Virus record (IMG/VR): IMGVR_UViG_3300050821_007764
Location: 25,049-89,048 of that record
Strand: one strand, 5' to 3'
DNA from: a virus
Length of the DNA stretch: 64,000 nucleotides
Shown: positions 1-64,000 of the stretch, one piece after another
Numbering within the stretch: the first letter of the stretch is position 1
How the letters are laid out: each line of letters opens with the position of its first letter
Translations under genes and position numbers: made by a program
The notes under the pieces: generated by a model
The model's database searches: none
What the model was told of the DNA's origin: nothing
The model's input: the letters and a program-made list of their open reading frames with translations, nothing else

Positions 1-420
1 GCCGAGCTGCTGGGCACGGTGTACCCCGTCGTGAAGGCGTGGCAGGAGGTGCTGGCGGGGCTGCACGTTCCGCAGTACGGGGGTCTGGGGGAACTGCTGG
101 AGTTCCACCCGCCGCAGGACGTCTCCGGGTTGATCCCGAAGGAGCCGGAGCGGTCGACCGTACCGTACGAGTTGACATATTCTCCTGGTCAGTCGTTCCT
201 CGGGACGTGGAACAGCGGACTGTCCTGGAGCATCACGCACCCGGCGGCGAGCTACTACTCCATTCCTGTGCCACTGTATGTGCCGCAGTACTCGGACTCC
301 TGTTCCCTGTGCAGCTACGCGTTCACCGCACGGACACAGGCCGACCTCGACCGCCTGGTCGGCACCCACTACACCACCGTCCACCTCATGCCCAGCACAG
401 CAACCGCCATCGCGGCCTGA
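1..420 (+). CDS. hypothetical protein, probably 5'-truncated by the window edge; C-terminal CxxC...H...H zinc-finger-like motif
   Basis: Frame open from the window start; CSLC..LVGTHYTTVH. Confidence 0.5.
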   Translation, partial: AELLGTVYPVVKAWQEVLAGLHVPQYGGLGELLEFHPPQDVSGLIPKEPERSTVPYELTYSPGQSFLGTWNSGLSWSITHPAASYYSIPVPLYVPQYSDSCSLCSYAFTARTQADLDRLVGTHYTTVHLMPSTATAIAA

Positions 421-455
421 CGCGCTGGCGGTGATCTTGCCGTTTCTCCGGCCCG

Positions 456-767
456 GTGCCTAAGCTGGTACAGCAGCACACCGAGCCGGAGGCCCGCATG
501 ACGTACTCAGTACCACAGATCGACCCAGAGTTCGTCCACGCACTCATGGCACAGGACGACCCCGACATCGTCACCACAGCGCTCACGCTTTTCACCATCG
601 GAATGCTCCAGGGCATCTCCGCCGTCATGCGGGAACACGCCATGGTCCTCCTGCTCCAGGGCATGCAGCAACCGTACGTGAACGGATGGCTGGACGCGGC
701 CGATACCTTCGACGCCAACCCGCCACCTCATGAACCGGCATGCAGGGAAAAAGAAAAGGAAACCTAG
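456..767 (+). CDS. hypothetical protein
   Basis: ORF with high-GC codon usage; possible alternative ATG at 498 after GGAGG. Confidence 0.6.
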   Translation: MPKLVQQHTEPEARMTYSVPQIDPEFVHALMAQDDPDIVTTALTLFTIGMLQGISAVMREHAMVLLLQGMQQPYVNGWLDAADTFDANPPPHEPACREKEKET

Positions 768-959
768 ATGCAGCTCGACAAGGAGACATACACAGCTCTG
801 CGGGACGACATGCGCCAGGAACTCGTACGGCTCCATCGCACCCGCGCCCAGCCATGGGAAACCAACGCGGTCCTGCGGCGCATCAGCCGCCTGGACATGG
901 CCTGGGCCCGCAACCAGGAATGGCACGACAGCAGCGCAGGAACTCTCATCGAACCGTGA
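768..959 (+). CDS. hypothetical protein
   Basis: Abuts the previous stop; AAAGGA RBS. Confidence 0.6.
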   Translation: MQLDKETYTALRDDMRQELVRLHRTRAQPWETNAVLRRISRLDMAWARNQEWHDSSAGTLIEP

Positions 960-994
960 GGGGCACGTAACGACACGCGGAAGGCGGACAGGGA

Positions 995-1225
995 ATGCCG
1001 GTACAGCACGTGGACTACACGGAGGTGCTCAAGCAGCTCGAAACCAAGCGGCAGGGGCGGGACCTGTCCTGGCGGCAGGTGGCCACCGAGATGGATATCC
1101 CCGCCGGGACGTTCAGCCGGTTGCGCAATGGCGAGGGGTGCTCGAACGACGCCCTGGTGACCATGCTGTCATGGCTCGGGGCGGATAGGTCGATCAAGCC
1201 GTTCCTGGTGGCCGCACCGGAGTAG
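995..1225 (+). CDS. XRE-type helix-turn-helix DNA-binding protein
   Basis: LSWRQVATEMDIPAGTFSRLRNG HTH pattern. Confidence 0.75.
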   Translation: MPVQHVDYTEVLKQLETKRQGRDLSWRQVATEMDIPAGTFSRLRNGEGCSNDALVTMLSWLGADRSIKPFLVAAPE

Positions 1226-1263
1226 GATCAGTGGACCACCGCAGTGCACGCGAAGGAGCTGCT

Positions 1264-1599
1264 ATGTCGAAGCCCCGTAAAGACGACCGCATCCGTGTCC
1301 TGCCCCAGGCCATGGCCGCGTACGCGTCCGGCACGTCCATCCGGGCCATCGCCGAGGCCATCGGGTTCTCCTACACGGGTACCCGGCGGATGCTGATGGC
1401 GGAGGGCGTACAGATGCGCCCCCGGTACACCCGTGTACTGCGGCAGGGTGAACTCCAGGACACCGACCCCCGCACGGTGCCCTGCACCTACTGCGGGGCC
1501 GAAGCGGGGGGCGGGTGCCACAGCAAGTATGGTAAGCGCCTGTCCAAGCTGCACAGGTCACGCCGGTACGCGGTTGGCAGTGCGGCTCCCACGACTTGA
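1264..1599 (+). CDS. HTH plus zinc-finger DNA-binding protein
   Basis: YASGTSIRAIAEAIGFSYTGTRRML HTH; CTYCGAEAGGGC...H motif; AAGGAG RBS. Confidence 0.7.
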   Translation: MSKPRKDDRIRVLPQAMAAYASGTSIRAIAEAIGFSYTGTRRMLMAEGVQMRPRYTRVLRQGELQDTDPRTVPCTYCGAEAGGGCHSKYGKRLSKLHRSRRYAVGSAAPTT

Positions 1600-1624
1600 C
1601 AGTCCATGCGAGAAGTGAAACACT
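1596..1624 (+). promoter_or_regulatory. sigma70/HrdB-like promoter with TGCGAGAAGTGA box in the spacer
   Basis: TTGACA-17-AACACT; the 12-mer is shared with the 3287 promoter. Confidence 0.5.
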
Positions 1625-1673
1625 ACGTATCAGGAACAGGGACCCGGCACACCGGAACCCGGAGCAGTAAGGA

Positions 1674-2150
1674 GTGTATGTGGCACGCCACATGAATTCG
1701 GGCGTCAAGGCGTACGGCGTCAGCAACGCCCTGCGCGCCAGGGGTCTCACCCGCAGCGAGGAACTCAGCAGGAGCCGCAAGGACCACCGCATGAGCGCCG
1801 GGTACCAGGTGGCCCAGCTCGATGACGACTCCGTCCGCATCAGGCACCACCTCGGCAACGGCCACCGCATCACCCTCGCCGCCGACCGTGCGGCCAAGGT
1901 GGAGGCGGAGCTCACCAAGTACACCGAGATACTGGAGAACGGGTACGCCGTCGTGCACCACGGCGAGGGCGAACAGGCGTACCTCATCGTGCGCAACCCG
2001 GTGAGCCCCCTGGTCGGCGAGACTCTGCGCAAGGCGGCCAAGCTCGTCCGTGAACTGCCGGGCTCCGCAGCCAGGACAGCCAACGCGGCGATCGTCGCCG
2101 AGCACCTGGAGGACTGGGCAGTCCTTGCCGACGGCGGCAAGGACTGGTAG
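1674..2150 (+). CDS. hypothetical protein
   Basis: ORF with AAGGAG RBS; exact start (1674/1680/1692) uncertain. Confidence 0.65.
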   Translation: MYVARHMNSGVKAYGVSNALRARGLTRSEELSRSRKDHRMSAGYQVAQLDDDSVRIRHHLGNGHRITLAADRAAKVEAELTKYTEILENGYAVVHHGEGEQAYLIVRNPVSPLVGETLRKAAKLVRELPGSAARTANAAIVAEHLEDWAVLADGGKDW

Positions 2151-2179
2151 GCCCCATGGGGCCGGAGGGAAGCGAGAAC

Positions 2180-2392
2180 ATGTCTGAGATCAAGTTTGAA
2201 AGCGCAGACGTTGAACGCGTTTGGTCGTCCGCCATGAAGACCAAGGACCGCTTCGACCGGGAAGGCTTTGAATCCGTCGAGGTCCACGAGTCGATGGACC
2301 TCCTGGTCGAGTTCTGCGACCTGCTCATGGGGCGCGGGGCCAGGACCGTGGACACGTTCCTGTCCAACAATGACATGGAGATCCCGCAGTAA
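2180..2392 (+). CDS. hypothetical protein
   Basis: ORF with GGAGG upstream. Confidence 0.6.
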   Translation: MSEIKFESADVERVWSSAMKTKDRFDREGFESVEVHESMDLLVEFCDLLMGRGARTVDTFLSNNDMEIPQ

Positions 2393-2555
2393 CCTGCGGA
2401 CGCCACTCGGCATCAACCGGCGAGCCCCCAAAACCGATCGCACTCTTCGTGAACGCGGGTATGGCGGCCGACACGGGTCCACGACCCCCGGCGAGCCGAC
2501 GGCCGGGCGGGAGCCGCAATCCCCGCCACCCGCAGCCCAGACGGAAAGAGAAACC

Positions 2556-3281
2556 ATGAAAATCTTCGGCAGAAGCTCCAAGCAGGCCGACGCACAGACC
2601 CCGGCCCAGGAGGTCACCGTCCCCGACGGCATGATCTCCCTGGTCAAGCAGGCCGCCGTCAGCCTGGAGAAGCACGGGGCGGGCAAGGAGAAGGCCGCCG
2701 TCTACCTGGTCCTGGACCACTCCGGCTCCATGGACGGGTTCTACGGCATCGGTGCCGTGCAGGATCTCGCCGAAAAGGCCCTCGGCATGTCCGCGAACCT
2801 GGACGACGACGGCCACGTACCGGTCGTGTTCTTCGAGAGCAGTGCGCACAGCCCCCAGGTGGTCGGCCTGGACAACTACCAGGGCTGGGTGCAGCGCGCC
2901 CACCAGTCCGTCCCCTACGGCTCCACGAACTACGGCGGTGCCATGGACGCCGTGGTCAAGCACTACCGCAAGTCCGGGGCCATCGATCCGGCGCTGGTGA
3001 TCTTCCAGACCGACGGACGGCCGGACAGTGAGGCCGCCGTCGAGCGCAAGCTGCGCGAGTACTCCGCCGAACCCATCTTCTGGTTCTTCGTCGGCTTTGG
3101 CAGCGGTGCCGGGTACCTGAACACCCTGCCGGGGCTCTCCGGTCGCACGTTCAGCAACGTCGGCGTATTCCAGTGCGGCGCGGACCCGCAGGAAGTGTCG
3201 GCGGGCAGTCTCTACGAGGCGCTGACCATGGACTTCGCCCGCATGCTTGGGGAGGCCCGGGCCGCCAGCGTCCTGAAGTAG
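2556..3281 (+). CDS. vWA domain protein (TerF-associated vWA type)
   Basis: VYLVLDHSGSM MIDAS motif; STNYGGAM; VIFQTDG; PIFWFFVGFG. Confidence 0.85.
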   Translation: MKIFGRSSKQADAQTPAQEVTVPDGMISLVKQAAVSLEKHGAGKEKAAVYLVLDHSGSMDGFYGIGAVQDLAEKALGMSANLDDDGHVPVVFFESSAHSPQVVGLDNYQGWVQRAHQSVPYGSTNYGGAMDAVVKHYRKSGAIDPALVIFQTDGRPDSEAAVERKLREYSAEPIFWFFVGFGSGAGYLNTLPGLSGRTFSNVGVFQCGADPQEVSAGSLYEALTMDFARMLGEARAASVLK

Positions 3282-3286
3282 AGCTC

Positions 3287-3316
3287 TTGACACGGCTGTG
3301 CGAGAAGTGACATAGT
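3287..3316 (+). promoter_or_regulatory. sigma70-like promoter with TGCGAGAAGTGA box
   Basis: TTGACA-18-CATAGT. Confidence 0.55.
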
Positions 3317-3348
3317 CGAAGCAGGAAGAACACAGGAAGAAGGACGAC

Positions 3349-3738
3349 ATGAAAACCCTCGCACGCAGCCGCAGCATGGCACTGTTCAGCGACGCCTACC
3401 AGGCCGGGTACAGGGCCGCCGTCGACACCTCCACCCCTGTGCTGGAGCCGGAGACGGCCACAGCGCCGGAGACGGACGTCTTCGCCGCTGCGGCGGCACT
3501 GGGGGCGTGGTTCGAGGCGAACGAGGCGTCGAAGGTCTGCGACCGGGACAAGCGACGGGCCCGCAAGCTCATCGACACGCTCGCGGCGGGCGTCTACGGC
3601 GGCTGGGTCCTGCGCTGGAAGCCCTCCGTGCGCATGACCCCCGATCTGGAGGCCATCGCCGAGACCTACCGGCGGCTGGGCCTGGGCGAGGTGCCCATGC
3701 GGCAGTGCGCCGACAGCCTGGGGGTGGAAAAGGCGTGA
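3349..3738 (+). CDS. hypothetical protein
   Basis: ORF with purine-rich RBS. Confidence 0.65.
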   Translation: MKTLARSRSMALFSDAYQAGYRAAVDTSTPVLEPETATAPETDVFAAAAALGAWFEANEASKVCDRDKRRARKLIDTLAAGVYGGWVLRWKPSVRMTPDLEAIAETYRRLGLGEVPMRQCADSLGVEKA

Positions 3739-3986
3739 GCCGGAGCCTCCCGGACGTCTTCGTCAAGAAACGGGGCCGGTACCTGTGCGTGCGCGCTCTG
3801 TGGTCCGAACCCGGCAAGGGCTGGGCGATCAGCATCGAGGACGCGAGCCCTGGCAAGGACACCGATGGTATGCGGATCGGTGAAATGGTCATCGGGAAGA
3901 CCGCCGTGTGGTGCTACACCCAGGAAGCAGCCCAACGAATGCAGGACCGGGCAGTCCGACTCGCCAAGGTGGGCCGGATCCGTTGA
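3735..3986 (+). CDS. hypothetical protein
   Basis: GTGA overlap with the upstream stop. Confidence 0.55.
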   Translation: MSRSLPDVFVKKRGRYLCVRALWSEPGKGWAISIEDASPGKDTDGMRIGEMVIGKTAVWCYTQEAAQRMQDRAVRLAKVGRIR

Positions 3987-4339
3987 CCGCCGAAGCCGTG
4001 CGGTGGCTGGAGGGGGAATTCGACAGCCACCGCATTCAGGAAGTAGCCGGGTTCGAATACGAGCCACCGGCCCACAGCTCCACCGAGTACCAGCGGCCCG
4101 TGCTGGAATTCATCGACGACGTGGACGGGTGCTGTTTCATGTGCCGGACGGGATCCCCGGAGCGCTGTTCGTGGTTCAGATCCGTGTTCCCTTCGCCATG
4201 GGCGTCCACCATGTTGCTGGGGCTTCCTTGGACGGAGGAGCGCGAAAGGGCGTGGCTCAGCTGGGAAACCCTGTCTGACTGCGAGTACGACCAGCGAATA
4301 GACGTCTACCTAGAGAAGACAAGAAAGGAATGCGCATGA
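3983..4339 (+). CDS. hypothetical protein
   Basis: TTGA overlap with the upstream stop; ATGA overlap with the downstream gene. Confidence 0.55.
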   Translation: MTAEAVRWLEGEFDSHRIQEVAGFEYEPPAHSSTEYQRPVLEFIDDVDGCCFMCRTGSPERCSWFRSVFPSPWASTMLLGLPWTEERERAWLSWETLSDCEYDQRIDVYLEKTRKECA

Positions 4340-5265
4340 GTGAGCAGCTCGACTTCTCCGGCCTGGTGTTCCCCACCGAGCCGACAGCCAACTTCATGGA
4401 GATCACGCCGGTGATGGCAGAGATCCTCTTGGGGTTCAACGTCAAGAACCGCGTCGTGAACGACCGCCTGGTCAAGGAGCACGTCCGCACCATCCTCGCC
4501 GGTGACTACCTGGTCAATGGCGAGACCATCAAACTCTCCTGGCCGCTCCTCAACGGCAAGAAGGACCCCACCGGCAAGGGCCTGCCCATTCTCCTGGACG
4601 GGCAGCACCGGCTGGAGGCCGTGGTCGAGGCAGGAAAGTCGATCATGATCCTGGTCGTCTACGGCCTGGACCCCGGCACCCAGGCCACCATCGACACCGG
4701 CCGCAAGCGCACCACCGCCGACTGGCTCAAGATCAACGGCGAGACCGAGTACACCACCTTCGGGGCCGTCCTGACCGGGATCTGGAAGTGGAACGCGGGG
4801 GATCGGATGTTCAACACCAACCCCAAGCCCACCCCCCTGGAGACGGCCCAGCTCCTGGCGGACCACCCGGAGATCCGCCGGTCCGTGGAACTCGGGGTCC
4901 AGGCATCCCGGGGGTTCCCGGACCTGCGGCGGTCCTCCCTGGCCGTCTGCCACCACATCATCTCCCAGCTCGACACGGAGCACGTGCCCTACTTCATGCG
5001 CCTGATCGAGACCGGCGCGGGCCTCGAAGAGGGACACCCGGTGCTGGCTCTGCGTCGGCGGGCGTCATCCTACCGGCGGCGCAAGGAGCCGATGCCGCTG
5101 CGGCGTGAGGCGGGCCTGATCCTCACGGCGTGGAACAAGTGCGTACTGGACGAGCCGACCTCTCGCATCATCCAGCTCTTCAACGAGCCCGCCCCCGAGG
5201 CGCAGCACCCGATGGGGCGCTACCTGGAACTCCTCCAGGACGCGAAGACCCGCACGGACAGCTAG
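4336..5265 (+). CDS. ParB-like (DGQHR motif) protein
   Basis: ITPVMAEILL..N..NR; NGETI; LLDGQHRLEAVV; TIDTGRKRT. Confidence 0.75.
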   Translation: MSEQLDFSGLVFPTEPTANFMEITPVMAEILLGFNVKNRVVNDRLVKEHVRTILAGDYLVNGETIKLSWPLLNGKKDPTGKGLPILLDGQHRLEAVVEAGKSIMILVVYGLDPGTQATIDTGRKRTTADWLKINGETEYTTFGAVLTGIWKWNAGDRMFNTNPKPTPLETAQLLADHPEIRRSVELGVQASRGFPDLRRSSLAVCHHIISQLDTEHVPYFMRLIETGAGLEEGHPVLALRRRASSYRRRKEPMPLRREAGLILTAWNKCVLDEPTSRIIQLFNEPAPEAQHPMGRYLELLQDAKTRTDS

Positions 5266-5268
5266 CGT

Positions 5269-5297
5269 TTGACCCCGCTCCTTTCCCCCTCTAGAAT
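5269..5297 (+). promoter_or_regulatory. sigma70-like promoter
   Basis: TTGACC-17-TAGAAT. Confidence 0.6.
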
Positions 5298-5327
5298 AGG
5301 GGAAGGAAAAGGAACGGATGGATATAC

Positions 5328-5837
5328 ATGAGCATGATCCTGTTCACCATGCTTCAGCGGTGGGCGGCGGAGAAAACCAGTGACCTCATCGGGAATGGCC
5401 TGATCGTCGCTCTCGATGACTCCCAGGAATTCTCCGCCGAACCCCGACTGGTTCTGGAGCTGGAGAACCGCAGATACCTTGCACGGCTGACGCTCAAAGA
5501 AGACGGTAGCACGGCACTCGAATGCCTGGACAAGAAGGCAGAAAAACTCCAGCAGGGCACGTGCGCGGTTTTCACCGAAGGGCAGCTCGAAAGCGCTGTT
5601 GGGCACCTGCTCGAATGGATGGGTGAGCAGTCCGACCAGCCGGACACCCAGCCAGTGGTCTTCAATTGCCCGGACCAGAAAGCCGTCTACGTCTCACGCG
5701 GCGAAGCACGGATGATCAAGAAGCGGGCCAGGCTCCCCGGCACCGTCGTGGAGTACAAGTGTCAGCGCTGCGGGAACTGGCACCTCGGCGACAAGAAGAG
5801 CCGTGGCACCATGAAGCGGCGGACGTTCAGAAGCTAG
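5328..5837 (+). CDS. hypothetical protein with C-terminal Cys/His motif
   Basis: YKCQRCGNWHL; downstream of the 5269 promoter. Confidence 0.6.
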   Translation: MSMILFTMLQRWAAEKTSDLIGNGLIVALDDSQEFSAEPRLVLELENRRYLARLTLKEDGSTALECLDKKAEKLQQGTCAVFTEGQLESAVGHLLEWMGEQSDQPDTQPVVFNCPDQKAVYVSRGEARMIKKRARLPGTVVEYKCQRCGNWHLGDKKSRGTMKRRTFRS

Positions 5838-5843
5838 TACGGC

Positions 5844-5943
5844 GGGTCTGGCAGTACCAGGGTGCCTGTGGAAGGGCGCACTCTGGTTTGGTGCGGCGGT
5901 TGCCGCGAATCCTCCGCCCCGGGTTCGACTCCCGGCAGACCCA
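5844..5943 (+). ncRNA. non-canonical tRNA-like RNA (acceptor stem + T arm; two hairpins replace the D and anticodon arms)
   Basis: GGGTCTG/CAGACCC-A 7-bp acceptor; T arm CCGGG-TTCGACT-CCCGG; inner stems ACCAGGGTGC/GCACTCTGGT and GGCGG/CCGCC. Confidence 0.7.
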
Positions 5944-5998
5944 CGGACTGCGGCAGCCAACCGCAGCGCACACGTAGGAAACACAGACAAGGAACCAG

Positions 5999-7570
5999 AT
6001 GACCGACAGCCACACCCCCCAGGCAGCCGTCGAGAACGACGACATCATGCAGGAGATGGCCCGTCTCGCCGAGGCCGCCACCGCCAACGGCCTCGCAACC
6101 CAGGCCAACGGGGTCTCCCCGCAGCTCGCCTCGGCAGCCGCCACCCTCGCCCTGCTCAGCGCACTGGGCGGCAACAAGGTCGCGGAGGACAGCCTCCACT
6201 TCGAGGGCACCTCCTTCATCCTGCCGAAAAACTACGAGGGCCGCATCGACGACGCCATCGAGTTCCTGGTGCAGTACCGGTCCCAGCAGGCCGCCAAGGT
6301 CGACATCACCCGAGTCTTCGAGTACCGCCCCCTGGACGTCGCCCACGCCGTGCAGGCCGCTCTCAAGAAGGTCTTCGGCCACACCGGCAAGGGCATCGCC
6401 ATCAAGACGATGTTCGGCGACATCGAGCCCCTCTTCGTGGACGTGCCGACCGGCGTGGACCAGGTCACCCAGGTCCCCTGGAACCGCGTCGCGTTCCCGT
6501 CCCTGAACGGGCACATCGACATCAAGTCCAAGGACTCCCCGCAGGGCCCCGTCGGACAGATCACCGTCAACGCCCCCCGCGCCTACCGCAGCGCCGTCGA
6601 CGGCTTCTTCAAGGCGGTCGAGGCCGAGCTGCGTGGCGGCTCCATCTACCGGGGCAAGGCCATCGTCCAGACCGAGGCCGACGAGATCAAGTTCATGGAC
6701 CTGTCCAAGGTCAAGCGCGAGGACGTCGTCTACGGCGACGAGGTCTTCGCGCACCTGGAGGCCAACCTCTGGGTGGCCCTGCGCAACCTGCCCGCCATGC
6801 GAGCAGCCGGGCAGCCCATCAAGCGGGCCGTCCTGCTGGAGGGCCCGTACGGCACCGGCAAGTCCCTCGCGGGCTACCTCACCGCGCAGCAGGCCGTCGC
6901 CAACGGCGTCACGTTCATCTTCGCCGAGCCGGGTGCTGACCTGCACCTGGCCCTGAACACCGCCCAGCTGTACGCCCCCGCCGTCGTTTTCTTCGAGGAC
7001 ATCGACGTCCTTCAGTCCAACGACCCCGAGGACGTTTCCAAGCTCCTGGACGCGTTCGACGGCGTCGGCGGCAAGGGCAAGGAGGTCATCGCGGTCCTGA
7101 CCACCAACAACCGCGACAAGATCCACAAGGGCATGCTGCGGCCCGGCCGCCTGGACGCCGTCATCCACATCGCCGACCTGGACCTCGGCGGTATGCAGCG
7201 ACTGATCGAGGCGTCGTTCCGGGGCAGCGACGTCAAGCTCCTGGACATCGACTACGAGGCCGTGTTCGAGGCGTGCGAGGGCTACCTGCCCGCGTTCGTC
7301 CGCGAGGTCGCCACCCGCGCCCTGCGGTACGCCATGGTCCGCGTGAACGGCATGCCGAACGAGCTGACCACCGACGACCTCCTCAAGGCCGCACACGGCC
7401 TGCGGGAGCAGTACAGCCTCATGATCGGCGCGCACGAGATCCAGCAGACGGCGACGCTGGAGGCCGCGCTGCACAACGTCATCGCGGAAACCCTGGAGAA
7501 GGCCGTCGCCCTGGACGCCGACGGGGACCAGAACTACAACATCCGTGGGTTCGAGATCGCCCGCAAGTAG
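5999..7570 (+). CDS. AAA+ ATPase (classical clade, FtsH/Cdc48-like module) with long N-terminal domain
   Basis: Walker A GPYGTGKS; Walker B VVFFEDID; SRH TTNNRDKIHKGMLRPGRLD. Confidence 0.9.
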   Translation: MTDSHTPQAAVENDDIMQEMARLAEAATANGLATQANGVSPQLASAAATLALLSALGGNKVAEDSLHFEGTSFILPKNYEGRIDDAIEFLVQYRSQQAAKVDITRVFEYRPLDVAHAVQAALKKVFGHTGKGIAIKTMFGDIEPLFVDVPTGVDQVTQVPWNRVAFPSLNGHIDIKSKDSPQGPVGQITVNAPRAYRSAVDGFFKAVEAELRGGSIYRGKAIVQTEADEIKFMDLSKVKREDVVYGDEVFAHLEANLWVALRNLPAMRAAGQPIKRAVLLEGPYGTGKSLAGYLTAQQAVANGVTFIFAEPGADLHLALNTAQLYAPAVVFFEDIDVLQSNDPEDVSKLLDAFDGVGGKGKEVIAVLTTNNRDKIHKGMLRPGRLDAVIHIADLDLGGMQRLIEASFRGSDVKLLDIDYEAVFEACEGYLPAFVREVATRALRYAMVRVNGMPNELTTDDLLKAAHGLREQYSLMIGAHEIQQTATLEAALHNVIAETLEKAVALDADGDQNYNIRGFEIARK

Positions 7571-7578
7571 CACCCCGG

Positions 7579-7612
7579 GGGCGGTCCAGGCGGTACGCTG
7601 CCTGGACCGCCC
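7579..7612 (+). terminator. GC-rich hairpin after the AAA+ gene
   Basis: GGGCGGTCCAGGC/GCCTGGACCGCCC 13-bp stem. Confidence 0.6.
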
Positions 7613-7647
7613 TACCCGTTGCCGGACAGGAAGAGGGAGGAGACATC

Positions 7648-7842
7648 ATGGACCCGAACGATCTTGCCATTCAGGGTGGCCCGGTGAACCGTGTCACCTG
7701 GGAAGCCGCCCGGCTTCTGGGTGCGGGCTGCGGCGTCGAGGTGTCCGATGCCGGGTACGGCCTGCGGTCCACCGGCTTCAACCGGTCCAACCGCGTCAGC
7801 CAGCAGGCGTACCTGGAGCAGATCGAGGAGCGCCAGCGGTGA
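7648..7842 (+). CDS. hypothetical protein
   Basis: GGAGG RBS. Confidence 0.55.
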   Translation: MDPNDLAIQGGPVNRVTWEAARLLGAGCGVEVSDAGYGLRSTGFNRSNRVSQQAYLEQIEERQR

Positions 7843-8369
7843 CAGGACGCGAGGGGTTCATCCTGGCGACTGGTAGCCGCACCGCGCCGCCCTGGCTGCG
7901 GGACGAGGTCCACACGCGCCTCACGGAGCTCTCCGAGGATGCCCGCAGCAACCATGGCGTGCAGCGTCTCACTGTCGTCCACGGGGCTGCCGCCGGTGTT
8001 GACACCGACGGTCGGGTCTGGGCGCACCGGGACCACGGCTGGCCGGTCGGCCACAAGGCGTTCCCGGCGATCTGGGCGGGCCCCTGCGACCCAGCGCGCT
8101 GCACCCCTGGGCATCGCAGGACCCGGGAGGGCGGCTCGGACTGGTGTCCGGCCCAAGGCAGTTATCGCAACGGTGCTATGGCCACGTATCTCCACCGGCA
8201 GTATCATGATCTGGGTGCCTGGGTGCAGGTGGCGGCGTTCTACCGGATGCCCAATTCGGTGGGAACACTGGACTGCGTACGGCAGGCACGGACGCTGAGA
8301 CTACCTGTGCTGGAGTACGGCAATGCCCCGAGGACCGGAACCGAAGAACCCGGGGAAACGCTGTTCTGA
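7839..8369 (+). CDS. SLOG-superfamily (YspA-like) protein
   Basis: ILATGSR; VVHGAAAGVD; FPAIW; YRNGAM; GTLDCVRQAR. Confidence 0.75.
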   Translation: MTGREGFILATGSRTAPPWLRDEVHTRLTELSEDARSNHGVQRLTVVHGAAAGVDTDGRVWAHRDHGWPVGHKAFPAIWAGPCDPARCTPGHRRTREGGSDWCPAQGSYRNGAMATYLHRQYHDLGAWVQVAAFYRMPNSVGTLDCVRQARTLRLPVLEYGNAPRTGTEEPGETLF

Positions 8370-8599
8370 GTGCGGCCGGAGAGTCCGCCTCTCTTTCGAC
8401 GGTACCGTGCGCACACATTTCCTGAAGCAGGCGTCCTACGATCCGCAGACGCGGGAGATGTGTATCGGGTCCAACCAAGAATTCGTACAGGAACTGCGCC
8501 GGGAGCGCATCACCAGAAGGTAGCAGCCCGGCCGATTGTCAGACCCGGGTGCGAGGATGGAGTCCTGGCACCCTGCACCGCACAGAGAACAGGAACAGC

Positions 8600-9685
8600 A
8601 TGAGCACGTTCGTCGACAAGCACCTCGTCAACCATGTCATCTTCGTCCTGGACGCGTCCACCTCCATGGAAGGCAGCAGGGCCCGGCAGCTCGTCAAGGC
8701 AGTCGCCGAGGAGGTCAGGAACCTCGCCATCGAATCGGGCTCCGAGAAGCAGAACCAGGAGACCCGCGTCGCGATCTACACCTTCGCGGACAAGGCACAG
8801 TGTGTCGTCTCAGAGCGTGACGTGATGCGTCTGCCAGAGATCGGGGACGTCTATGAGCCCTACGGCAACACCGCTCTGTGTGACGCCGGGATCCTGGTGC
8901 TGGACGACATCAAACTGGTCTGCCAGAAGTATGGCAGCCATGGCTTCCTGGTGTACTTCCTGACCGACGGCGAAGAGAACCGCTCCCACCCCGTTGCGCG
9001 GGCCAATCTGCCGAAGCGCCTGGCGGACCTGCCGGAGAACGTCACCGTCGCCTGCCTGGTCCCGGAGGGGCGGAACTACAGCGGCAACACGTGCGCCGAG
9101 GACGCCATCCGCTACGGCTTCCCGCCCGGCAACGTCGCCACCTGGAATATCAACGCCGCAGACGGAGTGAAGAAGGCCGTCCAGAGCACCATGCGTACGG
9201 CGACGGCCAACTACATGACCGCCCGTGCATCCGGCCTGCCCGGCAGCACCACGCTGTTCTCCACGAGCAGTGCGGCGGACAACGAGGCCGCCGTCAAGCA
9301 GAACCTCACCCCGCTGTCCACGGACGAGTACACCCTGATCCCGGTCGTGCCGCCGCCCGCCTCCAACAACGGCAAGCCGTGGGAGATCAAGCTGTTCGCG
9401 GAGCACTGTGGGCACAGGTACACGGCTGGGTACAGCGGTTACTACGAACTGGTGGCCACCAAGAAGAAGCCCTCGGAGGTCATCCAGGGCAATAAGAAGA
9501 TCATCGTCGTCGAGAAGGCCACCAACCAGGCATTCGGCGGGGACGCCGCACGCTCCCTGCTTGATCTCACTAACGAAACCAAGCGCGTGCGCCCCAAGGA
9601 CTACCCCGGTTACAAAATTTACGTGCTGTCCGGCTCGGTGAACCGCCACCTGGTCCCCGGCACCCACCTGTTGATCAAGAAGTAG
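8600..9685 (+). CDS. vWA domain protein
   Basis: VIFVLDASTSM; GNTALCDA; FLTDGEENRS. Confidence 0.85.
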   Translation: MSTFVDKHLVNHVIFVLDASTSMEGSRARQLVKAVAEEVRNLAIESGSEKQNQETRVAIYTFADKAQCVVSERDVMRLPEIGDVYEPYGNTALCDAGILVLDDIKLVCQKYGSHGFLVYFLTDGEENRSHPVARANLPKRLADLPENVTVACLVPEGRNYSGNTCAEDAIRYGFPPGNVATWNINAADGVKKAVQSTMRTATANYMTARASGLPGSTTLFSTSSAADNEAAVKQNLTPLSTDEYTLIPVVPPPASNNGKPWEIKLFAEHCGHRYTAGYSGYYELVATKKKPSEVIQGNKKIIVVEKATNQAFGGDAARSLLDLTNETKRVRPKDYPGYKIYVLSGSVNRHLVPGTHLLIKK

Positions 9686-9690
9686 GAAAA

Positions 9691-10050
9691 GTGAAGAAGC
9701 AGCTGACCGGGGACGCGATGTTCTACCGCGCCTGGTCCTCCGGACTGAGCGTCAGCCATGCGGCGTTTCTCGCGAACATGGTCGATTTGCCCGAGGGGGA
9801 GTACGCCGACGCGTTCATCCGGGCCATACTGCGGGGTGTTTCACTTCACCGTACGCCGAGCCGGATGCGGCGGTACATTGTCCGGAACCGCCGGGCGTAC
9901 CACCACGACCAGGCACTCATCGCCCGGCACGAACGGGAAGTCCTGCGGGCCCGGGATGGCATGCGCTGCCACCAGTGCCGTGCCGTCCCGCCGCAGCCGG
10001 GCGAGATCATGGACCCGGAGTCCATCGAGTACATTGCCAGCTTGACCTAG
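9691..10050 (+). CDS. hypothetical protein
   Basis: Tightly packed ORF; CHQC motif. Confidence 0.6.
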   Translation: MKKQLTGDAMFYRAWSSGLSVSHAAFLANMVDLPEGEYADAFIRAILRGVSLHRTPSRMRRYIVRNRRAYHHDQALIARHEREVLRARDGMRCHQCRAVPPQPGEIMDPESIEYIASLT

Positions 10051-10067
10051 GAAAAGGAAGGCAGGAC

Positions 10068-10568
10068 GTGAACGCCATCAAATACGTGATTGGCGACGCC
10101 ACCGCACCGATAGGCGAAGGCCCCCAACTGATCGCGCACATCTGCAACGACCAGGGCGGCTGGGGATCCGGCTTCGTCCTCGCCGTCTCCAAGCGCTGGC
10201 CCGAACCGGAGGAGATGTACCGGTCCTGGGCACGCATGGGCAGCGGCGGAGGGTTTCGCCTCGGAGAGACACAGTTCGCGCACGTCTCGCTCAACCACAA
10301 CATCGTCGTGGCCAACATGGTGGCCCAGCGCGGATTCGTCACCGGGGACAACCGCCGGGCCGTGGACTACGACGCGTTGCGCACGTGCCTGGAGACCGTC
10401 GCGCTGGTGGCCACCGGTAGCGCCGTCGTGTTCACCCCCCGCTCCTCCGTGCACATGCCCCGCATCGGCTGTGGCCTGGGCGGCGGCACCTGGGAGGAGA
10501 TTGAGCTCATCATCACGGAGACGCTGGTGAACAGCGGCGTGGACGTCACCGTCTACGACCTGCCGTGA
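10068..10568 (+). CDS. macro domain protein (Poa1p-like ADP-ribose-processing enzyme)
   Basis: YVIGDAT; IAHICNDQGGWGSGF; VHMPRIGCGLGGGTW. Confidence 0.9.
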   Translation: MNAIKYVIGDATAPIGEGPQLIAHICNDQGGWGSGFVLAVSKRWPEPEEMYRSWARMGSGGGFRLGETQFAHVSLNHNIVVANMVAQRGFVTGDNRRAVDYDALRTCLETVALVATGSAVVFTPRSSVHMPRIGCGLGGGTWEEIELIITETLVNSGVDVTVYDLP

Positions 10569-10837
10569 GCGGCACCGCACTGGACGACCTCGTCATCACC
10601 TTCACGGACGAGGTGCATGAGGACGTCTGCGAAGCCCCAAACAGCACCTGCTCCAAGGCGGCCATCTGGGACTTGATCAACGGCTGTGGCTGCACTTGGG
10701 CCATCTGCCACGACCACAAAGTGTGGGGGGAGAAGAAGTTCCGCGAACTCTTCCCGGACGGTACGGGCTACATGTGTGCCAGATGCCTCGCCAATGAGCC
10801 GCCCTACCGTTTCGTACCGCACCGGAGGAACCGTTGA
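10565..10837 (+). CDS. Cys-rich hypothetical protein
   Basis: GTGA overlap; multiple Cys/His residues. Confidence 0.6.
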   Translation: MSGTALDDLVITFTDEVHEDVCEAPNSTCSKAAIWDLINGCGCTWAICHDHKVWGEKKFRELFPDGTGYMCARCLANEPPYRFVPHRRNR

Positions 10838-11124
10838 GCCGATACTCCCTCGTTCACCGTAAGGACAACACCGTCCGGGACCTCACCTTCCGCCGGTACA
10901 AAGGAATGCACCGGCCGATGGAATGGAGCGCCTACAACTTCTACGTCGGAAAGGAACGCTGGGGATTCGTCACCCACACGCTCGGCAGCAAGGGCCGCCA
11001 GTGGACAGCGCACTCCTTCAATCAGGACGTTCCCAAGGGCCTGCGTAAGCAGAACGGCTTCGCCACGCGCTTCGAGGCCGGACGCTACATCATCAAGACC
11101 TACGGCTACTGGGAGAACGACTGA
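10834..11124 (+). CDS. hypothetical protein
   Basis: TTGA overlap. Confidence 0.6.
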   Translation: MSRYSLVHRKDNTVRDLTFRRYKGMHRPMEWSAYNFYVGKERWGFVTHTLGSKGRQWTAHSFNQDVPKGLRKQNGFATRFEAGRYIIKTYGYWEND

Positions 11125-11534
11125 TGGACATGGAGGAGCTGGCCGACCCGATACTGCGAGAGATCCGCAAAAGAAGCGCGGACAGCAACCCGGTCGACTT
11201 TCTGGTGGAAGGGCACCGCCACGGCCTGCGCGGGTGCCGGTGCCTGTCCTGTGACGTCACCACCGGCTACATGATCAGCACGGGTGTCACCTGTGACGAG
11301 ATTCCCGAGGCGGCTGACGCGTGTGATGGTGGCTGTCTCTGCCCTGTGCTGACCGAGGGACAGGCGGAGTCCCTCATCCGGGCGGACCTGGACCGCTCGT
11401 GGCTGCTCGGGGAGGTCCGGCGGCTGGAGGGTCTTGTTGCGGCCCACCAGCGGGTTGAACTCCGGCTGGCCCGGGAGGCGGCAGGACCGTGGCCCTTCCA
11501 GGTGGTTCGCAGGCGAAGGAAGGAACAGGCGTGA
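11124..11534 (+). CDS. Cys-rich hypothetical protein
   Basis: TGATG overlap. Confidence 0.6.
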   Translation: MDMEELADPILREIRKRSADSNPVDFLVEGHRHGLRGCRCLSCDVTTGYMISTGVTCDEIPEAADACDGGCLCPVLTEGQAESLIRADLDRSWLLGEVRRLEGLVAAHQRVELRLAREAAGPWPFQVVRRRRKEQA

Positions 11535-12220
11535 ACGGCGAGGTACTACTACAGGGCATCGTAGGAAGCCAGGCGTATGGCTTCGCGCATGAGGGGTCGG
11601 ACATCGACCGCCTCGGACTGTACGCCGCGCCGACGTCCTCATTCTTCGGGCTGGGGAAGCCGCAGGAGTCCTACGTCACCACCAAGCCGGACCTCACCCT
11701 GCACGAGGCCCAGAAGTGGTGCCGTCTGGCCCTCAAGTGCAACCCCACGGCCATGGAACTCGTCTGGCTGCCGGAGGGTCTTTACGAGGTCCGGCACCCC
11801 CTCGGGGATGACCTGATCGCTATCCGGCGGTCCTTCCTGTCCGCCAGGGCCGTCCGCAACTCCTACCTCGGTTACGCCAGCAGTCAGCTCAGCAAGCTGA
11901 AGCACACGGCCATCAAGATGGACACGCACGAGGATCCTGCCGCTGTGCAGGACCGGCGGCGTAAGCACGCACGGCACCTGGTCCGCCTCATGCTGCAAGG
12001 CGTCGGGCTGCACCAGGGCGATGACCTTGTTGTCCGGTTGCCGTCTCCTGGTTACGTGGTGGAGACGGCCAGCGCGATCGTCCTGGATCCCAGGATCGGG
12101 GACATGCTGCTGGCTGGTGCGGAGAAGGTCTTCGACAAAACCAGCCAGCTGCCGGAGGAGCCGAACACGGTCGTGGTGGAGGCGTGGCTGCACGGGGTGC
12201 GCCGGTCGTTCCTGGAGTAG
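11531..12220 (+). CDS. Pol-beta superfamily nucleotidyltransferase (RlaP/YcgL-like)
   Basis: GIVGSQAYGFAHEGSDIDRLG; LKCNPTAMELVW; SYLGYA; KHARHLVRL. Confidence 0.85.
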   Translation: MNGEVLLQGIVGSQAYGFAHEGSDIDRLGLYAAPTSSFFGLGKPQESYVTTKPDLTLHEAQKWCRLALKCNPTAMELVWLPEGLYEVRHPLGDDLIAIRRSFLSARAVRNSYLGYASSQLSKLKHTAIKMDTHEDPAAVQDRRRKHARHLVRLMLQGVGLHQGDDLVVRLPSPGYVVETASAIVLDPRIGDMLLAGAEKVFDKTSQLPEEPNTVVVEAWLHGVRRSFLE

Positions 12221-12273
12221 ACGACCACTCCCAAGTGTGCTAGTATTCAAACACACGAGGGAACGGAGGAACC

Positions 12274-12468
12274 ATGGACTTGACTGACGCAGAGCTCACG
12301 CTGCTGCTGAACGACCTGCTGGACCGCGTCAACAACGAGATCCGCCACGACACCGACGGTCTCGATGACGCCCAGCGGGCGGCCGTCGACAGCCTCGGCG
12401 AGAAGGCGTACGCCGAGGCCCGTGCCCGCAAGCAGCTGCGCCCCGCAGAGTTCTGGTGGGTGCACTGA
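12274..12468 (+). CDS. hypothetical protein
   Basis: GGAGG RBS. Confidence 0.6.
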   Translation: MDLTDAELTLLLNDLLDRVNNEIRHDTDGLDDAQRAAVDSLGEKAYAEARARKQLRPAEFWWVH

Positions 12469-12644
12469 TGGCTGGAGCACGGGGGCCCGCATTCCGGGAC
12501 ATCTGTTCCGTCTGCGAGGGCAGTTACGCACTCACCGTCAAGGGCCTCATCGGCAAGCACCCGGCCTCCGCGCAGGAGTTCGCCGACGACAAGGGCAAAT
12601 GCCGGGGCGGGGGCAAGCTGCCCAAGCCCAAGAACAGTCGCTGA
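12468..12644 (+). CDS. small hypothetical protein with zinc-binding-like motif
   Basis: CSVC...H...C; TGATG overlap. Confidence 0.55.
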   Translation: MAGARGPAFRDICSVCEGSYALTVKGLIGKHPASAQEFADDKGKCRGGGKLPKPKNSR

Positions 12645-12745
12645 CCCCTCGTCTGCTACGCTCAGCCGCGCGACAGGTCGAGGGGTCGCCAGGGACGCCA
12701 CAGGCATGTGGCGTCCCCTCCCTCATGTACAGGAAAGAGGAAAGC

Positions 12746-13189
12746 ATGTCCGGCGAAAGAGTCGCGTCCTACGACGAGTTCATGAACATCCTGGCCGACG
12801 CCAGCAAGCTCGGTCTGTGCAACGCACCCGACCCCAGCAGCATCAAGAACCTCACCCCCGGGGCGGACGTCGTCCTGTCCCTGGAGGAGATGGGCTGCGA
12901 CTTCACGGCTTTCAGGGCCCCCTACCACCACCGCGTCCGCGCCGTCGTCCTGTACGAGCGCACCGCCCACATCGTGGACATCCAGGACACGACCTGGGTC
13001 CTCCTGAAGACCGTCGAGGAGTGGATCGCCTCGCTCCCGATCATGGTTCTCCCCGCCGAGGTCATCGCGGCGACCGAACCTGACGCCCCCGAGGAGGACG
13101 GCCCCGCCGGGGTGCGGGAGCCGTCCGAGCCCGCCGCGCCGACCGACGATGCGGGGGCGGCCGTTCCGCACGAGGCCCCCGTGGGGTAG
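12746..13189 (+). CDS. hypothetical protein
   Basis: AGGAAAGAGG RBS; acidic Pro/Ala-rich tail. Confidence 0.6.
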   Translation: MSGERVASYDEFMNILADASKLGLCNAPDPSSIKNLTPGADVVLSLEEMGCDFTAFRAPYHHRVRAVVLYERTAHIVDIQDTTWVLLKTVEEWIASLPIMVLPAEVIAATEPDAPEEDGPAGVREPSEPAAPTDDAGAAVPHEAPVG

Positions 13190-13271
13190 AGTGACCCAGG
13201 AGAAACGACGAAGGCCCGCGCCTGGCTCGGCAGCGGGCCTTCGGTCGTCTCCGGACCCTCTGGCAGGCAAG

Positions 13272-13300
13272 TTGATCATGCCTCGACTGCTGCCTAGAAT
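13272..13300 (+). promoter_or_regulatory. promoter of the primase/helicase gene
   Basis: TTGATC-17-TAGAAT. Confidence 0.6.
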
Positions 13301-13394
13301 GGGGTGATCACCGCACTTCACGGCACCTCTGGTGCCCTGCCGGAGGGAGCTCTCGTGTGTACTCTGCACCTGCGGCAGGCAAAGCGAAGCGCGC

Positions 13395-16034
13395 ATGAAC
13401 ACGAGTGACGTCACCGCGCAGCCACCAGCTGCGGTCAACGACCTCACTCCGTACCGAGCGGCCCTCTGGTACCAGGAACGCGGCCTGTTCCCCATCCCCT
13501 GGATTGTCCAGGGCGGCCAGAAGATCGCCGCCACGGGCAAGTTCACCTATGAAGCGTACACCTCACAACCCCAGGGAATCACCTGGGTCATGGACGAGTG
13601 GCCCTACCATGACGAATGGCAGGTCGGCCTCGCCCTCCACGAGAACACCGGCGTCTTCGCCGTGGACGTGGACGACCCCGAACAGCTGACCCGCTGGGAG
13701 AGCGAGAACGGCCCCCTCCAGGGAGACACCTGGACCCAGACCACTGGCCGCGACGGCGGCGGAGAGCACCGCCTGTTCCGCCTCGCCGGGCGCAATGCCG
13801 TCTGGCCCCGGCAGGGCTCCTTCGACGCCGCGTACCCCAAACTGGAGTTCCGCTCCAACGGACTGGTCGCCGTCGCCCCCTCCATCCACCCCAGCGGCCG
13901 GAAGTACCGCTGGAAGGACGATTCCCCTGTCGAGATCGCCGAGACGGCCTGGGGCCTCACCTCACTGATCGGGGCCCGCGCCGTACGCAAGGACCGGAGC
14001 GGATCCTCCGGTTCAACGCGCGCGCAGGTTCAGCCGGACGGGACCCGCGCCGTTGTCGCCGACATGGACGCACTCCTGACCGGCGGAGTCCCCGCAGGCC
14101 AGTCCCAGCACGTCGCCCTGCGGGACCTCGTGTGGGACGCCGCCAGCCGTGGCATGTCCGATATCATGATCCGCGTCCTGTGGGACACTGTTGTCGCCCG
14201 CACCCCCCTCGCCCGGCCCGACCAGCCATGGACCTCGGCCGACTTCGACCGGCACCTGGCCGGGGCCCGGGACAAGCTCGGCGGCGGCGTCAGCACCAAG
14301 CTGCTGCGCTGGGCCGTCCGGGTCCACAACGAGGCACAGCAGGCCAGAATGGCAGCCCCAGCGCCCGCCATCACTTCCCCAAGTGGTGAAGTGACACCGC
14401 CGCCGCCGCCGACACCGTCAGTCGATCCTGCTCCGGCGAACGACACGACGGCCTACCTGCTGCGACCCCTCCCCTTCACTGAGCTCAAGCAGTACGGACC
14501 GCACCAGGAAGGCATGGGGGAGCTCTTCGCCGACCGCTTCCATGATGTATTCAAATGGTGCAATGAAGAGAACGCCTACTACACCTGGTTCAGTTTCGAC
14601 GGCACACCAGTAACCCACTGGAGCCGTGAAGCATTCAACGGCATATCACCAAAGTTCGTACACATGGTACGTAAACTCGGCCTGGTTGTCCGGGAAAGCG
14701 TCAATGCGCATATCGCATCCGTCGACCAGAGCACGGCCGATGGGCGGCAGAAAGTCAAGGAAGCAAACGCATACCTTCTCCCCTTCCAGAAGGCTGACAC
14801 CATCCGGGGCGTAGCGAAAATCGTCGCCAGTGACCAGCGCGTTGCTGTAACACCAACAGACTTCACAGCAAAACCGCACCTCCTCAACTTCCGCACCGGA
14901 ACCTACGACGTCCGCACCGGACAACTCCTCCCGCACCGCCGCGAAGACATGAACACCGTCACCATCAACCGGGACCTCGACCTCGCCATCGCGGAAAAGC
15001 CCCTCAGGGAAGTAGCACCGCTCTTCGACAGCATGATCTGGCGCATGTGCGGCGCACCCGGTGAAGTCGACCACGACACCCACACCAAGCGCGCTGACGC
15101 CGTCAAGCGCTGGCTTGGATACCAGCTCCACGGATCCAACCCGGAGAAGAAGATGGGCGTCTTCGAAGGGGCGACCTCCATCGGCAAGAATCAGGTGGTG
15201 GAAGCCCTCGGTGACATCGTCTCCGAGTACGCCTACACCTCCTGCCCGCCGAGCCTGCTCATCCGCAGCCGCCAGGACCGGCACAGCTCGGTGGAGGCGA
15301 ACCTCTCCGGCAAGCGCATGGTCGTCGTCAACGAGATGACGAAGGACCAGGTGCTGGACGAAGCCCAGGTACTGCGCCTGGTCAACCCGGAGGGCACCCG
15401 CGTGGACCTGCGCAAGATGCGGGAGAACGCCATCTCCACAGAGATCACCTGGTCCCTCACCGTTACCACCAACGCCATGCCCCGCACTGACACCACCGAC
15501 CAGATTCTCGGACGCCTCGCCTTCTACCCCCTGTCCAAGCGTGCCGTCCCCGAAGAGGACCGCGACAGCAGCCTCAAAGCGCGCATCCTCCAGCAGGAGT
15601 CCGACGAGATCCTCGCCCACGCGGTGACCTGGTGGCGGCAGTGGTGGGTTGCCCGCGAGAACGGTGACAAGAACGCCCTCGCCCTCCCGCAGGAGTCCCG
15701 GGAGACGCTGGCCGAGTTCGTCGAGGACAATCTCACCCCCCTGCACGAATTCATCGACGACCTGTGCGAAATCGTGCCCGGCGAGTACGTGGACGCGAAA
15801 GACCTCTGGCGCAAAGCCGTCGCCTACTGGGACGACCAGCACCGTGACAAGCGCCTGGAATACTCCGGAGGCCGCAAAGAGTTGTACAAACTCCTCAGCG
15901 AAATCCCAGGGATCGAGCGGCGCACACGGGGGTCGAAGAAGAACCTCATCGGCTTCGGGAACCTTCGTGTACGGGCCCTGTACGGAGCCGCAGACGCGGC
16001 CCTGCACGCCTGGGCCGGTCGGCAGGGGGACTAG
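13395..16034 (+). CDS. bifunctional DNA primase-polymerase fused to D5/SF3 helicase
   Basis: VFAVDVD; GGEHRLF; VAVAPSIHPSGRKYRW; LLNFRTGTYD; Walker A GATSIGKN; MVVVNE. Confidence 0.9.
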   Translation: MNTSDVTAQPPAAVNDLTPYRAALWYQERGLFPIPWIVQGGQKIAATGKFTYEAYTSQPQGITWVMDEWPYHDEWQVGLALHENTGVFAVDVDDPEQLTRWESENGPLQGDTWTQTTGRDGGGEHRLFRLAGRNAVWPRQGSFDAAYPKLEFRSNGLVAVAPSIHPSGRKYRWKDDSPVEIAETAWGLTSLIGARAVRKDRSGSSGSTRAQVQPDGTRAVVADMDALLTGGVPAGQSQHVALRDLVWDAASRGMSDIMIRVLWDTVVARTPLARPDQPWTSADFDRHLAGARDKLGGGVSTKLLRWAVRVHNEAQQARMAAPAPAITSPSGEVTPPPPPTPSVDPAPANDTTAYLLRPLPFTELKQYGPHQEGMGELFADRFHDVFKWCNEENAYYTWFSFDGTPVTHWSREAFNGISPKFVHMVRKLGLVVRESVNAHIASVDQSTADGRQKVKEANAYLLPFQKADTIRGVAKIVASDQRVAVTPTDFTAKPHLLNFRTGTYDVRTGQLLPHRREDMNTVTINRDLDLAIAEKPLREVAPLFDSMIWRMCGAPGEVDHDTHTKRADAVKRWLGYQLHGSNPEKKMGVFEGATSIGKNQVVEALGDIVSEYAYTSCPPSLLIRSRQDRHSSVEANLSGKRMVVVNEMTKDQVLDEAQVLRLVNPEGTRVDLRKMRENAISTEITWSLTVTTNAMPRTDTTDQILGRLAFYPLSKRAVPEEDRDSSLKARILQQESDEILAHAVTWWRQWWVARENGDKNALALPQESRETLAEFVEDNLTPLHEFIDDLCEIVPGEYVDAKDLWRKAVAYWDDQHRDKRLEYSGGRKELYKLLSEIPGIERRTRGSKKNLIGFGNLRVRALYGAADAALHAWAGRQGD

Positions 16035-16108
16035 GACGCCTGTCCGACACGCCCCTGACCTGGTAAAGTCGGATCTTGTACAAGGAACACCGAACCGAAG
16101 GAGGATCC

Positions 16109-16672
16109 GTGGAAGCAGTAAAAGCCACCACGCCGCCGCAGGAGACAATCCACATCCTCCCGGACGCCGCCGGGCAGCCCCGCAAGCGGTTCTCCGGCAC
16201 CCACCTCGCGTTCGCCTCCACCGGGGACTCCAAATGGAAGCGCCCCCGCTGGCTGACCCTGGACCTGTACCGCAAGGCCGACGGCACCTACATCCTGCAC
16301 CGCACCGGGTACAGTGTGGTCTACCACGACCCGGACGGCTGCGAGGGCGGCGAGGGCATGACGCTGTCCGAGCTGCTGGAGGTGACCTCCGAGGGCGTCC
16401 CGTGCGAAAAGTGCAGCCCGATGCCGTTCGATGCTGTCAAACTGGCCATCGAACGCGGTCGGGGCAGCGAGATCATCCTGCTGGAGCGCATCTACTACAA
16501 GGTGATCGAGGCCGCCACCGTCCCAGAGCTGGTGAAAGCGCTGGAGTTCGTCCCCAAAACGTCGAGCACCGGCACCCCGGTCATCAGCCGTCCCGGACAG
16601 GAGCTGCTGCTGCGAGCCGCCGAGCATGATGCGCCCATCGCCGCCACGTTCGACGCCGTTGAGGACATCTGA
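16109..16672 (+). CDS. hypothetical protein
   Basis: AAGGAGG RBS before GTG. Confidence 0.65.
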   Translation: MEAVKATTPPQETIHILPDAAGQPRKRFSGTHLAFASTGDSKWKRPRWLTLDLYRKADGTYILHRTGYSVVYHDPDGCEGGEGMTLSELLEVTSEGVPCEKCSPMPFDAVKLAIERGRGSEIILLERIYYKVIEAATVPELVKALEFVPKTSSTGTPVISRPGQELLLRAAEHDAPIAATFDAVEDI

Positions 16673-16679
16673 TTGAGAT

Positions 16680-16709
16680 TTGACACACCAGCCCGGCGGG
16701 GGGTAGGCT
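16680..16709 (+). promoter_or_regulatory. sigma70-like promoter
   Basis: TTGACA-18-TAGGCT. Confidence 0.6.
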
Positions 16710-16745
16710 GGCACCACACCAGGAAACAGGAAAGGAACACCCGCC

Positions 16746-17990
16746 ATGCCCGAACTCCGCGACATTGCCCGCGTCCGCAATGTCACCACCACTGCCACGA
16801 CTGAGCTCGTGAACATCCCCGAGGTGGGAACCCCCGAGGGGCTCAGGACCGCCGCCGAGCTCGTTTACCACTCGGTCAGGGCGAAGACCACGAACAACTC
16901 CCCGCAGTACCCCAGGGACGGCACGCCGGGCAAGCACTGGCAGGGACGCATCCGCACCGAGGTCTTCTACGAACTGTGGCCCCAGCTGGACGACCGCATG
17001 TACGTGTCCGCCACCCAGCGCAACGAGATCATCGAGGCAGTCACCGACTACCTCGACACGTGCAAGGTGCTCGTCCGCAAGTCGGCGGACACCAAGTACA
17101 ACCCGTCGATCTGGTGGGTCAGCGACCACTGGACCCCCATGGAGGTACGAACCGTGCAGCCCGAACCGGCACAGGCACCGCAGGCCGTGCCAGGCGCAGG
17201 CTACCAGTGCCGGGGCTGTGACGAGACCTTCTCGATCCCGTCGGCACGCGGTACGCACGAGTACCGCTCGCACAAGATCGCCATCGACGACGCGGGCACC
17301 GTCTACGCCTTCGACGAGAACTTCAACGAGGCATACACGGAGTCCCTCGTCCTTCGAGTCCTGAAGGACGTTGACAGCGTCGGCGAGTCCGTGTCCTTCC
17401 GGACGGTCCAGGTCTGTGCACACGACATCGACCCGCGCATGGGGAAGGTGATCGTCAAGGGGGCAATCGGCAGGCTCGTCAGCAAGGGATCCGTCCGGCA
17501 GCTGGCCCACGGTGTCTACCCGAAGTACGCACTGGCTACCGCCGCCCCGGCCGAGGATGACACTGCCCCCGGCATCCCGGAGGAGGCCGCCGCCGTACTG
17601 CCCGGCCTGGAGCCGGAGACGGCCCCGGAGCCCGCCGTGCAGGTGACCTCCGTGGGCCCGGCCGTCGACAGCCTCACGGTCTCGCTGGACGGCCTGCGGC
17701 ACATCCTGTCCACGACACGGGGGCAGTTCGAGAGCGCGGAGGCGGCCACCATCGCCGTGTTCGAGCGGGCCAGCTGGTTGGAAGGACAGCTGGCCCGGAC
17801 CGAGCGGGAGCTTGCCGCCGCCAAGATGAAGCTCATCCCGCGCGGTACGGCTGGTCCCGAGGCGGAGGCTCTGCGTGCGACTGTTCAGGAGCTCTCCGAG
17901 AAGCTGGCAGAGGCTGTCAGGGAGCGGGACGAGGTCCAGAGCAGGCTGGACAACTTCCAGCAGGCACTGCGGGGCCTCGGCGTCCAGTAG
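16746..17990 (+). CDS. protein with C2H2-type zinc finger and C-terminal coiled coil
   Basis: YQCRGCDETF...HEYRSH; heptad-rich C-terminus. Confidence 0.7.
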   Translation: MPELRDIARVRNVTTTATTELVNIPEVGTPEGLRTAAELVYHSVRAKTTNNSPQYPRDGTPGKHWQGRIRTEVFYELWPQLDDRMYVSATQRNEIIEAVTDYLDTCKVLVRKSADTKYNPSIWWVSDHWTPMEVRTVQPEPAQAPQAVPGAGYQCRGCDETFSIPSARGTHEYRSHKIAIDDAGTVYAFDENFNEAYTESLVLRVLKDVDSVGESVSFRTVQVCAHDIDPRMGKVIVKGAIGRLVSKGSVRQLAHGVYPKYALATAAPAEDDTAPGIPEEAAAVLPGLEPETAPEPAVQVTSVGPAVDSLTVSLDGLRHILSTTRGQFESAEAATIAVFERASWLEGQLARTERELAAAKMKLIPRGTAGPEAEALRATVQELSEKLAEAVRERDEVQSRLDNFQQALRGLGVQ

Positions 17991-18002
17991 CAGGTCACGA
18001 CC

Positions 18003-18036
18003 AGGACCAGGGTAGCTTCTGCTGCCCTGGTCCTTT
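18003..18036 (+). terminator. intrinsic terminator
   Basis: AGGACCAGGGTAG/CTGCCCTGGTCCT stem followed by TT. Confidence 0.6.
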
Positions 18037-18068
18037 AGTATGGGCGCACGCACAAGGAAGGGGAACAG

Positions 18069-19853
18069 GTGGCGTCGCTCGACAACGTGGACCTGCGGCT
18101 GGTGGACTCCGTTGCCGAGGCCGTGGAGTTCAAACGGTTCCTGTCCGGGCGGCACGACAGCAACATCCTGGCCATTGACACAGAGTCATCATCACTCATG
18201 TGCTATGGAGCCGGTGAAAAACTCCGACTCATACAGATCGGCGACAAGCACTCCGGCTGGGTCATTCCCTGGGAACAGTGGGGTGGCGTCGCCGTCGAGG
18301 CCATCAGAGAATGGGAAGGCGACTGGGGCCTCCACAACGCCCCCCATGACTACCAGTGGCTCAGCCACCACGCCGGAGTCGAACTCCCCTGGCACCGCAT
18401 CCACGAGACCATGGTGCAAGTGGCCCTGGTGGACCCGCTCAAACCCAAGGGCCTCAAACCGGTCAGCGAGCGCATCTTCGGCAAAGCCGCACTGGCCGGG
18501 CAGAGCACCCTCAAGGCCGCCATGCAGGAACAGGGCTGGACCTGGGCAACCGTCCCCCTCGACTTCATGCCGTACATCATCTATGCCGCCCTGGACCCCG
18601 TGCTCACCTCGTGGATCGATGACGAGTACCGGCCGCAGGTCATGGAGGCAGCCTCCCAAGCGTACGACCTGGAACGCGGCGCACAGCGTGTCTGTACACG
18701 AATGATGCAGCGCGGAATGCTTCTGGACGTACCCTATGTAAACGCGGCACGGGACAAGCTCGTCGCTTACTCGGAGAAGGCCCGTGAATGGCTGAAGAGC
18801 CGTCACGGAATCACATCGCCAAACTCCGCCGCACAGCTCCGCCGGGCCTTCGAGGCGTACGGGCAGGAAATCCTGTTTTACACGAATGCCGGAGCACCGC
18901 AGTTTGACAAGCGCGCGCTGACATTCTATAAGATTGAAGGACAGAACCGGGACATTGAACAGGTAGCGGATTGTGTCCTGAAGATCAGGCATGCCGAGAA
19001 AATTATCGGATCATACATGGATAATTTTCTCAAGTTCCGTGACCCGGATGACGTCATTCACGCCAGTATCAATACCCTGGCGGCGCGTACGGGAAGAATG
19101 TCTGTAACGGGTCCGGCACTCCAGACCCTGCACCGTAATGACAAGATTGTCCGTGGCTCCTACATCCCGCGCCCAGGGCATGTATTCGTCACCTGTGACC
19201 TCTCCCAGGTGGAGTCAAGGCTCGCGGCCCACTTTACAGGCGACAAGGGCCTCGTGGACGCCTTCTGGGCAGCGGAGAGGGACGGCACGGACTTCTTCTG
19301 CGAGCTGGGCGAGTCCATTTTCGGGGAGCCGATCAGCAAGAAGGACCCCCGCCGGAACATGGTCAAGACCATTGTTTACCGCACCAATTACGGCGGCGGC
19401 GACAATATCGAGGAAATGGCCATCACCGCCGAGGTTCCCGTGGCGCAGATGGCCAAGGCAAAGGCAGGATTCGACAGCCGTTTCCCTGGCGTCAAGGCGG
19501 AACTCCAGCACACGGCGGACGTTGCCAAGCGCCGCAACCCGCCGCACCTGTTCAGCCCGTACGGACGGCGTTTCATGCTGGACCGGGGCAGCGAATACAC
19601 CCAGGGATTCAACGCCAGAATCCAGGGACACGCGGCAGAGTATTTCAAGAAAAACCTGCTGGACATCGACGCGGCTGGGCTCGGCGAATATATGGTGTTG
19701 GTTGTTCACGATGAGGTGATTGCCGAAGTGCCAATCGACATGGCCGAAGAAGCCAAGCATGTCATCGAAACCTGCATGACCGACCGTGAAGGGTACAAGG
19801 TGCCCATCACAGCCGAAGCCAACATCCTCACGGAGCGGTGGGCAAAGACATGA
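18069..19853 (+). CDS. DNA polymerase family A with 3'-5' exonuclease
   Basis: Exo motifs IDTE, HNAPHD, YAALD; ARTGRMS; motif A DLSQVESR; motif B KTIVYRTNYG; motif C VHDE. Confidence 0.95.
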   Translation: MASLDNVDLRLVDSVAEAVEFKRFLSGRHDSNILAIDTESSSLMCYGAGEKLRLIQIGDKHSGWVIPWEQWGGVAVEAIREWEGDWGLHNAPHDYQWLSHHAGVELPWHRIHETMVQVALVDPLKPKGLKPVSERIFGKAALAGQSTLKAAMQEQGWTWATVPLDFMPYIIYAALDPVLTSWIDDEYRPQVMEAASQAYDLERGAQRVCTRMMQRGMLLDVPYVNAARDKLVAYSEKAREWLKSRHGITSPNSAAQLRRAFEAYGQEILFYTNAGAPQFDKRALTFYKIEGQNRDIEQVADCVLKIRHAEKIIGSYMDNFLKFRDPDDVIHASINTLAARTGRMSVTGPALQTLHRNDKIVRGSYIPRPGHVFVTCDLSQVESRLAAHFTGDKGLVDAFWAAERDGTDFFCELGESIFGEPISKKDPRRNMVKTIVYRTNYGGGDNIEEMAITAEVPVAQMAKAKAGFDSRFPGVKAELQHTADVAKRRNPPHLFSPYGRRFMLDRGSEYTQGFNARIQGHAAEYFKKNLLDIDAAGLGEYMVLVVHDEVIAEVPIDMAEEAKHVIETCMTDREGYKVPITAEANILTERWAKT

Positions 19854-20050
19854 CCAACGTAATAGACCTCGATGCGTACCGGGGGCCCGACGATGACGGT
19901 CACGACGGTAACGTCCGCTGCCCAGAATGCGGAGACGCCTGGTGGGTACCAGCTGGAGTGACAATCTCCGAGGACGGCCAGATCAACGGGTACGCCTTCC
20001 CCGTTAAGTGCCATGAGTGCGCCTATGAAATGCCGGTACCGCATGCTTGA
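19850..20050 (+). CDS. small zinc-ribbon protein
   Basis: CPEC...CHEC. Confidence 0.6.
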   Translation: MTNVIDLDAYRGPDDDGHDGNVRCPECGDAWWVPAGVTISEDGQINGYAFPVKCHECAYEMPVPHA

Positions 20051-20525
20051 TATTCCTGAATTCGTGGTCTGGCTCGATCCGGGCCTGCACACAGGCTGGG
20101 CCACCCTCTTCCACGGCGAGCACTTCGACTCCGGCGAGGGCATTCTCCCCGAGATCGGAGAACTCCTAGAGGATTACGCAGGCATCTACCAGGACAGGAT
20201 GGCCATCGGCTGGGAGCAGTTCATCATCACCCCCGGCGGCGGCCGGAGCAGTACCGCAGGACCCGCCATCGAGGTCATTGGAATGGCACGCTGGCTCGGC
20301 TACAAGCACCACTGCGAGATGCTCAAGCCGGTGCCGTCCGCCATGCGCACCAGCGTCTCCGTGGATGTACTGAAACGGCTCCAGTGGCACGCACCCGGCA
20401 TGGACCACGCCACTCAGGCGGCCCGTCACCTGGCGGCGTGGATGCTCCGGGAGAACCTGTTCACCCCGAAGGAGAAGGCGCAGATGTTCGCCGAGGAGGA
20501 TTGTCAGACCCCAGTCGTAGAGTGA
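20043..20525 (+). CDS. RuvC-like Holliday junction resolvase
   Basis: WLDPGLHTGWA; IGWEQF; DHATQAARH. Confidence 0.7.
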   Translation: MLDIPEFVVWLDPGLHTGWATLFHGEHFDSGEGILPEIGELLEDYAGIYQDRMAIGWEQFIITPGGGRSSTAGPAIEVIGMARWLGYKHHCEMLKPVPSAMRTSVSVDVLKRLQWHAPGMDHATQAARHLAAWMLRENLFTPKEKAQMFAEEDCQTPVVE

Positions 20526-22294
20526 GGGCACTGGAAGGGGAACCATTGCCACTCGCTGAACTCAATGCCGCCAAGAACCGCATTGACGTCACAACTGCGT
20601 ACACAGACAGGGAGCAGGTCAGCCAGCTTCCCGGGGCCCGCTACGACCGCAGCGACAAGACCTGGACCGCCCCGGTCAGCTGGGCCAGCTGCCTCATTCT
20701 GCGGGGACTGTTCGGGGACACCCTGGAAATCGGACCACTGTTGCATCACTGGACCTGGGTCGAATACCGCAAACGCGTCGGACCGGCTCTGCGCCTGCGG
20801 GACGTCCTGAAAGACACCACACCATTCCCCGAGCTGGACGCAGTGGAGGAGGGCAGTACGTTGAAGCTCTACCCCTACCAGCGTGTGGACGCCGCCTTCT
20901 TGACTGTCAACCGGCGTGCGCTCCTGGCCCAGCCGATGGGATTGGGCAAGGGACCAGTCGCTATTCGTACACTCCAGGTTCTCGCGTACCGGGGAATGAA
21001 CCCTTTTCCGGCACTGGTCGTCTGCCCGAACAGCCTCAAATACACCGTGTGGGCGCGGGAATTGGAACGCTGGGCACCCGAACTCGTGGTGCAGGTCGTG
21101 GACGGATCAGCCGTCAAGCGCCGCAAACAGCTCACCGAACCTGTAGATGTGCTGGTGATCAACTGGGAGGGCCTCAAGTTGCACTCCCGTGTCTCCGGTT
21201 ATGGCACCATCGCGCTCTCCGACAAGGACAAGGAGGAGAAGGAACTCAACGCGATGGGCTTGCGGTCCGTCATCTTTGACGAGGTCCACAAAATCAAGGA
21301 CCCCCACGCACAGCAGACCCGGGCTGCCTGGCAGCTCGCCCACAACGCCGAGTACTGCTTCGGTCTGACCGGAACACCCGTCGGCAACAACATTGGCGAT
21401 TTGTGGTCCATCATGCATGCCATTGAGAAGGACTGGTTCCCTCGGCGTACGAAGTTCCTGGACCGCTACGCCAAGACCGCCCTCAACTACTTCGGTGGCC
21501 ACGAGATCCTCGGCATCAACCCGCACACCAAAGCCGAACTGTTCTCCATCACCGACCCGTTGATGCGCCGCGTACTGAAAGAGGCGGCACTCCCCCAGCT
21601 CCCGCCGAAACTGCCCGTGGCGTACCGGCACACGCCGCTGACCGCCAAGCAGGCCAAGGCGTACAAGGAGATGGAAAGCTCCATGATCGCCCGCCTCAAC
21701 GAGATCCTGGTCGCCCCCTCGCCACTGGCCGCTCTCACCCGGTTGTTCCAGTTCGCCGCCGCCGCAGCGGAGATCGACGAGAAGGGCCGCGTCCGATTGT
21801 CAGTGCCGTCCCCTAAGGTGGACGACATGGTGGAGCTGCTGGAGGAGATGGGGGAAGAACCCCTGGTTGTGGCCGCTGTGAGTCGTCAGCTGATCGAGCT
21901 GGCGGCGGAGCGGCTGACCAAGCTGAAGATCCCCCACGGCCTGATCACCGGGGCCCAGGGATCGGCTCTCCGGGCCCAGGCGGTCGATGAGTTCCAGGCC
22001 GGTCAGACGCGGGTGATGCTGATGACGATCGGGGCCGGGGCCGAGGGGATCACGCTCACCCGGGCGTCCACGATGCTTTTCATGCAGCGGGATTTTTCTG
22101 AAATCAAGAATGCCCAGTCGGAAGATCGCGTTCACAGAATCGGGTCAGAACGGCACTCCGCCATTCAGATCATTGATCAGATCACACCCGGTACGGTGGA
22201 GGAGCGTAAGCTTGATCTCCTGGCTGTGAAGCAGGGCCGCATGGAGGAAATTGTCCGGGACAAGGACTCGCTCCTGAAATTGCTGGGGCGGTGA
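20522..22294 (+). CDS. SNF2-family (SF2) helicase
   Basis: MGLGKG; VVCPNSL; FDEVH; LTGTP; AEGITL; QSEDRVHRIG. Confidence 0.9.
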   Translation: MRALEGEPLPLAELNAAKNRIDVTTAYTDREQVSQLPGARYDRSDKTWTAPVSWASCLILRGLFGDTLEIGPLLHHWTWVEYRKRVGPALRLRDVLKDTTPFPELDAVEEGSTLKLYPYQRVDAAFLTVNRRALLAQPMGLGKGPVAIRTLQVLAYRGMNPFPALVVCPNSLKYTVWARELERWAPELVVQVVDGSAVKRRKQLTEPVDVLVINWEGLKLHSRVSGYGTIALSDKDKEEKELNAMGLRSVIFDEVHKIKDPHAQQTRAAWQLAHNAEYCFGLTGTPVGNNIGDLWSIMHAIEKDWFPRRTKFLDRYAKTALNYFGGHEILGINPHTKAELFSITDPLMRRVLKEAALPQLPPKLPVAYRHTPLTAKQAKAYKEMESSMIARLNEILVAPSPLAALTRLFQFAAAAAEIDEKGRVRLSVPSPKVDDMVELLEEMGEEPLVVAAVSRQLIELAAERLTKLKIPHGLITGAQGSALRAQAVDEFQAGQTRVMLMTIGAGAEGITLTRASTMLFMQRDFSEIKNAQSEDRVHRIGSERHSAIQIIDQITPGTVEERKLDLLAVKQGRMEEIVRDKDSLLKLLGR

Positions 22295-22295
22295 A

Positions 22296-23258
22296 ATGAG
22301 CAATCTCGTCCTGAGCAATTCGACAATACAGCAGTTCAAGAACTGCAAAAGGTCGTACTACCTCCGCTACTACCGGCAGCTTGCCACACCGAAACGCCGC
22401 CACAATCCCTGCGCCGTCACGGAGATCGGCACACGTGTCCACACCATCCTTGAGGCGTACTACGGATACGACGTCCCCGTGTCCACGGCACTGAGCATCA
22501 TCTACAACGCCGCCGCCGTCGAATACCCCGACCACGCCGACCAACTGGACGAGGAAGCCGTCCTCACCGAGATCATGGTGAACGGATGGTTCGAATGGGC
22601 GGCCGAGCACGGTATCGACGAAGCATTCGAAGTCGTCTCCACCGAGCAGACCATTTCCACCGAGATGGACATCGGCGGCGGCCGGAGCGTCACCCTGATC
22701 GGGAAGTTCGACCAGCAGGTACGGCGGCGGTTTGACGATGTCCTCCTGTTCAGAGACTGGAAGACGACCGGCAACCTTTCCAAGGTCGACGACCTGGTAC
22801 GCGACGAGCAGTTCCGCTTCTACTCCATGCTCTGGTCCCTTGCGGCCCCCGAGGGAGAGCGCGTCGGAGGCGGTCTGTACACCCAGCTCCGCCGGTCCAA
22901 GCAGTCCGAACGCTCCAAGGGCCCGTACTACCAGCAGACCTCCGTCTCCTACAACCGGCACGACCTCAACTCCATGTGGCTGCGCACGCGGGAGATCGCC
23001 ATCGAGATCGACCGGTTCCACCAGCGCCTGGACAACGGGGAGAACTTCCTCGCCGTTGCCTATCCACACCCGTCCATGACCTGCTCATGGATGTGCCCGT
23101 TCGTCAATGTGTGCCATATGGCGGATGACGGGTCACGGTTCGAGGATGCGCTGAACAATCTGTATGAATCGAAGGATCCATATTATTACTACGGAACAGA
23201 AGGCATCGACTTGATCAAGGAAGTCATGGGAATCAAGGAGGAACCCCGTGAGCAGTGA
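22296..23258 (+). CDS. Cas4/RecB-like PD-(D/E)XK exonuclease
   Basis: FKNCKRSY; GTRVHTILE; GKFD; DWKT; CSWMCPFVNVC. Confidence 0.85.
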   Translation: MSNLVLSNSTIQQFKNCKRSYYLRYYRQLATPKRRHNPCAVTEIGTRVHTILEAYYGYDVPVSTALSIIYNAAAVEYPDHADQLDEEAVLTEIMVNGWFEWAAEHGIDEAFEVVSTEQTISTEMDIGGGRSVTLIGKFDQQVRRRFDDVLLFRDWKTTGNLSKVDDLVRDEQFRFYSMLWSLAAPEGERVGGGLYTQLRRSKQSERSKGPYYQQTSVSYNRHDLNSMWLRTREIAIEIDRFHQRLDNGENFLAVAYPHPSMTCSWMCPFVNVCHMADDGSRFEDALNNLYESKDPYYYYGTEGIDLIKEVMGIKEEPREQ

Positions 23259-24009
23259 GCACCTCGGAATCTCCGTCATCGTCCACGGCCCCGCAAAATC
23301 CGGAAAATCCCACCTGGCAGACACCATGCCAGCTCCCCGCCTGGTCCTCGACTCAGAAATGGGCAGCCGGTTCACACCCAGCAAGAAAAAGGTCTGGGAC
23401 CCGGCAAAAGAAGCACCACCCGTCGCCGACGGCACCTGGGAAACGTGCATCGTCTACGTGCGCGACTACCGCTCCGTGCTGAAAGCGTACGAATGGCTCG
23501 ACAGCGGAAAGCACCCCTTCCGATCCGTCGCGATTGACTCAATTTCCGAGACTCAGCAGCGGGCCATCGACAGCCTCGCCGGAATCCAGCAGCCCACCCA
23601 GCAGGAATGGGGAACCCTCCTGCGGCAGGTTTCCGACCTCGTACGCCGCTTCCGGGACCTCACCACCAACCCGGTCAAACCGCTGGACGCCGTGGTGTTC
23701 ATCGCCATGACCAAGCAGGGCCGGGACGGCGACGCAACCTGGCGTCCGCACGTCCAGGGGTCGCTGGCCACGACCCTCCCTTACTACTCGGATATCGTCG
23801 GCTACCTGTGCAACACCCAGGGAGTGGACGGCACCTCGGTCCGGCGGCTGTTCGTCGGACCAGTCAACGGCTTCGAGACGGGTGAGCGCGTCGGCGGACG
23901 GCTCGGCACCCACATCGACAACCCCAACGTCACCGAGATGCTCGCCCGCGTCCGCGAGTGCAGCGTCGAAGACGTCCTCGGAACCACCAGCAAAAAGGAG
24001 CTGAAGTGA
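23248..24009 (+). CDS. Sak4-like AAA ATPase / single-strand annealing protein
   Basis: HGPAKSGKS; VLDSE; VAIDSISE; DIVGYL; located between exonuclease and SSB-like gene. Confidence 0.75.
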   Translation: MSSEHLGISVIVHGPAKSGKSHLADTMPAPRLVLDSEMGSRFTPSKKKVWDPAKEAPPVADGTWETCIVYVRDYRSVLKAYEWLDSGKHPFRSVAIDSISETQQRAIDSLAGIQQPTQQEWGTLLRQVSDLVRRFRDLTTNPVKPLDAVVFIAMTKQGRDGDATWRPHVQGSLATTLPYYSDIVGYLCNTQGVDGTSVRRLFVGPVNGFETGERVGGRLGTHIDNPNVTEMLARVRECSVEDVLGTTSKKELK

Positions 24010-24575
24010 GCGTTCTCCCCTGGCAGGACATCCGCACCGCGATGAAGGAGGGCAACGGCAAGACCCGCGTCCCCGACGGCCAGTACGACTGCAAGATCGC
24101 TTCGACTGAGCTCGGGCAGACCAGCGGCGGCTACGAGAAGGTCCGCGCCCGCTTCGTGGTCCTGTCGGGCCCGTACGAGGGCGGCAGCATCTTCATGGAC
24201 TTCGTCGTCACCGTGGACAAGCCGGGCGGCCTCAGCATGCTGGGCGAGCGCCTCGCAGTCCTGGGCATCACGGAGGACATGCTGACCGATGACCTCAAGA
24301 TGGCTGGCCTGGCCACCATGATGATTGGGCGTACCGCCCAGCTTCGTCTGGGTACGCGCACCTTCAATGACAAGGAGTACGACAACGTCACGTCGATCAA
24401 GCCCCTCGCCGCTCCAGGTGGTGGGTTCTCGTTCGGGGAGCCGGTCCCGTACGCCACACCAGCCGTAGGGGTGCCGTCGGTCCCGGGGGACAGCACGCCG
24501 GTTCCGGCCGGGTTCTCCTCCCTGGTCCCAGGCTCTCCGGCCGGTGATGACCTGCCTCCGGAGCCGCCGTTCTGA
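24006..24575 (+). CDS. ssDNA-binding protein-like (DUF669/gp2.5-like)
   Basis: VPDGQY; GPYEG; acidic/Pro C-terminal tail ending EPPF; synteny with the recombinase. Confidence 0.65.
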   Translation: MSVLPWQDIRTAMKEGNGKTRVPDGQYDCKIASTELGQTSGGYEKVRARFVVLSGPYEGGSIFMDFVVTVDKPGGLSMLGERLAVLGITEDMLTDDLKMAGLATMMIGRTAQLRLGTRTFNDKEYDNVTSIKPLAAPGGGFSFGEPVPYATPAVGVPSVPGDSTPVPAGFSSLVPGSPAGDDLPPEPPF

Positions 24576-24635
24576 TAGTCTCTGGGGTGCTGGTCCTGCA
24601 TAGAATCCAGTGATGGAGAGCCGGGACCAGCACCT

Positions 24636-24709
24636 CGGGACGTAGCTCAGCCTGGTAGAGCATCCGCTTTGGGAGCGGAGGGCCGTCGGTTCGACTCCGG
24701 CCATCCCGA
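24636..24709 (+). tRNA. tRNA-Pro(TGG)
   Basis: Cloverleaf; anticodon arm TCCGC-TTTGGGA-GCGGA. Confidence 0.9.
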
Positions 24710-24781
24710 CAGGAGGGGCTTCAAGGCGATGTGGAACCGGGTCGTCACGGCCCCTATCTCGCACCAGGGAACCGGTTCACT

Positions 24782-24854
24782 GCCCCTTTGGCCAAGCTGG
24801 TAAGGCACCGTACTCGTAATACGGAGATCGCTGGTTCAAGTCCAGCAGGGGGCT
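24782..24854 (+). tRNA. tRNA-Thr(CGT)
   Basis: Cloverleaf; CCGTA-CTCGTAA-TACGG. Confidence 0.9.
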
Positions 24855-24855
24855 C

Positions 24856-24938
24856 GCGCTCGTGGCGGAATGGCCTACGCGTCACCCTCAAAAGGTGGTC
24901 CTCTGCGGAGGGTGTGGGTTCGAATCCCACCGGGCGTA
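24856..24938 (+). tRNA. tRNA-Leu(CAA)
   Basis: Cloverleaf with long variable arm; loop CTCAAAA. Confidence 0.9.
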
Positions 24939-24944
24939 CGAGAG

Positions 24945-24973
24945 TTGACACACCCGTCAGATGTGGGTAGTGT
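24945..24973 (+). promoter_or_regulatory. sigma70-like promoter
   Basis: TTGACA-17-TAGTGT. Confidence 0.65.
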
Positions 24974-25021
24974 TCTACTCATCAGCCCGCAGGGGGCAGC
25001 AGGAACAGGAAAGAGGCACCC

Positions 25022-25654
25022 ATGGACATGGAAGACTTCGCCACGCGGTACGCCGAGCGGGCGTCGGATCTGACCGATCGGTGGAACGAGGCCAGGGAGG
25101 CATCCCAGTGTGGGTATGACCACGCCGAGGAAGAGGCGCGGGTACGCCGCACCGAGGCCCGCAGGGCACTCGATGCGGCGTACATCACGGAGACCGACGA
25201 AGCGGAAAAGGTCCGCAGCGCAGCCCGCAGCGTGGCGGACGCCCGGCTCGCCGAGGACACCGAGGCCCTGATCCAGGAGCTGACCGGCAACGGCGGGGAC
25301 GATGTCAGGCTCGCCGCCTGGATGATCAAGGCTGGCTGGTGGAGGCGCTTCCCTGAACACTGCACCCAGATCATCGAGGCCATGCCCATGACCTTCGAGC
25401 AGTTCCAGGGGTTCAAGGAGCAGCACAGCCCGGCCTGGTGCTCCGACTACGACATCTTCCTCAGCAACGCGCTCCAGGCTGGTGTCATCCCCGGCGTCAC
25501 CCCGCTGGCCGGTGCCATGTACGTGATGCAGCAGGCCATCGCCAAGGCTGACATCTACAGCTCTGACCGCCGCCCCCTGACGGCCGCCTTCGAGCAGCTC
25601 GCGGCCCTTCTCCCGCAGACCGCCGACGCCGTCACGGAGAAGTCCGAGGCGTGA
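25022..25654 (+). CDS. hypothetical protein
   Basis: ORF with RBS downstream of the 24945 promoter. Confidence 0.7.
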   Translation: MDMEDFATRYAERASDLTDRWNEAREASQCGYDHAEEEARVRRTEARRALDAAYITETDEAEKVRSAARSVADARLAEDTEALIQELTGNGGDDVRLAAWMIKAGWWRRFPEHCTQIIEAMPMTFEQFQGFKEQHSPAWCSDYDIFLSNALQAGVIPGVTPLAGAMYVMQQAIAKADIYSSDRRPLTAAFEQLAALLPQTADAVTEKSEA

Positions 25655-25724
25655 CACCCCGTGACCGCCCGGCCGACACTCTGAGGGGGGTGTCGGCCGG
25701 ACAACCACCATGGTACAATTCAGT

Positions 25725-25798
25725 GGCGGGGTAGGACAGTTCGGTAGTCCGCTGGGCTCATAACCCAGAAGTCGCAGGTTCAAATCCTGTCCCCGCCA
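25725..25798 (+). tRNA. tRNA-Met(CAT) with initiator-like anticodon stem
   Basis: Cloverleaf; CTGGG-CTCATAA-CCCAG; TACAAT -10 element just upstream. Confidence 0.9.
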
Positions 25799-25801
25799 CC
25801 G

Positions 25802-25841
25802 AGTCCCGGTCAGCTGCTCACTCCCAGCTGACCGGGACTTT
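25802..25841 (+). terminator. intrinsic terminator after tRNA-Met
   Basis: 15-bp stem AGTCCCGGTCAGCTG/CAGCTGACCGGGACT followed by TT. Confidence 0.7.
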
Positions 25842-25854
25842 CCACGTTTGACCC

Positions 25855-25884
25855 TTGACACACGGAGTGCAACACCGCTAAGCT
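25855..25884 (+). promoter_or_regulatory. sigma70-like promoter
   Basis: TTGACA-18-TAAGCT. Confidence 0.6.
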
Positions 25885-25924
25885 GACGGCATACCGAAGG
25901 AACAGGAAAGAGAAGGGTACACTC

Positions 25925-26590
25925 ATGAGCGCCGTGCACACCAATGTCATCGACCTCGAAGCCGAGCAGCGGGCCCGCAGGGGCATCCTCATGGGTCGAG
26001 GACGGCACCGCCGCACCCCCGAGTCGTGGAAGGCCATGCTCCGGGACCTCACCGAGATGCAGACCGACCGGGACCGGCTCACCGAGGAACGCGACCAGGC
26101 ACGCCAGGAAGCCGCAAAGCTGCGGGCCAGCAGCACGGACATGGCGCAGGAGGTGCGCGCGATGCGCCGGGAACTCGCCCACCTGCGGGCCCTCATGACT
26201 CCCGACCGGGACAACCCCGTCAACCAGACCACCCACGTCTTCACCATGCCCGAGCGCCCCCGCGACGAGGACGACCCGGCCGAGGTGAGTACGCACCCCA
26301 TCTCCGTCAGCGACCTCTTCGGCGACGCGGAACCGACGGTGCCTCTGGACATCCGCACCATGCGCCCCGTGGTCACCGTCCACCCCATCCCGGCCGACGA
26401 CCCGCCCATGCCGGACCACGAACCCCGGACGCCGGACGGCCAGGCCGGACCCAGGCTGGTCCAGCGGCTGCGTACCGGCTTCAACAGCGCCTCGGAGCGC
26501 GTGCAGCACGACACGACCGAGATGCAAATCCTCAACCTGTGGGACAGCCCGCAGGCAAAGACGCGGACCGACGCGCAACGCACCGCCTGA
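25925..26590 (+). CDS. hypothetical protein, coiled coil plus disordered tail
   Basis: ORF with RBS; GRHRR motif. Confidence 0.65.
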   Translation: MSAVHTNVIDLEAEQRARRGILMGRGRHRRTPESWKAMLRDLTEMQTDRDRLTEERDQARQEAAKLRASSTDMAQEVRAMRRELAHLRALMTPDRDNPVNQTTHVFTMPERPRDEDDPAEVSTHPISVSDLFGDAEPTVPLDIRTMRPVVTVHPIPADDPPMPDHEPRTPDGQAGPRLVQRLRTGFNSASERVQHDTTEMQILNLWDSPQAKTRTDAQRTA

Positions 26591-26636
26591 CCTGCGGTTT
26601 GTGCTACAATGAGAGCGCAGGACAGGGGACGTACTG

Positions 26637-27074
26637 ATGGAAAAGCAAGACGCGGTCATCTTCGACTACCAGGGCACGCTGGTCGACGTGCGCGGAATCC
26701 GGCACCTCATCGACGGGCCCGGAAGCTTCGACGCCTTCCATCTGGCCACCGTGAACTGCCTCCCGATCACGTGGGTCACCGCCGCAGCCAGCAAGGCCCA
26801 CGAAGACGGGCTCATTGTCCTGGTCGGCACCGGCATGAACGATCCGTACCGGCGGCACCTGGACTGGTGGCTCGCTGATCACGGGGTCCATGCGGACGAC
26901 GTGCAGATGCGGGTTGACAAGGACTACCGCAAGGACTTCATTGTCAAGCGGGAGATGCTGGAACGCTGGCGGCAGAAGTACAACATCATCAGGGCGTACG
27001 ACGATCGACCAGAGATATGTGATCTCTGGGAGTCGGAAGGAATTCCGGTCATCATGGTTCCAGGTTGGGAGTAA
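26637..27074 (+). CDS. HAD phosphatase resembling the 3'-phosphatase domain of T4 Pnkp (PseT)
   Basis: AVIFDYQGTLVD; RKDFIVKREM; AYDDRPEICDLW...GIPVIMV. Confidence 0.8.
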   Translation: MEKQDAVIFDYQGTLVDVRGIRHLIDGPGSFDAFHLATVNCLPITWVTAAASKAHEDGLIVLVGTGMNDPYRRHLDWWLADHGVHADDVQMRVDKDYRKDFIVKREMLERWRQKYNIIRAYDDRPEICDLWESEGIPVIMVPGWE

Positions 27075-27082
27075 ATTCGCGG

Positions 27083-27811
27083 ATGGCTCACCAGGAATTT
27101 ACCGACGCAGAAGCCATTGATATCTTGGCGTTGCATGAAGAAGGTTTCAGCAACATCGTGATAGCCGAACGGCTTGGTTTTGAGCGTCATCGTGTCGGTT
27201 ACTTTCTCAGGAGCAAGGGTCTGCGATCCACAAGGCGTCGTCAAGCAATCATTATGGTGGACGACGTAAATGCATGTTGCACTAAGTGCGAAAAGATCGT
27301 ACCTCGATCGGATCTTCCTTGGGGAAGAGTAACTGCGTTCTCTTACCAGCTCTCTTACTGCCGTAGGTGCTTGACGGACGCGACCATAAAGAATATTTCA
27401 AGCTCTGTGCCACAGTATCTACGACACAGGGAGCGTGCGCTTAAGGCCAGGGCGAAACGTGCGGGCATAACGTATGACCTCCCGGGCGGATATTTGTACG
27501 ATCTCTATGCATTGCAGCAGGGGTTGTGTTTCTACACGGATGAGCAAATGAAAATCTATTTTGGGACAGAAAAAAGTGGTTCCCGTAGAGATTCGCTATC
27601 CGTTGACAAAATCATCCCCGAGCTGGGATATGTACCGTATAACGTGGTTCTTTGCATCGCTCGCGCAAATGCAGTAAAGTACAACTGCACCCTGCAAGAA
27701 ATAAAAGAATGGCTGCCCGGTTGGTACATCCGGCTGTTGCCTAAGATCGAAGCATTGGAAATCGAGGGCACCCCCTACACGGTGGTGCCCGGATGGGACG
27801 GACCGACGTGA
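27083..27811 (+). CDS. HTH plus HNH-like (His-Me finger) endonuclease, low GC
   Basis: N-terminal HTH; CTKC..CRRC; QQGLCFYT...SVDKIIPELGYVPYNVVLC...N..K. Confidence 0.7.
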   Translation: MAHQEFTDAEAIDILALHEEGFSNIVIAERLGFERHRVGYFLRSKGLRSTRRRQAIIMVDDVNACCTKCEKIVPRSDLPWGRVTAFSYQLSYCRRCLTDATIKNISSSVPQYLRHRERALKARAKRAGITYDLPGGYLYDLYALQQGLCFYTDEQMKIYFGTEKSGSRRDSLSVDKIIPELGYVPYNVVLCIARANAVKYNCTLQEIKEWLPGWYIRLLPKIEALEIEGTPYTVVPGWDGPT

Positions 27812-28005
27812 CGGACATCGGACTCGTAGAGGCGCTCAATGCCTGCGAGTCACAGCACGAACCCGGGCAGGACGAGGCGGGGACAGCATGGTGGCAGAAG
27901 CTGCTCCTGCTGCTGGCTATCCTCGCTGCGGTGAGCGCCGGGGTGGCAGGGATTTGCTATCTGACGGCGTGGATGACCTTGCACATACTGTTCGGCGGCT
28001 GGTAG
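27808..28005 (+). CDS. small membrane protein
   Basis: Long hydrophobic C-terminal segment. Confidence 0.6.
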   Translation: MTDIGLVEALNACESQHEPGQDEAGTAWWQKLLLLLAILAAVSAGVAGICYLTAWMTLHILFGGW

Positions 28006-28051
28006 AGTTCCACTAGTCGTACAGGGGCGGGAAAAGGAAAGAAGGACCATC

Positions 28052-28303
28052 GTGGGACACACGCGCATCACCAACAGCGATCGTGGGGCCAGCGTCATCG
28101 GCCAGGGCGCACACCCGGACACCGGCCGCAGCCTCAACGGCAGGCGGGGCAAGGTTGTGGATGTCAAAGATCACTTCGGCGAGGAGCTCGTCGGTGTGAG
28201 GTGGGAGGGCTCCAGCGAGGTCGACTACGTCCGACAGCGCAACGTCTCCGGAACCGGCCCGTCCGAGGAAACACTCCCCCAGCACCAGCGGCGGAAGCGG
28301 TAG
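28052..28303 (+). CDS. hypothetical protein (SH3-like beta barrel?)
   Basis: GKVVDV...VGVRWEG; strong RBS. Confidence 0.6.
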   Translation: MGHTRITNSDRGASVIGQGAHPDTGRSLNGRRGKVVDVKDHFGEELVGVRWEGSSEVDYVRQRNVSGTGPSEETLPQHQRRKR

Positions 28304-28316
28304 GATCCAGAAGCAT

Positions 28317-28396
28317 GCCGCGTTCGGTCTAGGAAGACCAGGCTGCCTGTAAAGCAGCTGCCTCCGGCTAACCAGGATCGATACCTGGGCGCGGCA
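28317..28396 (+). tRNA. atypical tRNA-Tyr(GTA)
   Basis: GCCGCGT/GCGCGGC-A; GCTGC-CTGTAAA-GCAGC; short D loop TAGGAA; T loop ATCGATA. Confidence 0.7.
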
Positions 28397-28398
28397 CG

Positions 28399-28475
28399 GA
28401 ATACCCTGGGTGCACAGGCCCTACTAAGACGGGTCGACTGCTGGAGGAGGCGGGCATTGACCGCCCAGGGTATTC
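28399..28475 (+). ncRNA. unknown structured RNA motif, copy A
   Basis: 12-bp closing stem; core CACAGRCCCTACTAAGA..CGGGTCGA..CATTGACCG shared with 30107-30183. Confidence 0.7.
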
Positions 28476-28496
28476 TTCGTCCCACAACTCAAGACT

Positions 28497-28573
28497 CCCG
28501 CCCCTCGAAGTGGCCAGCGACTGCTACAGCTGGCTCCCGGTCAACCGGCCAGACCGGCAGACGAGAAGGCGGG
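28497..28573 (+). ncRNA. multibranch structured RNA
   Basis: CCCGCC.CTCG/CGAG..GGCGGG enclosing GCCAGC/GCTGGC and CCGGTC/GACCGG hairpins. Confidence 0.5.
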
Positions 28574-28577
28574 TCCC

Positions 28578-28673
28578 GGTTCCGCTGCTGCACTCCCGCA
28601 TCCGAGTGCGGTGATCTACTGGACACAGGTCTCGCCGACTTCCCCCGTCGGTGATGAGTGCAGTAGCGGAACC
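28578..28673 (+). ncRNA. cloverleaf-shaped non-tRNA RNA
   Basis: 18-bp outer stem enclosing three hairpins (CCGCA/TGCGG, GATCT/AGGTC, TCGCCGAC/GTCGGTGA). Confidence 0.6.
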
Positions 28674-28681
28674 CTGAACGG

Positions 28682-28755
28682 GGGCCTGTAGCTCAACTGG
28701 TCAGAGCATCGGACTTTTAATCCGAGGGTTGCGGGTTCGAGACCCGCCGGGCCTA
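28682..28755 (+). tRNA. tRNA-Lys(TTT)
   Basis: Cloverleaf; TCGGA-CTTTTAA-TCCGA. Confidence 0.9.
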
Positions 28756-28776
28756 CGCGCGGAAGGAGAAGGAAAG

Positions 28777-28956
28777 ATGGTCGAGAACGATCCCAGTGAA
28801 GCCATCGCAGGGGCGACCCAGGAGGAACTGGACGCCCTTCAGCGGGCCTACGAGAAATCCCATCAAGAAGGGACGCTCGCCAGGATCGACCTGGAGCAGA
28901 AGCTCCGGCAGGACGCACGGCGCAACAAGGAAAAACCCAAGGGCAACCACCCTTGA
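28777..28956 (+). CDS. small hypothetical protein
   Basis: AAGGAGAAGG RBS. Confidence 0.55.
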   Translation: MVENDPSEAIAGATQEELDALQRAYEKSHQEGTLARIDLEQKLRQDARRNKEKPKGNHP

Positions 28957-28962
28957 CACGAT

Positions 28963-29079
28963 GGGGCTGCCAGTGGTGAGTACAGCAGACGGCACCGAAA
29001 CGTCCGTACGGCCGGTGAATACCGTCAACTCACCCGGAGGGGGCGCGCGACTGCGGGTTCGAATCCCGCCAGCTCCACC
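28963..29079 (+). ncRNA. mini tmRNA-like / Ala-acceptor tRNA-like RNA
   Basis: GGGGCTG/CAGCTCC-ACC with G3.U70; T arm GCGGG-TTCGAAT-CCCGC; long interrupted hairpin as body. Confidence 0.7.
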
Positions 29080-29266
29080 GGTTCCCGCTGCATAAAGCAC
29101 AGTAGGAACCACCGGGTCCAGCCGTGAGGTGGCTGGACCCACCCGGGGCCGCAGGTTGCCAAGGGAGTCCTGATCCGCTCCCCCAAGATCCCTTCAATGG
29201 GACTGGCCCCACCGAGCAAAGTATGCTAAAGTAGGACGAAGAACAGGAAGAAGGAAGCTGAATCTC

Positions 29267-30004
29267 ATGACCAGTCCCATGCTCAGCCAGATGATCGCGG
29301 TACGGAAGGGCCTCAAACTCCGCACCGCCGCCGCCGTGGACGTGATCTACAAGGATCTCCAGAAGGCCGCACTCTACGCAGGCTTGACCCGCACGTACAA
29401 GCCCAAGGCCGAGGACGGCGACAAACTCCCCCCGGAGTACACCAACGTCCAGAAGTCCGTCGAAGCATCCCTGCGTGCAATCGCGGACGAATGGACGAAG
29501 CTCCTTGACGTCGAGCTGACCGTGGACGAAGGCAACACCCACGCACGCGGGCGCGTCATCGTGGACGGCGAGGAACTGTTCAGCGCGCCGCCGACGTTCC
29601 TCCTTACCGTCGAGAAGAAGCTGATCGACGTCCGCACGGCCTTCTCCAAGGTCCCCGTCCTGGACCCGGCCGTCCGCTGGGAGCCGGACACCACCGGAAA
29701 TGCCACGTGGCGCTCCGTCCCGGAAGAGACCACCCGCAGCAAGAAGGTGCTCCGGAACCACGTCAAGGCCGAGGCCACCGAGAAGCACCCGGCCCAGGTG
29801 GAAACGTACAGTGCGGACGAGATCGTCGGCACGTGGGAGCTGACCAAGTTCTCCGGGGCCGTCAGCGCGGACACCCGCAGTCACCTGCTCCAGCGCGTCA
29901 ACACCCTCATCGACGCTGTACGACACGCCATCGAGGAGGCCAACTCCACCCTGGTTGAGCAGCAGCACGTCGGCGAGACGGTCTTCGCCTACCTGCTGGG
30001 GTAA
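29267..30004 (+). CDS. uncharacterised 245-aa protein, candidate partner of the downstream large ncRNA
   Basis: Strong RBS and high-GC codon usage; LSQMIAVRKG, GLTRTYKPKAEDGDKLPPE, ATEKHPAQV, FSGA, IEEANS. Confidence 0.85.
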   Translation: MTSPMLSQMIAVRKGLKLRTAAAVDVIYKDLQKAALYAGLTRTYKPKAEDGDKLPPEYTNVQKSVEASLRAIADEWTKLLDVELTVDEGNTHARGRVIVDGEELFSAPPTFLLTVEKKLIDVRTAFSKVPVLDPAVRWEPDTTGNATWRSVPEETTRSKKVLRNHVKAEATEKHPAQVETYSADEIVGTWELTKFSGAVSADTRSHLLQRVNTLIDAVRHAIEEANSTLVEQQHVGETVFAYLLG

Positions 30005-30010
30005 ACTCCG

Positions 30011-30097
30011 CTGGTCGACATCGCGGTAACGACGAAGGGGATGAGGACAGGCGATGATTGGTCCTCCCCACTCTGGCCAGATCCTCTTCGTGACCAG
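30011..30097 (+). ncRNA. structured RNA domain immediately after the 245-aa gene
   Basis: CTGGTC/GACCAG, ACGAAGGGGAT/ATCCTCTTCGT and GAGGAC/GTCCTC nested stems. Confidence 0.55.
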
Positions 30098-30106
30098 TTC
30101 AAGACC

Positions 30107-30183
30107 GGTGTTCCGGGTTCACAGACCCTACTAAGAAGCGGGTCGAGGATGGCTGAATCTCCTCATTGACCGCCTGGAACACC
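30107..30183 (+). ncRNA. unknown structured RNA motif, copy B
   Basis: GGTGTTCCGGG/CCTGGAACACC closing stem; same core as copy A. Confidence 0.7.
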
Positions 30184-30193
30184 CCCAAAGACT

Positions 30194-30590
30194 CCCGGTT
30201 TGAGCGACCGGGTGCCCGTGAGGGCAAAGTTGAAGCACAAGCTGAAACTGATGGAGCAACCTCGTTCAACGTGCAGGTTCGATCCCTGCCCGGGGCTCTG
30301 TGCCCATGCCTGTCGACGTCAGACATGGGCACGCGCACTTCCTCTGCTTGGACACGGCAGAGGAAGTGCACCCGCCCCGGTGGCCCAAATGGTAGAGGCG
30401 TTCGAGGGCCATGAAGCTGAAGCTCTCGCTCCAACATGAAACAACAGCGCCAAACCCGTAATCGACGAGACCAGCACTACAGTGGGAGAATGGCGGTTCG
30501 AATCCGTTCCTGGGCACTCCGAGCCCGGGTGGCCGTAATGGGAACGGCAGCCTGCTTTGAAGCTGAAACTGGTCCGACAGTGTACGGGCG
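30194..30590 (+). ncRNA. large structured RNA with two circularly permuted tRNA modules and repeated GAAGCTGAARCT motifs
   Basis: T arm 30273-30289, acceptor CCGGGGC/GCCCCGG, then D arm; T arm 30492-30508, acceptor CCTGGGC/GCCCGGG, then D arm; motifs at 30230, 30411, 30557. Confidence 0.8.
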
Positions 30591-30601
30591 AGGGTGCAGT
30601 G

Positions 30602-30674
30602 ATATTGGTAGCGCATTTGGCAGCGCGTCAGCCTCAAAAGCTGAAGGTAGCGGGTTCGAATCCCGCCCAACACA
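30602..30674 (+). tRNA. atypical/pseudo tRNA with CAA anticodon and short variable loop
   Basis: TCAGC-CTCAAAA-GCTGA; intact D and T arms; two A.C mismatches in the acceptor. Confidence 0.6.
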
Positions 30675-30718
30675 AAACTCTATTGGGGGCGTAGGATGGT
30701 GATTCCTACGCCCCTCCA

Positions 30719-30791
30719 GGTTCCGTAGCTCAGTGGACAGAGCATCGCCCTTCTAAGGCGACGGTCGCTGGTTCGAATCCAGCCGGTCCCA
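30719..30791 (+). tRNA. tRNA-Arg(TCT) with mismatched acceptor stem
   Basis: TCGCC-CTTCTAA-GGCGA; acceptor GGTTCCG/CGGTCCC. Confidence 0.75.
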
Positions 30792-30909
30792 CGGTCGTTC
30801 AGGTGGTCCTAGGCCACCATCCTGAACACCCGCACAGTTCATGAACGAAGCCCTGGAGCAGTGGCCACTGCTATGATGGGGTGGACAAGTCCTCTCTTCT
30901 GTGCGTCAT

Positions 30910-30982
30910 ACGCTTATAGCTCAATCGGCAGAGCAGCCGACTGTTAATCGGCAGGTTCCTGGTTCGAATCCAGGTAGGCGTG
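30910..30982 (+). tRNA. tRNA-Asn(GTT)
   Basis: Cloverleaf; GCCGA-CTGTTAA-TCGGC; G discriminator. Confidence 0.9.
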
Positions 30983-31063
30983 CGTAAGGGTCCAGTACGC
31001 AGGAAACTGCGTAGGTCATGTGATTCGTTGGCCGGGGAGCAGGAGATTTGGTACCCTGCAATT

Positions 31064-31137
31064 CACGATGTAGCTCAGCTCGGTAGAGCACCACCCTGAT
31101 AAGGTGTAGGTCCCTGGTTCAAATCCAGGCGTCGTGA
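31064..31137 (+). tRNA. tRNA-Ile(GAT)
   Basis: Cloverleaf; loop CTGATAA. Confidence 0.9.
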
Positions 31138-31229
31138 CTGGTCTCTTTCTCACAGCATCGGGGCGAGACCAGGCGCAGTCGGTGAGCTTGGCGGCTCGCA
31201 GTACCGGCTGCGCCACAACTTCATACCGA

Positions 31230-31314
31230 GGAGAGCTGGCCGAGTGGCCGAAGGCGTCCGTCTCGAAAACGGAATCGGGTAACACCGACGGGAGTTCAAA
31301 TCTCCCGCTCTCCG
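31230..31314 (+). tRNA. tRNA-Ser(CGA)
   Basis: Cloverleaf with long variable arm; TCCGT-CTCGAAA-ACGGA. Confidence 0.9.
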
Positions 31315-31317
31315 CAA

Positions 31318-31410
31318 GCTGGACAGCCAGCTGACCGACCGTTGGCCACTGTGGCAGGTGGTCTCCAGAGCCGGGAGGTCAGCCCCTGCGGGGAAGCATG
31401 GCTGTCCAGC
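31318..31410 (+). ncRNA. structured RNA between the two tRNA-Ser genes
   Basis: 12-bp outer stem GCTGGACAGCCA/TGGCTGTCCAGC; inner GCTGACC/GGTCAGC. Confidence 0.55.
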
Positions 31411-31416
31411 CGCCAC

Positions 31417-31500
31417 GGAGGGCTGGCCGAGAGGCTTAAGGCGCGGCACTGCTAATGCCGTGGGGTAACACCCACGTGGGTTCGAATCCCACGCTCTCCG
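31417..31500 (+). tRNA. tRNA-Ser(GCT)
   Basis: Cloverleaf with long variable arm; CGGCA-CTGCTAA-TGCCG. Confidence 0.9.
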
Positions 31501-31501
31501 C

Positions 31502-31837
31502 ATGGAACTGCAAGAACAGCTCAAGCGGGATCTCACGTGGCTCGAAACGTGGATCCAGCAGCACCCCAAGACCCGGGCCGCACAGCACCTGGCACCCGTC
31601 CTGGACGCCTACAAGGAACTCGCCGAAGCGCACCAACCGGCCGAGGAAGGCGTACCGCTGGCGGAGACCGCCCAGAAGTACATCCGGCTCAGCAGTGAGA
31701 TCGTCAGCCTCGTACCGGCCGGATCCGTCTTCGAGGCCAGCATCACCGACCGGGAAGTACTCGCCGCCAACTTCGTCCAGCACCTCTACCGCAGCCACAC
31801 CCTCGGCTGCGTAGAATGCTTCGGTGGACGCCATTGA
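31502..31837 (+). CDS. hypothetical protein
   Basis: High-GC codon usage; ATG directly after the tRNA-Ser end. Confidence 0.6.
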   Translation: MELQEQLKRDLTWLETWIQQHPKTRAAQHLAPVLDAYKELAEAHQPAEEGVPLAETAQKYIRLSSEIVSLVPAGSVFEASITDREVLAANFVQHLYRSHTLGCVECFGGRH

Positions 31838-32309
31838 GTTCGACGAGCTGGAACGCCTCAAAGCCAAGATCAAGATTTTGAAGGGCTCCCTGACGCGCAA
31901 CCTCCTGCGGGCCATCGCCTTCCGGATCGAAGAGGTCTACCCGGAGGCCACCCGCGCGCACATCGTCCAGTACCCGGACAACGTCTACCGGTGCTGGGCC
32001 CTGTCCAAGGGCAAGCAGTGGGTGACCGTCTGCGAAAATGACGTCGCCCCCACCTGGACCAGCATGAACCTGGACCAGGACATCGACCTCATCGTCCGCC
32101 TCGGCTGGTCCCCCCGGATCCGCACCTACACCCGTACGGACGGTGTGGAGGTACACTCGCTGGCGTTGAGGACATGGGACGCAGAGAAGGAGCGCAGGGA
32201 TGTCGGAGACTGGCGGACCAATCGTCTGGGTCAAGTACAAGTACCTGGCCCCCAAGAGCAGCGGCCGGTACAAGGGCAACAGCAACGGCAGCGCACTGAA
32301 GAAGCGTGA
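31824..32309 (+). CDS. hypothetical protein
   Basis: ORF overlapping the previous gene. Confidence 0.6.
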   Translation: MDAIEFDELERLKAKIKILKGSLTRNLLRAIAFRIEEVYPEATRAHIVQYPDNVYRCWALSKGKQWVTVCENDVAPTWTSMNLDQDIDLIVRLGWSPRIRTYTRTDGVEVHSLALRTWDAEKERRDVGDWRTNRLGQVQVPGPQEQRPVQGQQQRQRTEEA

Positions 32310-32418
32310 AGGACAGCGCCGGAAGTCCCCGCAGCCGCCGTCCGAGTTCGAGACGGTGATGGTGCTCAAGAAGACGGGGAAGGTCGGGTGGATCTCCCGG
32401 CGGAAGACCGGAAAGTAA
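32200..32418 (+). CDS. small basic protein
   Basis: AAGGAG RBS; Lys/Arg-rich; overlaps the upstream ORF by 110 nt. Confidence 0.5.
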   Translation: MSETGGPIVWVKYKYLAPKSSGRYKGNSNGSALKKREGQRRKSPQPPSEFETVMVLKKTGKVGWISRRKTGK

Positions 32419-32470
32419 TCACGAGGGTGCTTCCTTTCCTTTTCCCCGGCATTATGCCTATATTGGGTCC

Positions 32471-33130
32471 GTGAACGATCGACCAGACCCAGGCGGGGTC
32501 CGGGCCAGCCTCCTGGAGGCAACCCGGACCTCGTGGCGTTTGTCCGAGCACCTCGAATCCGTCATCGCAGAACGCACCACGCCACCCCCAGGTCCCAGTG
32601 GCGGCAAGCGCAAACCCGGCTCCACCGCCCCCTGGAACGCCCCCGCAGCCAGTCTGATATTCGACCTCCGCCTTCTCGCCAGGCACCTCGAAGAAGATCT
32701 CCGGCTCCGTGTCACTGGAGGCCGTGTGACCCGGGGAACCAGCGACCGTAATACATGGCTCTCCCTCAAAGCCCTCACCGAGCTGTCCGTCATGGCACAG
32801 GACTCGGACGTCGCCGTCGCCCTGTCCCAGCTAGGAGGATGGCTCGAACGCGCCCGCCCGGCCGTCGGCGAGACTGAGCCACTGCGCCGCGTACCGCGTG
32901 TTCCCGGCTACGTGGAACCACGCTGCCCGTGGTGCCAGTACTGCACCTTGCGCTGCAAGCTCGCCGCCGGGCTTCTGTTCTGCATCAATCCTTCGTGTAC
33001 AGACGAGGATGGCAGGCGACCGCAGGGGATTATCGAGGTCGGTATGGTCATTACGGATGTTTTCCTGCGCTGGCAGGACAGCACGTACGGCATGCCGCAG
33101 TACACCGTGCAGGAGGTGTATGCGGCGTGA
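32471..33130 (+). CDS. hypothetical protein with zinc ribbon (putative transcription regulator)
   Basis: RCPWCQYCTL...CINPSC. Confidence 0.7.
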   Translation: MNDRPDPGGVRASLLEATRTSWRLSEHLESVIAERTTPPPGPSGGKRKPGSTAPWNAPAASLIFDLRLLARHLEEDLRLRVTGGRVTRGTSDRNTWLSLKALTELSVMAQDSDVAVALSQLGGWLERARPAVGETEPLRRVPRVPGYVEPRCPWCQYCTLRCKLAAGLLFCINPSCTDEDGRRPQGIIEVGMVITDVFLRWQDSTYGMPQYTVQEVYAA

Positions 33131-33399
33131 CGAAAGGCTGGACGTCGATCGGCCTGAAAACGGTCGGCGACGACGACGCGCTGTGGACCGCCTCGGAGGC
33201 CGCTGTCCTGCTCGGTCCGCCTGATCTGAGCCCAGACGAGGTGCGGCACCTGATACGGCTCTTCAGCATCGAACCGGCCGGAAAGCGCCGGACGACAGGC
33301 CACGGCATCGCAGGGCGGCATGCGAGGGTGTACCGGGCCAGTGAGCTTATTGAGGCGTACGACAGGCTCTCCAGGGGCGTCGGAAGGGGGATGCAGTGA
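33127..33399 (+). CDS. MerR-like HTH protein
   Basis: WTASEAAVLL...VRHLIR...RVYRASEL. Confidence 0.6.
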   Translation: MTKGWTSIGLKTVGDDDALWTASEAAVLLGPPDLSPDEVRHLIRLFSIEPAGKRRTTGHGIAGRHARVYRASELIEAYDRLSRGVGRGMQ

Positions 33400-33932
33400 G
33401 GGTCACGTTCGACTGGGAGTTCCTGGACGATGACGGTGAGCGGATTCACCCCATCTCCCTGGGAATGGTGCGTGAGGACGGCACCGAGTACTACGCCATC
33501 AACCAGGACATGCCGTTCGGGCCGATCTCCCGGAATGCGTGGCTGATGCAGAACGTCATGCCATCCCTACCGGTTCGTACCGGGCACAACGACCCATGGG
33601 ACCGGGAGCACCCCGATTTCATCCACGTGAAGCCGAAGAACCAGATCCGTCAGGAAGTACTCCATTTCCTGATGCAGACCCCGTCCCCAAGTCTGTGGGC
33701 GTGGTTCGCGGCGTACGACTTCGTACTCTTCGCGCAGTTATTCGGCCGCATGCTGGATATCCCGGTCGGGCTTCCACAACGCACCAACGACATCGCGCAG
33801 GAGTGGGAGAGCCTCGGGTACCCGCGCCTGCCGGAGCAGCCGCACGGGAATCACAACGCTTTGCAGGACGCCCGATTCAACCTCGTTCGGCTGCTTTGGC
33901 TCGATCAGATCGCCAAGGAAGGAAAAGAATGA
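33396..33932 (+). CDS. DEDD 3'-5' exoribonuclease, Rv2179c/RNase AS-like
   Basis: FDWEFLDD..IHPISLGMVREDG; WAWFAAYDFV; HNALQDAR. Confidence 0.85.
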   Translation: MRVTFDWEFLDDDGERIHPISLGMVREDGTEYYAINQDMPFGPISRNAWLMQNVMPSLPVRTGHNDPWDREHPDFIHVKPKNQIRQEVLHFLMQTPSPSLWAWFAAYDFVLFAQLFGRMLDIPVGLPQRTNDIAQEWESLGYPRLPEQPHGNHNALQDARFNLVRLLWLDQIAKEGKE

Positions 33933-34195
33933 AACCGACTGTCGGCCGAATCGTCAACTACGTTAGTGCTGGAAGCGCGGACGGAACCTATCCATCAGTT
34001 TGCCGCGCCGCGATTGTCACCGCCGTACTGGACTGCAAGCACGGCAGGGAATCCTGTGTTTCCCTGACGGTATTCAATCCAGAGGGGCTGCACTTCAATA
34101 TGCACGTGCAGTACAACAACGATCGATCGCCCCTCAAGGCAAGACGTCAGACGTGGCACTGGCCCGAGCGGGAGCCGGAGGAGCACAACCTGTGA
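33929..34195 (+). CDS. hypothetical phage protein
   Basis: MKPTVGRIVNY...CRAAIVT...TWHWPER; ATGA overlap. Confidence 0.7.
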   Translation: MKPTVGRIVNYVSAGSADGTYPSVCRAAIVTAVLDCKHGRESCVSLTVFNPEGLHFNMHVQYNNDRSPLKARRQTWHWPEREPEEHNL

Positions 34196-34413
34196 GCCTC
34201 AAAGCAGCCCCGCACGACCTGGCCGAGCAGCCGGTCTACGGAACCCCGCGCACCACTCCTTACGTCCTGCTGTGTCACGCCACGTTGAACTTCTGCGGCC
34301 GGACCTGGGTCGCCAACACCATGGACCAGTACGACGAGTACCTCAAGCAGCGTGAAGCCCACGAGGTCTTCTGCGGCACCGCACAGCAGCACAACCTCAA
34401 ACTCCCCCTCTAG
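34192..34413 (+). CDS. hypothetical protein
   Basis: GTGA overlap. Confidence 0.55.
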   Translation: MSLKAAPHDLAEQPVYGTPRTTPYVLLCHATLNFCGRTWVANTMDQYDEYLKQREAHEVFCGTAQQHNLKLPL

Positions 34414-34421
34414 GAGAATCC

Positions 34422-34862
34422 ATGAGCATCGCCGGTTCCATATCCAAGTTCCTGCACCGCACCAGGACGGACGCTGCTTCCACCGAGGAAGAGCTGAAGA
34501 AGGTCGTCGAAGCCGTCCGGCCCGAGGTCTCCAGCCTCAAGACCCAGGTGATCTCCGCCGTGGGCCTGGACCTCGCCCACGTCTCCACCGACGTGAAGAA
34601 CGCCCTGGAGGTTCTCTCCTACGACCACAAGGCGGACATCGCCGGAGTGGTCACCACGATGGAGACGTCCTTCGCGGACATCTTCAAGCGGTTCGATGAC
34701 ATCAAGGACCAGCTGGAGGCGCTGCGGGCAGACACAGCCAGCAAGACGGCATCCGCCCGTAAGACGGTGGCCAAGACTGCCGCTGCCGCCACGGCTGCGG
34801 CTACAGCTGCTCCGGCCGCTAAGGCTGTTGCAGCACCAGTCAAGGACGCGCCAGGGAAGTAG
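34422..34862 (+). CDS. hypothetical protein with Ala/Lys-rich tail
   Basis: AGGAG RBS. Confidence 0.65.
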   Translation: MSIAGSISKFLHRTRTDAASTEEELKKVVEAVRPEVSSLKTQVISAVGLDLAHVSTDVKNALEVLSYDHKADIAGVVTTMETSFADIFKRFDDIKDQLEALRADTASKTASARKTVAKTAAAATAAATAAPAAKAVAAPVKDAPGK

Positions 34863-34863
34863 C

Positions 34864-34893
34864 TTGTAGACGCACCGTGAGCACGTGTAGTGT
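34864..34893 (+). promoter_or_regulatory. promoter for the Y RNA-Ro60 operon
   Basis: TTGTAG-18-TAGTGT ending about 7 nt before the first Y RNA stem. Confidence 0.55.
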
Positions 34894-34900
34894 CAGAGAC

Positions 34901-35050
34901 GTCGGAAGGGCCGGGGTACAGAATCCGGTTACTTCATTTGAATGATAATCAAAGGTTATGGGTTCGAGTCCCATCGGGTCCACTTGTGGGCCTGTAGCTC
35001 AATTGGCAGAGAAACGTGCCCGGTTTCGCTTTGATATCGTCCCTTCCGTC
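34901..35050 (+). ncRNA. Y RNA 1 (YrlA-like), permuted tRNA with Ile-GAU anticodon hairpin
   Basis: Outer stem CGGAAGGG/CCCTTCCG; GGGGTACAG..CGGTTACTTC..TTGATATC scaffold; TTTGA-ATGATAA-TCAAA, T arm, closed acceptor, D arm. Confidence 0.85.
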
Positions 35051-35062
35051 ACAGACTTCCTC

Positions 35063-35195
35063 TCAGGTGTACAGGTAGCGGTTACTTCCCTCTGCAAAAG
35101 GAGAGACGCGGGTTCGAATCCCGTCCGGCCCTCTACGGGTCGGTTGCGTAGCGGCCTAACGCGCTTAATGTTCCTGCTTCCGCTTTGAAATCTGA
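35063..35195 (+). ncRNA. Y RNA 2 (YrlA-like), permuted tRNA with Cys-GCA anticodon loop
   Basis: GGTGTACAG..CGGTTACTTC..TTGAAATC scaffold; CCT-CTGCAAA-AGG, T arm, CCGGCCC/GGGTCGG, D arm. Confidence 0.85.
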
Positions 35196-35213
35196 CTGGC
35201 ACAACTTCATACA

Positions 35214-35354
35214 CTGCCTGGTGTACAGGAGACGGTTACTTCCCCTTTGGAGGGAGAGGTCGCGGGTTCAAGTCCCGCCTGGCTGGGGAAACCGGCCGGT
35301 AGCTCAGTTGGTTAGAGCGCTCACGTTCCCGTCCCCGCTTTTGAAATCAGGCAG
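35214..35354 (+). ncRNA. Y RNA 3 (YrlA-like), permuted tRNA with Gln-UUG anticodon hairpin
   Basis: CTGCCTG/CAGGCAG outer stem; same scaffold; TTCCC-CTTTGGA-GGGAG, T arm, closed acceptor, D arm. Confidence 0.85.
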
Positions 35355-35357
35355 GTT

Positions 35358-35467
35358 GCAGGAGCCGCTTCCGGTGTACTGCACGCGGATACTTCACCTT
35401 TGTTTCTGGTACAAAATAGTGAGAGTCTTCCCCCCGCGTGTGCTTCGATATCGGAGACGGCTCCTGC
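35358..35467 (+). ncRNA. Y RNA 4, no T/D arms, isolated Gln-CUG anticodon hairpin
   Basis: GCAGGAGCCG/CGGCTCCTGC outer stem; GGTGTAC..CGGATACTTC..TCGATATC; TTTGT-TTCTGGT-ACAAA. Confidence 0.8.
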
Positions 35468-35505
35468 TTGATATCGGCACCCACCGGTGTAGGAAAGGAA
35501 CAGAG

Positions 35506-37245
35506 ATGGCCCGCTACAACATCCAGAAGCCCCCGCGCACCCAGGTCCAGGGCGGCTCCGCATACCCCGCCAAGGGCACCAGCAGCCAGCAGGCCACCGC
35601 CGTCAACGGTGAGGGCCGCACCGCATGGCTGATGGACGAGAAAACCGGGCTCTACCTCGGGGCCACCTCGGCGTTCGCCGGACAGGACACCTTCTACGAG
35701 AAGGGTGCCGAGCGCGACGAACGCCTCATCGCCTTGGCGCACAAGCTCGCCGTCGAGGACTTCGCGTGGACCTACGACTTCCTGGTCTGGCTGCGCTCCG
35801 AGGGCAATATGCGCACCGCCCCGATCATGCTCGCTGTTGAGGTTGTCCGTGCACGCATTGCCGCCAGGGAATACGGCGCTGCCGGGTCCCGTGTACCAGA
35901 GCCGGGATCTGGCCAAGTCGCCATGACCAACCGTCGGCTCATCGATGCCGTCCTCCAGCGCGCGGACGAGCCCGGTGAAATGCTGGCCTACTGCGAGAAC
36001 ATCCACGGACGCCCCACGCCGAAAGCCATCAAGCGCGGTGCCGCTGACGCGGTTGCGCGCCTGTACAACGAGCGGAACTTCCTGCGCTACAACAGCGAGA
36101 CCAAGGCGCTGGGGTTCGGTGCCGTGATCGAGCTCGCGCAGATGGACCGCATTCCCGGCTGGCAGGGCGACCTGTTCCGGTACGCCATCGACATGCAGCA
36201 CGGCAACGCCAAGGAGATCCCGGACAGCCTGACCGCCCTCCGGGCCCGTGACGCGGTCAACAAGATGACGCCCCAGGAACGGCACAACACTGCCCGCCGC
36301 GAGCTGGCAGCACCCGGCTCAACGGTGCTCACGTCCGCGATGGCAGGACAGTGGGAGTGGCTCCACTCGGCACTCGGTGACACGAAGGGCGTCAAGGGCG
36401 CGCTGACCAAGAAAGAGCAGTGGGAGCTCGTTGCCCCGCAGATGGGCATCGGCGCTGTCGTCAAGAACCTGCGCAACCTGGACGAGGCCGGTTTCCGTAC
36501 AGGCGATCCGGTGGTTACGCGTTTCTGCGAGCGTCTCGGCAACGAGCAGCAGATCGCACGCTCCCGCATGTTCCCGTTTCGGTTCTTCACGGCCTACCTG
36601 ATGCTAAACAGCGTCACGTGGTCCGCAGCGCTGGAACAGGCCGCCAACCACTCCCTGGCCAGCATCCCCGACCTGCCCGGCCGCACGCTGGTCCTGGTGG
36701 ACACCTCGGACTCCATGAACAGCAAGGTGTCCAAGGACTCCGTCATGACCTACATGAAGGCCGCCGCGCTGTTCGGCACCGCCTTGAAGATCAAGAGCCC
36801 GGACCGGGTCGATCTCTGGGGCTTCGCCGACGGCCAGTTCCGCGCGGACGCGGGCCACGGGTACAGCCTGCTGCGGTGTGCCGAGGACTTCACCAAGCAG
36901 TCCGGCATTGTCGGCCACGGCACCGCCATGGAGGCCGCCATTCGGGCCACCTACGACAAGCACGACCGGGTGATCATTCTGTCGGACATGCAGGCGTTTC
37001 CCGACGAGTCCACGCTGAGCGGTTGGCCGTACCGGAACTACTACGCCCCCGGCGGAGCCATTGGCGACGTCGCCGCAGCGGTCCCGGTCAAGGTCCCTGT
37101 GTACGGATTCCACCTGGCGGCCGGAAAGACCACGCCGCTCGGAAAGGGCAACCGGCACAGCCTGGGCGGCCTGTCGGACGCATCCTTCAAGCAGATCGGT
37201 CAGCTGGAAAAGCTGGGTGTCGGTTCCTGGCCCTGGCAGTCCTGA
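35506..37245 (+). CDS. rsr: Ro60/Rsr TROVE-domain RNA-binding protein with C-terminal vWA
   Basis: DTFYEKG..RDER; WLRSEGNMRTAP; QRADEPGE; KNLRNLDEAG; SRMFPFRF; TLVLVDTSDSM; DRVIILSDMQ. Confidence 0.95.
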   Translation: MARYNIQKPPRTQVQGGSAYPAKGTSSQQATAVNGEGRTAWLMDEKTGLYLGATSAFAGQDTFYEKGAERDERLIALAHKLAVEDFAWTYDFLVWLRSEGNMRTAPIMLAVEVVRARIAAREYGAAGSRVPEPGSGQVAMTNRRLIDAVLQRADEPGEMLAYCENIHGRPTPKAIKRGAADAVARLYNERNFLRYNSETKALGFGAVIELAQMDRIPGWQGDLFRYAIDMQHGNAKEIPDSLTALRARDAVNKMTPQERHNTARRELAAPGSTVLTSAMAGQWEWLHSALGDTKGVKGALTKKEQWELVAPQMGIGAVVKNLRNLDEAGFRTGDPVVTRFCERLGNEQQIARSRMFPFRFFTAYLMLNSVTWSAALEQAANHSLASIPDLPGRTLVLVDTSDSMNSKVSKDSVMTYMKAAALFGTALKIKSPDRVDLWGFADGQFRADAGHGYSLLRCAEDFTKQSGIVGHGTAMEAAIRATYDKHDRVIILSDMQAFPDESTLSGWPYRNYYAPGGAIGDVAAAVPVKVPVYGFHLAAGKTTPLGKGNRHSLGGLSDASFKQIGQLEKLGVGSWPWQS

Positions 37246-37252
37246 AACGCAA

Positions 37253-37289
37253 ACAAGAGCCCCGCTCCGGAAAGGAGCGGGGCTCTTGT
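37253..37289. terminator. bidirectional hairpin terminator between the converging arms
   Basis: ACAAGAGCCCCGCTCC/GGAGCGGGGCTCTTGT 16-bp stem. Confidence 0.75.
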
Positions 37290-37298
37290 GCATACAGG

Positions 37299-38126
37299 CT
37301 ACTTACCGGCAACCAGGGAGTCGTACTGGACCTTGCTGATCGTGCAGCTCTTCAGGCCCAGCTTCTGGAACTCCACCAGATCAGCGTCGTCCATGACGTG
37401 CCGCAGGGTTCCGGCGCTGGTGAGCAGGAACGTGCCCGGCCAAGTCTTCGGGTCGGGGTATTCGGCGCGGTTGACGGTGACGAGGTACATGGTTTCCTCC
37501 ACAGGAAGAACGACAGGGGGGACGACGACCGGCGGAACCGGCTTCGTTGGCGGAGTCACGGCAACCGGACGCGGAACCTGCCCGAAGTCCGGCACCTCGC
37601 TGTAATCGAGATCCGAACCGCCGGACAGGACCGTTCCACCAGGCTGACGGATCGTGGCGTACGAGGCCCAGATCCCGCCGCTCCAGGCGACGGTCTGCCA
37701 CAGGTACTTGATGCCGATGGAATGCGCGCCCTCAATGACGTGCAGACCGCCATAGGTGCCCGTACGGCTCAGGCCCAGGACCGAGATGACGCCTTCGAAG
37801 TACAGGGCCACAGATGCCCAGGAGGTGTCCTCGTCCACGGCGAAATGGATGGGGGCAGTTGCTGGCAGCCCTACAGCGGCCCGCTGGGCGTCTGCCGCAC
37901 GGGCATCCGCAATACCGGCTGCACGGCCCTGTGTGGCACGGCCGGTGGTGGTCTCCCACACGGAGACGATGCCGAGTCCGGCGGCGAGGTACGCGCTGAC
38001 CAGAGAGTGGGTGAGGTTCTTGGTGGAATCATTGGAGAAGTACCCGGCACCCCAGTGCGCCCCGACGGCTTTCGCCTCGGCGGGGGACGGCTTGGACCAG
38101 GCGAAGTCGATACCCTCAACTGCCAT
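37299..38126 (-). CDS. endolysin, DUF1906/Rv2525c-like glycoside hydrolase
   Basis: GIDFAW; KNLT; IVSVWET; PIHFAVD; TGTYGG; WQTVAWSGG; position at the end of the virion arm. Confidence 0.85.
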   Translation of the reverse strand: MAVEGIDFAWSKPSPAEAKAVGAHWGAGYFSNDSTKNLTHSLVSAYLAAGLGIVSVWETTTGRATQGRAAGIADARAADAQRAAVGLPATAPIHFAVDEDTSWASVALYFEGVISVLGLSRTGTYGGLHVIEGAHSIGIKYLWQTVAWSGGIWASYATIRQPGGTVLSGGSDLDYSEVPDFGQVPRPVAVTPPTKPVPPVVVPPVVLPVEETMYLVTVNRAEYPDPKTWPGTFLLTSAGTLRHVMDDADLVEFQKLGLKSCTISKVQYDSLVAGK

Positions 38127-38403
38127 CGGAGCCCCCTTCCGTCTTGCTGGTGATATGGTCCTTCATTTCCTCGTGCCGGTCGACCTGCCGTTTCTCGGAA
38201 CGCTTCTGCTCGGAGAGGACGAGCAAAGATACAGTAGCGGAGATGATGTTGGTGTAATTTCCACCAATGAGTTCGAACTTCTGGTTGGAGCCACTGAACA
38301 GGAGGGTGACGCCGAGGCAGAGGATGGCGAGGATGTGCCACCGGTTGATCGCACCCAGTTCGACCTTGGTCAGGAGCTTGTCCACGATTTCGGGAAGCTT
38401 CAC
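38116..38403 (-). CDS. holin-like membrane protein
   Basis: Two hydrophobic segments and a charged C-terminus; adjacent to the lysin. Confidence 0.55.
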   Translation of the reverse strand: MKLPEIVDKLLTKVELGAINRWHILAILCLGVTLLFSGSNQKFELIGGNYTNIISATVSLLVLSEQKRSEKRQVDRHEEMKDHITSKTEGGSDGS

Positions 38404-38840
38404 GTGATCAGTCCTTTAACGAAGTGCTGTCCTTCGAAATCACTCGCAGATGCGACGTGCGCTCCTCCGTGACCTCTGTGGTGAAACAGGCAGAGCCACT
38501 CAAGATTGGATGCGGATTCCACCCAGGCTCCCAGCTCGTCCGGGTTGGAAACTCCCGGGTACTGATTCTCCAGTAGAGTCAGGTCCACACCGTTCTGAAG
38601 CGCCCATTCAATATGCGTGTGATGCAGCTCCAGGGGCTTGTCCAGGGTGCAGTCCGAGGAATCTCCACGGCGCTTGCCTACCGCACATACGTACAGTTCC
38701 GGGTCGGCCTTGGTGCGGCGGTGGAACTCGTTGAAGTCTTTGTAGTGCGGGTCGCCCTCGCGGGTTCCGTGCTCCGGATAATGAATCTCATAGTGACTGG
38801 AGTGCGTCTGGGTGTGCGCCGCCACAACTTTGTCCGTCAT
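38400..38840 (-). CDS. HNH-like protein in the lysis cassette
   Basis: LELHHTHIE...NLEWLCLFHHRG..GAH. Confidence 0.6.
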   Translation of the reverse strand: MTDKVVAAHTQTHSSHYEIHYPEHGTREGDPHYKDFNEFHRRTKADPELYVCAVGKRRGDSSDCTLDKPLELHHTHIEWALQNGVDLTLLENQYPGVSNPDELGAWVESASNLEWLCLFHHRGHGGAHVASASDFEGQHFVKGLIT

Positions 38841-38849
38841 GGTCTCTCC

Positions 38850-39158
38850 TTACTTCACCGGGTGCAGCCACGCGAGTAGGGCGAGGCCGACCAGGGCGAT
38901 AGAGGTGAGGAACGGCCAGATGAAGCGGTGCCACTCCTTGGTCTCAGCGACGACCAGCTTCTGTGCATTGACGTGAGTCTCAACGGCGGTGATACGGCTG
39001 CTCTCTATTTCGATGCGGTGGATGAGCTCCACCACCTCGGTTCGGTCCGCCTTTGCGTCCAGCTTTCCTTCCAGGCGTCCGAGGGATCCGCGAATGTCGT
39101 TCAGGAGTTCTTTCACCGTGTACGAGATGGATGCGGCGTCGTCACTGTGCTCTGGCAT
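38850..39158 (-). CDS. coiled-coil protein with C-terminal TM helix (lysis-associated)
   Basis: RLEGKLDAKAD coiled coil; terminal hydrophobic helix. Confidence 0.6.
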   Translation of the reverse strand: MPEHSDDAASISYTVKELLNDIRGSLGRLEGKLDAKADRTEVVELIHRIEIESSRITAVETHVNAQKLVVAETKEWHRFIWPFLTSIALVGLALLAWLHPVK

Positions 39159-39213
39159 ACATGCTCCCCTGGGTCCAATGTCGTTGAAGCTTGAATGATG
39201 ATCGCTTCGCACC

Positions 39214-39242
39214 ATGGTAAGTGCCGCGCCGCTCATGATCAA
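39214..39242 (-). promoter_or_regulatory. promoter for the lysis cassette
   Basis: TTGATC-17-TACCAT on the minus strand. Confidence 0.5.
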
Positions 39243-39279
39243 CAGACCTCATCCCGTAGACGAACCAACCCGACTGTCA

Positions 39280-41604
39280 TCAGTTCAGCTGTGTCACCCC
39301 GACCGGCGGCCACGGAGACCCGCTGGTGGGGTAGTTCACCGTGGCGGCCGACGAGAACGAGCCCACGCACTCCGGCGAGACCACCACGAAGCAGTCCGAG
39401 ATGTACAGCAGGTTCGTCGCACCCGGCGAGGCGTTCTCCGTCGGCAGCACCTGCCCGAACGCCGCAGTAGCCGGAGCTACCGCGTACGTCTGGACGTGGG
39501 TCCAGGTATTCGCCGCCAGGCTTACCGTCGACCCGCCGGTGGTGCTGATGTAGGTGCCGTTCCTGGTGAACCAGTTGATGTTCAGGGAGAAGTTCGCCCA
39601 CCCGGTCGGGGAGAAGAACCAGCCGTCGGCCAGGTACCACTGCGAGGCCCCGTAGAAGGGTCCGCCGCCCTGGGAGACGGGGAACTCCTCCGAGGCGATG
39701 TACGCCTGCGTGAAACCCCCTGTCGGGGTGAGCAGCCCGGAGAACGGGAAACCGCCGTGCGTCTGCGCGTTGGACTGGGTGAGCACGCCGTGCGTCGCGG
39801 TCCACGGGGTCACGCCAGAGGTGAAGGTGGGGTTGGAGTTCAAGGGGTTGTTGGGCTCGGTCGTGGTGTCGGTCTGCCCGATCAGGAGATTGGTGACCGC
39901 GTTGTATTCCATGGTCGACCAGCGCTGATTCACGTTGTACAAACCCACGTCGTCCACGAGATGACGGACATTCGGGTTTGTCGACACATTGTTGTACACC
40001 GTGATGGGGATCGAATACCCGGTGATCGTCGTCCACGTACCACTGTGTCTCGGACTGCTCTTCGCGGCATTCGGCAGTGCCGGACCGTTCAGTAGGCCGA
40101 ACGCCAGGTAGTCAGAATCGGTACCCTGCTGGTTCTGCTGGAGTACCACGTGGTACGTGTTGCCGTTGATCAGCCCGGTGGCATTCAGGGGCACGGACAG
40201 CAGTGGCACGGACAGCAGTGTCGACGACTCTGTCTGCGGTGGCAGGGCGTTCAAGTCCACAGCGACGATGTCGTAAGAGCCGTTGCCGAGGCCGAAAGCA
40301 AATACAGGGAAGAATCTGGTCCCGTTCCAGTTCGAGGACACCCAGGTATCACTGGGGCCGTCCGCCGTGACGCTGAGGGCAGTGACAGTGCTCAGGGACG
40401 AACCACCCGTGGTTGCACCGCCGATGATGACGATCAGGTCGTCCGCGATAGCCAGGTCGAATCCTGGGCCGAATGCCTGGTTCGGGGCTGGAAGGGAGGG
40501 CCCGTTCTGCCATGGTCCGAGTGAACCGTCAGCGTTGATGACGGCATAGTAGACGGCACCCACTACTACCAGGCTGTTGTTGAGGCCCCCGAGTACGAAC
40601 AGGAAACCGTTGACCGCTGCGACGTAGATGTTACTGAGTGCAACGGGGAGTGACGGTCCGCTTGTCCATGCGTTGATCTGTCCGTTGGTAACCGCAGAGT
40701 AGTAAACGGTGGCAAGGTTGTTGCTGCCGTTCTCGCCGCCGAGGTAGTAGACGAACCCATTGTACCCAGCAGCACCCCCGAACTGGCTGATCCCCGGCAG
40801 AGACGTCTGTGCGCTCCAGCTGCCGACGATGCCCGTGTTGCTGTCCCAGCTGGCCGACCAGACCGCAGCTACGGGTGTGCTGCCTGTGGCCCCGATGCCG
40901 CCACCCATGACGACAAGAGTGTCACTGGCAATCGCGATGGCGGGACCGTTGGTGCCCTGCGGCAGTGCTGGTTGCGGCACGGGTGCTGCCAGGGTTCCCG
41001 CTCCGATGTACTGGAACGTGTTGACTGCCGGTGAGGCGGTTGCGGATGGTGGCTGACCGCCGCCGACCGAGATAATGAAATCGCCTGACGAGGTGAAGGA
41101 CGACAGGACCGAAATACCGCCAGGACCGGCTGTTGGCACGGGGTACAGCTGGGTGTTGACGCCTCCGGTGAGGTATCCGGAGTTGTACTTCGCCGTGGCG
41201 AGCGGGCCGCTGTTTGTGAGCCCTTCTGGGGCGGCGAGTTGTGTGCTGACAGCTGCCGGTACCAAGGTCGATGCGATGGCTCCGGCGGCGGTGTTGGGAT
41301 TTCCGCCGCTGTCGGAATACAGGGACACCAGCATGTCCGCGCCGTTGCCGTTGGGTTGCACGGGAATCGTCACCCGGCTGACAGCGGTGCCGGACAGGAC
41401 GAAGGACTGGTCCAGGTCCAGGGTGTTCCCGTAAGTGACCCAGGTGAAGTTGTTGGTTCCGCCGGGGGTGAGTACCTGGGTGCCGTCATAGATGGCGTTG
41501 ATGCCATGCGTACCGAGGAACTGGTTGACCTGCGATGCCGAGTCAGTGGCATTGAGGTTGCCGGGAAGGCCGTTCTGCGCGGCGGACCATACGGGTGTCG
41601 TCAT
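39280..41604 (-). CDS. minor tail protein with Kelch beta-propeller and C-terminal carbohydrate-binding-like domain
   Basis: Repeated hhhhGG..W..GPSLP Kelch motifs; NSNPTFTSGVTPW CBM-like start. Confidence 0.8.
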   Translation of the reverse strand: MTTPVWSAAQNGLPGNLNATDSASQVNQFLGTHGINAIYDGTQVLTPGGTNNFTWVTYGNTLDLDQSFVLSGTAVSRVTIPVQPNGNGADMLVSLYSDSGGNPNTAAGAIASTLVPAAVSTQLAAPEGLTNSGPLATAKYNSGYLTGGVNTQLYPVPTAGPGGISVLSSFTSSGDFIISVGGGQPPSATASPAVNTFQYIGAGTLAAPVPQPALPQGTNGPAIAIASDTLVVMGGGIGATGSTPVAAVWSASWDSNTGIVGSWSAQTSLPGISQFGGAAGYNGFVYYLGGENGSNNLATVYYSAVTNGQINAWTSGPSLPVALSNIYVAAVNGFLFVLGGLNNSLVVVGAVYYAVINADGSLGPWQNGPSLPAPNQAFGPGFDLAIADDLIVIIGGATTGGSSLSTVTALSVTADGPSDTWVSSNWNGTRFFPVFAFGLGNGSYDIVAVDLNALPPQTESSTLLSVPLLSVPLNATGLINGNTYHVVLQQNQQGTDSDYLAFGLLNGPALPNAAKSSPRHSGTWTTITGYSIPITVYNNVSTNPNVRHLVDDVGLYNVNQRWSTMEYNAVTNLLIGQTDTTTEPNNPLNSNPTFTSGVTPWTATHGVLTQSNAQTHGGFPFSGLLTPTGGFTQAYIASEEFPVSQGGGPFYGASQWYLADGWFFSPTGWANFSLNINWFTRNGTYISTTGGSTVSLAANTWTHVQTYAVAPATAAFGQVLPTENASPGATNLLYISDCFVVVSPECVGSFSSAATVNYPTSGSPWPPVGVTQLN

Positions 41605-41627
41605 CGGGCCTCCTCAGTGTGTCTGGG

Positions 41628-41867
41628 TTAGGTGAAGGCGAGGGGGTTTACTGAGAAATCGACATTATAGGAGACGTAAGTTACTACGTCTTTCTGCATA
41701 GAGAAAGTGGTCCCAGTTGGCCAGGTCATACCGTGTAGGTACGTAGCAATTGCGAGCGCCATGGCATCAGTGACACCATAGGAAGAACTGAGTGTAAAGA
41801 CATTTCCACCGGCGTCCGGGCTCATAATTTCAATGACGTAGTTGGTATAAGTATCGGTGTTACTCAT
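41628..41867 (-). CDS. small virion-associated protein
   Basis: GGAGAG RBS; lower GC. Confidence 0.6.
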   Translation of the reverse strand: MSNTDTYTNYVIEIMSPDAGGNVFTLSSSYGVTDAMALAIATYLHGMTWPTGTTFSMQKDVVTYVSYNVDFSVNPLAFT

Positions 41868-41880
41868 GCTGCTCTCCTTA

Positions 41881-42363
41881 TTAGGCGTGGACCCACTGGA
41901 CGGACAGGGAAGTGAGAAGACTGCTTACAATACCGAGTCCGGGGCTGCCGAGGCCAGAGTTCTGGTCACCAGCAAGCTCGATATAGTCAGTGGAACCATT
42001 GAACTGTATCAAAGCAGCAACCTGCACAACAGTATTAAAGCTCGCCGTCACATTGTTCGTCGTGCTCTGTGCCTGATTAGTTGCGCCGTTCTTGCTCAGC
42101 TGTGCAATGCGAACACCAGTGGCGTTTGCGGCAAAGGCGATCGAGCCATTGACTTCGTACCAGCCAGCTACCTTTGGTGTAACCCTCGTGGGGTTACCGG
42201 CAGCCCAGGCAGTGTAGTTGTCGAATGCCGGTGTCGACCAGATGATCGCCGTCGTTGTGGTATTGAGGATATTTTGGGCGGCCGGAGTATTAACCACCGT
42301 CAGCGGCGTGTTGCGCAGGAACTGAATATTGGCTGCGTTCATGATTTCCAAACTTGATGCCAC
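41881..42363 (-). CDS. minor tail protein (C1q-like jelly roll)
   Basis: PTRVTPKVAGWYEV; FNGSTDYIEL; GTG start overlapping the upstream stop. Confidence 0.65.
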   Translation of the reverse strand: MASSLEIMNAANIQFLRNTPLTVVNTPAAQNILNTTTTAIIWSTPAFDNYTAWAAGNPTRVTPKVAGWYEVNGSIAFAANATGVRIAQLSKNGATNQAQSTTNNVTASFNTVVQVAALIQFNGSTDYIELAGDQNSGLGSPGLGIVSSLLTSLSVQWVHA

Positions 42364-43130
42364 TATGCCACCTTCGTCAACAGACCGTTGGTATAGGTAA
42401 AAGCCCGGTATCCCTGCACATACCCATTGGCACCCTGCGCCACCGTGTACTCGGCGAAACTCGCGTACTGGTTGATCGAGGCCGCCGTAACGTACGTGGA
42501 CGCCGTCCACCGGGCCCCGGAGTCCTCCCAGGTGGCTGTCTCAAGACCGCTCGCAGACTGGTCGAACACGTTGTACCGAAACCCGTATGCCTGTGCCGTC
42601 CACGTGCTGTTGTTCGGCGACGTGGAAGCACCGCTGCCCGAAGCCGACCGGAACCACGTGTAGGCCCCCGTGCTCGCGGTGGATGCCAGTACGAGCCAGT
42701 ACGTCGTCGCCGCAGTCAACCCGGTCACCGGAAGCGGATACACCGTGAACGTATTGGTGTTCCCGTTCGCCGTCGACAGGTACGCATACTCAGCCGTCAG
42801 CGTGACGCTCCCAAGCGCGGCACCCGTGGGAGCGCCTGCACTGTTCGCGTACAAGCTGAGAGTCGTCGGTGTCAGAGAGGCACCCGTCGTGGTCGTGGTG
42901 CTAATGGGGGCCAGCACATAGCCGACTGCCGTCTGGCTGGCCCCCGTGGTGAAAGACTGGGCCAGGTACAAGCCGTTGCTGCTGGTGGTCGTGGCCCCCG
43001 ACGTGACAACGGAAGCCTGGCTTGTAGCCGCGTACAGGTACGTGGTCGGATGCGTGACCAGGAACTGATTGACCTGCTGGGCCAGAGGGAGCTGTCCCGA
43101 GGTGGCTCCGAGCCAATTGGTAGAAGCCAC
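42363..43130 (-). CDS. minor tail protein, paralogue of 45883-46638
   Basis: QVNQFL..H; LAQSF.TG; YNVFDQS; YTNGLLTKVA. Confidence 0.75.
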   Translation of the reverse strand: MASTNWLGATSGQLPLAQQVNQFLVTHPTTYLYAATSQASVVTSGATTTSSNGLYLAQSFTTGASQTAVGYVLAPISTTTTTGASLTPTTLSLYANSAGAPTGAALGSVTLTAEYAYLSTANGNTNTFTVYPLPVTGLTAATTYWLVLASTASTGAYTWFRSASGSGASTSPNNSTWTAQAYGFRYNVFDQSASGLETATWEDSGARWTASTYVTAASINQYASFAEYTVAQGANGYVQGYRAFTYTNGLLTKVA

Positions 43131-43139
43131 TCAGACTCC

Positions 43140-45881
43140 TTAAGTGAGTCCAGCCCAAAATGGCGTATTCAAGGAGACATTACTGCCCGGAGTGATCGAT
43201 CCGGCCAGGGCTGTGGTCGCGGTGCCATTGGTGGCGAAACGGTTACGGGCCGCCGTCGTGGTGCCGTTATAGAGGGTTGCGTCCAGCGCATTGTTGTTTT
43301 TTCCGAAAGCTGGTGCCGTGGTTCCGTTGGAGAAGAACGCCACCCAGTAGTAGCCAGGTGCTAGTGTGAACGGACCGCCGGTCAGGGCCATCGATTTGCG
43401 GCCAGTAGAGTTCCAGCTGCTGGACTGACTGGCCGTGGTAGCAACCAGGGTGCCCGCTGAGTTATAGATACCGGCGAAACTCTGGCCTGCGGTGAGGGTG
43501 TTTCCCGCTGTCACAACGTACAGAACCACATTGGTCACCGAGATAGGCTGTGGCACCTGCACCTTGACCAGGTTGACCACCCCCGATGTTGGGGCAATGC
43601 CGGTGCCTGAAACCATCATCGGGTCGAAGGACCAGGCCAGGTAGCCACTGTCATTGGGTTGAGCGGTGAAGTTGGTGGTCCAGGTGGGACCACTGGTGAT
43701 GCTACCGTCAGTGGTGAAGTTCCAGACGCCGGTGCCGGTGTTGTTGGTCAGCGTCTGGGCCCGGTTGTTGGCAAGAATGACACCACTGGCACCATTCAGG
43801 TTGATGAACGGACTTCCGGTGAAAGTTCCCGGGATATCGCGAACATCGTACTGCGAGACCTCAGTCTGCAAGCACGTAGCTTCAAGATAGACGTCGTACG
43901 TAGTAGACCCGTTTGGTCCCTGCAAGTCGCGTCCGCAGGACCGGATGACGGTGTTGGTGGAAGGCCAGGTGGAGTTGGTGGCCTGACCGATGTAGAAGAG
44001 GCTGTTGCCGACGGTGGCCCCGGTGAAAATGTCGTAGGACCGGCAGTTCTCGAACACCGTTCCCTGTCCGGACAGGGACTTGACCGCACCACCAAAGGGC
44101 TTCTCGAAATAGCAATCCCGGAACGCGTTCTGCTCATGATAGGTGCGCGCTGAGCTGCCGGAGTCGGCCTGGATCAGGACCTGATACTGGGTGGTATCGA
44201 GGTTGATATTTTGAAACAAGCAGTGGTTCCACGTCAGGTTGGCCACATCGGCAGTGGATATTCCCGTAATGGACCATCCGGGCACGGAGCGGGTGGCCCC
44301 ATATACGCTGGAGATGATGTTCTCGAACTTGATCCACAGCAGCGTGCTGGAGGAGTTCCACACGCTCTTGTTGGAGGAACGGGCATAGCAGATCAGATCG
44401 TGAAAAGATCCCTGGTTGATGTTGGCATTAGTAAAGCAATGACCGCCGGTGGCGTCCAGGATCAGGTGGTCGACCTCAATGAACCCCGGCTGGCTGCCGT
44501 TACCGGGATGCATGTAGTTGCTGCCGAAGTCGAAGATGTCCGTAGCGGTAGTCTTCAGCGTAGTGCCATAGTCACCCGTGAACCGGAGTCCCACCGTTGG
44601 CTTCAGGGACGTCCCGAGTAGGTACGTACCGGCCGGAAAGTAGATGACGCCCTGGCCACCTGTAACTGCGGTAGTGGCCGCATTGATTGCAGCCTGAATC
44701 GCGGCACTGTCGTTGGCGACTCCATTGCCTACTGCTCCGTAGGTCTTGACGTTGAGCCAAGCGCTGCCGGATACCGCACCTGGGACCTGCCACGACCCAT
44801 TGCCCGAGCCGTCGGAGGTGAAGACATTCCCGAGCGCGGCACCTGTGGGGAGCTGGAGCGTACCCGTCACGGTGGCATTGCCAGTAACGGTGCTGATGAC
44901 GGTACCGCCGCCGTTGAAAAGGTAACCGCCACGCGCGGAGCCGGAAACAGTGATGTTGCCGAGCTCGTGCAGGGTCCCCGCGTAGATTTCGATGTTGTGC
45001 GACGGCATGTTCGTCAGCGAGTCATTACCGAACGTCGTCGCGTGGACCGTCAGTTCACCGCTGCTCGACATCTGGATGTTGGGGTACGTATTATCGGTGG
45101 CCTGGCTGTTGGAGTGGATCATGCCGCCGACAACAGTGACCCCGGTGACCGTGTCGCCGACGTAGATGCCGTGCTTCTGATTCCGGTCGACGCCGCAGTT
45201 GACGATGGACACCATCTGCACGCCGTTGTTGACGTTGATGCCGGTGCCGGTTGAGGACCAGATGTCACAGTTCGCCAGGTGTGCAACCCAGCCGATACCA
45301 CCGATGTTGACGCCGTCATTCCCGGACAGGCCGATCAGGCAGGCATCAATACCGGTGTCGGAGCCGTTCAGGGTGATGCCGTTGTGGGTCGACTGGACAA
45401 TCCACGTGCGCTGCACCTTGACGGCCTGACGGCCAGAACTGATCTGAATGCCGTCGAATGCCGCGTTGGTGAGGTAGCAGTCCACAATGTGCCAGGCGGT
45501 GTCCTGTGCCGTGGCGGTGTCGAGATGGATCAGGTCCCCGCCGGTGTTGTTGGCCTTGTTTCCGTCCAGGCCCATATTGCGGATCTGCACGTTGGCAATA
45601 CCAGCACTGCCGTGGATCAGATGGTCGTTGACGCCATTTTTCAGTTTGAGGACGCTGGCTCGACCAGCGGGAGTCGGGAACGTGTAGTTGGACTGCTGGG
45701 AACCCTGGAGCACGGTGCCGACCAGCGTTTCCAGGCGGCCCGTCAGGTATGTGCCCGGAGGGAAGTACACCGGCGGCCCGGCCGCATTGATGGCGGCCTG
45801 AATAGCGGCGGTGTCATCCGTGACCCCGTCCCCGGCGGCCCCGTAGTCCTGCGGCGTGATGAATCCGGCGAGGAACGGCAC
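43140..45881 (-). CDS. tail spike with two pectate-lyase-like beta-helix domains
   Basis: YGAAGDGVTDDTAAIQAAINAA..YFPPGTY and YGAVGNGVANDSAAIQAAINAA..YFPAGTY. Confidence 0.85.
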   Translation of the reverse strand: MPFLAGFITPQDYGAAGDGVTDDTAAIQAAINAAGPPVYFPPGTYLTGRLETLVGTVLQGSQQSNYTFPTPAGRASVLKLKNGVNDHLIHGSAGIANVQIRNMGLDGNKANNTGGDLIHLDTATAQDTAWHIVDCYLTNAAFDGIQISSGRQAVKVQRTWIVQSTHNGITLNGSDTGIDACLIGLSGNDGVNIGGIGWVAHLANCDIWSSTGTGINVNNGVQMVSIVNCGVDRNQKHGIYVGDTVTGVTVVGGMIHSNSQATDNTYPNIQMSSSGELTVHATTFGNDSLTNMPSHNIEIYAGTLHELGNITVSGSARGGYLFNGGGTVISTVTGNATVTGTLQLPTGAALGNVFTSDGSGNGSWQVPGAVSGSAWLNVKTYGAVGNGVANDSAAIQAAINAATTAVTGGQGVIYFPAGTYLLGTSLKPTVGLRFTGDYGTTLKTTATDIFDFGSNYMHPGNGSQPGFIEVDHLILDATGGHCFTNANINQGSFHDLICYARSSNKSVWNSSSTLLWIKFENIISSVYGATRSVPGWSITGISTADVANLTWNHCLFQNINLDTTQYQVLIQADSGSSARTYHEQNAFRDCYFEKPFGGAVKSLSGQGTVFENCRSYDIFTGATVGNSLFYIGQATNSTWPSTNTVIRSCGRDLQGPNGSTTYDVYLEATCLQTEVSQYDVRDIPGTFTGSPFINLNGASGVILANNRAQTLTNNTGTGVWNFTTDGSITSGPTWTTNFTAQPNDSGYLAWSFDPMMVSGTGIAPTSGVVNLVKVQVPQPISVTNVVLYVVTAGNTLTAGQSFAGIYNSAGTLVATTASQSSSWNSTGRKSMALTGGPFTLAPGYYWVAFFSNGTTAPAFGKNNNALDATLYNGTTTAARNRFATNGTATTALAGSITPGSNVSLNTPFWAGLT

Positions 45882-45882
45882 G

Positions 45883-46638
45883 TTAACTCACCCCTGTCAA
45901 AAGGCCGTTAGTGTAGGTCAGTGTTCTTGTTGACACGACGGGGCTGCCGTCCTGTGCGGTTGTGTACTCGGTGATCTGCGAAATTCGGTTCAGGGCGTCG
46001 TAGGCGAGATTGGTGATGCGTGCACCGCTGTCCTCGGAGATGGTCTGCAAGAGACCGCCAGTGCCACCGGACTGGTCGAAAATCTTGTACATCAACCCGT
46101 ACGCTGTATTAGCCCACGTCACACCATCAGGGGAAGTGTCCGCACCAGTGACCTGATTCGAGTGCTGCCACACGTAGTAATGCCCCGTGGTGCCTACCAG
46201 TGTCGTCACAATGTGGTAGGGCGTACTCCCGGTCAGGCCCGTAGCAGCAAGCGGTACGGTCACCCAGAACGGGGACGAGTAGATGTAGCTACTACTGATC
46301 GACACTGCCGCCAGAGCGCTGCCCGAGGGGAGTCCGCCGGAGTCGGCGTACAGGCCCACCTGGAGTGCCGGAATCAGGGTCAGTGTCGGGGATCCCCCAA
46401 CGGTGGACAGCTGGAGCTGCACACTGCCGATGGTGGTCTGGGCCGACCCGGTGACGATTGTCTGCGCCAGCCACTGCGACAGCGTGTCCGAGTACACCCC
46501 GGAACCCGTGGCCTGCGACGACTGCAAGGTCCCCGGATAAATGAACTGGGCGTTGTGCGCGGCAAGGAACTGGTTGACTTGACCGGCTTGTGCATTCGAC
46601 TTGGCGGCGGCCCCGAGATATACGGGGACGGTCGACAT
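45883..46638 (-). CDS. minor tail protein, paralogue of 42363-43130
   Basis: QVNQFL..H; LAQTIVTG; YKIFDQS; YTNGLLTGVS. Confidence 0.75.
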   Translation of the reverse strand: MSTVPVYLGAAAKSNAQAGQVNQFLAAHNAQFIYPGTLQSSQATGSGVYSDTLSQWLAQTIVTGSAQTTIGSVQLQLSTVGGSPTLTLIPALQVGLYADSGGLPSGSALAAVSISSSYIYSSPFWVTVPLAATGLTGSTPYHIVTTLVGTTGHYYVWQHSNQVTGADTSPDGVTWANTAYGLMYKIFDQSGGTGGLLQTISEDSGARITNLAYDALNRISQITEYTTAQDGSPVVSTRTLTYTNGLLTGVS

Positions 46639-46639
46639 G

Positions 46640-47227
46640 TCAGCTCCCCACCGAGAACGACGCCTGCAAAATCAGCGTGTTACTGGTAGTAACCGTAACG
46701 CTCGGCGAGAAAGCCCAGTGATCCAGAAGCGTCCCCAGATTCGCCGTGGCGGACGCGTTCGCGAAAACGCCAGCCTCAGTGACCGTCCATGTCGAGGCTG
46801 GGGAAGAAAAGTAGAACAGCCATGTCGTCTGCGCGGTAATCGAGGGGGTTGCCGGAGTCGATGCCCCAGCACCTACCGTCTGCCTGCCCAGCTCTGTGAA
46901 AAGCTGGGTGTCGGACGCCGCAACTGTCCCAGCCCCGCTGCCGACCGCACCGTACAGGGGCGTCAGATAGGTGGGGGACGTCACTCCGAGATTCGCACCC
47001 TGGTCCTGGATACCAGACCACACCAGTGCGGCAGCCAGCGCGGTCAGCCCGGCCGTACACATGATGTTGGACCCGTCACGCCGATCAATGACAGCACTGT
47101 CCGGCGGCAGCACCATGGCGCTCACGTTGTCCTTGTTGGCCGTGAACCATTCGGTGTCCACGACGGTCAGGGAGAGGTGCCCGTTGATGCTGAGATTCGA
47201 GGTGTGGCTGCTCTTGACGGGTTCCAT
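46640..47227 (-). CDS. minor tail/baseplate protein
   Basis: AVGSGAG..AASDTQLFTELGR; TEAGVF. Confidence 0.7.
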   Translation of the reverse strand: MEPVKSSHTSNLSINGHLSLTVVDTEWFTANKDNVSAMVLPPDSAVIDRRDGSNIMCTAGLTALAAALVWSGIQDQGANLGVTSPTYLTPLYGAVGSGAGTVAASDTQLFTELGRQTVGAGASTPATPSITAQTTWLFYFSSPASTWTVTEAGVFANASATANLGTLLDHWAFSPSVTVTTSNTLILQASFSVGS

Positions 47228-47243
47228 CGCGCACGATCCTATC

Positions 47244-47463
47244 TCAGCCCCAGGCTGCTGTGCCCCATGTCGCCTGGTTCCAGCCCAGATTCGTGGAAAC
47301 CGTCCCGGTCACTGCGTCGGCCAGTGTGGTGCTTTCGTCGATCTCACTGACCAGACTGGTTCCCGTGATGGTTGTAGCGCCTTGTGTTGCCTGCTGAAGA
47401 CCGTTGTTCAGCGTCCCGAGAATATCGACCCAGGTGCTAATACGGCCGGTAAGCTCCCGGCAC
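47244..47463 (-). pseudogene. small virion gene with apparent +1 frameshift or non-canonical ATT start
   Basis: GTG-PGAYRPY-TAG, then the +1 frame reads STWVDILGTLNN...WNQATWGTAAWG-stop and fills the gap exactly. Confidence 0.5.
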
Positions 47464-47467
47464 TAGA

Positions 47468-47908
47468 TCACCCGACCTTCCGGTGTGCCTGCTGGTATGC
47501 CTGCACACGATTGCGGCGGCAGGTACGACAGTATCGACCACCTGTTGCTGGGGTGTACGTGTTTTGTGGGGTGAACTCATGCCCATGAATGCAGTGGGTC
47601 TGACGTACTCGGATGCCAGTTATCCCATAGCCGCGACGGTTGTTCTCCGCTTGTGTCACCGGCTCCAAGTGTGCCGGATTAACGCAGCCTCGGTTGCGAC
47701 AGAGGTGATCTATGTGAAGACCTGGCGGGATAACACCAACGACGAGCTCGTACGCAACACGATGCGCATGCAGAGGACGCCCGTGGACACCACCGGCTCC
47801 GATAGTGCCGTATCCCTCTGGCTTTCGGCAGGCCAGCCACTCCCAACAGTCGTCCGGTCCACGCTTGTCTACTTTTGGCCAGAACCGTTGCTCCAGAGTT
47901 CCACGCAT
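47468..47908 (-). CDS. free-standing HNH homing endonuclease
   Basis: RFWPKVDK..CWEW; AHRVAYEL; IDHLCRNRGCVNPAHLEPVTQAEN; THCIHGHEF. Confidence 0.9.
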   Translation of the reverse strand: MRGTLEQRFWPKVDKRGPDDCWEWLACRKPEGYGTIGAGGVHGRPLHAHRVAYELVVGVIPPGLHIDHLCRNRGCVNPAHLEPVTQAENNRRGYGITGIRVRQTHCIHGHEFTPQNTYTPATGGRYCRTCRRNRVQAYQQAHRKVG

Positions 47909-47920
47909 GCGTTGACGTTA

Positions 47921-49324
47921 TCAGATGCGGATTGCCGTGATCTGGCACTGGCGGTAGCCGCCCGTACTCTGGAACGCCACGTTGTTTCCGATGACGATGA
48001 ACGTGTCCGTCAGGCCCCAGGAGTACGAGGTCGCTGAATTCGGGACAAGCGTTGTCGTGATTGTGCAGGTCTGCCCCGAACGAACCCATCCGATGAAGTC
48101 CTCCGACGTGTTGAACGTGATGCGCTCGGCGGCGAAGGCGTACTCCTGGCGCTCCCGCATGGCCCGTGACAGAGCCATGGGTGTCGTGCTGAGCGACGTG
48201 TCGTTGATGTACTCCTCGTAGATGCCCCGGTTGGGACCCGTGTACGTGCTCTGTGACGCCGCATCACTGGCCTGCGCGATGATCGGAAACTGGTAGTCGT
48301 ACCAGAGCTGAATCCGGACCCCGGCCGCCGGTGCGGACGTGTTGCCCAGATACCAGCCGCCCACCGAGTTCTGCGTCACGATCCACCCGGAAGGCGTCGT
48401 ACTGGTGTTCCCGGCCTGGACGACTGTCAGGGCCGTTTTCACACCGTTGACCTTCAGGACAGGCGAACCAGTGACGGTGAAGCGGAGGCCCCACGTCGTG
48501 GTGGTACCGTCACCGCGCCAGGAGCCGGTCGGGGCCGTCGTGTTGACGTTGCCGTGAATCGCGGACTGGTTCGCACCCTGGACGAGGATCTTGTTGCGGA
48601 TCGAGGTGCCGTCCCACTCGTACCCGAACTGCCCGTCCAGCCGGATATGGCCCTGGGTCAGACTCCCGCCTACTGTTGGGGTGGTAGTGAACGTGACGCC
48701 GGAGGAGATGGCTGTGCTGGCGTCATAGAAGTGCAGTTTCCGGTTCTGGTCCACGTACCAGCCGTACGGGGTGACCTGGCTGGCCAGGGTGGCGAGTTTC
48801 TTCCAGGCGTCGCTGAGCGTGGTGTAGTTGAGGATGAAGCTGGACAGTACTGGCCCTGGGGCGACGAATCCGCCGTTGGGAATGGTTGCGGCCGAAATGC
48901 CGCAGTTCGCCTGCTTGGTGAGCGAGATGACGATCTGGTCGACGGTCTGTCCGAAGAACTCTCCGGCAACGATGACATTGTCCGCGTAGAACGTATAGTC
49001 CGTGCAGTTGAGGTTCCACTCGTTACGGTTCGCACCTGCGACCTGAAGAATGGGGTCATTGACAACGCCCGCGAACAGTGTCTGGGCGGCTGTGTTGTCG
49101 ACCAGACTGACCTGGCTGAGGACAGGAATGTAGAAGTTCGGATGTGCTTGTCCCTGCCAGTCGTCCACCAGGGGGATAACGGCGGTATCCCCCTGGCGGC
49201 CGAAGTTCTGGGTGATGCCCATCTGGGAACTGGCACCCGCCCAGGCCAGCTTGGACGTGTAGTTGGTGGCACTGCCGCCGGGCGGGGTAATGAGAAGGGT
49301 GAGGTTCGGTGGGGCGATGGCCAC
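47921..49324 (-). CDS. minor tail protein (hub/distal tail)
   Basis: Immediately downstream of the tape measure; WYVDQNRKLHFY. Confidence 0.75.
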   Translation of the reverse strand: MAIAPPNLTLLITPPGGSATNYTSKLAWAGASSQMGITQNFGRQGDTAVIPLVDDWQGQAHPNFYIPVLSQVSLVDNTAAQTLFAGVVNDPILQVAGANRNEWNLNCTDYTFYADNVIVAGEFFGQTVDQIVISLTKQANCGISAATIPNGGFVAPGPVLSSFILNYTTLSDAWKKLATLASQVTPYGWYVDQNRKLHFYDASTAISSGVTFTTTPTVGGSLTQGHIRLDGQFGYEWDGTSIRNKILVQGANQSAIHGNVNTTAPTGSWRGDGTTTTWGLRFTVTGSPVLKVNGVKTALTVVQAGNTSTTPSGWIVTQNSVGGWYLGNTSAPAAGVRIQLWYDYQFPIIAQASDAASQSTYTGPNRGIYEEYINDTSLSTTPMALSRAMRERQEYAFAAERITFNTSEDFIGWVRSGQTCTITTTLVPNSATSYSWGLTDTFIVIGNNVAFQSTGGYRQCQITAIRI

Positions 49325-49338
49325 TTAGTTTCCCCTTC

Positions 49339-52230
49339 TCAGAACCGGGACCGGTACCCGCCGGACGGCAGAATCATGGTAGCCAACCGCTTCTCCATTT
49401 TCTGGAGGAGTGCGTCCGTATCGCGGTCGGACATGATCTGAGCGCCGCGCAGGTCGACGTGGATGTGCAGTTCCGAAGCGCTGCTGGAACCGCCTCCGCC
49501 TATGCTTCCTGCCAGCGTGAGGCCGCCGCCTACGGTCAGGGAGCTGTTGAGTGAGCTGTTGGCAGTGGTCTTCAGTCCTGCTGCCAGACGGCGGACAGCA
49601 TCGTGGGCGACGCTCGCATGCTTGTCAATACCGGCCGCGATTCCGTGGGGAATCCACTTGCCGACCTGGTCGGCGAAGACCTTCGACGGCGAACCGATGC
49701 CGAGGAAGCTCAGTGCTCCGTGCAGGGCGCTCTTGGCGATGCTCACGATGGCATTGACCACGTAGCTCGCACCTGCTTCGATGCCCTTGATCAGCCCGTT
49801 GATGAGGTTGATGCCGATGTTGTAGAAGTTGTAGAGAAATCCGGTCAGCCAGTTCCAGGCGTCAACCAGCGGCTGAACAATCCAGTGCCTGACCAGTGCC
49901 CATGCCCCTTGCGCGATCTGAACGATATTGTTCCACTGACCGGCGAGGAACGACCCGATCGCATTGATGGCGGGCTGGATAAAAGCCCAGACTGCCTCTA
50001 CTGGTTTGATGACAACGGTTTTAAAAATTCCCCAGGCTGCCTGGGCCACCGTGACAATCGCCTGCCAGGTCGAGACGAAGAACCGGGACAGAGATCCCCA
50101 TACTGCTTTTGCTGTTCCGATGATCTGCGTGTGAAAATGGTTCCAGATCGCAATAAGAACTGCGATGGGGAACGCGAAAATCAACAGCAGTAGCGGCCAC
50201 CACTTCTCGAAGAATGCTTTGATCGAGTTCCAGACTGACATCGTCGTATTGACGATCGCATTCCATACGCTCACGATCGATCCCCAGAGCGCGGTTGCCG
50301 CACTGGCCACTGCGTTCCAGGCGGTTTCCAGGGCGTGCCAGGTGGCAATAGCTGCCGTCACAAGCCACTTGAAGGCGACGACCAGGGCCGCAATGGTTAC
50401 CTTGACCACGACACCGACGACCTTGAATACGTCATTGACGATGTCGCGGAATGTCTTGAAGTGCGTGTAGCAGTACACCAGGATCAGAACAAGGGCGACC
50501 AGCGCGGCAACGATGGGATTCTCCCCGACGAGCGCCAGCGCACCGTCGAGAAGCTCCGCCACCATGATGACCATCTTGATAGCGCCAAACACAGCAATCA
50601 GTGCACCAACCACTTTGAACACGGTGATGACGAGCTGCTGGTGCTTCTCGATCCACGCCGCCAGCGGACCGACGACCTTGGCGATCTCCTGCGCCACTGC
50701 CACTACCTCAGGAAGCAGCGCTGTACCGATAGCGATAGCGGCATTCTTGATGGCTTCCTTGGCGCGGTCCATCTGGAAAGCCGCAGTCTTCTGGAGCGCG
50801 GCAAAACCCGTCACGTTGCCGTTGGCCGCACCTGTTGCATGGTCGATCTTGTAAATGGCGTTGGCGGTGTCACGCGCATTCTCGCCCGTTGTCATCAGAG
50901 CCACGCGCAGACCGGCAGACGTACCGATCAGCCTGGAGAAGGCCCCTGTGTATGTCTGGTGAAGCTTCGGGGCATTGGCCGCAGCCACCTGGGACAGCCA
51001 CTGGAGCGTCCCTCCGAGCCCCTGCGTGGAGAGGTGCTTATTCAGTTCATCAGTAGTGATGCCTGTTGCCTTGAATTCCTTCTGCATAGTCGCAGAAGGC
51101 TTCTCCAGGCTCTGGATCGCGTTCGCCAGGTTCTGAGAGGCGCGCTGTGCCGTAACACCGTGAGACGTCATGACGGACAGCACGCCAGCGACGTCCGCGA
51201 ACCGCAGGTGCACAGAGGCGGCAAACGGCAGCACGTTGGCCATGGCCGCCGACATGGACTGAAAGTTCGCCTTACCGACCGACACCGCAGCGACGAGCTG
51301 GCTGGTAGCGAAAGTCGCCTTGCTCGCGCCGAGGTGGTAGTCCTTCATGATGTCGGTGACCGCGTTCGCCACCGTGGCGAAGTCGGACCCCTCCAGCGCC
51401 GCACCCTGGGTGGCCGCCTTCAGAACATCCATGCCGCCTTTCGCCGCGCTGTACCCAGCCGCCTCCACCACGTACATGGATTTCGCCAGGTCGTCCGCCG
51501 AAACGCCCGTCTGGTTGGAGAGCTGGAGGATTCCGTCGCGCACCTGGCCGAGAGCGCTCTGCGACTCACCGGCCGTTGTCACCAGTCGCTGGGTCAGCGT
51601 CTGGAACTGCATTGCTGACTTGACTGCTTCGTACCCGATCCCGGCTACGATGGCGACGGCCCCGAAGGCAGCATTCTTGGCCTTCGTCGAGGACTCCGCG
51701 CTAGCTGTCCCGGCCCGCCTGGACGCAGCAGCCTGCTCGTCCGAGGCGGCAACGGACTCGCGGGCAGCCACAACACTCGCGCCCGTCGCAGCGTCCACGG
51801 TAGCGGCGAGGCGGGCCTCAGCGGCACTCATCTCAGTCGCTGCGGCAGCCGTACGGCGCTGGGCCGCAGCCAATTCGTCCGCAGCCGCGACAAGGCGGCT
51901 CTGAGCCGCTATGTCGCCGTCCGCAGCGGAAAGAGAGGCCCGCTGTGCCTGGACGAGGGCTTCCTCGGCGGTGGCCTCTTCCTCGGTCGCCATCGCCAGC
52001 TTGGCCCGGGATGCGGACAGCTGGGACGTGGCCAGGGTGACAGCATCCCCGCCGGAGGCCGTCGCCAACAGCCCGGCGTCGATCCGGGCCGCCGCCTCCT
52101 CCGCAGCCGTAGCGGCGAGCTGCGACGTTTCCGCCATCTGCGTAAAGCTGCCGCTGACACGGTGCAGGACGTCGGACACGAGGTCGACACCCGTAATGGT
52201 GGCGAGTACCTGAATAGCTTCAGCCAGCAT
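49339..52230 (-). CDS. tape measure protein
   Basis: 963 aa, Ala-rich and helical, periodic Trp repeats, LGIGSPSKVF motif. Confidence 0.95.
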   Translation of the reverse strand: MLAEAIQVLATITGVDLVSDVLHRVSGSFTQMAETSQLAATAAEEAAARIDAGLLATASGGDAVTLATSQLSASRAKLAMATEEEATAEEALVQAQRASLSAADGDIAAQSRLVAAADELAAAQRRTAAAATEMSAAEARLAATVDAATGASVVAARESVAASDEQAAASRRAGTASAESSTKAKNAAFGAVAIVAGIGYEAVKSAMQFQTLTQRLVTTAGESQSALGQVRDGILQLSNQTGVSADDLAKSMYVVEAAGYSAAKGGMDVLKAATQGAALEGSDFATVANAVTDIMKDYHLGASKATFATSQLVAAVSVGKANFQSMSAAMANVLPFAASVHLRFADVAGVLSVMTSHGVTAQRASQNLANAIQSLEKPSATMQKEFKATGITTDELNKHLSTQGLGGTLQWLSQVAAANAPKLHQTYTGAFSRLIGTSAGLRVALMTTGENARDTANAIYKIDHATGAANGNVTGFAALQKTAAFQMDRAKEAIKNAAIAIGTALLPEVVAVAQEIAKVVGPLAAWIEKHQQLVITVFKVVGALIAVFGAIKMVIMVAELLDGALALVGENPIVAALVALVLILVYCYTHFKTFRDIVNDVFKVVGVVVKVTIAALVVAFKWLVTAAIATWHALETAWNAVASAATALWGSIVSVWNAIVNTTMSVWNSIKAFFEKWWPLLLLIFAFPIAVLIAIWNHFHTQIIGTAKAVWGSLSRFFVSTWQAIVTVAQAAWGIFKTVVIKPVEAVWAFIQPAINAIGSFLAGQWNNIVQIAQGAWALVRHWIVQPLVDAWNWLTGFLYNFYNIGINLINGLIKGIEAGASYVVNAIVSIAKSALHGALSFLGIGSPSKVFADQVGKWIPHGIAAGIDKHASVAHDAVRRLAAGLKTTANSSLNSSLTVGGGLTLAGSIGGGGSSSASELHIHVDLRGAQIMSDRDTDALLQKMEKRLATMILPSGGYRSRF

Positions 52231-52480
52231 GGCCCTGACTCCTCCGATGCTGTTCCTCGCGCCGAATCAGCTGAATGTAGACGAGGTAGTCCTCTGCCTC
52301 CGGCCATGGAAGTTCCCGGAACTCGTCCAGGGACATTCCGAGCTGTTCTTTGAGTTCTTTACGCAGAAGGAACGTCGAAAAGCTCGGGGGCCCCTGCGTC
52401 CCCATCCGTACCGCCGCCGAGGTCTTCAACAGGAAACTGGCGATCCTCCTCCGGAGTCCGCACCTTGTTCTGGCCGTCAA
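52220..52480 (-). CDS. tail assembly chaperone C-terminal extension (gpT-like)
   Basis: Overlaps the upstream chaperone in the +1 frame; LGMSLDEFRELPW; precedes the tape measure. Confidence 0.6.
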   Translation of the reverse strand: MTARTRCGLRRRIASFLLKTSAAVRMGTQGPPSFSTFLLRKELKEQLGMSLDEFRELPWPEAEDYLVYIQLIRREEQHRRSQGHAG

Positions 52481-52790
52481 CGGCCTTCCAGAGGTCGTCG
52501 AAGATGCTTCCGGGGAGCTGCTGCACGTGCTTGAGGTCGAGCGGCCAGACGGTGCCGTTGTCGTCGTCCAGGTTCCACGCCTTGATGGACGCCAGGAGCA
52601 TCAGCTGCCGGTACCGTGCGACGTCCGGGGTGGGAACAGCTTCGCCGCCGGTCATGACGACCTTGGACAGTGCCCGTTCCGCAGCCTCCTTGGAGCCCTG
52701 TGAGACGTGCTTGGCGAGGTCGACCCAGTACCCCCGCTCGGCATCGACGACGACACGGTTGACACCTTCGTAGGCAGTAAGAAATCCCAT
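52359..52790 (-). CDS. tail assembly chaperone (gpG-like)
   Basis: Between major tail and tape measure; IKAWNLDDDNG..PL...LP. Confidence 0.8.
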   Translation of the reverse strand: MGFLTAYEGVNRVVVDAERGYWVDLAKHVSQGSKEAAERALSKVVMTGGEAVPTPDVARYRQLMLLASIKAWNLDDDNGTVWPLDLKHVQQLPGSIFDDLWKAVDGQNKVRTPEEDRQFPVEDLGGGTDGDAGAPELFDVPSA

Positions 52791-52815
52791 GGAGTCCCCT
52801 TGTTTTCTGGCGTGG

Positions 52816-52846
52816 AAAAGGCCCCTGGCGAAAGACGCCAGGGGCC
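52816..52846 (-). terminator. terminator after the major tail gene
   Basis: 11-bp stem followed by TTTT on the minus strand. Confidence 0.7.
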
Positions 52847-52904
52847 GGTGCAGGATGACAGCTGCGATGATTCCCAGCTGCATGTAGAAGCTGGCGTGCA
52901 TGGT

Positions 52905-54347
52905 TTAGTACGGCAGCCAGACACTGTTCGAGACAGTGGCCTGGATCGTGTACTGCGCACCGGCGGAGAGCGGTCGTGTCGCCTCGAAGGAGAGTGCCGA
53001 CATGATCGTGTCGGAAATCTTCACGTCATTGGCGAACTTGGTCACAGCGATCTGCGGGCACACGAAATTGATCGTGCTCGACAGGGTCGGGTGCTGGAGC
53101 TGGAATCCCAGCGCGCCCAGCGTCTGTGCGTCCAGGCGGTTGAAGTCGCCGTAGGTGGCGTCGTTCAGGCTGGACCACACCACGTCCACGGTACCGTTCA
53201 CATGCAGGGTGACCGGGGTCAGGAAGCTGGGGCCGTGGTTGCCAGAGAACGTGTATGTCTCTTTGACGCCGTTCTCGATCACGATATTGACGTTGCTCGT
53301 GTCGGCGCGCAGCGAGTTGTAGAAGTTCAGCGTCGCCTCAGTGAACACGAACGGCAGCTCGTTCGTGACCGAGATAGCCGACGGGGACGTCAGCACAGCA
53401 ACGGACCGGCCCATCAGGTCGGCCGTGATCTCCGCTGCCGCATTGCCGACCGGCATCTTCAGGTCGAACTTGTTGACCCGGCATCCGGCGAACTGGAGCG
53501 ACTGGTAATTGCCGAGGTTTTTCTCTACCGTCAGTGACGGGATCGTGGAAGCCCCCTGGACAAAAGTGTGCGTGAAGGGGGTGGTGACCAGTGCCACGGC
53601 CGCAGCAGAGGCATGGGCGTACGTCAGCGCCGTATCCAGCGTCAGCGTATTGGTCGCAATGTTGGTGATCTTCCGGACTTCCGCAGTGGTGGTACCAGAG
53701 ACACTGTTGATGTCGATCTGGATGAAGTTGCCCACAGCCAGACCGGCGGCCGACGTGACCACGACGGTCGTGGCCGTCGCAATGCTGGGGGAGCTGAGCG
53801 TCGTCGTGGCAACGTACGTCGTCACAGCCACACCGGTCGTGTGCCCGAAGGAGATGGCGTCCGCCACCGTAATGGTCGTGCTCGCCACGACAGTGATCTT
53901 CCGGACCTCCTGGAAGACACCCGTGTCGATCGTGATCTGCTGTCCCACGGCAAAACCGGTCGCAGAGGTCACCACAAGCGTCGTGGCACCGGCGACGATG
54001 GATCCGTTGAGCGTGGTGGACGTGGCCGTCGCGAACGTCCCGATGACGCCGAATCCGACATTGGCGTCCTGCCCGATCGAAGCGGCCACCAGCGCCATGG
54101 CATTCGAGGGGAACAGCGGACCAGCCAGAGCGCCCTGGTACTTCGCTTCGCCCTGCAGGTTGTAGATGTGCAGGTCACGAACGCCCTGCATAACCTCTGG
54201 CGAGAACCAGCCCGGGTCCTCCTCCATCGTATTGGAAAGCATCGGAAGAAACGTCGAAGGTGCTACTGGGGTGCCGAACGTGGTCTCTTTAGCAATTCCG
54301 GTGGCGGAAAGACTACCGAGCCGCTCAATGATTGTCGGAAAAGGCAC
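52905..54347 (-). CDS. major tail (tube) protein with two inserted repeats
   Basis: GIAKETTFGTPV; PSLTVEK...FAGCRVNKFDL; position in the tail module. Confidence 0.85.
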   Translation of the reverse strand: MPFPTIIERLGSLSATGIAKETTFGTPVAPSTFLPMLSNTMEEDPGWFSPEVMQGVRDLHIYNLQGEAKYQGALAGPLFPSNAMALVAASIGQDANVGFGVIGTFATATSTTLNGSIVAGATTLVVTSATGFAVGQQITIDTGVFQEVRKITVVASTTITVADAISFGHTTGVAVTTYVATTTLSSPSIATATTVVVTSAAGLAVGNFIQIDINSVSGTTTAEVRKITNIATNTLTLDTALTYAHASAAAVALVTTPFTHTFVQGASTIPSLTVEKNLGNYQSLQFAGCRVNKFDLKMPVGNAAAEITADLMGRSVAVLTSPSAISVTNELPFVFTEATLNFYNSLRADTSNVNIVIENGVKETYTFSGNHGPSFLTPVTLHVNGTVDVVWSSLNDATYGDFNRLDAQTLGALGFQLQHPTLSSTINFVCPQIAVTKFANDVKISDTIMSALSFEATRPLSAGAQYTIQATVSNSVWLPY

Positions 54348-54356
54348 GGTCCCCCC

Positions 54357-54611
54357 TTACAGGGTCTCGGTGTCCGCTGCCACGGGGGCATCGGCTGGTT
54401 CGGGCAGGGAATCGGGAAGGACTTCGGCAACACCTTTTCGCTTGCCTACTGGCCGGGATTCAACCGGCTCCGTGACCTCTTCGACGTCATTCCGGCGGGT
54501 AAACGATTCGGCCAGCTCGTCGGGGACTGTGAACTCCGCGCCTGGTCCCACCTCGCCGACACCGGCTGTGTGGAACGTGACGGTGAGCGGCCCCGTGTAA
54601 CGCAGCTTCAC
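54357..54611 (-). CDS. hypothetical virion-associated protein
   Basis: KLRYTGP...GAEFTVPDELA. Confidence 0.65.
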   Translation of the reverse strand: MKLRYTGPLTVTFHTAGVGEVGPGAEFTVPDELAESFTRRNDVEEVTEPVESRPVGKRKGVAEVLPDSLPEPADAPVAADTETL

Positions 54612-54619
54612 AGGCTCTC

Positions 54620-55117
54620 CTAGAGCTGTTCGGGTTTGATGTACTCGCTGACGGTGAGGGTGAGTGTGCGCCGGATGAAGGGCTGGACCTTGTCCACGGC
54701 CCGCCGTGGAAAGTCATTCGCCGTAGTACCCGGGTGCTGGACAGAGCGGCGGTAGAAGTGCTCCCCGCCGCGCTCCCAGTGCAGGATTTTTCCGGCCCCT
54801 GATCCGCCCTTGGGGATCTCATGCCCACGGGTTCCGCTGATCACGTATTTGGCGTACGGAACATCGGAGACGAAGACCATCGAAATGCCCTTGCCGACTC
54901 CCCCGCCGACACTGTCGAGCTTGATGGACTTCTTCAGGTCGCCCTTCACCTGGCCACGGGACAGTACGGTGTCGTCGTACTTGTATTCCGGAGCCTCAGC
55001 CCTGATGGCATCCAGAACGACAGGAGCGATCCGGCTGCGCCAGGTGGCCGCCATGGGCTTGAAAACCCATCGGGGAAAAGAGACCTTGCCCCCCTCGACC
55101 TTGATCTGGATACTCAT
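54620..55117 (-). CDS. HK97 gp10-like tail completion protein
   Basis: GDLKKSI; VPYAKYVISGT; HPGT..NDF. Confidence 0.7.
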   Translation of the reverse strand: MSIQIKVEGGKVSFPRWVFKPMAATWRSRIAPVVLDAIRAEAPEYKYDDTVLSRGQVKGDLKKSIKLDSVGGGVGKGISMVFVSDVPYAKYVISGTRGHEIPKGGSGAGKILHWERGGEHFYRRSVQHPGTTANDFPRRAVDKVQPFIRRTLTLTVSEYIKPEQL

Positions 55118-55602
55118 GCCTGCACCGCCTCATAGAGCTCCATGCCGATCCGGGCCGTGTAGTAGAGCATGCGCAGGGTTGCGGGGGTGCGTTCCGGCGG
55201 GTATTCGAACTCGAAGTTCTCGCCGACGTTCAGGAGCTGGCTCACAACACCTGTCACTGGGTCGGTGATGAACAGCGGGGTCTGCGTGGTCCATAGTTTA
55301 TTGAAAACAGCGTCCACGATCAGAGGGAATTCTGTATCGACCGTCGGGGAGTCCGGATTCGTCTCGTAGACGAGGTAGATGTCCATCAGCCAGGCGAGGT
55401 GCTTGAAACCGGCCCCACGGGGCATGGTCTGGCGCTGGATACGGAGTCTGCTGCCCCAGACGTAGGCTTTCGGACTGTCGAGATCCTCGACTGTGGGCGG
55501 TGTGATGTATGCCTGCAAAGGAGTGGACATGCCGGGGATGGCGAGGCCGTCCAGTTGGTTTTGCAAGTACAGCTGGACCGAATTGAGCGGCGTGGGACTC
55601 AC
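55114..55602 (-). CDS. tail terminator-like protein
   Basis: Size and synteny only. Confidence 0.55.
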   Translation of the reverse strand: MSPTPLNSVQLYLQNQLDGLAIPGMSTPLQAYITPPTVEDLDSPKAYVWGSRLRIQRQTMPRGAGFKHLAWLMDIYLVYETNPDSPTVDTEFPLIVDAVFNKLWTTQTPLFITDPVTGVVSQLLNVGENFEFEYPPERTPATLRMLYYTARIGMELYEAVQA

Positions 55603-55605
55603 CTC

Positions 55606-55755
55606 CTACCAGGCGCGTGGGGCATTTACCGTGCGGACGTGTGCGTGCCGATTCCCGACATGCCGATCGCGTACGGCCTTCTTGCGCGCGGTATGCGCTT
55701 TCTTCTTCCGCGTGCTCTTGCGGGACTTGACCTTCTTGCTGTGATGCCAAGCCAC
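55606..55755 (-). CDS. small, extremely basic protein
   Basis: AGGAGG RBS; VAWHHSKKVKSRKSTRKKKAHTARKK. Confidence 0.6.
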   Translation of the reverse strand: MAWHHSKKVKSRKSTRKKKAHTARKKAVRDRHVGNRHAHVRTVNAPRAW

Positions 55756-55763
55756 CAGACCTC

Positions 55764-56717
55764 CTAGATCACACGCCTGAACGGCTCCATGATCGATTCC
55801 CACTGGAGGTGCAGGTCCGAGATCCCATGCCCACCAGCCGTCTGCGATCCTGTGATGTTCTGGATCGAGACACTCGTGATGCCGGACTCCAGCGCCTGCG
55901 ACATGGCCGCCAGAATCGTCGCCCACAAAACGTCCGACGGGAGACTGGAGATCACAATCGACGTGGGGACCGAGCCGGTATGCGCGAAAACCAGTGGTGC
56001 CGACAGGGTCAGCGTCCCAGGCCCCGCCTGGGCCGTCCCGCCGCCGTTGGGGAGCACCAGAGGGGTATTCGCCGTCACGGACGTGACATGGACCGTCTCC
56101 GTGCTTGCCCCGTCGTAAATCTGGGCCGAGGCACCGGTGAAACCAGTAACGTCGTCCACCTGAAGAGTACTGGAGCCCGCCGCAGCGCTCACCGTGATAC
56201 CAGCATGCGGCCATCCGTTGATGTACGTACAGGAGAAGCGGTACCCATTGCGCCCGAGCCGCCAGCTGGCGAGGCCAGGAGCGGTAATGATGGACTGGCC
56301 ACCCGTACCGCCGGAACCCCCCGCCACGTAGGAACCGTAGACGCCGATGATGGGATTCTCAACATCCCAGAAACCTGCTGGGGCCTGTGTCCACTGTCGG
56401 GGGAAGGCAGCATTGCCAGAGGTCTGGACGGCGAGGATCTGTGTGATCGGCCACCGTGACAGAATCCAGCGCACGTTCCCTGTGGCCTGCTCGATATTGA
56501 TGCGGAAGTCACCTGGACCGGAGCGCTGCTCGGTGTCGACGGTGGCCCGCAGCGTCTGGTTGACGAAACCGTCGATCATCGTGGTTGCGCGGTGGCAGAT
56601 GTTCGTCTGCTCGGCGAACTGCTGGTCCGTGGTGGCCTTCGGCATAGGAATGATCGACCAGGCCACACCTGTCGGAGCTGAGGTCAGGATTGAGGGCGTG
56701 ATGTACGGTGTGGCCAC
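55764..56717 (-). CDS. head-to-tail adaptor
   Basis: PYITP; RATTMIDGFV; WPITQI; YINGW; MEPFRRV. Confidence 0.7.
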   Translation of the reverse strand: MATPYITPSILTSAPTGVAWSIIPMPKATTDQQFAEQTNICHRATTMIDGFVNQTLRATVDTEQRSGPGDFRINIEQATGNVRWILSRWPITQILAVQTSGNAAFPRQWTQAPAGFWDVENPIIGVYGSYVAGGSGGTGGQSIITAPGLASWRLGRNGYRFSCTYINGWPHAGITVSAAAGSSTLQVDDVTGFTGASAQIYDGASTETVHVTSVTANTPLVLPNGGGTAQAGPGTLTLSAPLVFAHTGSVPTSIVISSLPSDVLWATILAAMSQALESGITSVSIQNITGSQTAGGHGISDLHLQWESIMEPFRRVI

Positions 56718-56732
56718 GTGGTCGCCTCTCCC

Positions 56733-56909
56733 TTAAATCGGATCCTGTACGCCGAATTTCTTTGCACATCGTTTACACAGAAGTCTGGCGTTTTCCAGGT
56801 CCCGAACCTTGTGCTTTTCACAGACCAGCGACCCGCAGGAAGCGCATGCGCCGACCGGAATGCCCCGGGAGTTCGCGTTACAGAAACGGCAGTTACGACT
56901 ATTTCGTAT
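56733..56909 (-). CDS. 58-aa B-box-like zinc-finger protein with apparent ATA start
   Basis: CRFC...ACASCGSLVCEKH...LCKRC; GGAGG 4 nt before ATA; no in-frame ATG/GTG/TTG. Confidence 0.55.
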   Translation of the reverse strand: MRNSRNCRFCNANSRGIPVGACASCGSLVCEKHKVRDLENARLLCKRCAKKFGVQDPI

Positions 56910-56941
56910 ACAGCCTCCCGGTCGACGCTGCGACGCCGCTG

Positions 56942-57541
56942 TTAGCCCAGTGCAGCCTTGAGCGCGGCAATCTGGTCGTCCCGGGAGCGCGTGATCGGCA
57001 CGCCGTTCTGCTTAGCGATTTCCCGCAGTTCGTTGATGGTCAGGGTGTCCAGGTCAGGCTTTGCCAGCTCGACAGGCTCAACCGGTGCAGCCTTCTCGAC
57101 CGGCTGGACGACCGGAGGGAGCTGGGGGGCGCGGGAAACCTCAGGGGTTGCCACAATGTCGGCCTGTGGGGCTCCGACGGGGGCGGCCGGGCCGATATTG
57201 CCCGTGGTCATGAACTGCATGAACTGCCCGAGGATAGCGGGCAGATCGCCGAGCTTTGCGAGCTGCCCAAGGGCATCTGCGGTGCTCTGGGCCTGCTCGA
57301 TGGAGCCGCGCTTCTCAATGTCCTCGCGGGCGCTGGTCTCGTCAATGGTTTCCGGGATGGTGGTGATCTGGGTCGTCCACAGAGAGTCCGAGCGCAGGAA
57401 ATCCTCGCAGGGGTGGCAATTCAGGGCCCAGACCTTGGCCGGGGCTCCAGCGACGACAGGTCGGCGGTGGACCTCGCCACAGCCTTTGTGATCGCGGGAA
57501 ACAGCTACCGCAGCAAGGTCACTGCGGGCGTAGAGAGTCAT
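56942..57541 (-). CDS. hypothetical protein with C-terminal Rho-N/HeH-like domain
   Basis: LDTLTINELREIAKQNGVPITRSRDDQIAAL. Confidence 0.7.
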   Translation of the reverse strand: MTLYARSDLAAVAVSRDHKGCGEVHRRPVVAGAPAKVWALNCHPCEDFLRSDSLWTTQITTIPETIDETSAREDIEKRGSIEQAQSTADALGQLAKLGDLPAILGQFMQFMTTGNIGPAAPVGAPQADIVATPEVSRAPQLPPVVQPVEKAAPVEPVELAKPDLDTLTINELREIAKQNGVPITRSRDDQIAALKAALG

Positions 57542-57569
57542 GTCGTTCTCTTTTCGTTGTATTGATCGG

Positions 57570-57848
57570 TCAGACGACGAACGTCTCAGTACCGCACTTG
57601 GTGCAGTGGGTGTTCCAGACATTCCAGACCCGGCCACAGTCCGGGCACTGACGGCCCTTCTTGGTGCCGAAGGACTGGGATCCCTTGCCGGAGATGAAGT
57701 CCTGCTGGCCGTACTGCCCGTGCTCGATGGCAGCGGCATGCCTGTCCGAAACGGTGACAGTTCCACCGGCACGGTTGGCGGTGTATTTCGTGCCGTCCTT
57801 GCAGTCGAATCCCTTACAGCCCGGCGGCAGGTTCACCTTGACAGGCAT
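57570..57848 (-). CDS. zinc-ribbon protein
   Basis: CPDCG...CTKCG. Confidence 0.7.
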   Translation of the reverse strand: MPVKVNLPPGCKGFDCKDGTKYTANRAGGTVTVSDRHAAAIEHGQYGQQDFISGKGSQSFGTKKGRQCPDCGRVWNVWNTHCTKCGTETFVV

Positions 57849-57858
57849 GCTTTCCCCT

Positions 57859-58155
57859 TTACTGTGCGGTAGTGATGAGCCAGCTCACCGGGCCGGTCGG
57901 GGCGGAGGCGGTAAGGATGCTGAGAGTCGTTCCTTTAGACCCCGGGTACATCGGAATGGTCACCGTCGTACTGTTGGGGATACCGAATCCGGCTGTCGCT
58001 GATGCTGTAACGCCTGCGGCGATGTAAGCGATCGACCCGCAATTGTTGCTGATGATGATTGATCCGACCCCCGGCGGCACGGTGCACAGCGTAGCCGCCG
58101 TAGTGTTGCTGAGCGCCGGAAGGCTGGTCGAACTGAGCGTGCCGCCGTTGATCAT
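57859..58155 (-). CDS. small virion structural protein
   Basis: Thr/Ala/Gly-rich; TAATG overlap with the upstream gene. Confidence 0.6.
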   Translation of the reverse strand: MINGGTLSSTSLPALSNTTAATLCTVPPGVGSIIISNNCGSIAYIAAGVTASATAGFGIPNSTTVTIPMYPGSKGTTLSILTASAPTGPVSWLITTAQ

Positions 58156-58886
58156 TACGCCAGCCGCTCCACAACGCCGCCAACCAGCGAAATGGTGTTG
58201 GAGGCAGAAGCGGCCGACCAGGTGACGCCGAGGGTGAGCGCATTGGCCGTAGTGCTGGTAACCGTGGTGGCCGTGGTCGGGCTGATGCAGTAGCTGGAAG
58301 CAGTACCAGTGGCAGCAGTACCCAGGGTGACCGTAAGGTTCGCCCATGCGGAAGTGGCCGAGCGGAACGTCACCATGCAGTCATAGCTGAACGGCACGTT
58401 GGACACGCCGGAACCAAGAGCCGCACTCGTGAACGTGCCCAGTGCCGTACCGGCGACACCGCCCCAGTACAGCGTGAAGGCAATCGTCGGGGTACCCGTA
58501 TCCGAGTACAGGCCGTAACCCATCATGTTGTACACCGCACCGGCAACGGGGTCGTTCGCCGGAACCGTGTACGACTGGAGGGCCGTCGCCGAAGCAGTGT
58601 TCGCGACGGTGACCGTGCTGGTCTGCGACTGGACCACGCCACCGATGGTGGTGACCTGACCGGTGGAGCTGACAGCCGTCAGCACGCCACCGTTGGCGCT
58701 GTAGAGAACACCCGCGCTGCTCGGCGTCGTAGGAGCAGCCGTCAGAACAGGGAGAGTGGCACCGCCGTTGAACGCGACAGAACCACCGGAACGGAACTGG
58801 ACCTTCCCGTCGAACCACTCGTCGGCCAGGCTGAGCGTGGTGCCGTACGGGGGGAGGGTGCCGAAGTCGGAGCCGCCTACTGGCAT
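58155..58886 (-). CDS. virion structural protein (head fibre/decoration-like)
   Basis: Thr/Ala/Gly-rich beta composition; AGGAG RBS. Confidence 0.65.
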   Translation of the reverse strand: MPVGGSDFGTLPPYGTTLSLADEWFDGKVQFRSGGSVAFNGGATLPVLTAAPTTPSSAGVLYSANGGVLTAVSSTGQVTTIGGVVQSQTSTVTVANTASATALQSYTVPANDPVAGAVYNMMGYGLYSDTGTPTIAFTLYWGGVAGTALGTFTSAALGSGVSNVPFSYDCMVTFRSATSAWANLTVTLGTAATGTASSYCISPTTATTVTSTTANALTLGVTWSAASASNTISLVGGVVERLA

Positions 58887-58906
58887 CTTTTTCTCCTAAC
58901 AGGGAT

Positions 58907-58940
58907 GCCCGGCGGGGGCAGGGGAATACCCCCGCCGGGC
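58907..58940 (-). terminator. hairpin
   Basis: 12-bp GC stem. Confidence 0.5.
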
Positions 58941-58954
58941 GGCTTTTGGTGTAC

Positions 58955-59320
58955 TTAGATCGTTGCTTCAGTGGTCTGGAGACCAACCTGAACCTGCGAC
59001 GTACTCGCGGAGACACCGTAGATACGGCCCGCAGTCTGCCCTGCGGTGGCGGTGTAGCCACGGAGGGTCACCTGGCCACCAACGGCAACAGGGAGGCCCT
59101 GGGTGGTGCTGCTGTTGGCGATGTTGGAACCACCACCAACATAAAGAATGCCGGGACCCTGGTTGACGATCGTCACATTCTGGAGGGTCTGTGCGGGGGT
59201 CAGAACATTGACCTTGCCCAGCGATCCGAAAGCAGTCGCGCTGACGTTGGACGGGTCCCAGATCAGGGCAACCGTGGTAATGGTGGTCGTCTGGACCAGG
59301 TTGCCTTCGAAAATAGCCAT
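58955..59320 (-). CDS. virion structural protein (decoration-like)
   Basis: AAGGAG RBS; IVNQGPGILYVGG. Confidence 0.65.
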   Translation of the reverse strand: MAIFEGNLVQTTTITTVALIWDPSNVSATAFGSLGKVNVLTPAQTLQNVTIVNQGPGILYVGGGSNIANSSTTQGLPVAVGGQVTLRGYTATAGQTAGRIYGVSASTSQVQVGLQTTEATI

Positions 59321-59330
59321 GTGAAGCTCC

Positions 59331-59786
59331 TTATGTACAAACGAGTGTGTACGGGAGGCTTGCACTGAAGCCCCAGACGTACTGCTGAATTCCGTCTGGC
59401 TGTGACGAAGAATTCAAATGCAGGGATGGAAAGTTGACTTCATTTGCTGGAAGGCCGCTTCCCAGAAAAAGGCTGAGTGGCGTACCCCCGTCTGTACACA
59501 GCGCAGTGATCGTCGTACCACTGCTGCTAACAGAAGCAGTCCCGTTGAAGTACTTCAGGGCTGGCACCGATCCAGGCCAGGAGATGGCAGTCTCGTAGCT
59601 GTAGCACGATCCTGCGGAGTCAATGACCCGAAGTGCACCACTACTGGTGGTGTAGCACGCATTGATCGTTCCGTCACTGGCGGGAATGCTGGCTGAAGCA
59701 TCCACCGCTACAACACAGACGAGACCAGTGGCGATTGCCGCCAATGCCGCCAGCTTTCGAACCACTCCCCTTGTGAGGGTAGCCAT
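59331..59786 (-). CDS. secreted protein with signal peptide (moron-like)
   Basis: RK + hydrophobic stretch + ASA cleavage site; IPASDGTINACY..SGALRVID..C; lower GC. Confidence 0.7.
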   Translation of the reverse strand: MATLTRGVVRKLAALAAIATGLVCVVAVDASASIPASDGTINACYTTSSGALRVIDSAGSCYSYETAISWPGSVPALKYFNGTASVSSSGTTITALCTDGGTPLSLFLGSGLPANEVNFPSLHLNSSSQPDGIQQYVWGFSASLPYTLVCT

Positions 59787-59807
59787 TTGGCTGTCCTTTC
59801 CGTGGGG

Positions 59808-59840
59808 AAGGCGGCACCGAGGGATGCTCGGTGCCGCCTT
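59808..59840 (-). terminator. hairpin terminator after the major capsid gene
   Basis: 14-bp stem AAGGCGGCACCGAG/CTCGGTGCCGCCTT. Confidence 0.65.
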
Positions 59841-59846
59841 GGCCGA

Positions 59847-61673
59847 TTAGCTGAACGGGGTGGTGTCCGAGACCTGGAGACCCTGGAGGATGCCCGAGTA
59901 CTGCGGGGCGTGCGCGACAAGCGCTCCGTACATGAAGATGCTGTAGCGGAACGTCGCGTCGATGACGGGCCACGCCACCGAGACGTAGTCCTGGACCATG
60001 GTCATCTCCCACGCGTTGGCGACGTTCGTCCACGTCTGCGGGAGCTGGTAGGACATCAGCATCGCGGAACCCTGGGTCAGCCACGGGTGCACAACGAGCT
60101 TCAGGATCGACCGGGTGATCGGGTTCTGGAACTCGGAGACAGCCGCGCCGACGCGGACACCGGAAACGTCCGGCTGGTCCAGGAACAGGCGGTAGTTCGT
60201 AGCCGCACCCTGCGAGATGACGTCATTCGAGAGGCGCATGATGTCGCCGCCCTCGCCCACGATCTCCGCAGGGTCGGCACGGAACGCGCCCGGGTTGGTG
60301 CTGGTGGTGTTGGCACCGTTCCACAGGGCCTGAAGGGCGGTGTAGAGGACGTTGTAGTTCAGGTGCTGCCCGACGGACGAGTTGACGTAGCCGCCCTGCC
60401 AGTTGCTCGGGTAGACGCCCGAGGTGGCGGACTTGCCCGTCAGGGTCGGGATCAGGCCCTCCATGCGGGTGCCCGTACCCGTACCCGTGTCGGCCGCCGG
60501 AGGCGTGACCGTGGCGGGCAGCGTGGCGAAGCCCTGGAGGGTGTACTTGACACCGCCCACGCCGGACGCCATCAGGTAGTAGCTGGTGCCGTCGTAGCCG
60601 TAGACGTTCCACGACTGGCCACCGGCGGGCATCGCCGGGAACGTGACGTCCACGACCTGACCCGACGCCACCGAGAACGTGGTCGCCGCAGCGGACACGG
60701 CGGTGGAGCCGTAGTAGTTGGTCGCAGCCACCTTCACGGAGGTGATGGTGGTGTTGAACGCGGTCTCGTTCGAACCGGCGGTACGGACAGCCGCAGTCGG
60801 GGTGCCAGGCGTCGCCAGGATCGTGCTGGAGGCCGACAGCATCGCGTACTCTTCGCCGAGCATCATCTCCTGGAGGAGAATCAGGTTGGCGAGGGCCGAA
60901 ATGTCCTCAAAGCCCTGACCGGCGAACTGCGCCAGCCACGACAACGACTCGGTCAGACCGAAGAAGCGGTACGGGACATTCAGCTGGACCTCGGTCTGCG
61001 AACCGGCGTTCGGCAGGTTCAGCGGCCACGAAGTGGACGCCAGGGAACCGCTCGACTGGACCAGCTCGGGAATCGAGATGTCCGTGACACCCTGACCACC
61101 GGTCTGGGTGCCGGAGATACCGGTGAACACGCGCTCGATACGGCTGGTGCCCTGACCGGCCGGACGGGGCAGCTTGTTCCGGAAAACCGTGTACATCGGG
61201 TAGATGAGACGGCTCGGGGCGAGCAGGTCAAAAGGCACAAGGCCGGAAACGGTGCCAATGCCGAGGTTACCGGCGGTGAACGACTTGAGGGCGTCCGCAC
61301 CACCGGGCATCTGACCCAGAACCTGGGAAAGCTGCTCACCAATGGACGGGGCGGTCAGTGCGGTCTTCAGATTGCCGAACTGGCCCAGGAACTGCGGATT
61401 CAGGCCCTTGACGACGTCCGCTTTGCGCGTGTAGCCACGGTTGGTCTCCGTACGGAGCTCCATGGTGGCCTGGTGCGCCTTGGTCAGGATCTGACCCGGG
61501 TCGGACAGCGCCTGGTTGCCGGTACCGATGTAACCGGCACCCTTGACCATGTACGACATGCGGTTCTTGAGCATGTCGCCGGAACGCGAGTAACGGCCTG
61601 CCTCAGCGGACGCCTCGTTGTTGGTCGGCCCGACCGTGGCGGGGGGGACCTCCATGCTGAGAATGTCAGCCAT
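59847..61673 (-). CDS. major capsid protein with inserted Ig/FN3-like domain
   Basis: Follows the protease; strongly biased codons; PFDLLAPSRLIYPM.T.FRNKLPR; LVVHPWL; GALVAHAP. Confidence 0.8.
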   Translation of the reverse strand: MADILSMEVPPATVGPTNNEASAEAGRYSRSGDMLKNRMSYMVKGAGYIGTGNQALSDPGQILTKAHQATMELRTETNRGYTRKADVVKGLNPQFLGQFGNLKTALTAPSIGEQLSQVLGQMPGGADALKSFTAGNLGIGTVSGLVPFDLLAPSRLIYPMYTVFRNKLPRPAGQGTSRIERVFTGISGTQTGGQGVTDISIPELVQSSGSLASTSWPLNLPNAGSQTEVQLNVPYRFFGLTESLSWLAQFAGQGFEDISALANLILLQEMMLGEEYAMLSASSTILATPGTPTAAVRTAGSNETAFNTTITSVKVAATNYYGSTAVSAAATTFSVASGQVVDVTFPAMPAGGQSWNVYGYDGTSYYLMASGVGGVKYTLQGFATLPATVTPPAADTGTGTGTRMEGLIPTLTGKSATSGVYPSNWQGGYVNSSVGQHLNYNVLYTALQALWNGANTTSTNPGAFRADPAEIVGEGGDIMRLSNDVISQGAATNYRLFLDQPDVSGVRVGAAVSEFQNPITRSILKLVVHPWLTQGSAMLMSYQLPQTWTNVANAWEMTMVQDYVSVAWPVIDATFRYSIFMYGALVAHAPQYSGILQGLQVSDTTPFS

Positions 61674-61700
61674 GGTGTTTCCTTTCAGCGGGAGTTTTCA

Positions 61701-64000
61701 TTACGGGTTGATCCCGTTCATCTGGTAAAGGCGACTCCAGGCAGCCTCCCGCTGCGCCGGGTCTGGGTTGTTGCGAGCCTCCATCTGAAGAGACTGCATC
61801 AGGGCCAACTGAGTACGCTCCGCGTTCTCTGCGACCGTACGGGCAGCCACCGGCACACCCGTAGCGGACTTGTTGGCGGTGTTCTGCATTGCAAGACCCT
61901 TGAACGGGGCCTCACGGGGGTCGGGAAGGTCGCCGAGAGCGTCAAGACGCTTCTGCTGCTTCCGCAAAGTCTTCTGGGTGGCGGCAAGCTGCTCCGACTG
62001 GGCAGAGAACTGCTCCATCAGGTGCGCGAGCTTCTCCACGAGCGGACTGGTGGCCTCGGCGACGGCACTCTTCATGATGTCGCCGTAAGCCGGGGCCTCG
62101 ACCAGTTCGGCGGACACCGTTGCGGCCTTCTCCACGAAAATGCCCTCAAGACCGGCAGCCTTCGCTGCCTCCCGGGCCTGCTCGATGAGCTCCTGCGCCT
62201 TGGCGGTCATCTCCGGGTCCTCCTCCGACTTTCCGACCGGCAGCGGGACCGGACGTGCACCAACAGGCGGCTCCCCGCCGAGGCCGGGGGCGGCCATGGG
62301 GCACAGGTCCGGGAATGTCTGCGCAATGTGGTCGTGCATGGCCTGCATCGCCGATTTGGCGCTGTCCCGCATGGCATTGCGGTAGTAGGTGCGACTCATG
62401 CCCGGGGGAAGCGGTGCGGGCTCGATCACGCCCGTGCCCTTGTTGGCAGGGGACTGCTCCGCACGACCGGCATGCTGGTAGCCCTCGGTGAAGTCGTCGG
62501 CACTCATGTCGCTCGTGGGCACGCTGTGCGTGTTCGGACCGGCATGCCCCGGGCTCAGCTGTGCGTGCCCCGCCGTCAGGGCCGGGCGGCGGAACCGGGT
62601 CGGGGACAGCTCGGTCGGCGTCGGGAAGGAGCCGGGGCCCTTGTTGGCGTCCGTGAACTCCTTGTGCAGCTCATCACGGATCTCCGCAATGACCTCCGGG
62701 TCCGTGCCCTTGATGGTGACCGCGTGCTGCCACATCTGCGCCATGTGCCGGGCCTCGTCAAGAGGGGCAGACGCGGCGGCGTCCAGGGCCTTCTGCTGCC
62801 ACGCGATGGCGCTCAGCTCGCTGAACGCGTCCGCCTGATAGCACTTCGCCACGTCCGACGGCTCGAAAGCGGCACACAGGTGGTCGTGCAGGGCCCCGAG
62901 GTCGTGCGGGGCACCGACGCTCTTGTGGCGGTCGGCGGCCTTCATGTACCGGCTGTCCGGGTCGGTGGGCAGACCCGCGTCGTGCTCGAAAGCCTCGATC
63001 GCCAGGCCGTCCGGCTCACGGTGGGCCGGAACCGGGTCAATATCTGCGGCACCAGGTCCCACAACGCCCTCCCCCGGAGTCGGCTTCTTCTTGTTCTTCT
63101 TTTTCTTGACGACTCCGGCCACGCCCTCCGCAGACTTGTCGGCCTTCGGCAGCTTCCCGCCGCAGTCCTCGCAGGTGCGGAGCTTGGAATCCGCGTCGTG
63201 CGAGGCACCACAGTCGCAGTCCTTCTCGCCCTTGGTGGCGTCCGGCTTCGCCTCGTCGTCCTTGTCGTCGTCAGAGGAACCGAAGGGCTTGGCAGCGCCC
63301 GCAAAAGCGCCGCCGCCCTTCTTTTTGCCCTTCTTGCCCTTTTCGAGCTCAGCGTCGGGCTCCATCTTGCCCACCCCGATCTCCTCCTTCCAGGAATTCG
63401 GAAGTTCCGCCACGAAAGACGGTCCCTTGCGGCGGGCAATGCTGATGATGTTCGACTTCAGCTTGTCGCTGGAGAAATTGCCCTCACCGGCACGCCCGAT
63501 CGAGGAAGCGGCATCGGAGACATCGCCAGGGGTGACGATCGGGAAGGAGCGGTCCGCCCCGGCGAAGTCGGCGGCTGGAATCTTGTCCCGGTCCACCCCG
63601 CCGCCCACATCGGGATCCATCGTCCGCTTCTCGGTGGTGTCAGCGGCGGCACGCTCCTCAGCGACCGCGCGGTGCTTGAGAAGCTTCGCCAGGTCGGCCG
63701 GAGAGAAAGAAACGGAGACGTCCTTCGGCAGTTCCACCGAAATGGTCTCCGGGGAGGCCGTTTTGTTGATGACACTGCCGACCGTGGTCTGAAGCTTCGT
63801 GATCAGGCGGTCCATGTCTGCGTCCGAGGCCGACTGGACGCCCTTCAGCTCCAGCAGGATGTCGTCCGGGCCGAACAGCTCGTCCGTGAACTCGGGAAGG
63901 CCGTCCGAGGCCGACTTCACCAGCTGCACGCCGCAGTTCTTGTTCGCCGGACGGTCCACGAGGGAAATCTCGACGATTTCAGTGCTGGGGCCGAATTTGA
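61701..64000 (-). CDS. prohead protease/scaffold fusion, 5' end outside the window
   Basis: EISLVDRPAN protease motif at the window edge; FAGADRSFPI domain; coiled-coil C-terminus. Confidence 0.8.
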   Translation of the reverse strand, partial: KFGPSTEIVEISLVDRPANKNCGVQLVKSASDGLPEFTDELFGPDDILLELKGVQSASDADMDRLITKLQTTVGSVINKTASPETISVELPKDVSVSFSPADLAKLLKHRAVAEERAAADTTEKRTMDPDVGGGVDRDKIPAADFAGADRSFPIVTPGDVSDAASSIGRAGEGNFSSDKLKSNIISIARRKGPSFVAELPNSWKEEIGVGKMEPDAELEKGKKGKKKGGGAFAGAAKPFGSSDDDKDDEAKPDATKGEKDCDCGASHDADSKLRTCEDCGGKLPKADKSAEGVAGVVKKKKNKKKPTPGEGVVGPGAADIDPVPAHREPDGLAIEAFEHDAGLPTDPDSRYMKAADRHKSVGAPHDLGALHDHLCAAFEPSDVAKCYQADAFSELSAIAWQQKALDAAASAPLDEARHMAQMWQHAVTIKGTDPEVIAEIRDELHKEFTDANKGPGSFPTPTELSPTRFRRPALTAGHAQLSPGHAGPNTHSVPTSDMSADDFTEGYQHAGRAEQSPANKGTGVIEPAPLPPGMSRTYYRNAMRDSAKSAMQAMHDHIAQTFPDLCPMAAPGLGGEPPVGARPVPLPVGKSEEDPEMTAKAQELIEQAREAAKAAGLEGIFVEKAATVSAELVEAPAYGDIMKSAVAEATSPLVEKLAHLMEQFSAQSEQLAATQKTLRKQQKRLDALGDLPDPREAPFKGLAMQNTANKSATGVPVAARTVAENAERTQLALMQSLQMEARNNPDPAQREAAWSRLYQMNGINP

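What the first reader, a model, noticed from the sequence alone, without database searches (positions are those of the whole stretch)
28399..30183. Duplicated unknown RNA motif with a fully covarying closing stem (28399-28475 and 30107-30183)
Seen: the two copies differ in their outer stems and one inner hairpin but keep pairing. They share GGGTKCACAGRCCC-TACTAAGA-(AG)CGGGTCGA...CATTGACCGCC, and both are followed shortly by AAGACTCCCG. Conserved loops on variable stems indicate a functional RNA. Copy A starts 2 nt after a tRNA 3' end. Inference: a small ribozyme or processing element, or a protein-binding RNA. I cannot match it to a family I know.
Basis: partly seen in the sequence, partly recalled or inferred. 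Interest (0 to 1): 0.7.

Follow-up and report, generated by a model that had tools for sequence, protein, structure and literature searches.

The report
New three-way-junction RNA in phage tRNA island
Two copies of a small, well-folded RNA of no known family sit among the tRNA genes of a soil phage that also carries a Ro60 protein and its Y RNAs; it may be an extra partner of that protein, but what it does is still a guess.

Summary
Both about 77-nt copies (28399-28475, 30106-30184, + strand) are real. Three more copies exist in two related uncultured phage contigs (L013 has two, L021 has one). No Rfam family matches at E<=10.

Five sequences support a three-way junction. It has a 9-13 bp closing stem, a 5-bp hairpin with loop UANUAAGA(NN)C, a variable hairpin and conserved junction strands. 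In this fold 91% of cells pair and 15 of 23 pairs change on both sides.

The function is inferred only. The phage encodes a Ro60/TROVE protein preceded by tandem YrlA-like units 4.7-6.4 kb downstream. The motif's junction next to its closing stem (GGU|GCACAGG ... CAUUGAC) resembles the same part of those units (GGU|GUACAGG ... CUUUGAW). My best guess, at about 0.3, is a small Y-RNA-like Ro60 partner cut out of the tRNA transcript. That similarity is only borderline significant (about 5 of 100 shuffles). The motif lacks the CGAA motif and a tRNA-like domain, and it is absent from 4 of 4 other Ro60-phage records.

The rivals are a processing element or ribozyme, or a ligand of another protein. 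The family is tiny: three contigs.

The parts
28399..28475 (+). Motif copy A, whole element. P1 28399-28411 pairs with 28463-28475. 5' junction strand GCACA 28412-28416. Px 28417-28421 pairs with 28431-28435, with loop UACUAAGAC 28422-28430. Variable hairpin Pv 28436-28455. 3' junction strand AUUGACC 28456-28462.
   Evidence: Sequence. Model R1 scores 88.2 bits. Pair counts. RNAalifold.
30106..30184 (+). Motif copy B. P1 30107-30118 pairs with 30172-30183. Junction UCACA 30119-30123. Px 30124-30128 pairs with 30140-30144, with loop UACUAAGAAGC 30129-30139. Pv 30145-30164. Junction AUUGACC 30165-30171.
   Evidence: Sequence. R1 scores 85.2 bits. The minimum-free-energy fold equals the consensus fold.
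28317..28397 (+). Atypical tRNA-Tyr(GUA)-like gene that copy A abuts. The A-type copies in L013 and L021 follow the homologous element.
   Evidence: ARAGORN. Not reported by the Rfam tRNA model at E<=10. The homologous sequences with anticodon loop CUGUAAA were read by eye; ARAGORN does not call them.
28491..28500 (+). AAGACTCCCG after copy A. It is the 5' strand of the next module, a bulged stem GA[CU]CCCGCC/GGCGGGUC.
30188..30197 (+). AAGACTCCCG after copy B. It is the 5' strand of the hairpin CCCGG-UUUGAGCGA-CCGGG, which is conserved after the L013 B-type copy.
29267..30004 (+). DUF7873 gene lying between the two copies. Copy B lies 102 nt after its stop here and 12 nt after the stop in L013.
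   Evidence: Pfam PF25283, E 1.5e-79. Synteny.
34903..35470 (+). Four tandem Y-RNA-like units. Three have a permuted tRNA-like core. Their basal module resembles the motif's junction.
   Evidence: Rfam YrlA RF02553 at 38.3, 26.8 and 22.9 bits, all below the gathering score of 69. Sequence.
35185..37245 (+). Ro60/TROVE protein ORF as listed. Its first codons overlap the Y units, so the real start is probably near 35.5 kb (inference).
   Evidence: Pfam TROVE 31.8-33.2 bits against a cut-off of 23. PDB 9L5Y/9KOP, the Thermus phage Ro60, at E 2.8e-16.

Best explanation
The two elements are copies of a small (about 75-85 nt) structured non-coding RNA transcribed from the + strand, inside the phage's long block of tRNA and tRNA-like genes.

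Each copy folds into a three-way junction. A long closing stem (P1, 9-13 bp) ends in an invariant G-C, G-C, U-G. A short internal loop and 2-bp helix are made from the conserved junction strands 5'-NCACR and 5'-AYUGAYC. There is a 5-bp hairpin (Px) with the conserved loop UANUAAGA(NN)C, and a hairpin of free sequence and length (Pv).

Inferred steps: the RNA is released from the polycistronic transcript by the host nucleases that mature the neighbouring tRNAs. It then acts by binding a protein through its conserved junction and loop. The partner I think most likely is the phage's own Ro60/TROVE protein. The motif would then be a small Y-RNA-like RNA without a tRNA-like domain, adding another effector module to the phage's Ro60 particles.

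The fold and the strand are shown by the data. Release from the transcript, protein binding and the identity of the partner are inferred.
For: Fold:
- Five copies from three contigs were aligned (A5). 91.3% of 115 cells form standard pairs and 15 of 23 pairs changed on both sides. 0 of 500 shuffles reached this, and slid controls gave 34-47%.
- RNAalifold finds the same three helices on its own, plus C17-G71 and R18-U70.
- The consensus fold beats the alternative fold by 4.4-11.1 kcal/mol in 5 of 5 copies.

Strand:
- 14 of 115 cells are G-U pairs, which would be A-C mismatches on the other strand. All neighbouring tRNAs are on the + strand.

Not a terminator:
- No T-run follows P1. No + strand terminator-like site was found between 24.4 and 34.9 kb.

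Ro60 link:
- The genome encodes a TROVE protein preceded by YrlA-like units, 4.7-6.4 kb downstream on the same strand.
- The only other complete genome with the motif (G001, from L013) has the same arrangement.
- In both the motif and the Y units a closing stem ends in GGU. It is followed by G(Y)ACAGG on the 5' side, and by C(W)UUGA(M) just before the 3' strand of the stem.
- The exact word GGTGYACAGG occurs 3 times in 64 kb: once in copy A and in two Y units.
- In more distant Ro60 phages the same position of the Y units reads GGUG(C/U)GAAG. That contains the GNCGAA/CGAA motif tied to Ro60 binding in PMC4201824 and PMC12135203 (passages read).
- Bacteria studied so far each have a second, non-tRNA-like Y RNA (PMC4201824).
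Against: - The motif lacks CGAA. It has CGAC, CGAG, CGCU, CGGC and CGAG in the five copies.
- It has no T-arm or D-arm, and the Rfam YrlA model gives no hit on it at E<=10.
- It is not adjacent to the Ro60 gene; tRNAs and about 3.4 kb of ORFs lie between them.
- A test with weight matrices built from the Y units alone ranks copy A as the best hit outside the Y-unit array in the window (14.7 bits). However, 5 of 100 Markov shuffles reach that score. Copy B ranks 6th, and the copies in L013 and L021 rank 1st, 7th and 2nd. The shared module is therefore only borderline significant.
- The descriptor was derived from the data, so it is circular.
- 0 of 4 other Ro60-phage records, two of them complete, hold the motif. 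L021 is too short (8.6 kb) to show whether it has Ro60.
- The Ro-like helix GGGUCGA/UUGACC that first suggested this idea is contradicted by the compensatory changes.
Confidence: 0.3

Rival explanations
1. It is a processing element, possibly a self-cleaving ribozyme of an undescribed class, that defines RNA ends in the polycistronic tRNA/ncRNA transcript. One such end would be the 3' end of the tRNA-Tyr-like RNA that all three A-type copies abut.
For: - A-type copies start 1-3 nt after the tRNA-like 3' end in 3 of 3 genomes.
- The junction and loop are invariant while the stems turn over, as in small ribozyme cores.
- There is a precedent: HDV-like theta ribozymes next to phage tRNAs, postulated to process tRNA 3' trailers (PMC10879173, abstract and discussion passages).
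Against: - No known ribozyme family matches at E<=10.
- The helices are simply nested. No strand lies between Px and Pv where an HDV-type P1 3' strand would sit (read from the alignment).
- No hammerhead core words CUGANGA or GAAA are present (motifs recalled).
- B-type copies follow a protein gene, not a tRNA.
- No cleavage data exist.
Confidence: 0.12
2. It is a protein- or RNA-binding ncRNA with a partner other than Ro60. Candidates are the DUF7873 protein encoded beside the B-type copies, a host tRNA-processing or decay enzyme, or a host defence nuclease that it decoys.
For: - B-type copies lie 12-102 nt after the DUF7873 stop codon in 2 of 3 genomes.
- DUF7873 genes sit inside tRNA arrays in unrelated actinophages and are followed there by 400-530 nt with no annotated gene on that strand.
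- The conserved loop UANUAAGA is free to contact a partner.
Against: - The motif model finds nothing in 4 of 4 DUF7873-bearing actinophage loci with filters off.
- L021 has the DUF7873 gene without a B copy.
- DUF7873 has no known function. It has no PDB relative by profile, no PHROG and no paper.
- The reverse complement of the loop occurs nowhere else in the window, so there is no obvious antisense target in cis.
Confidence: 0.25
3. It is not an RNA at all but a DNA-level repeat, such as a recombination site, a mobile-element end or a protein-binding palindrome.
For: Two copies lie 1.7 kb apart and each is bounded by inverted repeats.
Against: - The inverted repeats differ completely between copies but stay complementary. 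They include 14 G-U cells that work only in + strand RNA.
- The internal helices covary.
- Both copies have the same orientation, that of the surrounding tRNAs.
- The sequence between the copies is an ordinary conserved gene and a set of RNA modules.
Confidence: 0.03

Closest known systems
Small non-tRNA-like Y RNAs of bacteria (S. Typhimurium and M. smegmatis YrlB, D. radiodurans Yrn2) and Yrl1/Yrl2 of Thermus phage phiLo
   Same: - A small RNA closed by a stem made of its 5' and 3' ends, with an internal loop next to that stem.
- Encoded on the same strand as a Ro60 gene and upstream of it.
- Coexists with tRNA-like Y RNAs (PMC4201824, PMC12135203; passages read).
   Different: - Those RNAs lie within about 2 kb of Ro60 and carry the GNCGAAN0-1G/CGAA motif.
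- This motif lies 4.7-6.4 kb away, lacks CGAA, and is a three-way junction with a conserved UANUAAGA loop rather than a long hairpin.
- Binding is untested.
YrlA (Rfam RF02553)
   Same: It occurs in the same genome. The basal stem-loop-stem next to the terminal stem looks alike (GGU|GYACAGG ... CWUUGA).
   Different: The motif has no T-arm, D-arm or closed acceptor stem. RF02553 gives no hit on it at E<=10.
Theta (minimal HDV-like) ribozymes next to phage tRNAs (PMC10879173)
   Same: A small structured RNA placed directly 3' of a phage tRNA.
   Different: There is no nested double pseudoknot and no Rfam HDV-type hit. Half of the copies are not next to a tRNA. Host and habitat differ: these are high-GC soil phages.
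Hammerhead ribozyme (as a three-way-junction RNA)
   Same: Three helices meet at a conserved core, and the stems vary.
   Different: The core sequences differ (none of the recalled hammerhead core words is present). Rfam gives no hit.

Membership tests
Y RNA / Yrl (Ro60-binding RNAs) | Encoded close to a Ro60/TROVE gene and on the same strand | tested here: inconclusive
   Same strand. The distance is 4.7-6.4 kb to the Y-unit array and about 5-7 kb to the gene. Known cases lie within about 2 kb (PMC4201824).
Y RNA / Yrl (Ro60-binding RNAs) | Stem formed by the 5' and 3' ends, flanking an internal loop or bulge | tested here: met
   P1 of 9-13 bp, then loop NCA/AYC, then 2 bp.
Y RNA / Yrl (Ro60-binding RNAs) | GNCGAAN0-1G / CGAA (bacteria, phage) or GGUCCGA (animals) in the 5' strand of that stem | tested here: not met
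   There is no CGAA in 5 of 5 copies. GGGUCGA is present in 3 of 5 copies, but it forms the 3' strand of Px, and its pairing with UUGACC is contradicted by compensatory changes. The phage's own Y units also lack CGAA and read GUACAGG there.
Y RNA / Yrl (Ro60-binding RNAs) | Binds Ro60 | not testable with these tools
   No RNA-protein prediction or experiment was available.
YrlA (RF02553) | Permuted tRNA-like domain (T arm, closed acceptor stem, D arm) | tested here: not met
   No RF02553 hit on the motif at E<=10. No T-loop or D-loop sequence is present.
Known self-cleaving ribozymes (hammerhead, twister, twister-sister, pistol, hatchet, HDV-like) | Match to the family's covariance model / core | tested here: not met
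   cmscan of 28200-30700 at E<=10 lists none. The nested topology leaves no strand for an HDV-type P1.
Known self-cleaving ribozymes | Site-specific self-cleavage | not testable with these tools
   Needs a bench assay.
tRNA | Cloverleaf with anticodon loop and T loop | tested here: not met
   ARAGORN and the Rfam tRNA model do not report the motif. It has three helices, not four.
Intrinsic terminator | GC-rich hairpin followed by a U run | tested here: not met
   The tails are TTCGTCCC and CCCAAAGA. The scan lists no site at either copy.

The most novel reading that the evidence does not exclude
The motif is the first example of a new class of small self-cleaving or self-processing RNA. It would trim the 3' trailer of the phage's tRNA-Tyr-like RNA and the 3' end of the DUF7873 message, so that the phage's RNA island matures without relying on host nucleases. 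A less radical novel reading, at about 0.3, is a new type of Ro60 ligand placed outside the Ro60 operon, whose three-way junction is a new effector module.
Probability: 0.1. Interest if true: 0.8.

Novelty: new variant of a known kind. Interest (0 to 1): 0.5.

Why it matters
Phage Ro60 systems are barely understood. One structure paper (phiLo) and one survey are all I found.

If this RNA binds the phage Ro60, then Y-RNA-like partners can lie far from the Ro60 gene, can lack both CGAA and a tRNA-like domain, and are missed by present models. It would also give a compact three-way-junction module to test for what it recruits.

If instead it is a processing element, it would add a new way in which phages mature tRNA arrays.

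Either way it is a well-supported new structured RNA for Rfam-type curation, though so far it is seen in only three soil-phage contigs.

Tried and rejected
1. Ro-like bulged helix GGGUCGA/UUGACC, my first lead. It matches the recalled vertebrate GGUCCGA/UUGACC. I rejected it as the native pairing. It has 27 of 30 cells paired, but the changes in L013A and L013B break it while keeping Px. The fold containing it is 4.4-11.1 kcal/mol worse in 5 of 5 copies.

2. It is rejected for the same reason.

3. A 17-mer scan of viral contigs gave 9 stretches. All were chance matches without the rest of the motif.

4. Wider pattern scans.
- Viral contigs: 2 stretches, both in the L013 contig.
- Metagenome contigs: 6 stretches, of which 1 was real (L021). 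L022 and L024 are one identical sequence, and L023, L025 and L026 lack the stems. R1 gave at most 16 bits on L022, L023, L025 and L026. L024 was not given.
- Genome contigs: 0.

5. Model R1.
- DUF7873-bearing actinophages GodonK, NiceHouse, Racecar and Keelan: only plain hairpins, at most 19.3 bits.
- 16 loci that share the Y-unit 5' word: one 15.9-bit hit.
- 4 other Ro60-phage records: 0 hits.

6. megablast and blastn against the 50,697 phage records found no relative. Only tRNA pieces and the DUF7873 gene matched.

7. The search for related loci found none, both with the DUF7873 protein alone and with the 13-sequence alignment A6.

8. Sequencing runs: no RNA holder is listed.

9. Contigs of four soil runs were laid on the region.
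- They show identical pieces (X2).
- X3 holds a near-identical piece over copy B.
- X5 holds a relative at about 90% over copy A. The differences shown are 28415 C>T and 1-nt deletions at 28400 and 28449; 48 further differences across the laid stretch were not shown.
- One X5 contig joins 30000 to 30105.
- The contig sequences cannot be read out, so they added no rows to the alignment.

10. DUF7873 function: no PDB relative by profile at E<=10, no PHROG and no paper.

11. The tRNA-like, terminator and HDV-like readings are rejected; see the membership tests.

12. Supplements of PMC4201824 (the tables of phage YrlA RNAs) were not opened. They may list relatives of the Y units, but they cannot contain this motif by name.
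Full report
**What is there**

The window is part of an 89-kb uncultured virus record (G000) with about 63% G+C. Between about 24.4 and 37.3 kb every called tRNA and the listed + strand ORFs run in one direction. That stretch holds 14 ARAGORN tRNAs and several tRNA-like oddities.

They share the stated conserved words. Their outer stems differ in sequence but stay complementary.

CCCTACTAAGA occurs only at these two places in the window. The chance expectation is 0.23, and 4 of 100 shuffles gave two or more. Both + strand copies fold better than dinucleotide shuffles, with z -4.69 and -3.34.

No Rfam family matches them, either at gathering scores over the whole window or at E<=10 over 28200-30700.

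**Relatives**

The 50,697 phage records hold no close relative. A first 17-mer scan of viral contigs gave 9 chance hits.

A TROVE-protein search brought in L013, a 107.7-kb viral contig that is 99% complete. It is syntenic with the window and carries two copies of the motif. One follows the homologous tRNA-Tyr-like element (L013:3846-3924). The other starts 12 nt after the DUF7873 stop codon (L013:5340-5424).

A pattern scan of metagenome contigs gave one more true copy, L021:5676-5757. It also sits right after the tRNA-Tyr-like element, on an 8.6-kb contig. The same scan gave five chance stretches. Genome contigs gave none.

I built a covariance model (R1). It finds exactly these five distinct copies at 76-88 bits. 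Everything else scores at most 22.4 bits across 228,862 bases of window and loci. It finds two copies in each of the two phage records, G000 and G001. It finds none in the following:
- 4 of 4 DUF7873-bearing actinophage loci, with filters off;
- 16 loci that share a Y-unit word;
- 4 of 4 other Ro60-phage records, two of them complete.

The family is therefore real but narrow. Contigs of soil runs that hold relatives cannot be read out.

**Fold**

I aligned the five copies without gaps in the outer stem (A5). They support a three-way junction with these parts:
- P1, alignment columns 1-13 with 75-87. The inner three pairs G-C, G-C, U-G are invariant, and 9 pairs changed on both sides.
- Px, columns 19-23 with 35-39. 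All 25 of 25 cells pair.
- Pv, columns 40-44 with 63-67. Its closing G-C is invariant and the other 4 pairs changed on both sides. Loop length varies.

Overall, 91.3% of 115 cells pair and 15 of 23 pairs changed on both sides. 0 of 500 column shuffles reached any measure, and slid controls gave 34-47%.

RNAalifold, run without my structure, returns the same helices. It adds C17-G71 and R18-U70 between the two junction strands.

The key point for Px comes from two independent double changes:
- In L013A, CCC became CAC together with GGG becoming GUG.
- In L013B, CCC became UCC together with GGG becoming GGA.

These changes keep Px. The fold containing those two helices is also 4.4-11.1 kcal/mol less stable in all five copies.

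Fourteen G-U cells show that the + strand is the RNA strand.

The caveat is that the five sequences come from three related phages: three A-type orthologues and two B-type orthologues. The counts are therefore not independent events. Even so, the P1 sequences of the three A-type orthologues share almost nothing outside the invariant inner pairs.

**Context**

A-type copies start 1-3 nt after an atypical tRNA-Tyr(GUA)-like gene in 3 of 3 genomes. ARAGORN calls that gene only in the window. Rfam's tRNA model does not report it. In L013 and L021 I read the anticodon loop CUGUAAA by eye.

B-type copies follow the DUF7873 gene in 2 of 3 genomes. In L021 that place is taken by a tmRNA-like element.

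The 'AAGACTCCCG' after each window copy is the 5' strand of the next module, a bulged stem GA[CU]CCCG.../...CGGGUC. No U run follows the motif and no terminator-like site is reported there.

The region reads as a string of separately closed RNA modules. This fits co-transcription followed by nuclease processing, but that is an inference. No sigma-70-like promoter was found in 24.0-37.5 kb, and actinophage promoters may differ.

**The Ro60 lead**

The ORF at 35185-37245 carries a TROVE domain, at 31.8-33.2 bits against a cut-off of 23. It matches the solved Ro60 of Thermus phage phiLo at E 2.8e-16.

Directly upstream, at 34903-35470, lie four tandem units. Three of them match the tRNA-like core of Rfam YrlA below threshold, at 38.3, 26.8 and 22.9 bits against a gathering score of 69. 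L013 has the same array, and so do the more distant Ro60 phages L014, L016 and L017. Other first readers of this scan noted the array as well. I had found it before looking at their notes.

In the window and L013 units the terminal stem ends in GG(U/G). On the 5' side it is followed by GUACAGG. On the 3' side GCUUUGA(A/U)AUC precedes the other strand of the stem.

The motif has the same layout. P1 ends in GGU, followed by (G/U/A)CAC(A/G)G. CA(U/C)UGA(C/U)C precedes GCC of P1.

The exact word GGTGYACAGG occurs three times in the window: in copy A and in two Y units. A descriptor that combines both words with a stem of 5 bp or more hits only motif copies and Y units in the window, L013 and L021. 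Markov shuffles gave a mean of 0.01 hits. That descriptor was derived from these sequences, so the result is circular.

In L014 and L016 the same 5' position reads GGUG(C/U)GAAG. This holds the GNCGAAN0-1G/CGAA motif that Chen et al. 2014 relate to Rsr binding. Mutating that motif lowers phiLo Ro60 affinity three- to four-fold (PMC4201824 and PMC12135203, passages read).

So the motif resembles the lineage-specific version of the presumed Ro60-binding module. All three bacteria studied have a second Y RNA that is not tRNA-like.

**How strong is that?**

It is not strong. I built weight matrices from the nine Y units only and scanned under a stem rule.
- Copy A was the best hit outside the Y-unit array in the window (14.7 bits), but 5 of 100 shuffled windows reached that score.
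- Copy B ranked 6th.
- The L013 copies ranked 1st and 7th, and the L021 copy ranked 2nd.
- Most Y units themselves failed my strict stem rule, which is a weakness of the test.

Other points count against the link as well:
- The motif has no CGAA, no tRNA-like domain and no YrlA hit.
- It lies 4.7-6.4 kb from the array.
- It is absent from 4 of 4 other Ro60-phage records.
- L021 is too short to test for Ro60.

I therefore put the Ro60-partner reading at about 0.3. A partner other than Ro60 gets about 0.25, a processing element or ribozyme about 0.12, and a DNA-level repeat about 0.03. The remainder is left open. That the element is a genuine structured RNA I hold at about 0.9.

**Comparison with known families**

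- It works like, at most, a small Y RNA. It fails two tested defining features of Yrl RNAs (the CGAA-type motif and, for YrlA, the tRNA-like domain), so I do not file it as a member.
- It is not a tRNA or a terminator.
- It is not a member of any Rfam ribozyme family.
- Its nested topology cannot form the HDV-type double pseudoknot of the theta ribozymes that flank gut-phage tRNAs (PMC10879173).

**Novelty and verdict**

This is a new, well-supported structured RNA motif, known from three soil-phage contigs, set in an unusual RNA island. I searched for phage Y RNAs and Ro60, theta ribozymes and DUF7873. I found no paper describing this motif. A sequence motif cannot be searched for in that library, so this is weak evidence that it is unpublished.

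I rate interest at 0.5. The fold is solid and the Ro60 context is intriguing. The function is unproven and the family is tiny.

Noticed in passing
window 28963-29080 (+); L021 about 7140 onward: An RNA with a tmRNA/tRNA-like acceptor stem and T arm, but only about 80 nt between them. Rfam tmRNA scores 33.5 bits, below the gathering score of 47. In L021 a copy sits after the DUF7873 gene, where the window has motif copy B.
   Followed up: partly
window 34903-35470 (+) and 35185-37245 (+): Four tandem Y-RNA-like units, three of them with a permuted tRNA-like core. They lie in front of a Ro60/TROVE gene whose closest solved relative is the Thermus phage phiLo Ro60. These units lack CGAA and read GUACAGG at that position.
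   Followed up: partly
window 28561-28677 (+); L013 about 4035-4130: Another RNA module closed by an 18-bp stem (GGTTCCGCTGCTGCACTC/GAGTGCAGTAGCGGAACC). The stem is kept in L013 through compensatory changes. The module contains GUGAUGA.
   Followed up: no
window 30001-30104 (+): A 104-nt hairpin module between the DUF7873 stop codon and copy B. It is present in L021 but absent from L013. It is also absent from a soil-metagenome relative whose contig joins 30000 to 30105.
   Followed up: no
window 30186-30600 (+): Sequences with T-arm and acceptor-like 3' ends, long insertions and repeated GAAGCUGAA words. They are partly conserved in L013. They are not called as tRNAs.
   Followed up: no
window 29267-30004 (+); L030, L031, L032: The DUF7873 gene lies inside tRNA arrays in the unrelated actinophages GodonK, NiceHouse and Racecar. 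In each it is followed by 400-530 nt with no annotated gene on that strand. The family has 393 relatives at E<=1e-30 and no known function.
   Followed up: partly
L037/L047, L036/L041/L042 (viral contigs): The Y-unit 5' word GTACAGRNNNCGGYTACTTC also occurs in lower-GC viral contigs. In L037/L047 it lies upstream of a second TTACTTC word and a sequence that looks like the start of a T arm. This version of the Y-RNA 5' element may therefore be widespread.
   Followed up: no

What the first reader, a model, noticed from the sequence alone, without database searches (positions are those of the whole stretch)
34864..37245. Ro60 operon with four Y RNAs, each displaying a different anticodon stem-loop
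Seen: a promoter, four tandem RNAs sharing GGKGTAC..CGGWTACTTC...CCG/CTG..GCT..TYGAWATC on covarying outer stems, then Ro60. Right after TACTTC each has a hairpin with a 7-nt tRNA-type loop: ATGATAA (Ile GAU, 34942), CTGCAAA (Cys GCA, 35092), CTTTGGA (Gln UUG, 35245) and TTCTGGT (Gln CUG, 35404). RNAs 1-3 continue with variable loop, T arm, loop-closed acceptor and D arm, so they are whole tRNAs permuted between the D and anticodon arms. RNA 4 keeps only the anticodon hairpin. Known: YrlA RNAs next to Rsr mimic tRNA D, T and acceptor arms and occur in some phages; as I recall, the described fold has no anticodon loop. Inference: a modular array of unchargeable anticodon baits on Ro60 that decoys or senses host anticodon nucleases, or recruits tRNA-modifying or synthetase enzymes. 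No Cys or Gln tRNA genes are present in this window.
Basis: partly seen in the sequence, partly recalled or inferred. Interest (0 to 1): 0.9.

Follow-up and report, generated by a model that had tools for sequence, protein, structure and literature searches.

The report
Phage Ro60 RNAs displaying anticodon arms
A soil phage encodes a Ro60 RNA-binding protein preceded by four partner (Y) RNAs, three of which are complete back-to-front tRNA look-alikes that keep a true anticodon-type loop with a different triplet each, a widespread design that may act as bait for proteins that read or cut tRNA anticodons.

Summary
The window (an 89-kb IMG/VR phage record) has four tandem Y RNAs (34904-35462), then a TROVE/Ro60 gene (35506-37245) and a terminator.

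- **Phage and viral loci:** 48 of 79 unique units have a 7-nt loop on 5 bp. U33 is present in 48/48, A38 in 47/48 and a purine at 37 in 46/48. There are 21 different triplets. U36 goes with A37 and G36 with G37, as in real tRNAs. Shuffles give about 2.5 such units.
- **Actinomycetota genome loci:** 52 of 68 units have the same design.
- **Refinement:** in RNA2, RNA3 and most relatives, pairs 27-43 and 28-42 are made by the two bases behind the D arm. The Y stem therefore enters the anticodon stem between nt 28 and 29. RNA1 has a fully local hairpin.
- **RNA4:** its loop is not supported by its nearest relative.
- **In print:** Chen 2014 called this hairpin a "V" (variable) arm, and Wang 2018 states that YrlA lacks an anticodon loop.
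- **Earlier scan notes:** this scan noted the same design before on other DNA.

Function is untested. A bait for anticodon-reading enzymes is my leading guess.

The parts
34864..34893 (+). Promoter-like element: TTGTAG (34864-34869), 18-nt spacer, TAGTGT (34888-34893), directly after the stop of the upstream ORF (34860-34862)
   Evidence: Read. The TTG and TAGTGT blocks are invariant in the alignment with L002. The sigma-70 consensus scan did not report it (0 sites), so it is inferred only.
34904..35047 (+). Y RNA 1. Outer stem GGAAGGG/CCCTTCC; TACTTC 34930-34935. Fully local anticodon-arm mimic 34937-34953 (5 bp, loop ATGATAA 34942-34948). V loop 34954-34957; T arm 34958-34974; acceptor hairpin 34975-34994 (7-8 bp, loop 34982-34987); D arm 34997-35012.
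   Evidence: local outer pairs both formed, post-D pairs none. Rfam YrlA 26.8 bits at 34954-35012. The same loop sits on a different stem in Streptomyces phage BRock (L014 2302). ARAGORN miscalls it tRNA-Ile.
35062..35197 (+). Y RNA 2. TACTTC 35083-35088. Anticodon-arm mimic: local strand CCT 35089-35091, loop CTGCAAA 35092-35098, 3' strand AGGAG 35099-35103. V loop 35104-35107; T arm 35108-35124; acceptor hairpin 35125-35143; D arm 35146-35162. Nt 26-28 are GCT at 35163-35165, and C27/T28 pair with G43/A42.
   Evidence: the local model has one mismatch, the post-D pairs both form. Rfam YrlA 22.9 bits at 35105-35162. The CTGCAAA loop recurs in L038 and L072 class A units, and in short RNAs of VanLee and L051.
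35214..35354 (+). Y RNA 3. TACTTC 35237-35242. Anticodon-arm mimic: CCC 35242-35244, loop CTTTGGA 35245-35251, 3' strand GGGAG 35252-35256. V loop 35257-35261; T arm 35262-35278; acceptor hairpin 35279-35299; D arm 35302-35318. Nt 26-28 are GCT at 35319-35321.
   Evidence: Rfam YrlA 38.3 bits at 35254-35323, whose long-range helix uses the same 27-43/28-42 pairs. The orthologue in L002 has loop CTGTTAA with a compensatory stem change. ARAGORN miscalls it tRNA-Gln.
35363..35462 (+). Y RNA 4, a short Y RNA without a T/acceptor/D module. TACTTC 35390-35395; hairpin 35399-35415 (TTTGT/ACAAA) with 7-nt loop TTCTGGT 35404-35410.
   Evidence: the fold shows the hairpin inside an outer Y stem. The loop has U at position 2 and GG at positions 5-6, but U rather than A at position 7. 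The orthologous RNA of L002 has a 4-nt loop instead.
35506..37245 (+). Ro60/Rsr-like gene (579 aa): TROVE ring plus a vWA domain with a DxSxS motif
   Evidence: Pfam TROVE, PHROG 850, PDB 9KOP/9L5Y. It is 29-61% identical to 63 IMG/VR relatives and 36-44% identical to 80 Actinomycetota genome loci. D399, S401 and S403 are invariant in alignment A1.
37253..37289 (.). 16-bp G+C-rich hairpin behind the Ro60 stop: terminator, probably serving both converging transcription units
   Evidence: reported on the minus strand; sequence.

Best explanation
This is a phage rsr (Ro60) operon whose transcript carries four YrlA-type Y RNAs.

**Anatomy.** Each RNA has the conserved Ro60-docking stem. RNAs 1-3 add a complete tRNA-shaped domain wired back to front: anticodon arm, V loop, T arm, acceptor stem closed by a short loop, D arm. 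Unlike the solved Salmonella YrlA, the domain keeps a real anticodon-type stem-loop.

In RNA2 and RNA3 the 5-bp anticodon stem is composite. The top two pairs come from the two bases that follow the D arm, as in a normal tRNA. The lower three pairs and the 7-nt loop come from the strand that enters from the Y stem through the conserved UUACUU linker. The Y stem thus joins at a three-way junction between nt 28 and 29.

The loop flanks (C32, U33, R37, A38) are frozen. The triplet is the fastest-changing part of the RNA, and it keeps the tRNA rule U36-A37 / G36-G37.

**Inferred mechanism.** The Ro60-bound RNAs present authentic-looking anticodon loops of several specificities (here GAU, GCA, UUG) to proteins that read anticodon loops. 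The most likely targets are host anticodon-directed nucleases or tRNA-loop enzymes. The RNAs would act as baits or competitors, while Ro60 holds and protects them or hands them on.

The anatomy is shown by sequence comparison. Binding to Ro60 is inferred from family membership. The bait function is inference only.
For: **Anatomy in the window:**

**Family-wide counts**
- 109 TACTT[CG]+T-arm units were found in 70 sources. Of these, 81 have a recognisable closed acceptor and D arm, and 79 are unique.
- 48 of 79, from 39 loci, have a 7-nt loop on 3 local plus 2 further pairs, against a mean of 2.5 (maximum 7) in 300 shuffles.
- U33 is 48/48, A38 47/48, R37 46/48 and C32 38/48, with 21 triplets. 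U36->A37 holds in 29/29 and G36->G37 in 10/11. In 175 real phage tRNAs from the same loci the figures are 62/62 and 31/35.

**Covariation**
- Pair 30-40 is CG 17, GC 16, UA 12, AU 3. Pair 28-42 with the post-D base is UA 20, CG 18, GC 4, AU 1, UG 1.
- 10 units can make the outer pairs only with the post-D bases, and 4 only locally.
- Register controls at offsets 0, 2 and 3 give 1, 17 and 5 of 43, against 38 of 43 at the tRNA register.
- The count of structure pairs on alignment A2: the local stem is 88% paired with score 0.483, 0/500 shuffles as high. The composite structure with T and D arms is 94.6% paired, against 24-54% when slid.
- RNAalifold predicts the Y stems, the 5-bp/7-nt hairpin, and the T, acceptor and D arms.

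**Other tRNA features**
- Levitt pair 15-48 is A-U or G-C in 97 of 100 units, position 8 is U in 100/100, and position 26 is a purine in 45/48.
- 52 of 68 units in 80 Actinomycetota genome loci have the same design. It is also present in Xanthomonas phage Tabio and Microbacterium phage FuzzBuster.

**Evolutionary rates** in 75 related pairs, as differences per site: triplet 0.45, loop flanks 0.05, T arm 0.07, acceptor strands and loop 0.31-0.34.

**Literature**
- YrlA is bound by Rsr and handled by TruB, DusA, RNase P and the CCA enzyme.
- The Salmonella rsr-yrlBA-rtcBA operon is switched on by anticodon-loop cleavage. Its authors suggest YrlA may competitively inhibit the nuclease.
- A phage Ro60-Yrl particle binds and damps host PNPase (abstract and passages).
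Against: **No experimental support**
- There are no experimental data for this phage, and no RNA run was listed.
- No partner protein has been identified.

**Points that fit neutral drift or weaken the bait idea**
- The fast-changing triplet is equally what neutral drift in an unconstrained loop would give. 0.45 differences per site is not far above the 0.31-0.34 of the freely covarying acceptor, and the pairs compared are not independent.
- The rest of the body does not follow the displayed triplet. The base in the discriminator position fits the (recalled) bacterial rule in only 11 of 41 units.
- The arms are not copies of cognate phage tRNA arms. Mean best identity is 8.8/14 for the same anticodon against 12.1/14 for others (one search is not this test).
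- Triplets with A34, which are unnatural for bacteria, occur (AGG 3, AUU 1).

**Context**
- No conserved nuclease, ligase or toxin gene travels with the module. The only recurrent neighbour of this window's genes is an Rv2179c-like exoribonuclease, in 9 of 61 loci.
- RtcB is not within 10 kb of rsr in 5 of 5 actinobacterial genomes checked.
- Most related viral loci have no real tRNA within 10 kb, so protecting phage-borne tRNAs cannot be the general role.

**Structure**
- Which two helices stack at the three-way junction cannot be told from sequence. This decides whether the arm points like an anticodon arm or like a variable arm.
- 31 of 79 phage units lack the arm. About 20 of these are canonical YrlA with a long-range stem, by eye.
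Confidence: 0.4

Rival explanations
1. Structural relic. The anticodon arm is kept only because a full tRNA fold makes the Y RNA stable and a good substrate for the tRNA enzymes that mature it (TruB, Dus, RNase P, CCA enzyme, position-37 modifiers). The triplet drifts neutrally and nothing reads it.
For: - The triplet changes about as fast as the unconstrained acceptor strands and loop (0.45 against 0.31-0.34).
- The body shows no identity match to the triplet (11/41).
- A34 triplets occur.
- Chen 2014 proposed that the tRNA fold protects Y RNAs from nucleases.
- The JBC 2023 review repeats that the mimicry is believed to stabilise the RNA.
Against: - A mere cap would not need exactly 7 nt, found in 36 units against 1-4 for other lengths.
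- It would not need an invariant U33 and A38, or the U36-A37 / G36-G37 coupling.
- Some relatives do cap this position with tetraloops or drop the arm (L005 2276 and L002 2421; the canonical YrlA class). The arm is therefore dispensable for the fold, yet it is kept with full loop signature in 48/79 phage and 52/68 bacterial units.
- A is under-represented at all three triplet positions: 4, 3 and 5 of 48, against 26% A in these segments.
Confidence: 0.25
2. Recruiter or sponge for tRNA enzymes. The loops attract anticodon-loop modification enzymes (t6A or m1G37 machinery, Tgt and the like) or aminoacyl-tRNA synthetases. This either brings them to Ro60 substrates or titrates them to reprogramme host translation.
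For: - The loop signatures match, from recalled textbook knowledge, the determinants of position-37 enzymes: U36-A37-A38 in 29/48 and G36-G37 in 10/48.
- YrlA is modified by TruB and DusA in vivo.
- Y RNAs are known tethers between Ro60 and an effector (abstract).
- Another tRNA mimic, mascRNA, binds GlnRS through its anticodon loop (review passage).
Against: - The synthetase version is weakened by the lack of discriminator or body identity (11/41).
- It is also weakened by class I bodies carrying Ser or Leu triplets (GCU in 6 units with 4-5-nt V loops).
- No such enzyme gene is linked to the module.
- Nothing was tested directly.
Confidence: 0.2
3. The published reading is right in three dimensions. 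The Y stem is the anticodon-stem equivalent stacked under the D stem, and the hairpin is a variable-arm-like side branch (Chen 2014 'V'). The anticodon likeness is then superficial.
For: - Chen 2014 models the hairpin as V, with the conserved YUAY (here the UUAC of UUACUUC) beginning the V region.
- In the solved Salmonella YrlA the long-range helix is the anticodon stem.
- Pairs 27-43 and 28-42 are shared with the Rfam YrlA long-range helix.
Against: - The hairpin is followed by a standard 4-5-nt V loop whose last base makes the Levitt pair (97/100), so the variable-region slot is already filled.
- The loop is 7 nt with U33, R37 and A38. From recall, class II variable arms have short loops without this signature.
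- 5-9 conserved unpaired bases separate nt 28 from the Y stem.
- After de-permutation, ARAGORN reads all 48 units as 71-75-nt tRNAs with the expected anticodon. The control with a shuffled arm still gave 43/48, so this is weak.
Confidence: 0.1
4. RNA1 and RNA3 are ordinary tRNA genes (Ile-GAU, Gln-UUG) as ARAGORN calls them, or the array is a set of decayed tandem tRNA genes.
For: - ARAGORN calls at 34908-34983 and 35214-35286.
- GenBank records annotate equivalent units as tRNA-Arg (VanLee), tRNA-Ser (LuckySocke) and tRNA-Pro (Frankenweenie).
Against: - Rfam tRNA scores are below threshold (26.7, 21.7 and 18.9 against 29), with the D arm missing from the alignment.
- The 3' acceptor strand runs through a 4-7-nt loop straight into a 5' acceptor strand and a D arm.
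- The units sit on conserved, covarying Y stems next to Ro60 in more than 100 loci.
Confidence: 0.01

Closest known systems
YrlA (Y RNA-like A; Rfam RF02553; S. Typhimurium, M. smegmatis, mycobacteriophages; Chen et al. 2014 PMC4201824; structure in Wang et al. 2018, bioRxiv 10.1101/312249)
   Same: - Encoded just upstream of, and on the same strand as, rsr/Ro60.
- Docking stem formed by the 5' and 3' ends.
- T arm, loop-closed acceptor stem and D arm in that order, with the covarying Levitt pair.
- Conserved YUAY (here UUAC).
- Pairs 27-43 and 28-42 coincide with the start of the YrlA long-range 'anticodon stem'.
- Several Y RNAs per locus.
- Chen 2014 already noted a fourth stem-loop upstream of T in many YrlAs.
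   Different: - The solved YrlA 'lacks the anticodon loop'. Here the long-range helix stops after 2 bp and a local 3-bp stem with a 7-nt U33/R37/A38 loop takes over. In RNA1 the hairpin is fully local with 5 bp.
- The hairpin was read in print as a less-conserved variable arm, with no mention of its anticodon signature or its variable triplet in the text I read.
- Rfam's model has no such hairpin between its positions 23 and 30, and scores these RNAs at 23-38 bits against a threshold of 69.
- The docking motif here is GUGUAC rather than CGAA.
Deinococcus radiodurans Yrn1
   Same: A Ro60-bound Y RNA with a T arm. Chen 2014 drew a potential 'anticodon arm' with a 5-bp stem for it.
   Different: According to the same passage, its loop has 6 nt, there is no V arm or full D arm, and the order of arms differs from YrlA. 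No variable triplet or U33/R37 signature is described.
Thermus phage phiLo Ro60 with Yrl1/Yrl2 (PMC12135203; PDB 9KOP, 9L5Y)
   Same: A phage-encoded Ro60 with Y-like RNAs encoded just upstream. The protein is the best solved relative of the window's protein (E 1.5e-16). The particle binds host PNPase and damps it, read by the authors as counter-defence.
   Different: Yrl1/2 are described as stem-bulge-stem RNAs with a CGAA motif. The paper's text contains the word 'anticodon' 0 times and 'tRNA-like' 0 times.
Other tRNA mimics with anticodon-like parts (TYMV tRNA-like structure, tmRNA with SmpB, mascRNA)
   Same: L-shaped tRNA mimicry used to engage tRNA-binding proteins. mascRNA binds GlnRS through its anticodon loop (review passage). 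TYMV TLS and tmRNA have anticodon-domain mimics.
   Different: Those have free CCA ends and act in cis on a genome, on the ribosome, or alone. Here the acceptor end is closed, the mimic is tethered to a Ro60-docking stem, and it comes as an array with different triplets.
Circularly permuted tRNA genes (red alga Cyanidioschyzon merolae; recalled, not looked up here)
   Same: The 3' half of the tRNA is encoded before the 5' half, with the acceptor strands joined by a short linker.
   Different: Those are matured through a circular intermediate into working tRNAs. Here the two ends form a conserved Ro60-docking stem, the break lies at 28/29 or 26/27, and nothing indicates religation.

Membership tests
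YrlA-type bacterial/phage Y RNA | Encoded within a few kb of, and on the same strand as, a Ro60/TROVE gene | tested here: met
   The four RNAs at 34904-35462 lie directly upstream of the TROVE ORF 35506-37245 on the + strand.
YrlA-type bacterial/phage Y RNA | 5' and 3' ends pair into a stem carrying the Ro60-docking motif (GNCGAAN0-1G in Chen 2014) | tested here: inconclusive
   The covarying terminal stems are confirmed (10 + 7 predicted pairs with compensatory changes). The motif in the window is GGKGTAC. Relatives have GGTGCGAAG, GGTGCGCAG or GGTGTGAAG. Binding was not tested.
YrlA-type bacterial/phage Y RNA | T arm, loop-closed acceptor stem and D arm in that order, with tRNA tertiary pairs (Levitt 15-48) | tested here: met
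   Met for RNAs 1-3. Levitt pair A-U or G-C in 97/100 related units, and U8 in 100/100. RNA4 lacks the module, as YrlB-type partners do.
YrlA-type bacterial/phage Y RNA | Reaches the Rfam RF02553 gathering score (69 bits) | tested here: not met
   38.3, 26.8 and 22.9 bits. Only model positions 23-86 of 114 are matched.
YrlA-type bacterial/phage Y RNA | No anticodon loop; the anticodon stem is a continuous long-range helix (Wang 2018) | tested here: not met
   A 7-nt loop on a local or composite 5-bp stem is present in RNAs 1-3, in 48/79 phage units and in 52/68 bacterial units. This is the respect in which it is a variant.
YrlA-type bacterial/phage Y RNA | Bound by Rsr in vivo; carries pseudouridine-55 and dihydrouridine | not testable with these tools
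   No RNA data set holds the stretch.
tRNA (RF00005) | Cloverleaf in the order acceptor-D-anticodon-V-T-acceptor, with free ends | tested here: not met
   The order is permuted and the acceptor is closed by a loop. tRNA model scores are 26.7, 21.7 and 18.9 bits, below 29.
tRNA (RF00005) | Anticodon loop of 7 nt with Y32, U33, R37 and (mostly) A38, and 36-37 coupling | tested here: met
   compared with 175 real phage tRNAs.
tRNA (RF00005) | Body identity elements match the anticodon (discriminator base) | tested here: not met
   11 of 41 units fit. The window's 3 of 3 are therefore best read as coincidence. The rule table is recalled, not taken from a tool.
Ro60/Rsr protein (TROVE + vWA) | TROVE domain over the Pfam cut-off | tested here: met
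   PF05731 at 32.2 bits against a cut-off of 23, though only residues 300-369 are matched. PHROG 850 covers residues 61-565.
Ro60/Rsr protein (TROVE + vWA) | C-terminal vWA domain with a MIDAS DxSxS motif; ring fold | tested here: inconclusive
   D399, S401 and S403 are invariant among 5 relatives. Sequence match to the solved phage Ro60 9KOP covers residues 303-498. No structure was predicted.

The most novel reading that the evidence does not exclude
The triplet is a programmable address. Each Y RNA is a Ro60-mounted bait or sensor for one anticodon-specific host factor, such as a VapC-, PrrC- or colicin-like anticodon nuclease of the actinobacterial host. Phages and hosts shuffle the triplet in an arms race while keeping the loop frame constant. 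An array of three or four RNAs therefore gives multi-specific protection or alarm, with Ro60 capturing the nicked bait.

[quoted passage not shown] The domain would then become a two-piece, chargeable tRNA carried by Ro60.
Probability: 0.25. Interest if true: 0.85.

Novelty: new variant of a known kind. Interest (0 to 1): 0.62.

Why it matters
The partner and role of the tRNA-like domain of bacterial Y RNAs have been open since 2014. Wang 2018 speaks of 'an unknown factor'.

**What changes.** In actinobacteria, their phages and at least some proteobacterial phages, the domain is not a headless tRNA. It carries a full anticodon arm with a frozen frame and a free triplet. That turns a vague mimicry into concrete, cheap experiments: loop swaps, pull-downs, position-37 modification mapping and nuclease assays. 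These can be done in isolated SEA-PHAGES phages that carry the same design.

**Link to current work.** The finding connects Ro60 particles to current work on tRNA-directed phage defence and counter-defence.

**Practical value.**
- Many 'tRNA' genes annotated next to Ro-like genes are Y RNAs. In some phages this is the only 'tRNA'. ARAGORN miscalls them in the window, in 4 of 8 GenBank phage loci and in 21 of 63 viral loci examined.
- The Rfam YrlA model misses this class.

Tried and rejected
1. **Isoacceptor mimicry.** The window's three modules have A, U and G in the discriminator position, as Ile, Cys and Gln tRNAs would (recalled rules). Across the family, only 11 of 41 units fit. Rejected as a general rule.

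2. **Copies of cognate tRNA arms.** Not supported.

3. **De-permutation test.** 48/48 units were called tRNA with the expected anticodon, but the control with shuffled arm letters still gave 43/48. This is a weak test.

4. **Overlap or complementarity between displayed triplets and the phage's own tRNA set.** Within 10 kb of Ro60, 2 of about 19 displayed triplets matched a real tRNA (my tally from the listing). This is too few to interpret.

5. **Conserved neighbours.**
   - Only the Rv2179c-like exoribonuclease (9 of 61 loci) and DUF7873 (5 of 61) recur.
   - RtcB is not linked in 5 of 5 genomes.

6. **Expression.** No RNA holder was listed for 34864-35560.
   - Contigs of four soil DNA runs were laid on the stretch. 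Two runs hold relatives at about 90-95% identity.
   - In run X3, three listed substitutions (34942, 34946, 34947) fall in the RNA1 loop.
   - No change in the RNA2 or RNA3 loops was listed, but 17 differences were not shown.
   - I draw no conclusion from this.

7. **Single-sequence folds.** z-scores of -0.5 to -1.7 are not informative.

8. **Searches that found nothing.** megablast of the locus against GenBank phages found nothing. The sigma-70 promoter scan found nothing.

9. **Short, module-less Y RNAs.** 16 of 72 best hairpins have 7-nt loops and some look anticodon-like. This is no clear excess, so RNA4's loop stays unproven. RNA4 itself was missed by that script's motif filter.

10. **Literature.**
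    - Searches found no paper that describes an anticodon-type loop or variable triplets on YrlA.
    - The 2020 Annual Review by Sim et al. is not held.
They may show these hairpins.

**Rows dropped**
- 9 duplicate loci: L001, L016-L018, L060, L061, L064, L069, L073.
- 28 of 109 units without a recognisable acceptor and D arm.
- 2 identical duplicates.
- V-loop length (4 or 5) was chosen per unit to maximise pairing. The shuffles used the same rule.

Full report
**What is there.** The window is bases 25049-89048 of an 89-kb IMG/VR virus record, 86% complete by CheckV. Its closest DNA holders are soil metagenomes.

From 34864 the + strand carries the following:
- **Promoter-like element:** TTGTAG-18 nt-TAGTGT.
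- **Four tandem structured RNAs:** 34904-35047, about 35062-35197, about 35214-35354 and 35363-35462.
- **ORF 35506-37245.**
- **Hairpin terminator:** a 16-bp G+C-rich hairpin at 37253-37289.

The ORF is a Ro60/Rsr homologue. It hits Pfam TROVE (E 8.6e-8), PHROG 850 (E 2e-32) and the solved Thermus phage Ro60 (E 1.5e-16). It is 32-37% identical to proteins annotated 'Ro-like RNA binding protein' in Streptomyces, Gordonia and Arthrobacter phages.

The sigma-70 scan reported no promoter. The two hexamers are nevertheless conserved in the closest relative, L002 (61% protein identity).

**The RNAs are YrlA-type Y RNAs.** All four share a terminal stem with a GGKGTAC block, an invariant TACTTC and a 3' GAWATC block, on outer stems of different sequence.

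RNAs 1-3 contain a T arm, a 7-bp acceptor stem closed by a 5-7-nt loop, and a D arm. Rfam's YrlA model matches exactly these parts, but only at 26.8, 22.9 and 38.3 bits against a threshold of 69.

ARAGORN calls RNA1 and RNA3 tRNA-Ile(GAU) and tRNA-Gln(UUG). The tRNA covariance model stays below threshold and has to delete the D arm, so these are miscalls.

**The anticodon-type loops.** To judge them I collected relatives:
- 63 viral loci.
- 8 GenBank phage loci.
- 80 Actinomycetota genome loci.

A script anchored on TACTT[CG] followed by a T arm found 109 units in 70 non-duplicate phage or viral sources. Of these, 81 have a recognisable closed acceptor and D arm, and 79 are unique.

A perfect 5-bp stem ending 3-6 nt before the T arm has a 7-nt loop in 36 units. 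It has any other loop length (3-10 nt) in only 1-4 units. Shuffled segments give about 2.9 per length. These counts come from an earlier parse with 75 unique units.

With the final rule, 48 of 79 units from 39 loci carry the arm, while shuffles give a mean of 2.5 and a maximum of 7. In these 48:
- Position 33 is U in 48, position 38 is A in 47, position 37 is a purine in 46, and position 32 is C in 38.
- Positions 34-36 show 21 different triplets.
- U36 is followed by A37 in 29 of 29, and G36 by G37 in 10 of 11.

The same coupling holds in 175 real tRNAs from the same loci, at 62/62 and 31/35.

RNAalifold, run without my parse on 38 full-length units, predicts two Y-stem segments, the 5-bp/7-nt hairpin, and the T, acceptor and D arms.

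The 80 bacterial loci give 68 units, 52 of which are of this class. There U33 is 50/52, A38 is 49/52, and there are 19 triplets. The design also occurs in Xanthomonas phage Tabio and Microbacterium phage FuzzBuster.

**A refinement: the stem is composite.** Both are true in part.
- **Inner pairs.** The three inner pairs are local and covary. Pair 30-40 is CG 17, GC 16, UA 12, AU 3. Pair 31-39 is CG 29, AU 11, UA 7.
- **Outer pairs.** The two outer pairs can be made either with the invariant UU of UACUU or with the two bases that follow position 26 behind the D arm.
- **Covariation favours the post-D bases.** Pair 28-42 is UA 20, CG 18, GC 4, AU 1, UG 1. Pair 27-43 is CG 40, GC 2, UA 2.
- **Exclusive cases.** 10 units can pair only in the post-D way and 4 only locally.
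- **Register control.** Shifted registers give 1, 17 and 5 of 43, against 38 of 43.
- **MAFFT alignment A2 (51 units), local stem.** The local 5-bp stem is 88% paired.
- **Alignment A2, long-range stem.** The full long-range 5-bp stem is only 57% paired, although its two outer pairs do covary.
- **Alignment A2, composite.** The composite structure with T and D arms is 94.6% paired, against 24-54% when slid.

In RNA2, RNA3 and most relatives the chain therefore leaves the tRNA body after nt 28 and re-enters at nt 29. The Y stem is a third helix at a three-way junction, flanked by the conserved UUACUU linker and a (U)ACGU-like linker.

Other tRNA features also hold. Position 26 is a purine in 45 of 48. 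The Levitt pair 15-48 is A-U or G-C in 97 of 100, and U8 is present in 100 of 100.

**RNA4.** It has no tRNA module. Its hairpin (TTTGT/ACAAA, loop TTCTGGT) has U at loop position 2 and G-G at positions 5-6, but U at position 7. The orthologous RNA in L002 has a 4-nt loop. Among 72 best hairpins of short relatives, 7-nt loops are the commonest (16) but not dominant.

**How the triplet behaves.**
- **Orthologues differ.** RNA3 has UUG-G37 where L002 has GUU-A37, with a compensatory stem change. Near-identical bodies carry GUU or GCU, GCU or GCC, and CUU, UCU, UUU or UCC.
- **Rates in 75 related pairs,** as differences per site: triplet 0.45, loop flanks 0.05, T arm 0.07, D arm 0.12, acceptor strands and loop 0.31-0.34. 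The pairs are not independent and were chosen on body identity. This shows 'free or diversifying', not which of the two.
- **Within-locus diversity.** In the seven loci with two or three such RNAs, all displayed triplets differ. With 21 types this is expected by chance.
- **Body does not follow the triplet.** The discriminator fits in 11 of 41 units, and the arms are not copies of cognate phage tRNA arms.

**What is known.**
- **Chen et al. 2014** (results section read) found YrlA next to Ro60 in 254 bacteria and 22 phages. [quoted passage not shown] - **Wang et al. 2018** (passages) solved the Salmonella domain. They state that it lacks the anticodon loop and that the anticodon stem is the long-range helix.
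- **Hughes et al. 2020** (passages) showed that anticodon-loop cleavage of tRNAs induces the Salmonella rsr-yrlBA-rtcBA operon. They suggested YrlA might competitively inhibit the nuclease.
- **The phiLo study** (passages) shows a phage Ro60-Yrl particle that binds and damps host PNPase. It does not mention anticodons.

My searches and the passages read turned up no description of the anticodon signature or of variable triplets. I could not see the Annual Review of 2020 or the supplementary figures of Chen 2014.

Earlier unchecked notes of this scan report the same design on other DNA, including 'described in print as a variable arm'. I had reached that reading from the paper itself.

**How it most likely works.**
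- **Shown by comparison:** a YrlA variant that is a full tRNA mimic with an authentic anticodon-loop frame.
- **Inferred from family membership:** it docks on the phage Ro60.
- **Inferred only:** the loops are there to be read by something.

The exact 7-nt size, the frozen U33/R37/A38 and the 36-37 coupling argue against a mere cap. This is strengthened by relatives that cap the site with tetraloops or lack the arm altogether.

I rank the readings as follows:
1. **Bait or competitor** for anticodon-directed host factors, nucleases first: about 0.4 together with the anatomy.
2. **Structural relic** with a drifting triplet: 0.25.
3. **Recruitment or titration** of loop-modifying enzymes or synthetases: 0.2.
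4. **The published variable-arm geometry:** 0.1.

Evidence against the bait idea:
- There is no linked nuclease, ligase or toxin gene.
- The body shows no identity mimicry.
- Unnatural A34 triplets occur.
- No expression or binding data exist.

**Verdict.** This is a new variant, or more exactly a new reading, of a known family. It is widespread and directly testable.

Noticed in passing
window 29267-30004 (+) and the non-coding stretch behind it to about 30600: A DUF7873 protein (Pfam E 1.5e-79) lies upstream of the second tRNA cluster. First-reader notes of this scan describe two permuted tRNA-like modules just behind it, and a follow-up on other DNA pairs DUF7873 with such an RNA. A homologue lies within 10 kb of Ro60 in 5 of 61 related loci.
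   Followed up: partly
window 33396-33932 (+): An Rv2179c-like 3'-5' exoribonuclease (Pfam E 1.7e-6) lies about 1 kb upstream of the Y RNA array. Homologues lie within 10 kb of Ro60 in 9 of 61 related viral loci. FuzzBuster also has an 'exonuclease' directly upstream of its Y RNAs.
   Followed up: partly
L009 2204-2275 (Gordonia phage VanLee), L013 2274-2347 (Streptomyces phage LuckySocke), L015 2194-2284 (Frankenweenie); many IMG/VR loci: Genes annotated as tRNA-Arg(tct), tRNA-Ser(gct) and tRNA-Pro(tgg) next to Ro-like genes overlap Y RNA units. ARAGORN makes the same miscall in 21 of 63 viral loci, which often have no other tRNA within 10 kb. In Xanthomonas phage 10KY502B the match lies under an annotated tRNA-Thr.
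   Followed up: partly
window 35463-35505: Between RNA4 and the Ro60 start codon, a 3'-type block (TTGATATC) is followed by a 5'-type block (CCGGTGTAGG) that runs into the ribosome-binding site. It looks like the junction to a fifth, truncated Y unit, or a docking half-site in the Ro60 leader. L002 has no such block.
   Followed up: no
L223 1356-1740 (Mycobacterium phage Snenia): Here the RNAs lie downstream of the Ro-like gene and share a CAGCAA-type handle instead of GGTGNNNAG. One is a canonical YrlA-like module. Another is a short RNA with a TTTCA/TGAAA hairpin and the 7-nt loop CTGCTAA. This agrees with earlier notes of the scan on 'CAGCAA' RNAs.
   Followed up: no
L002 2421-2560: The orthologue of RNA2 in the closest relative carries an extra 14 nt. 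Its hairpin there is TCTGT/ACAGA with a GCAA tetraloop instead of the 7-nt CTGCAAA loop, so the arm can be remodelled between close relatives.
   Followed up: partly
L004 1500-2900 and L005 1200-2830: In two relatives (44-45% Ro60 identity) real tRNA genes (Phe, Leu, Asp, His; Trp, Glu, Ile, Asp, Phe, Met) are interleaved with the Y RNAs upstream of Ro60, apparently in one array.
   Followed up: no
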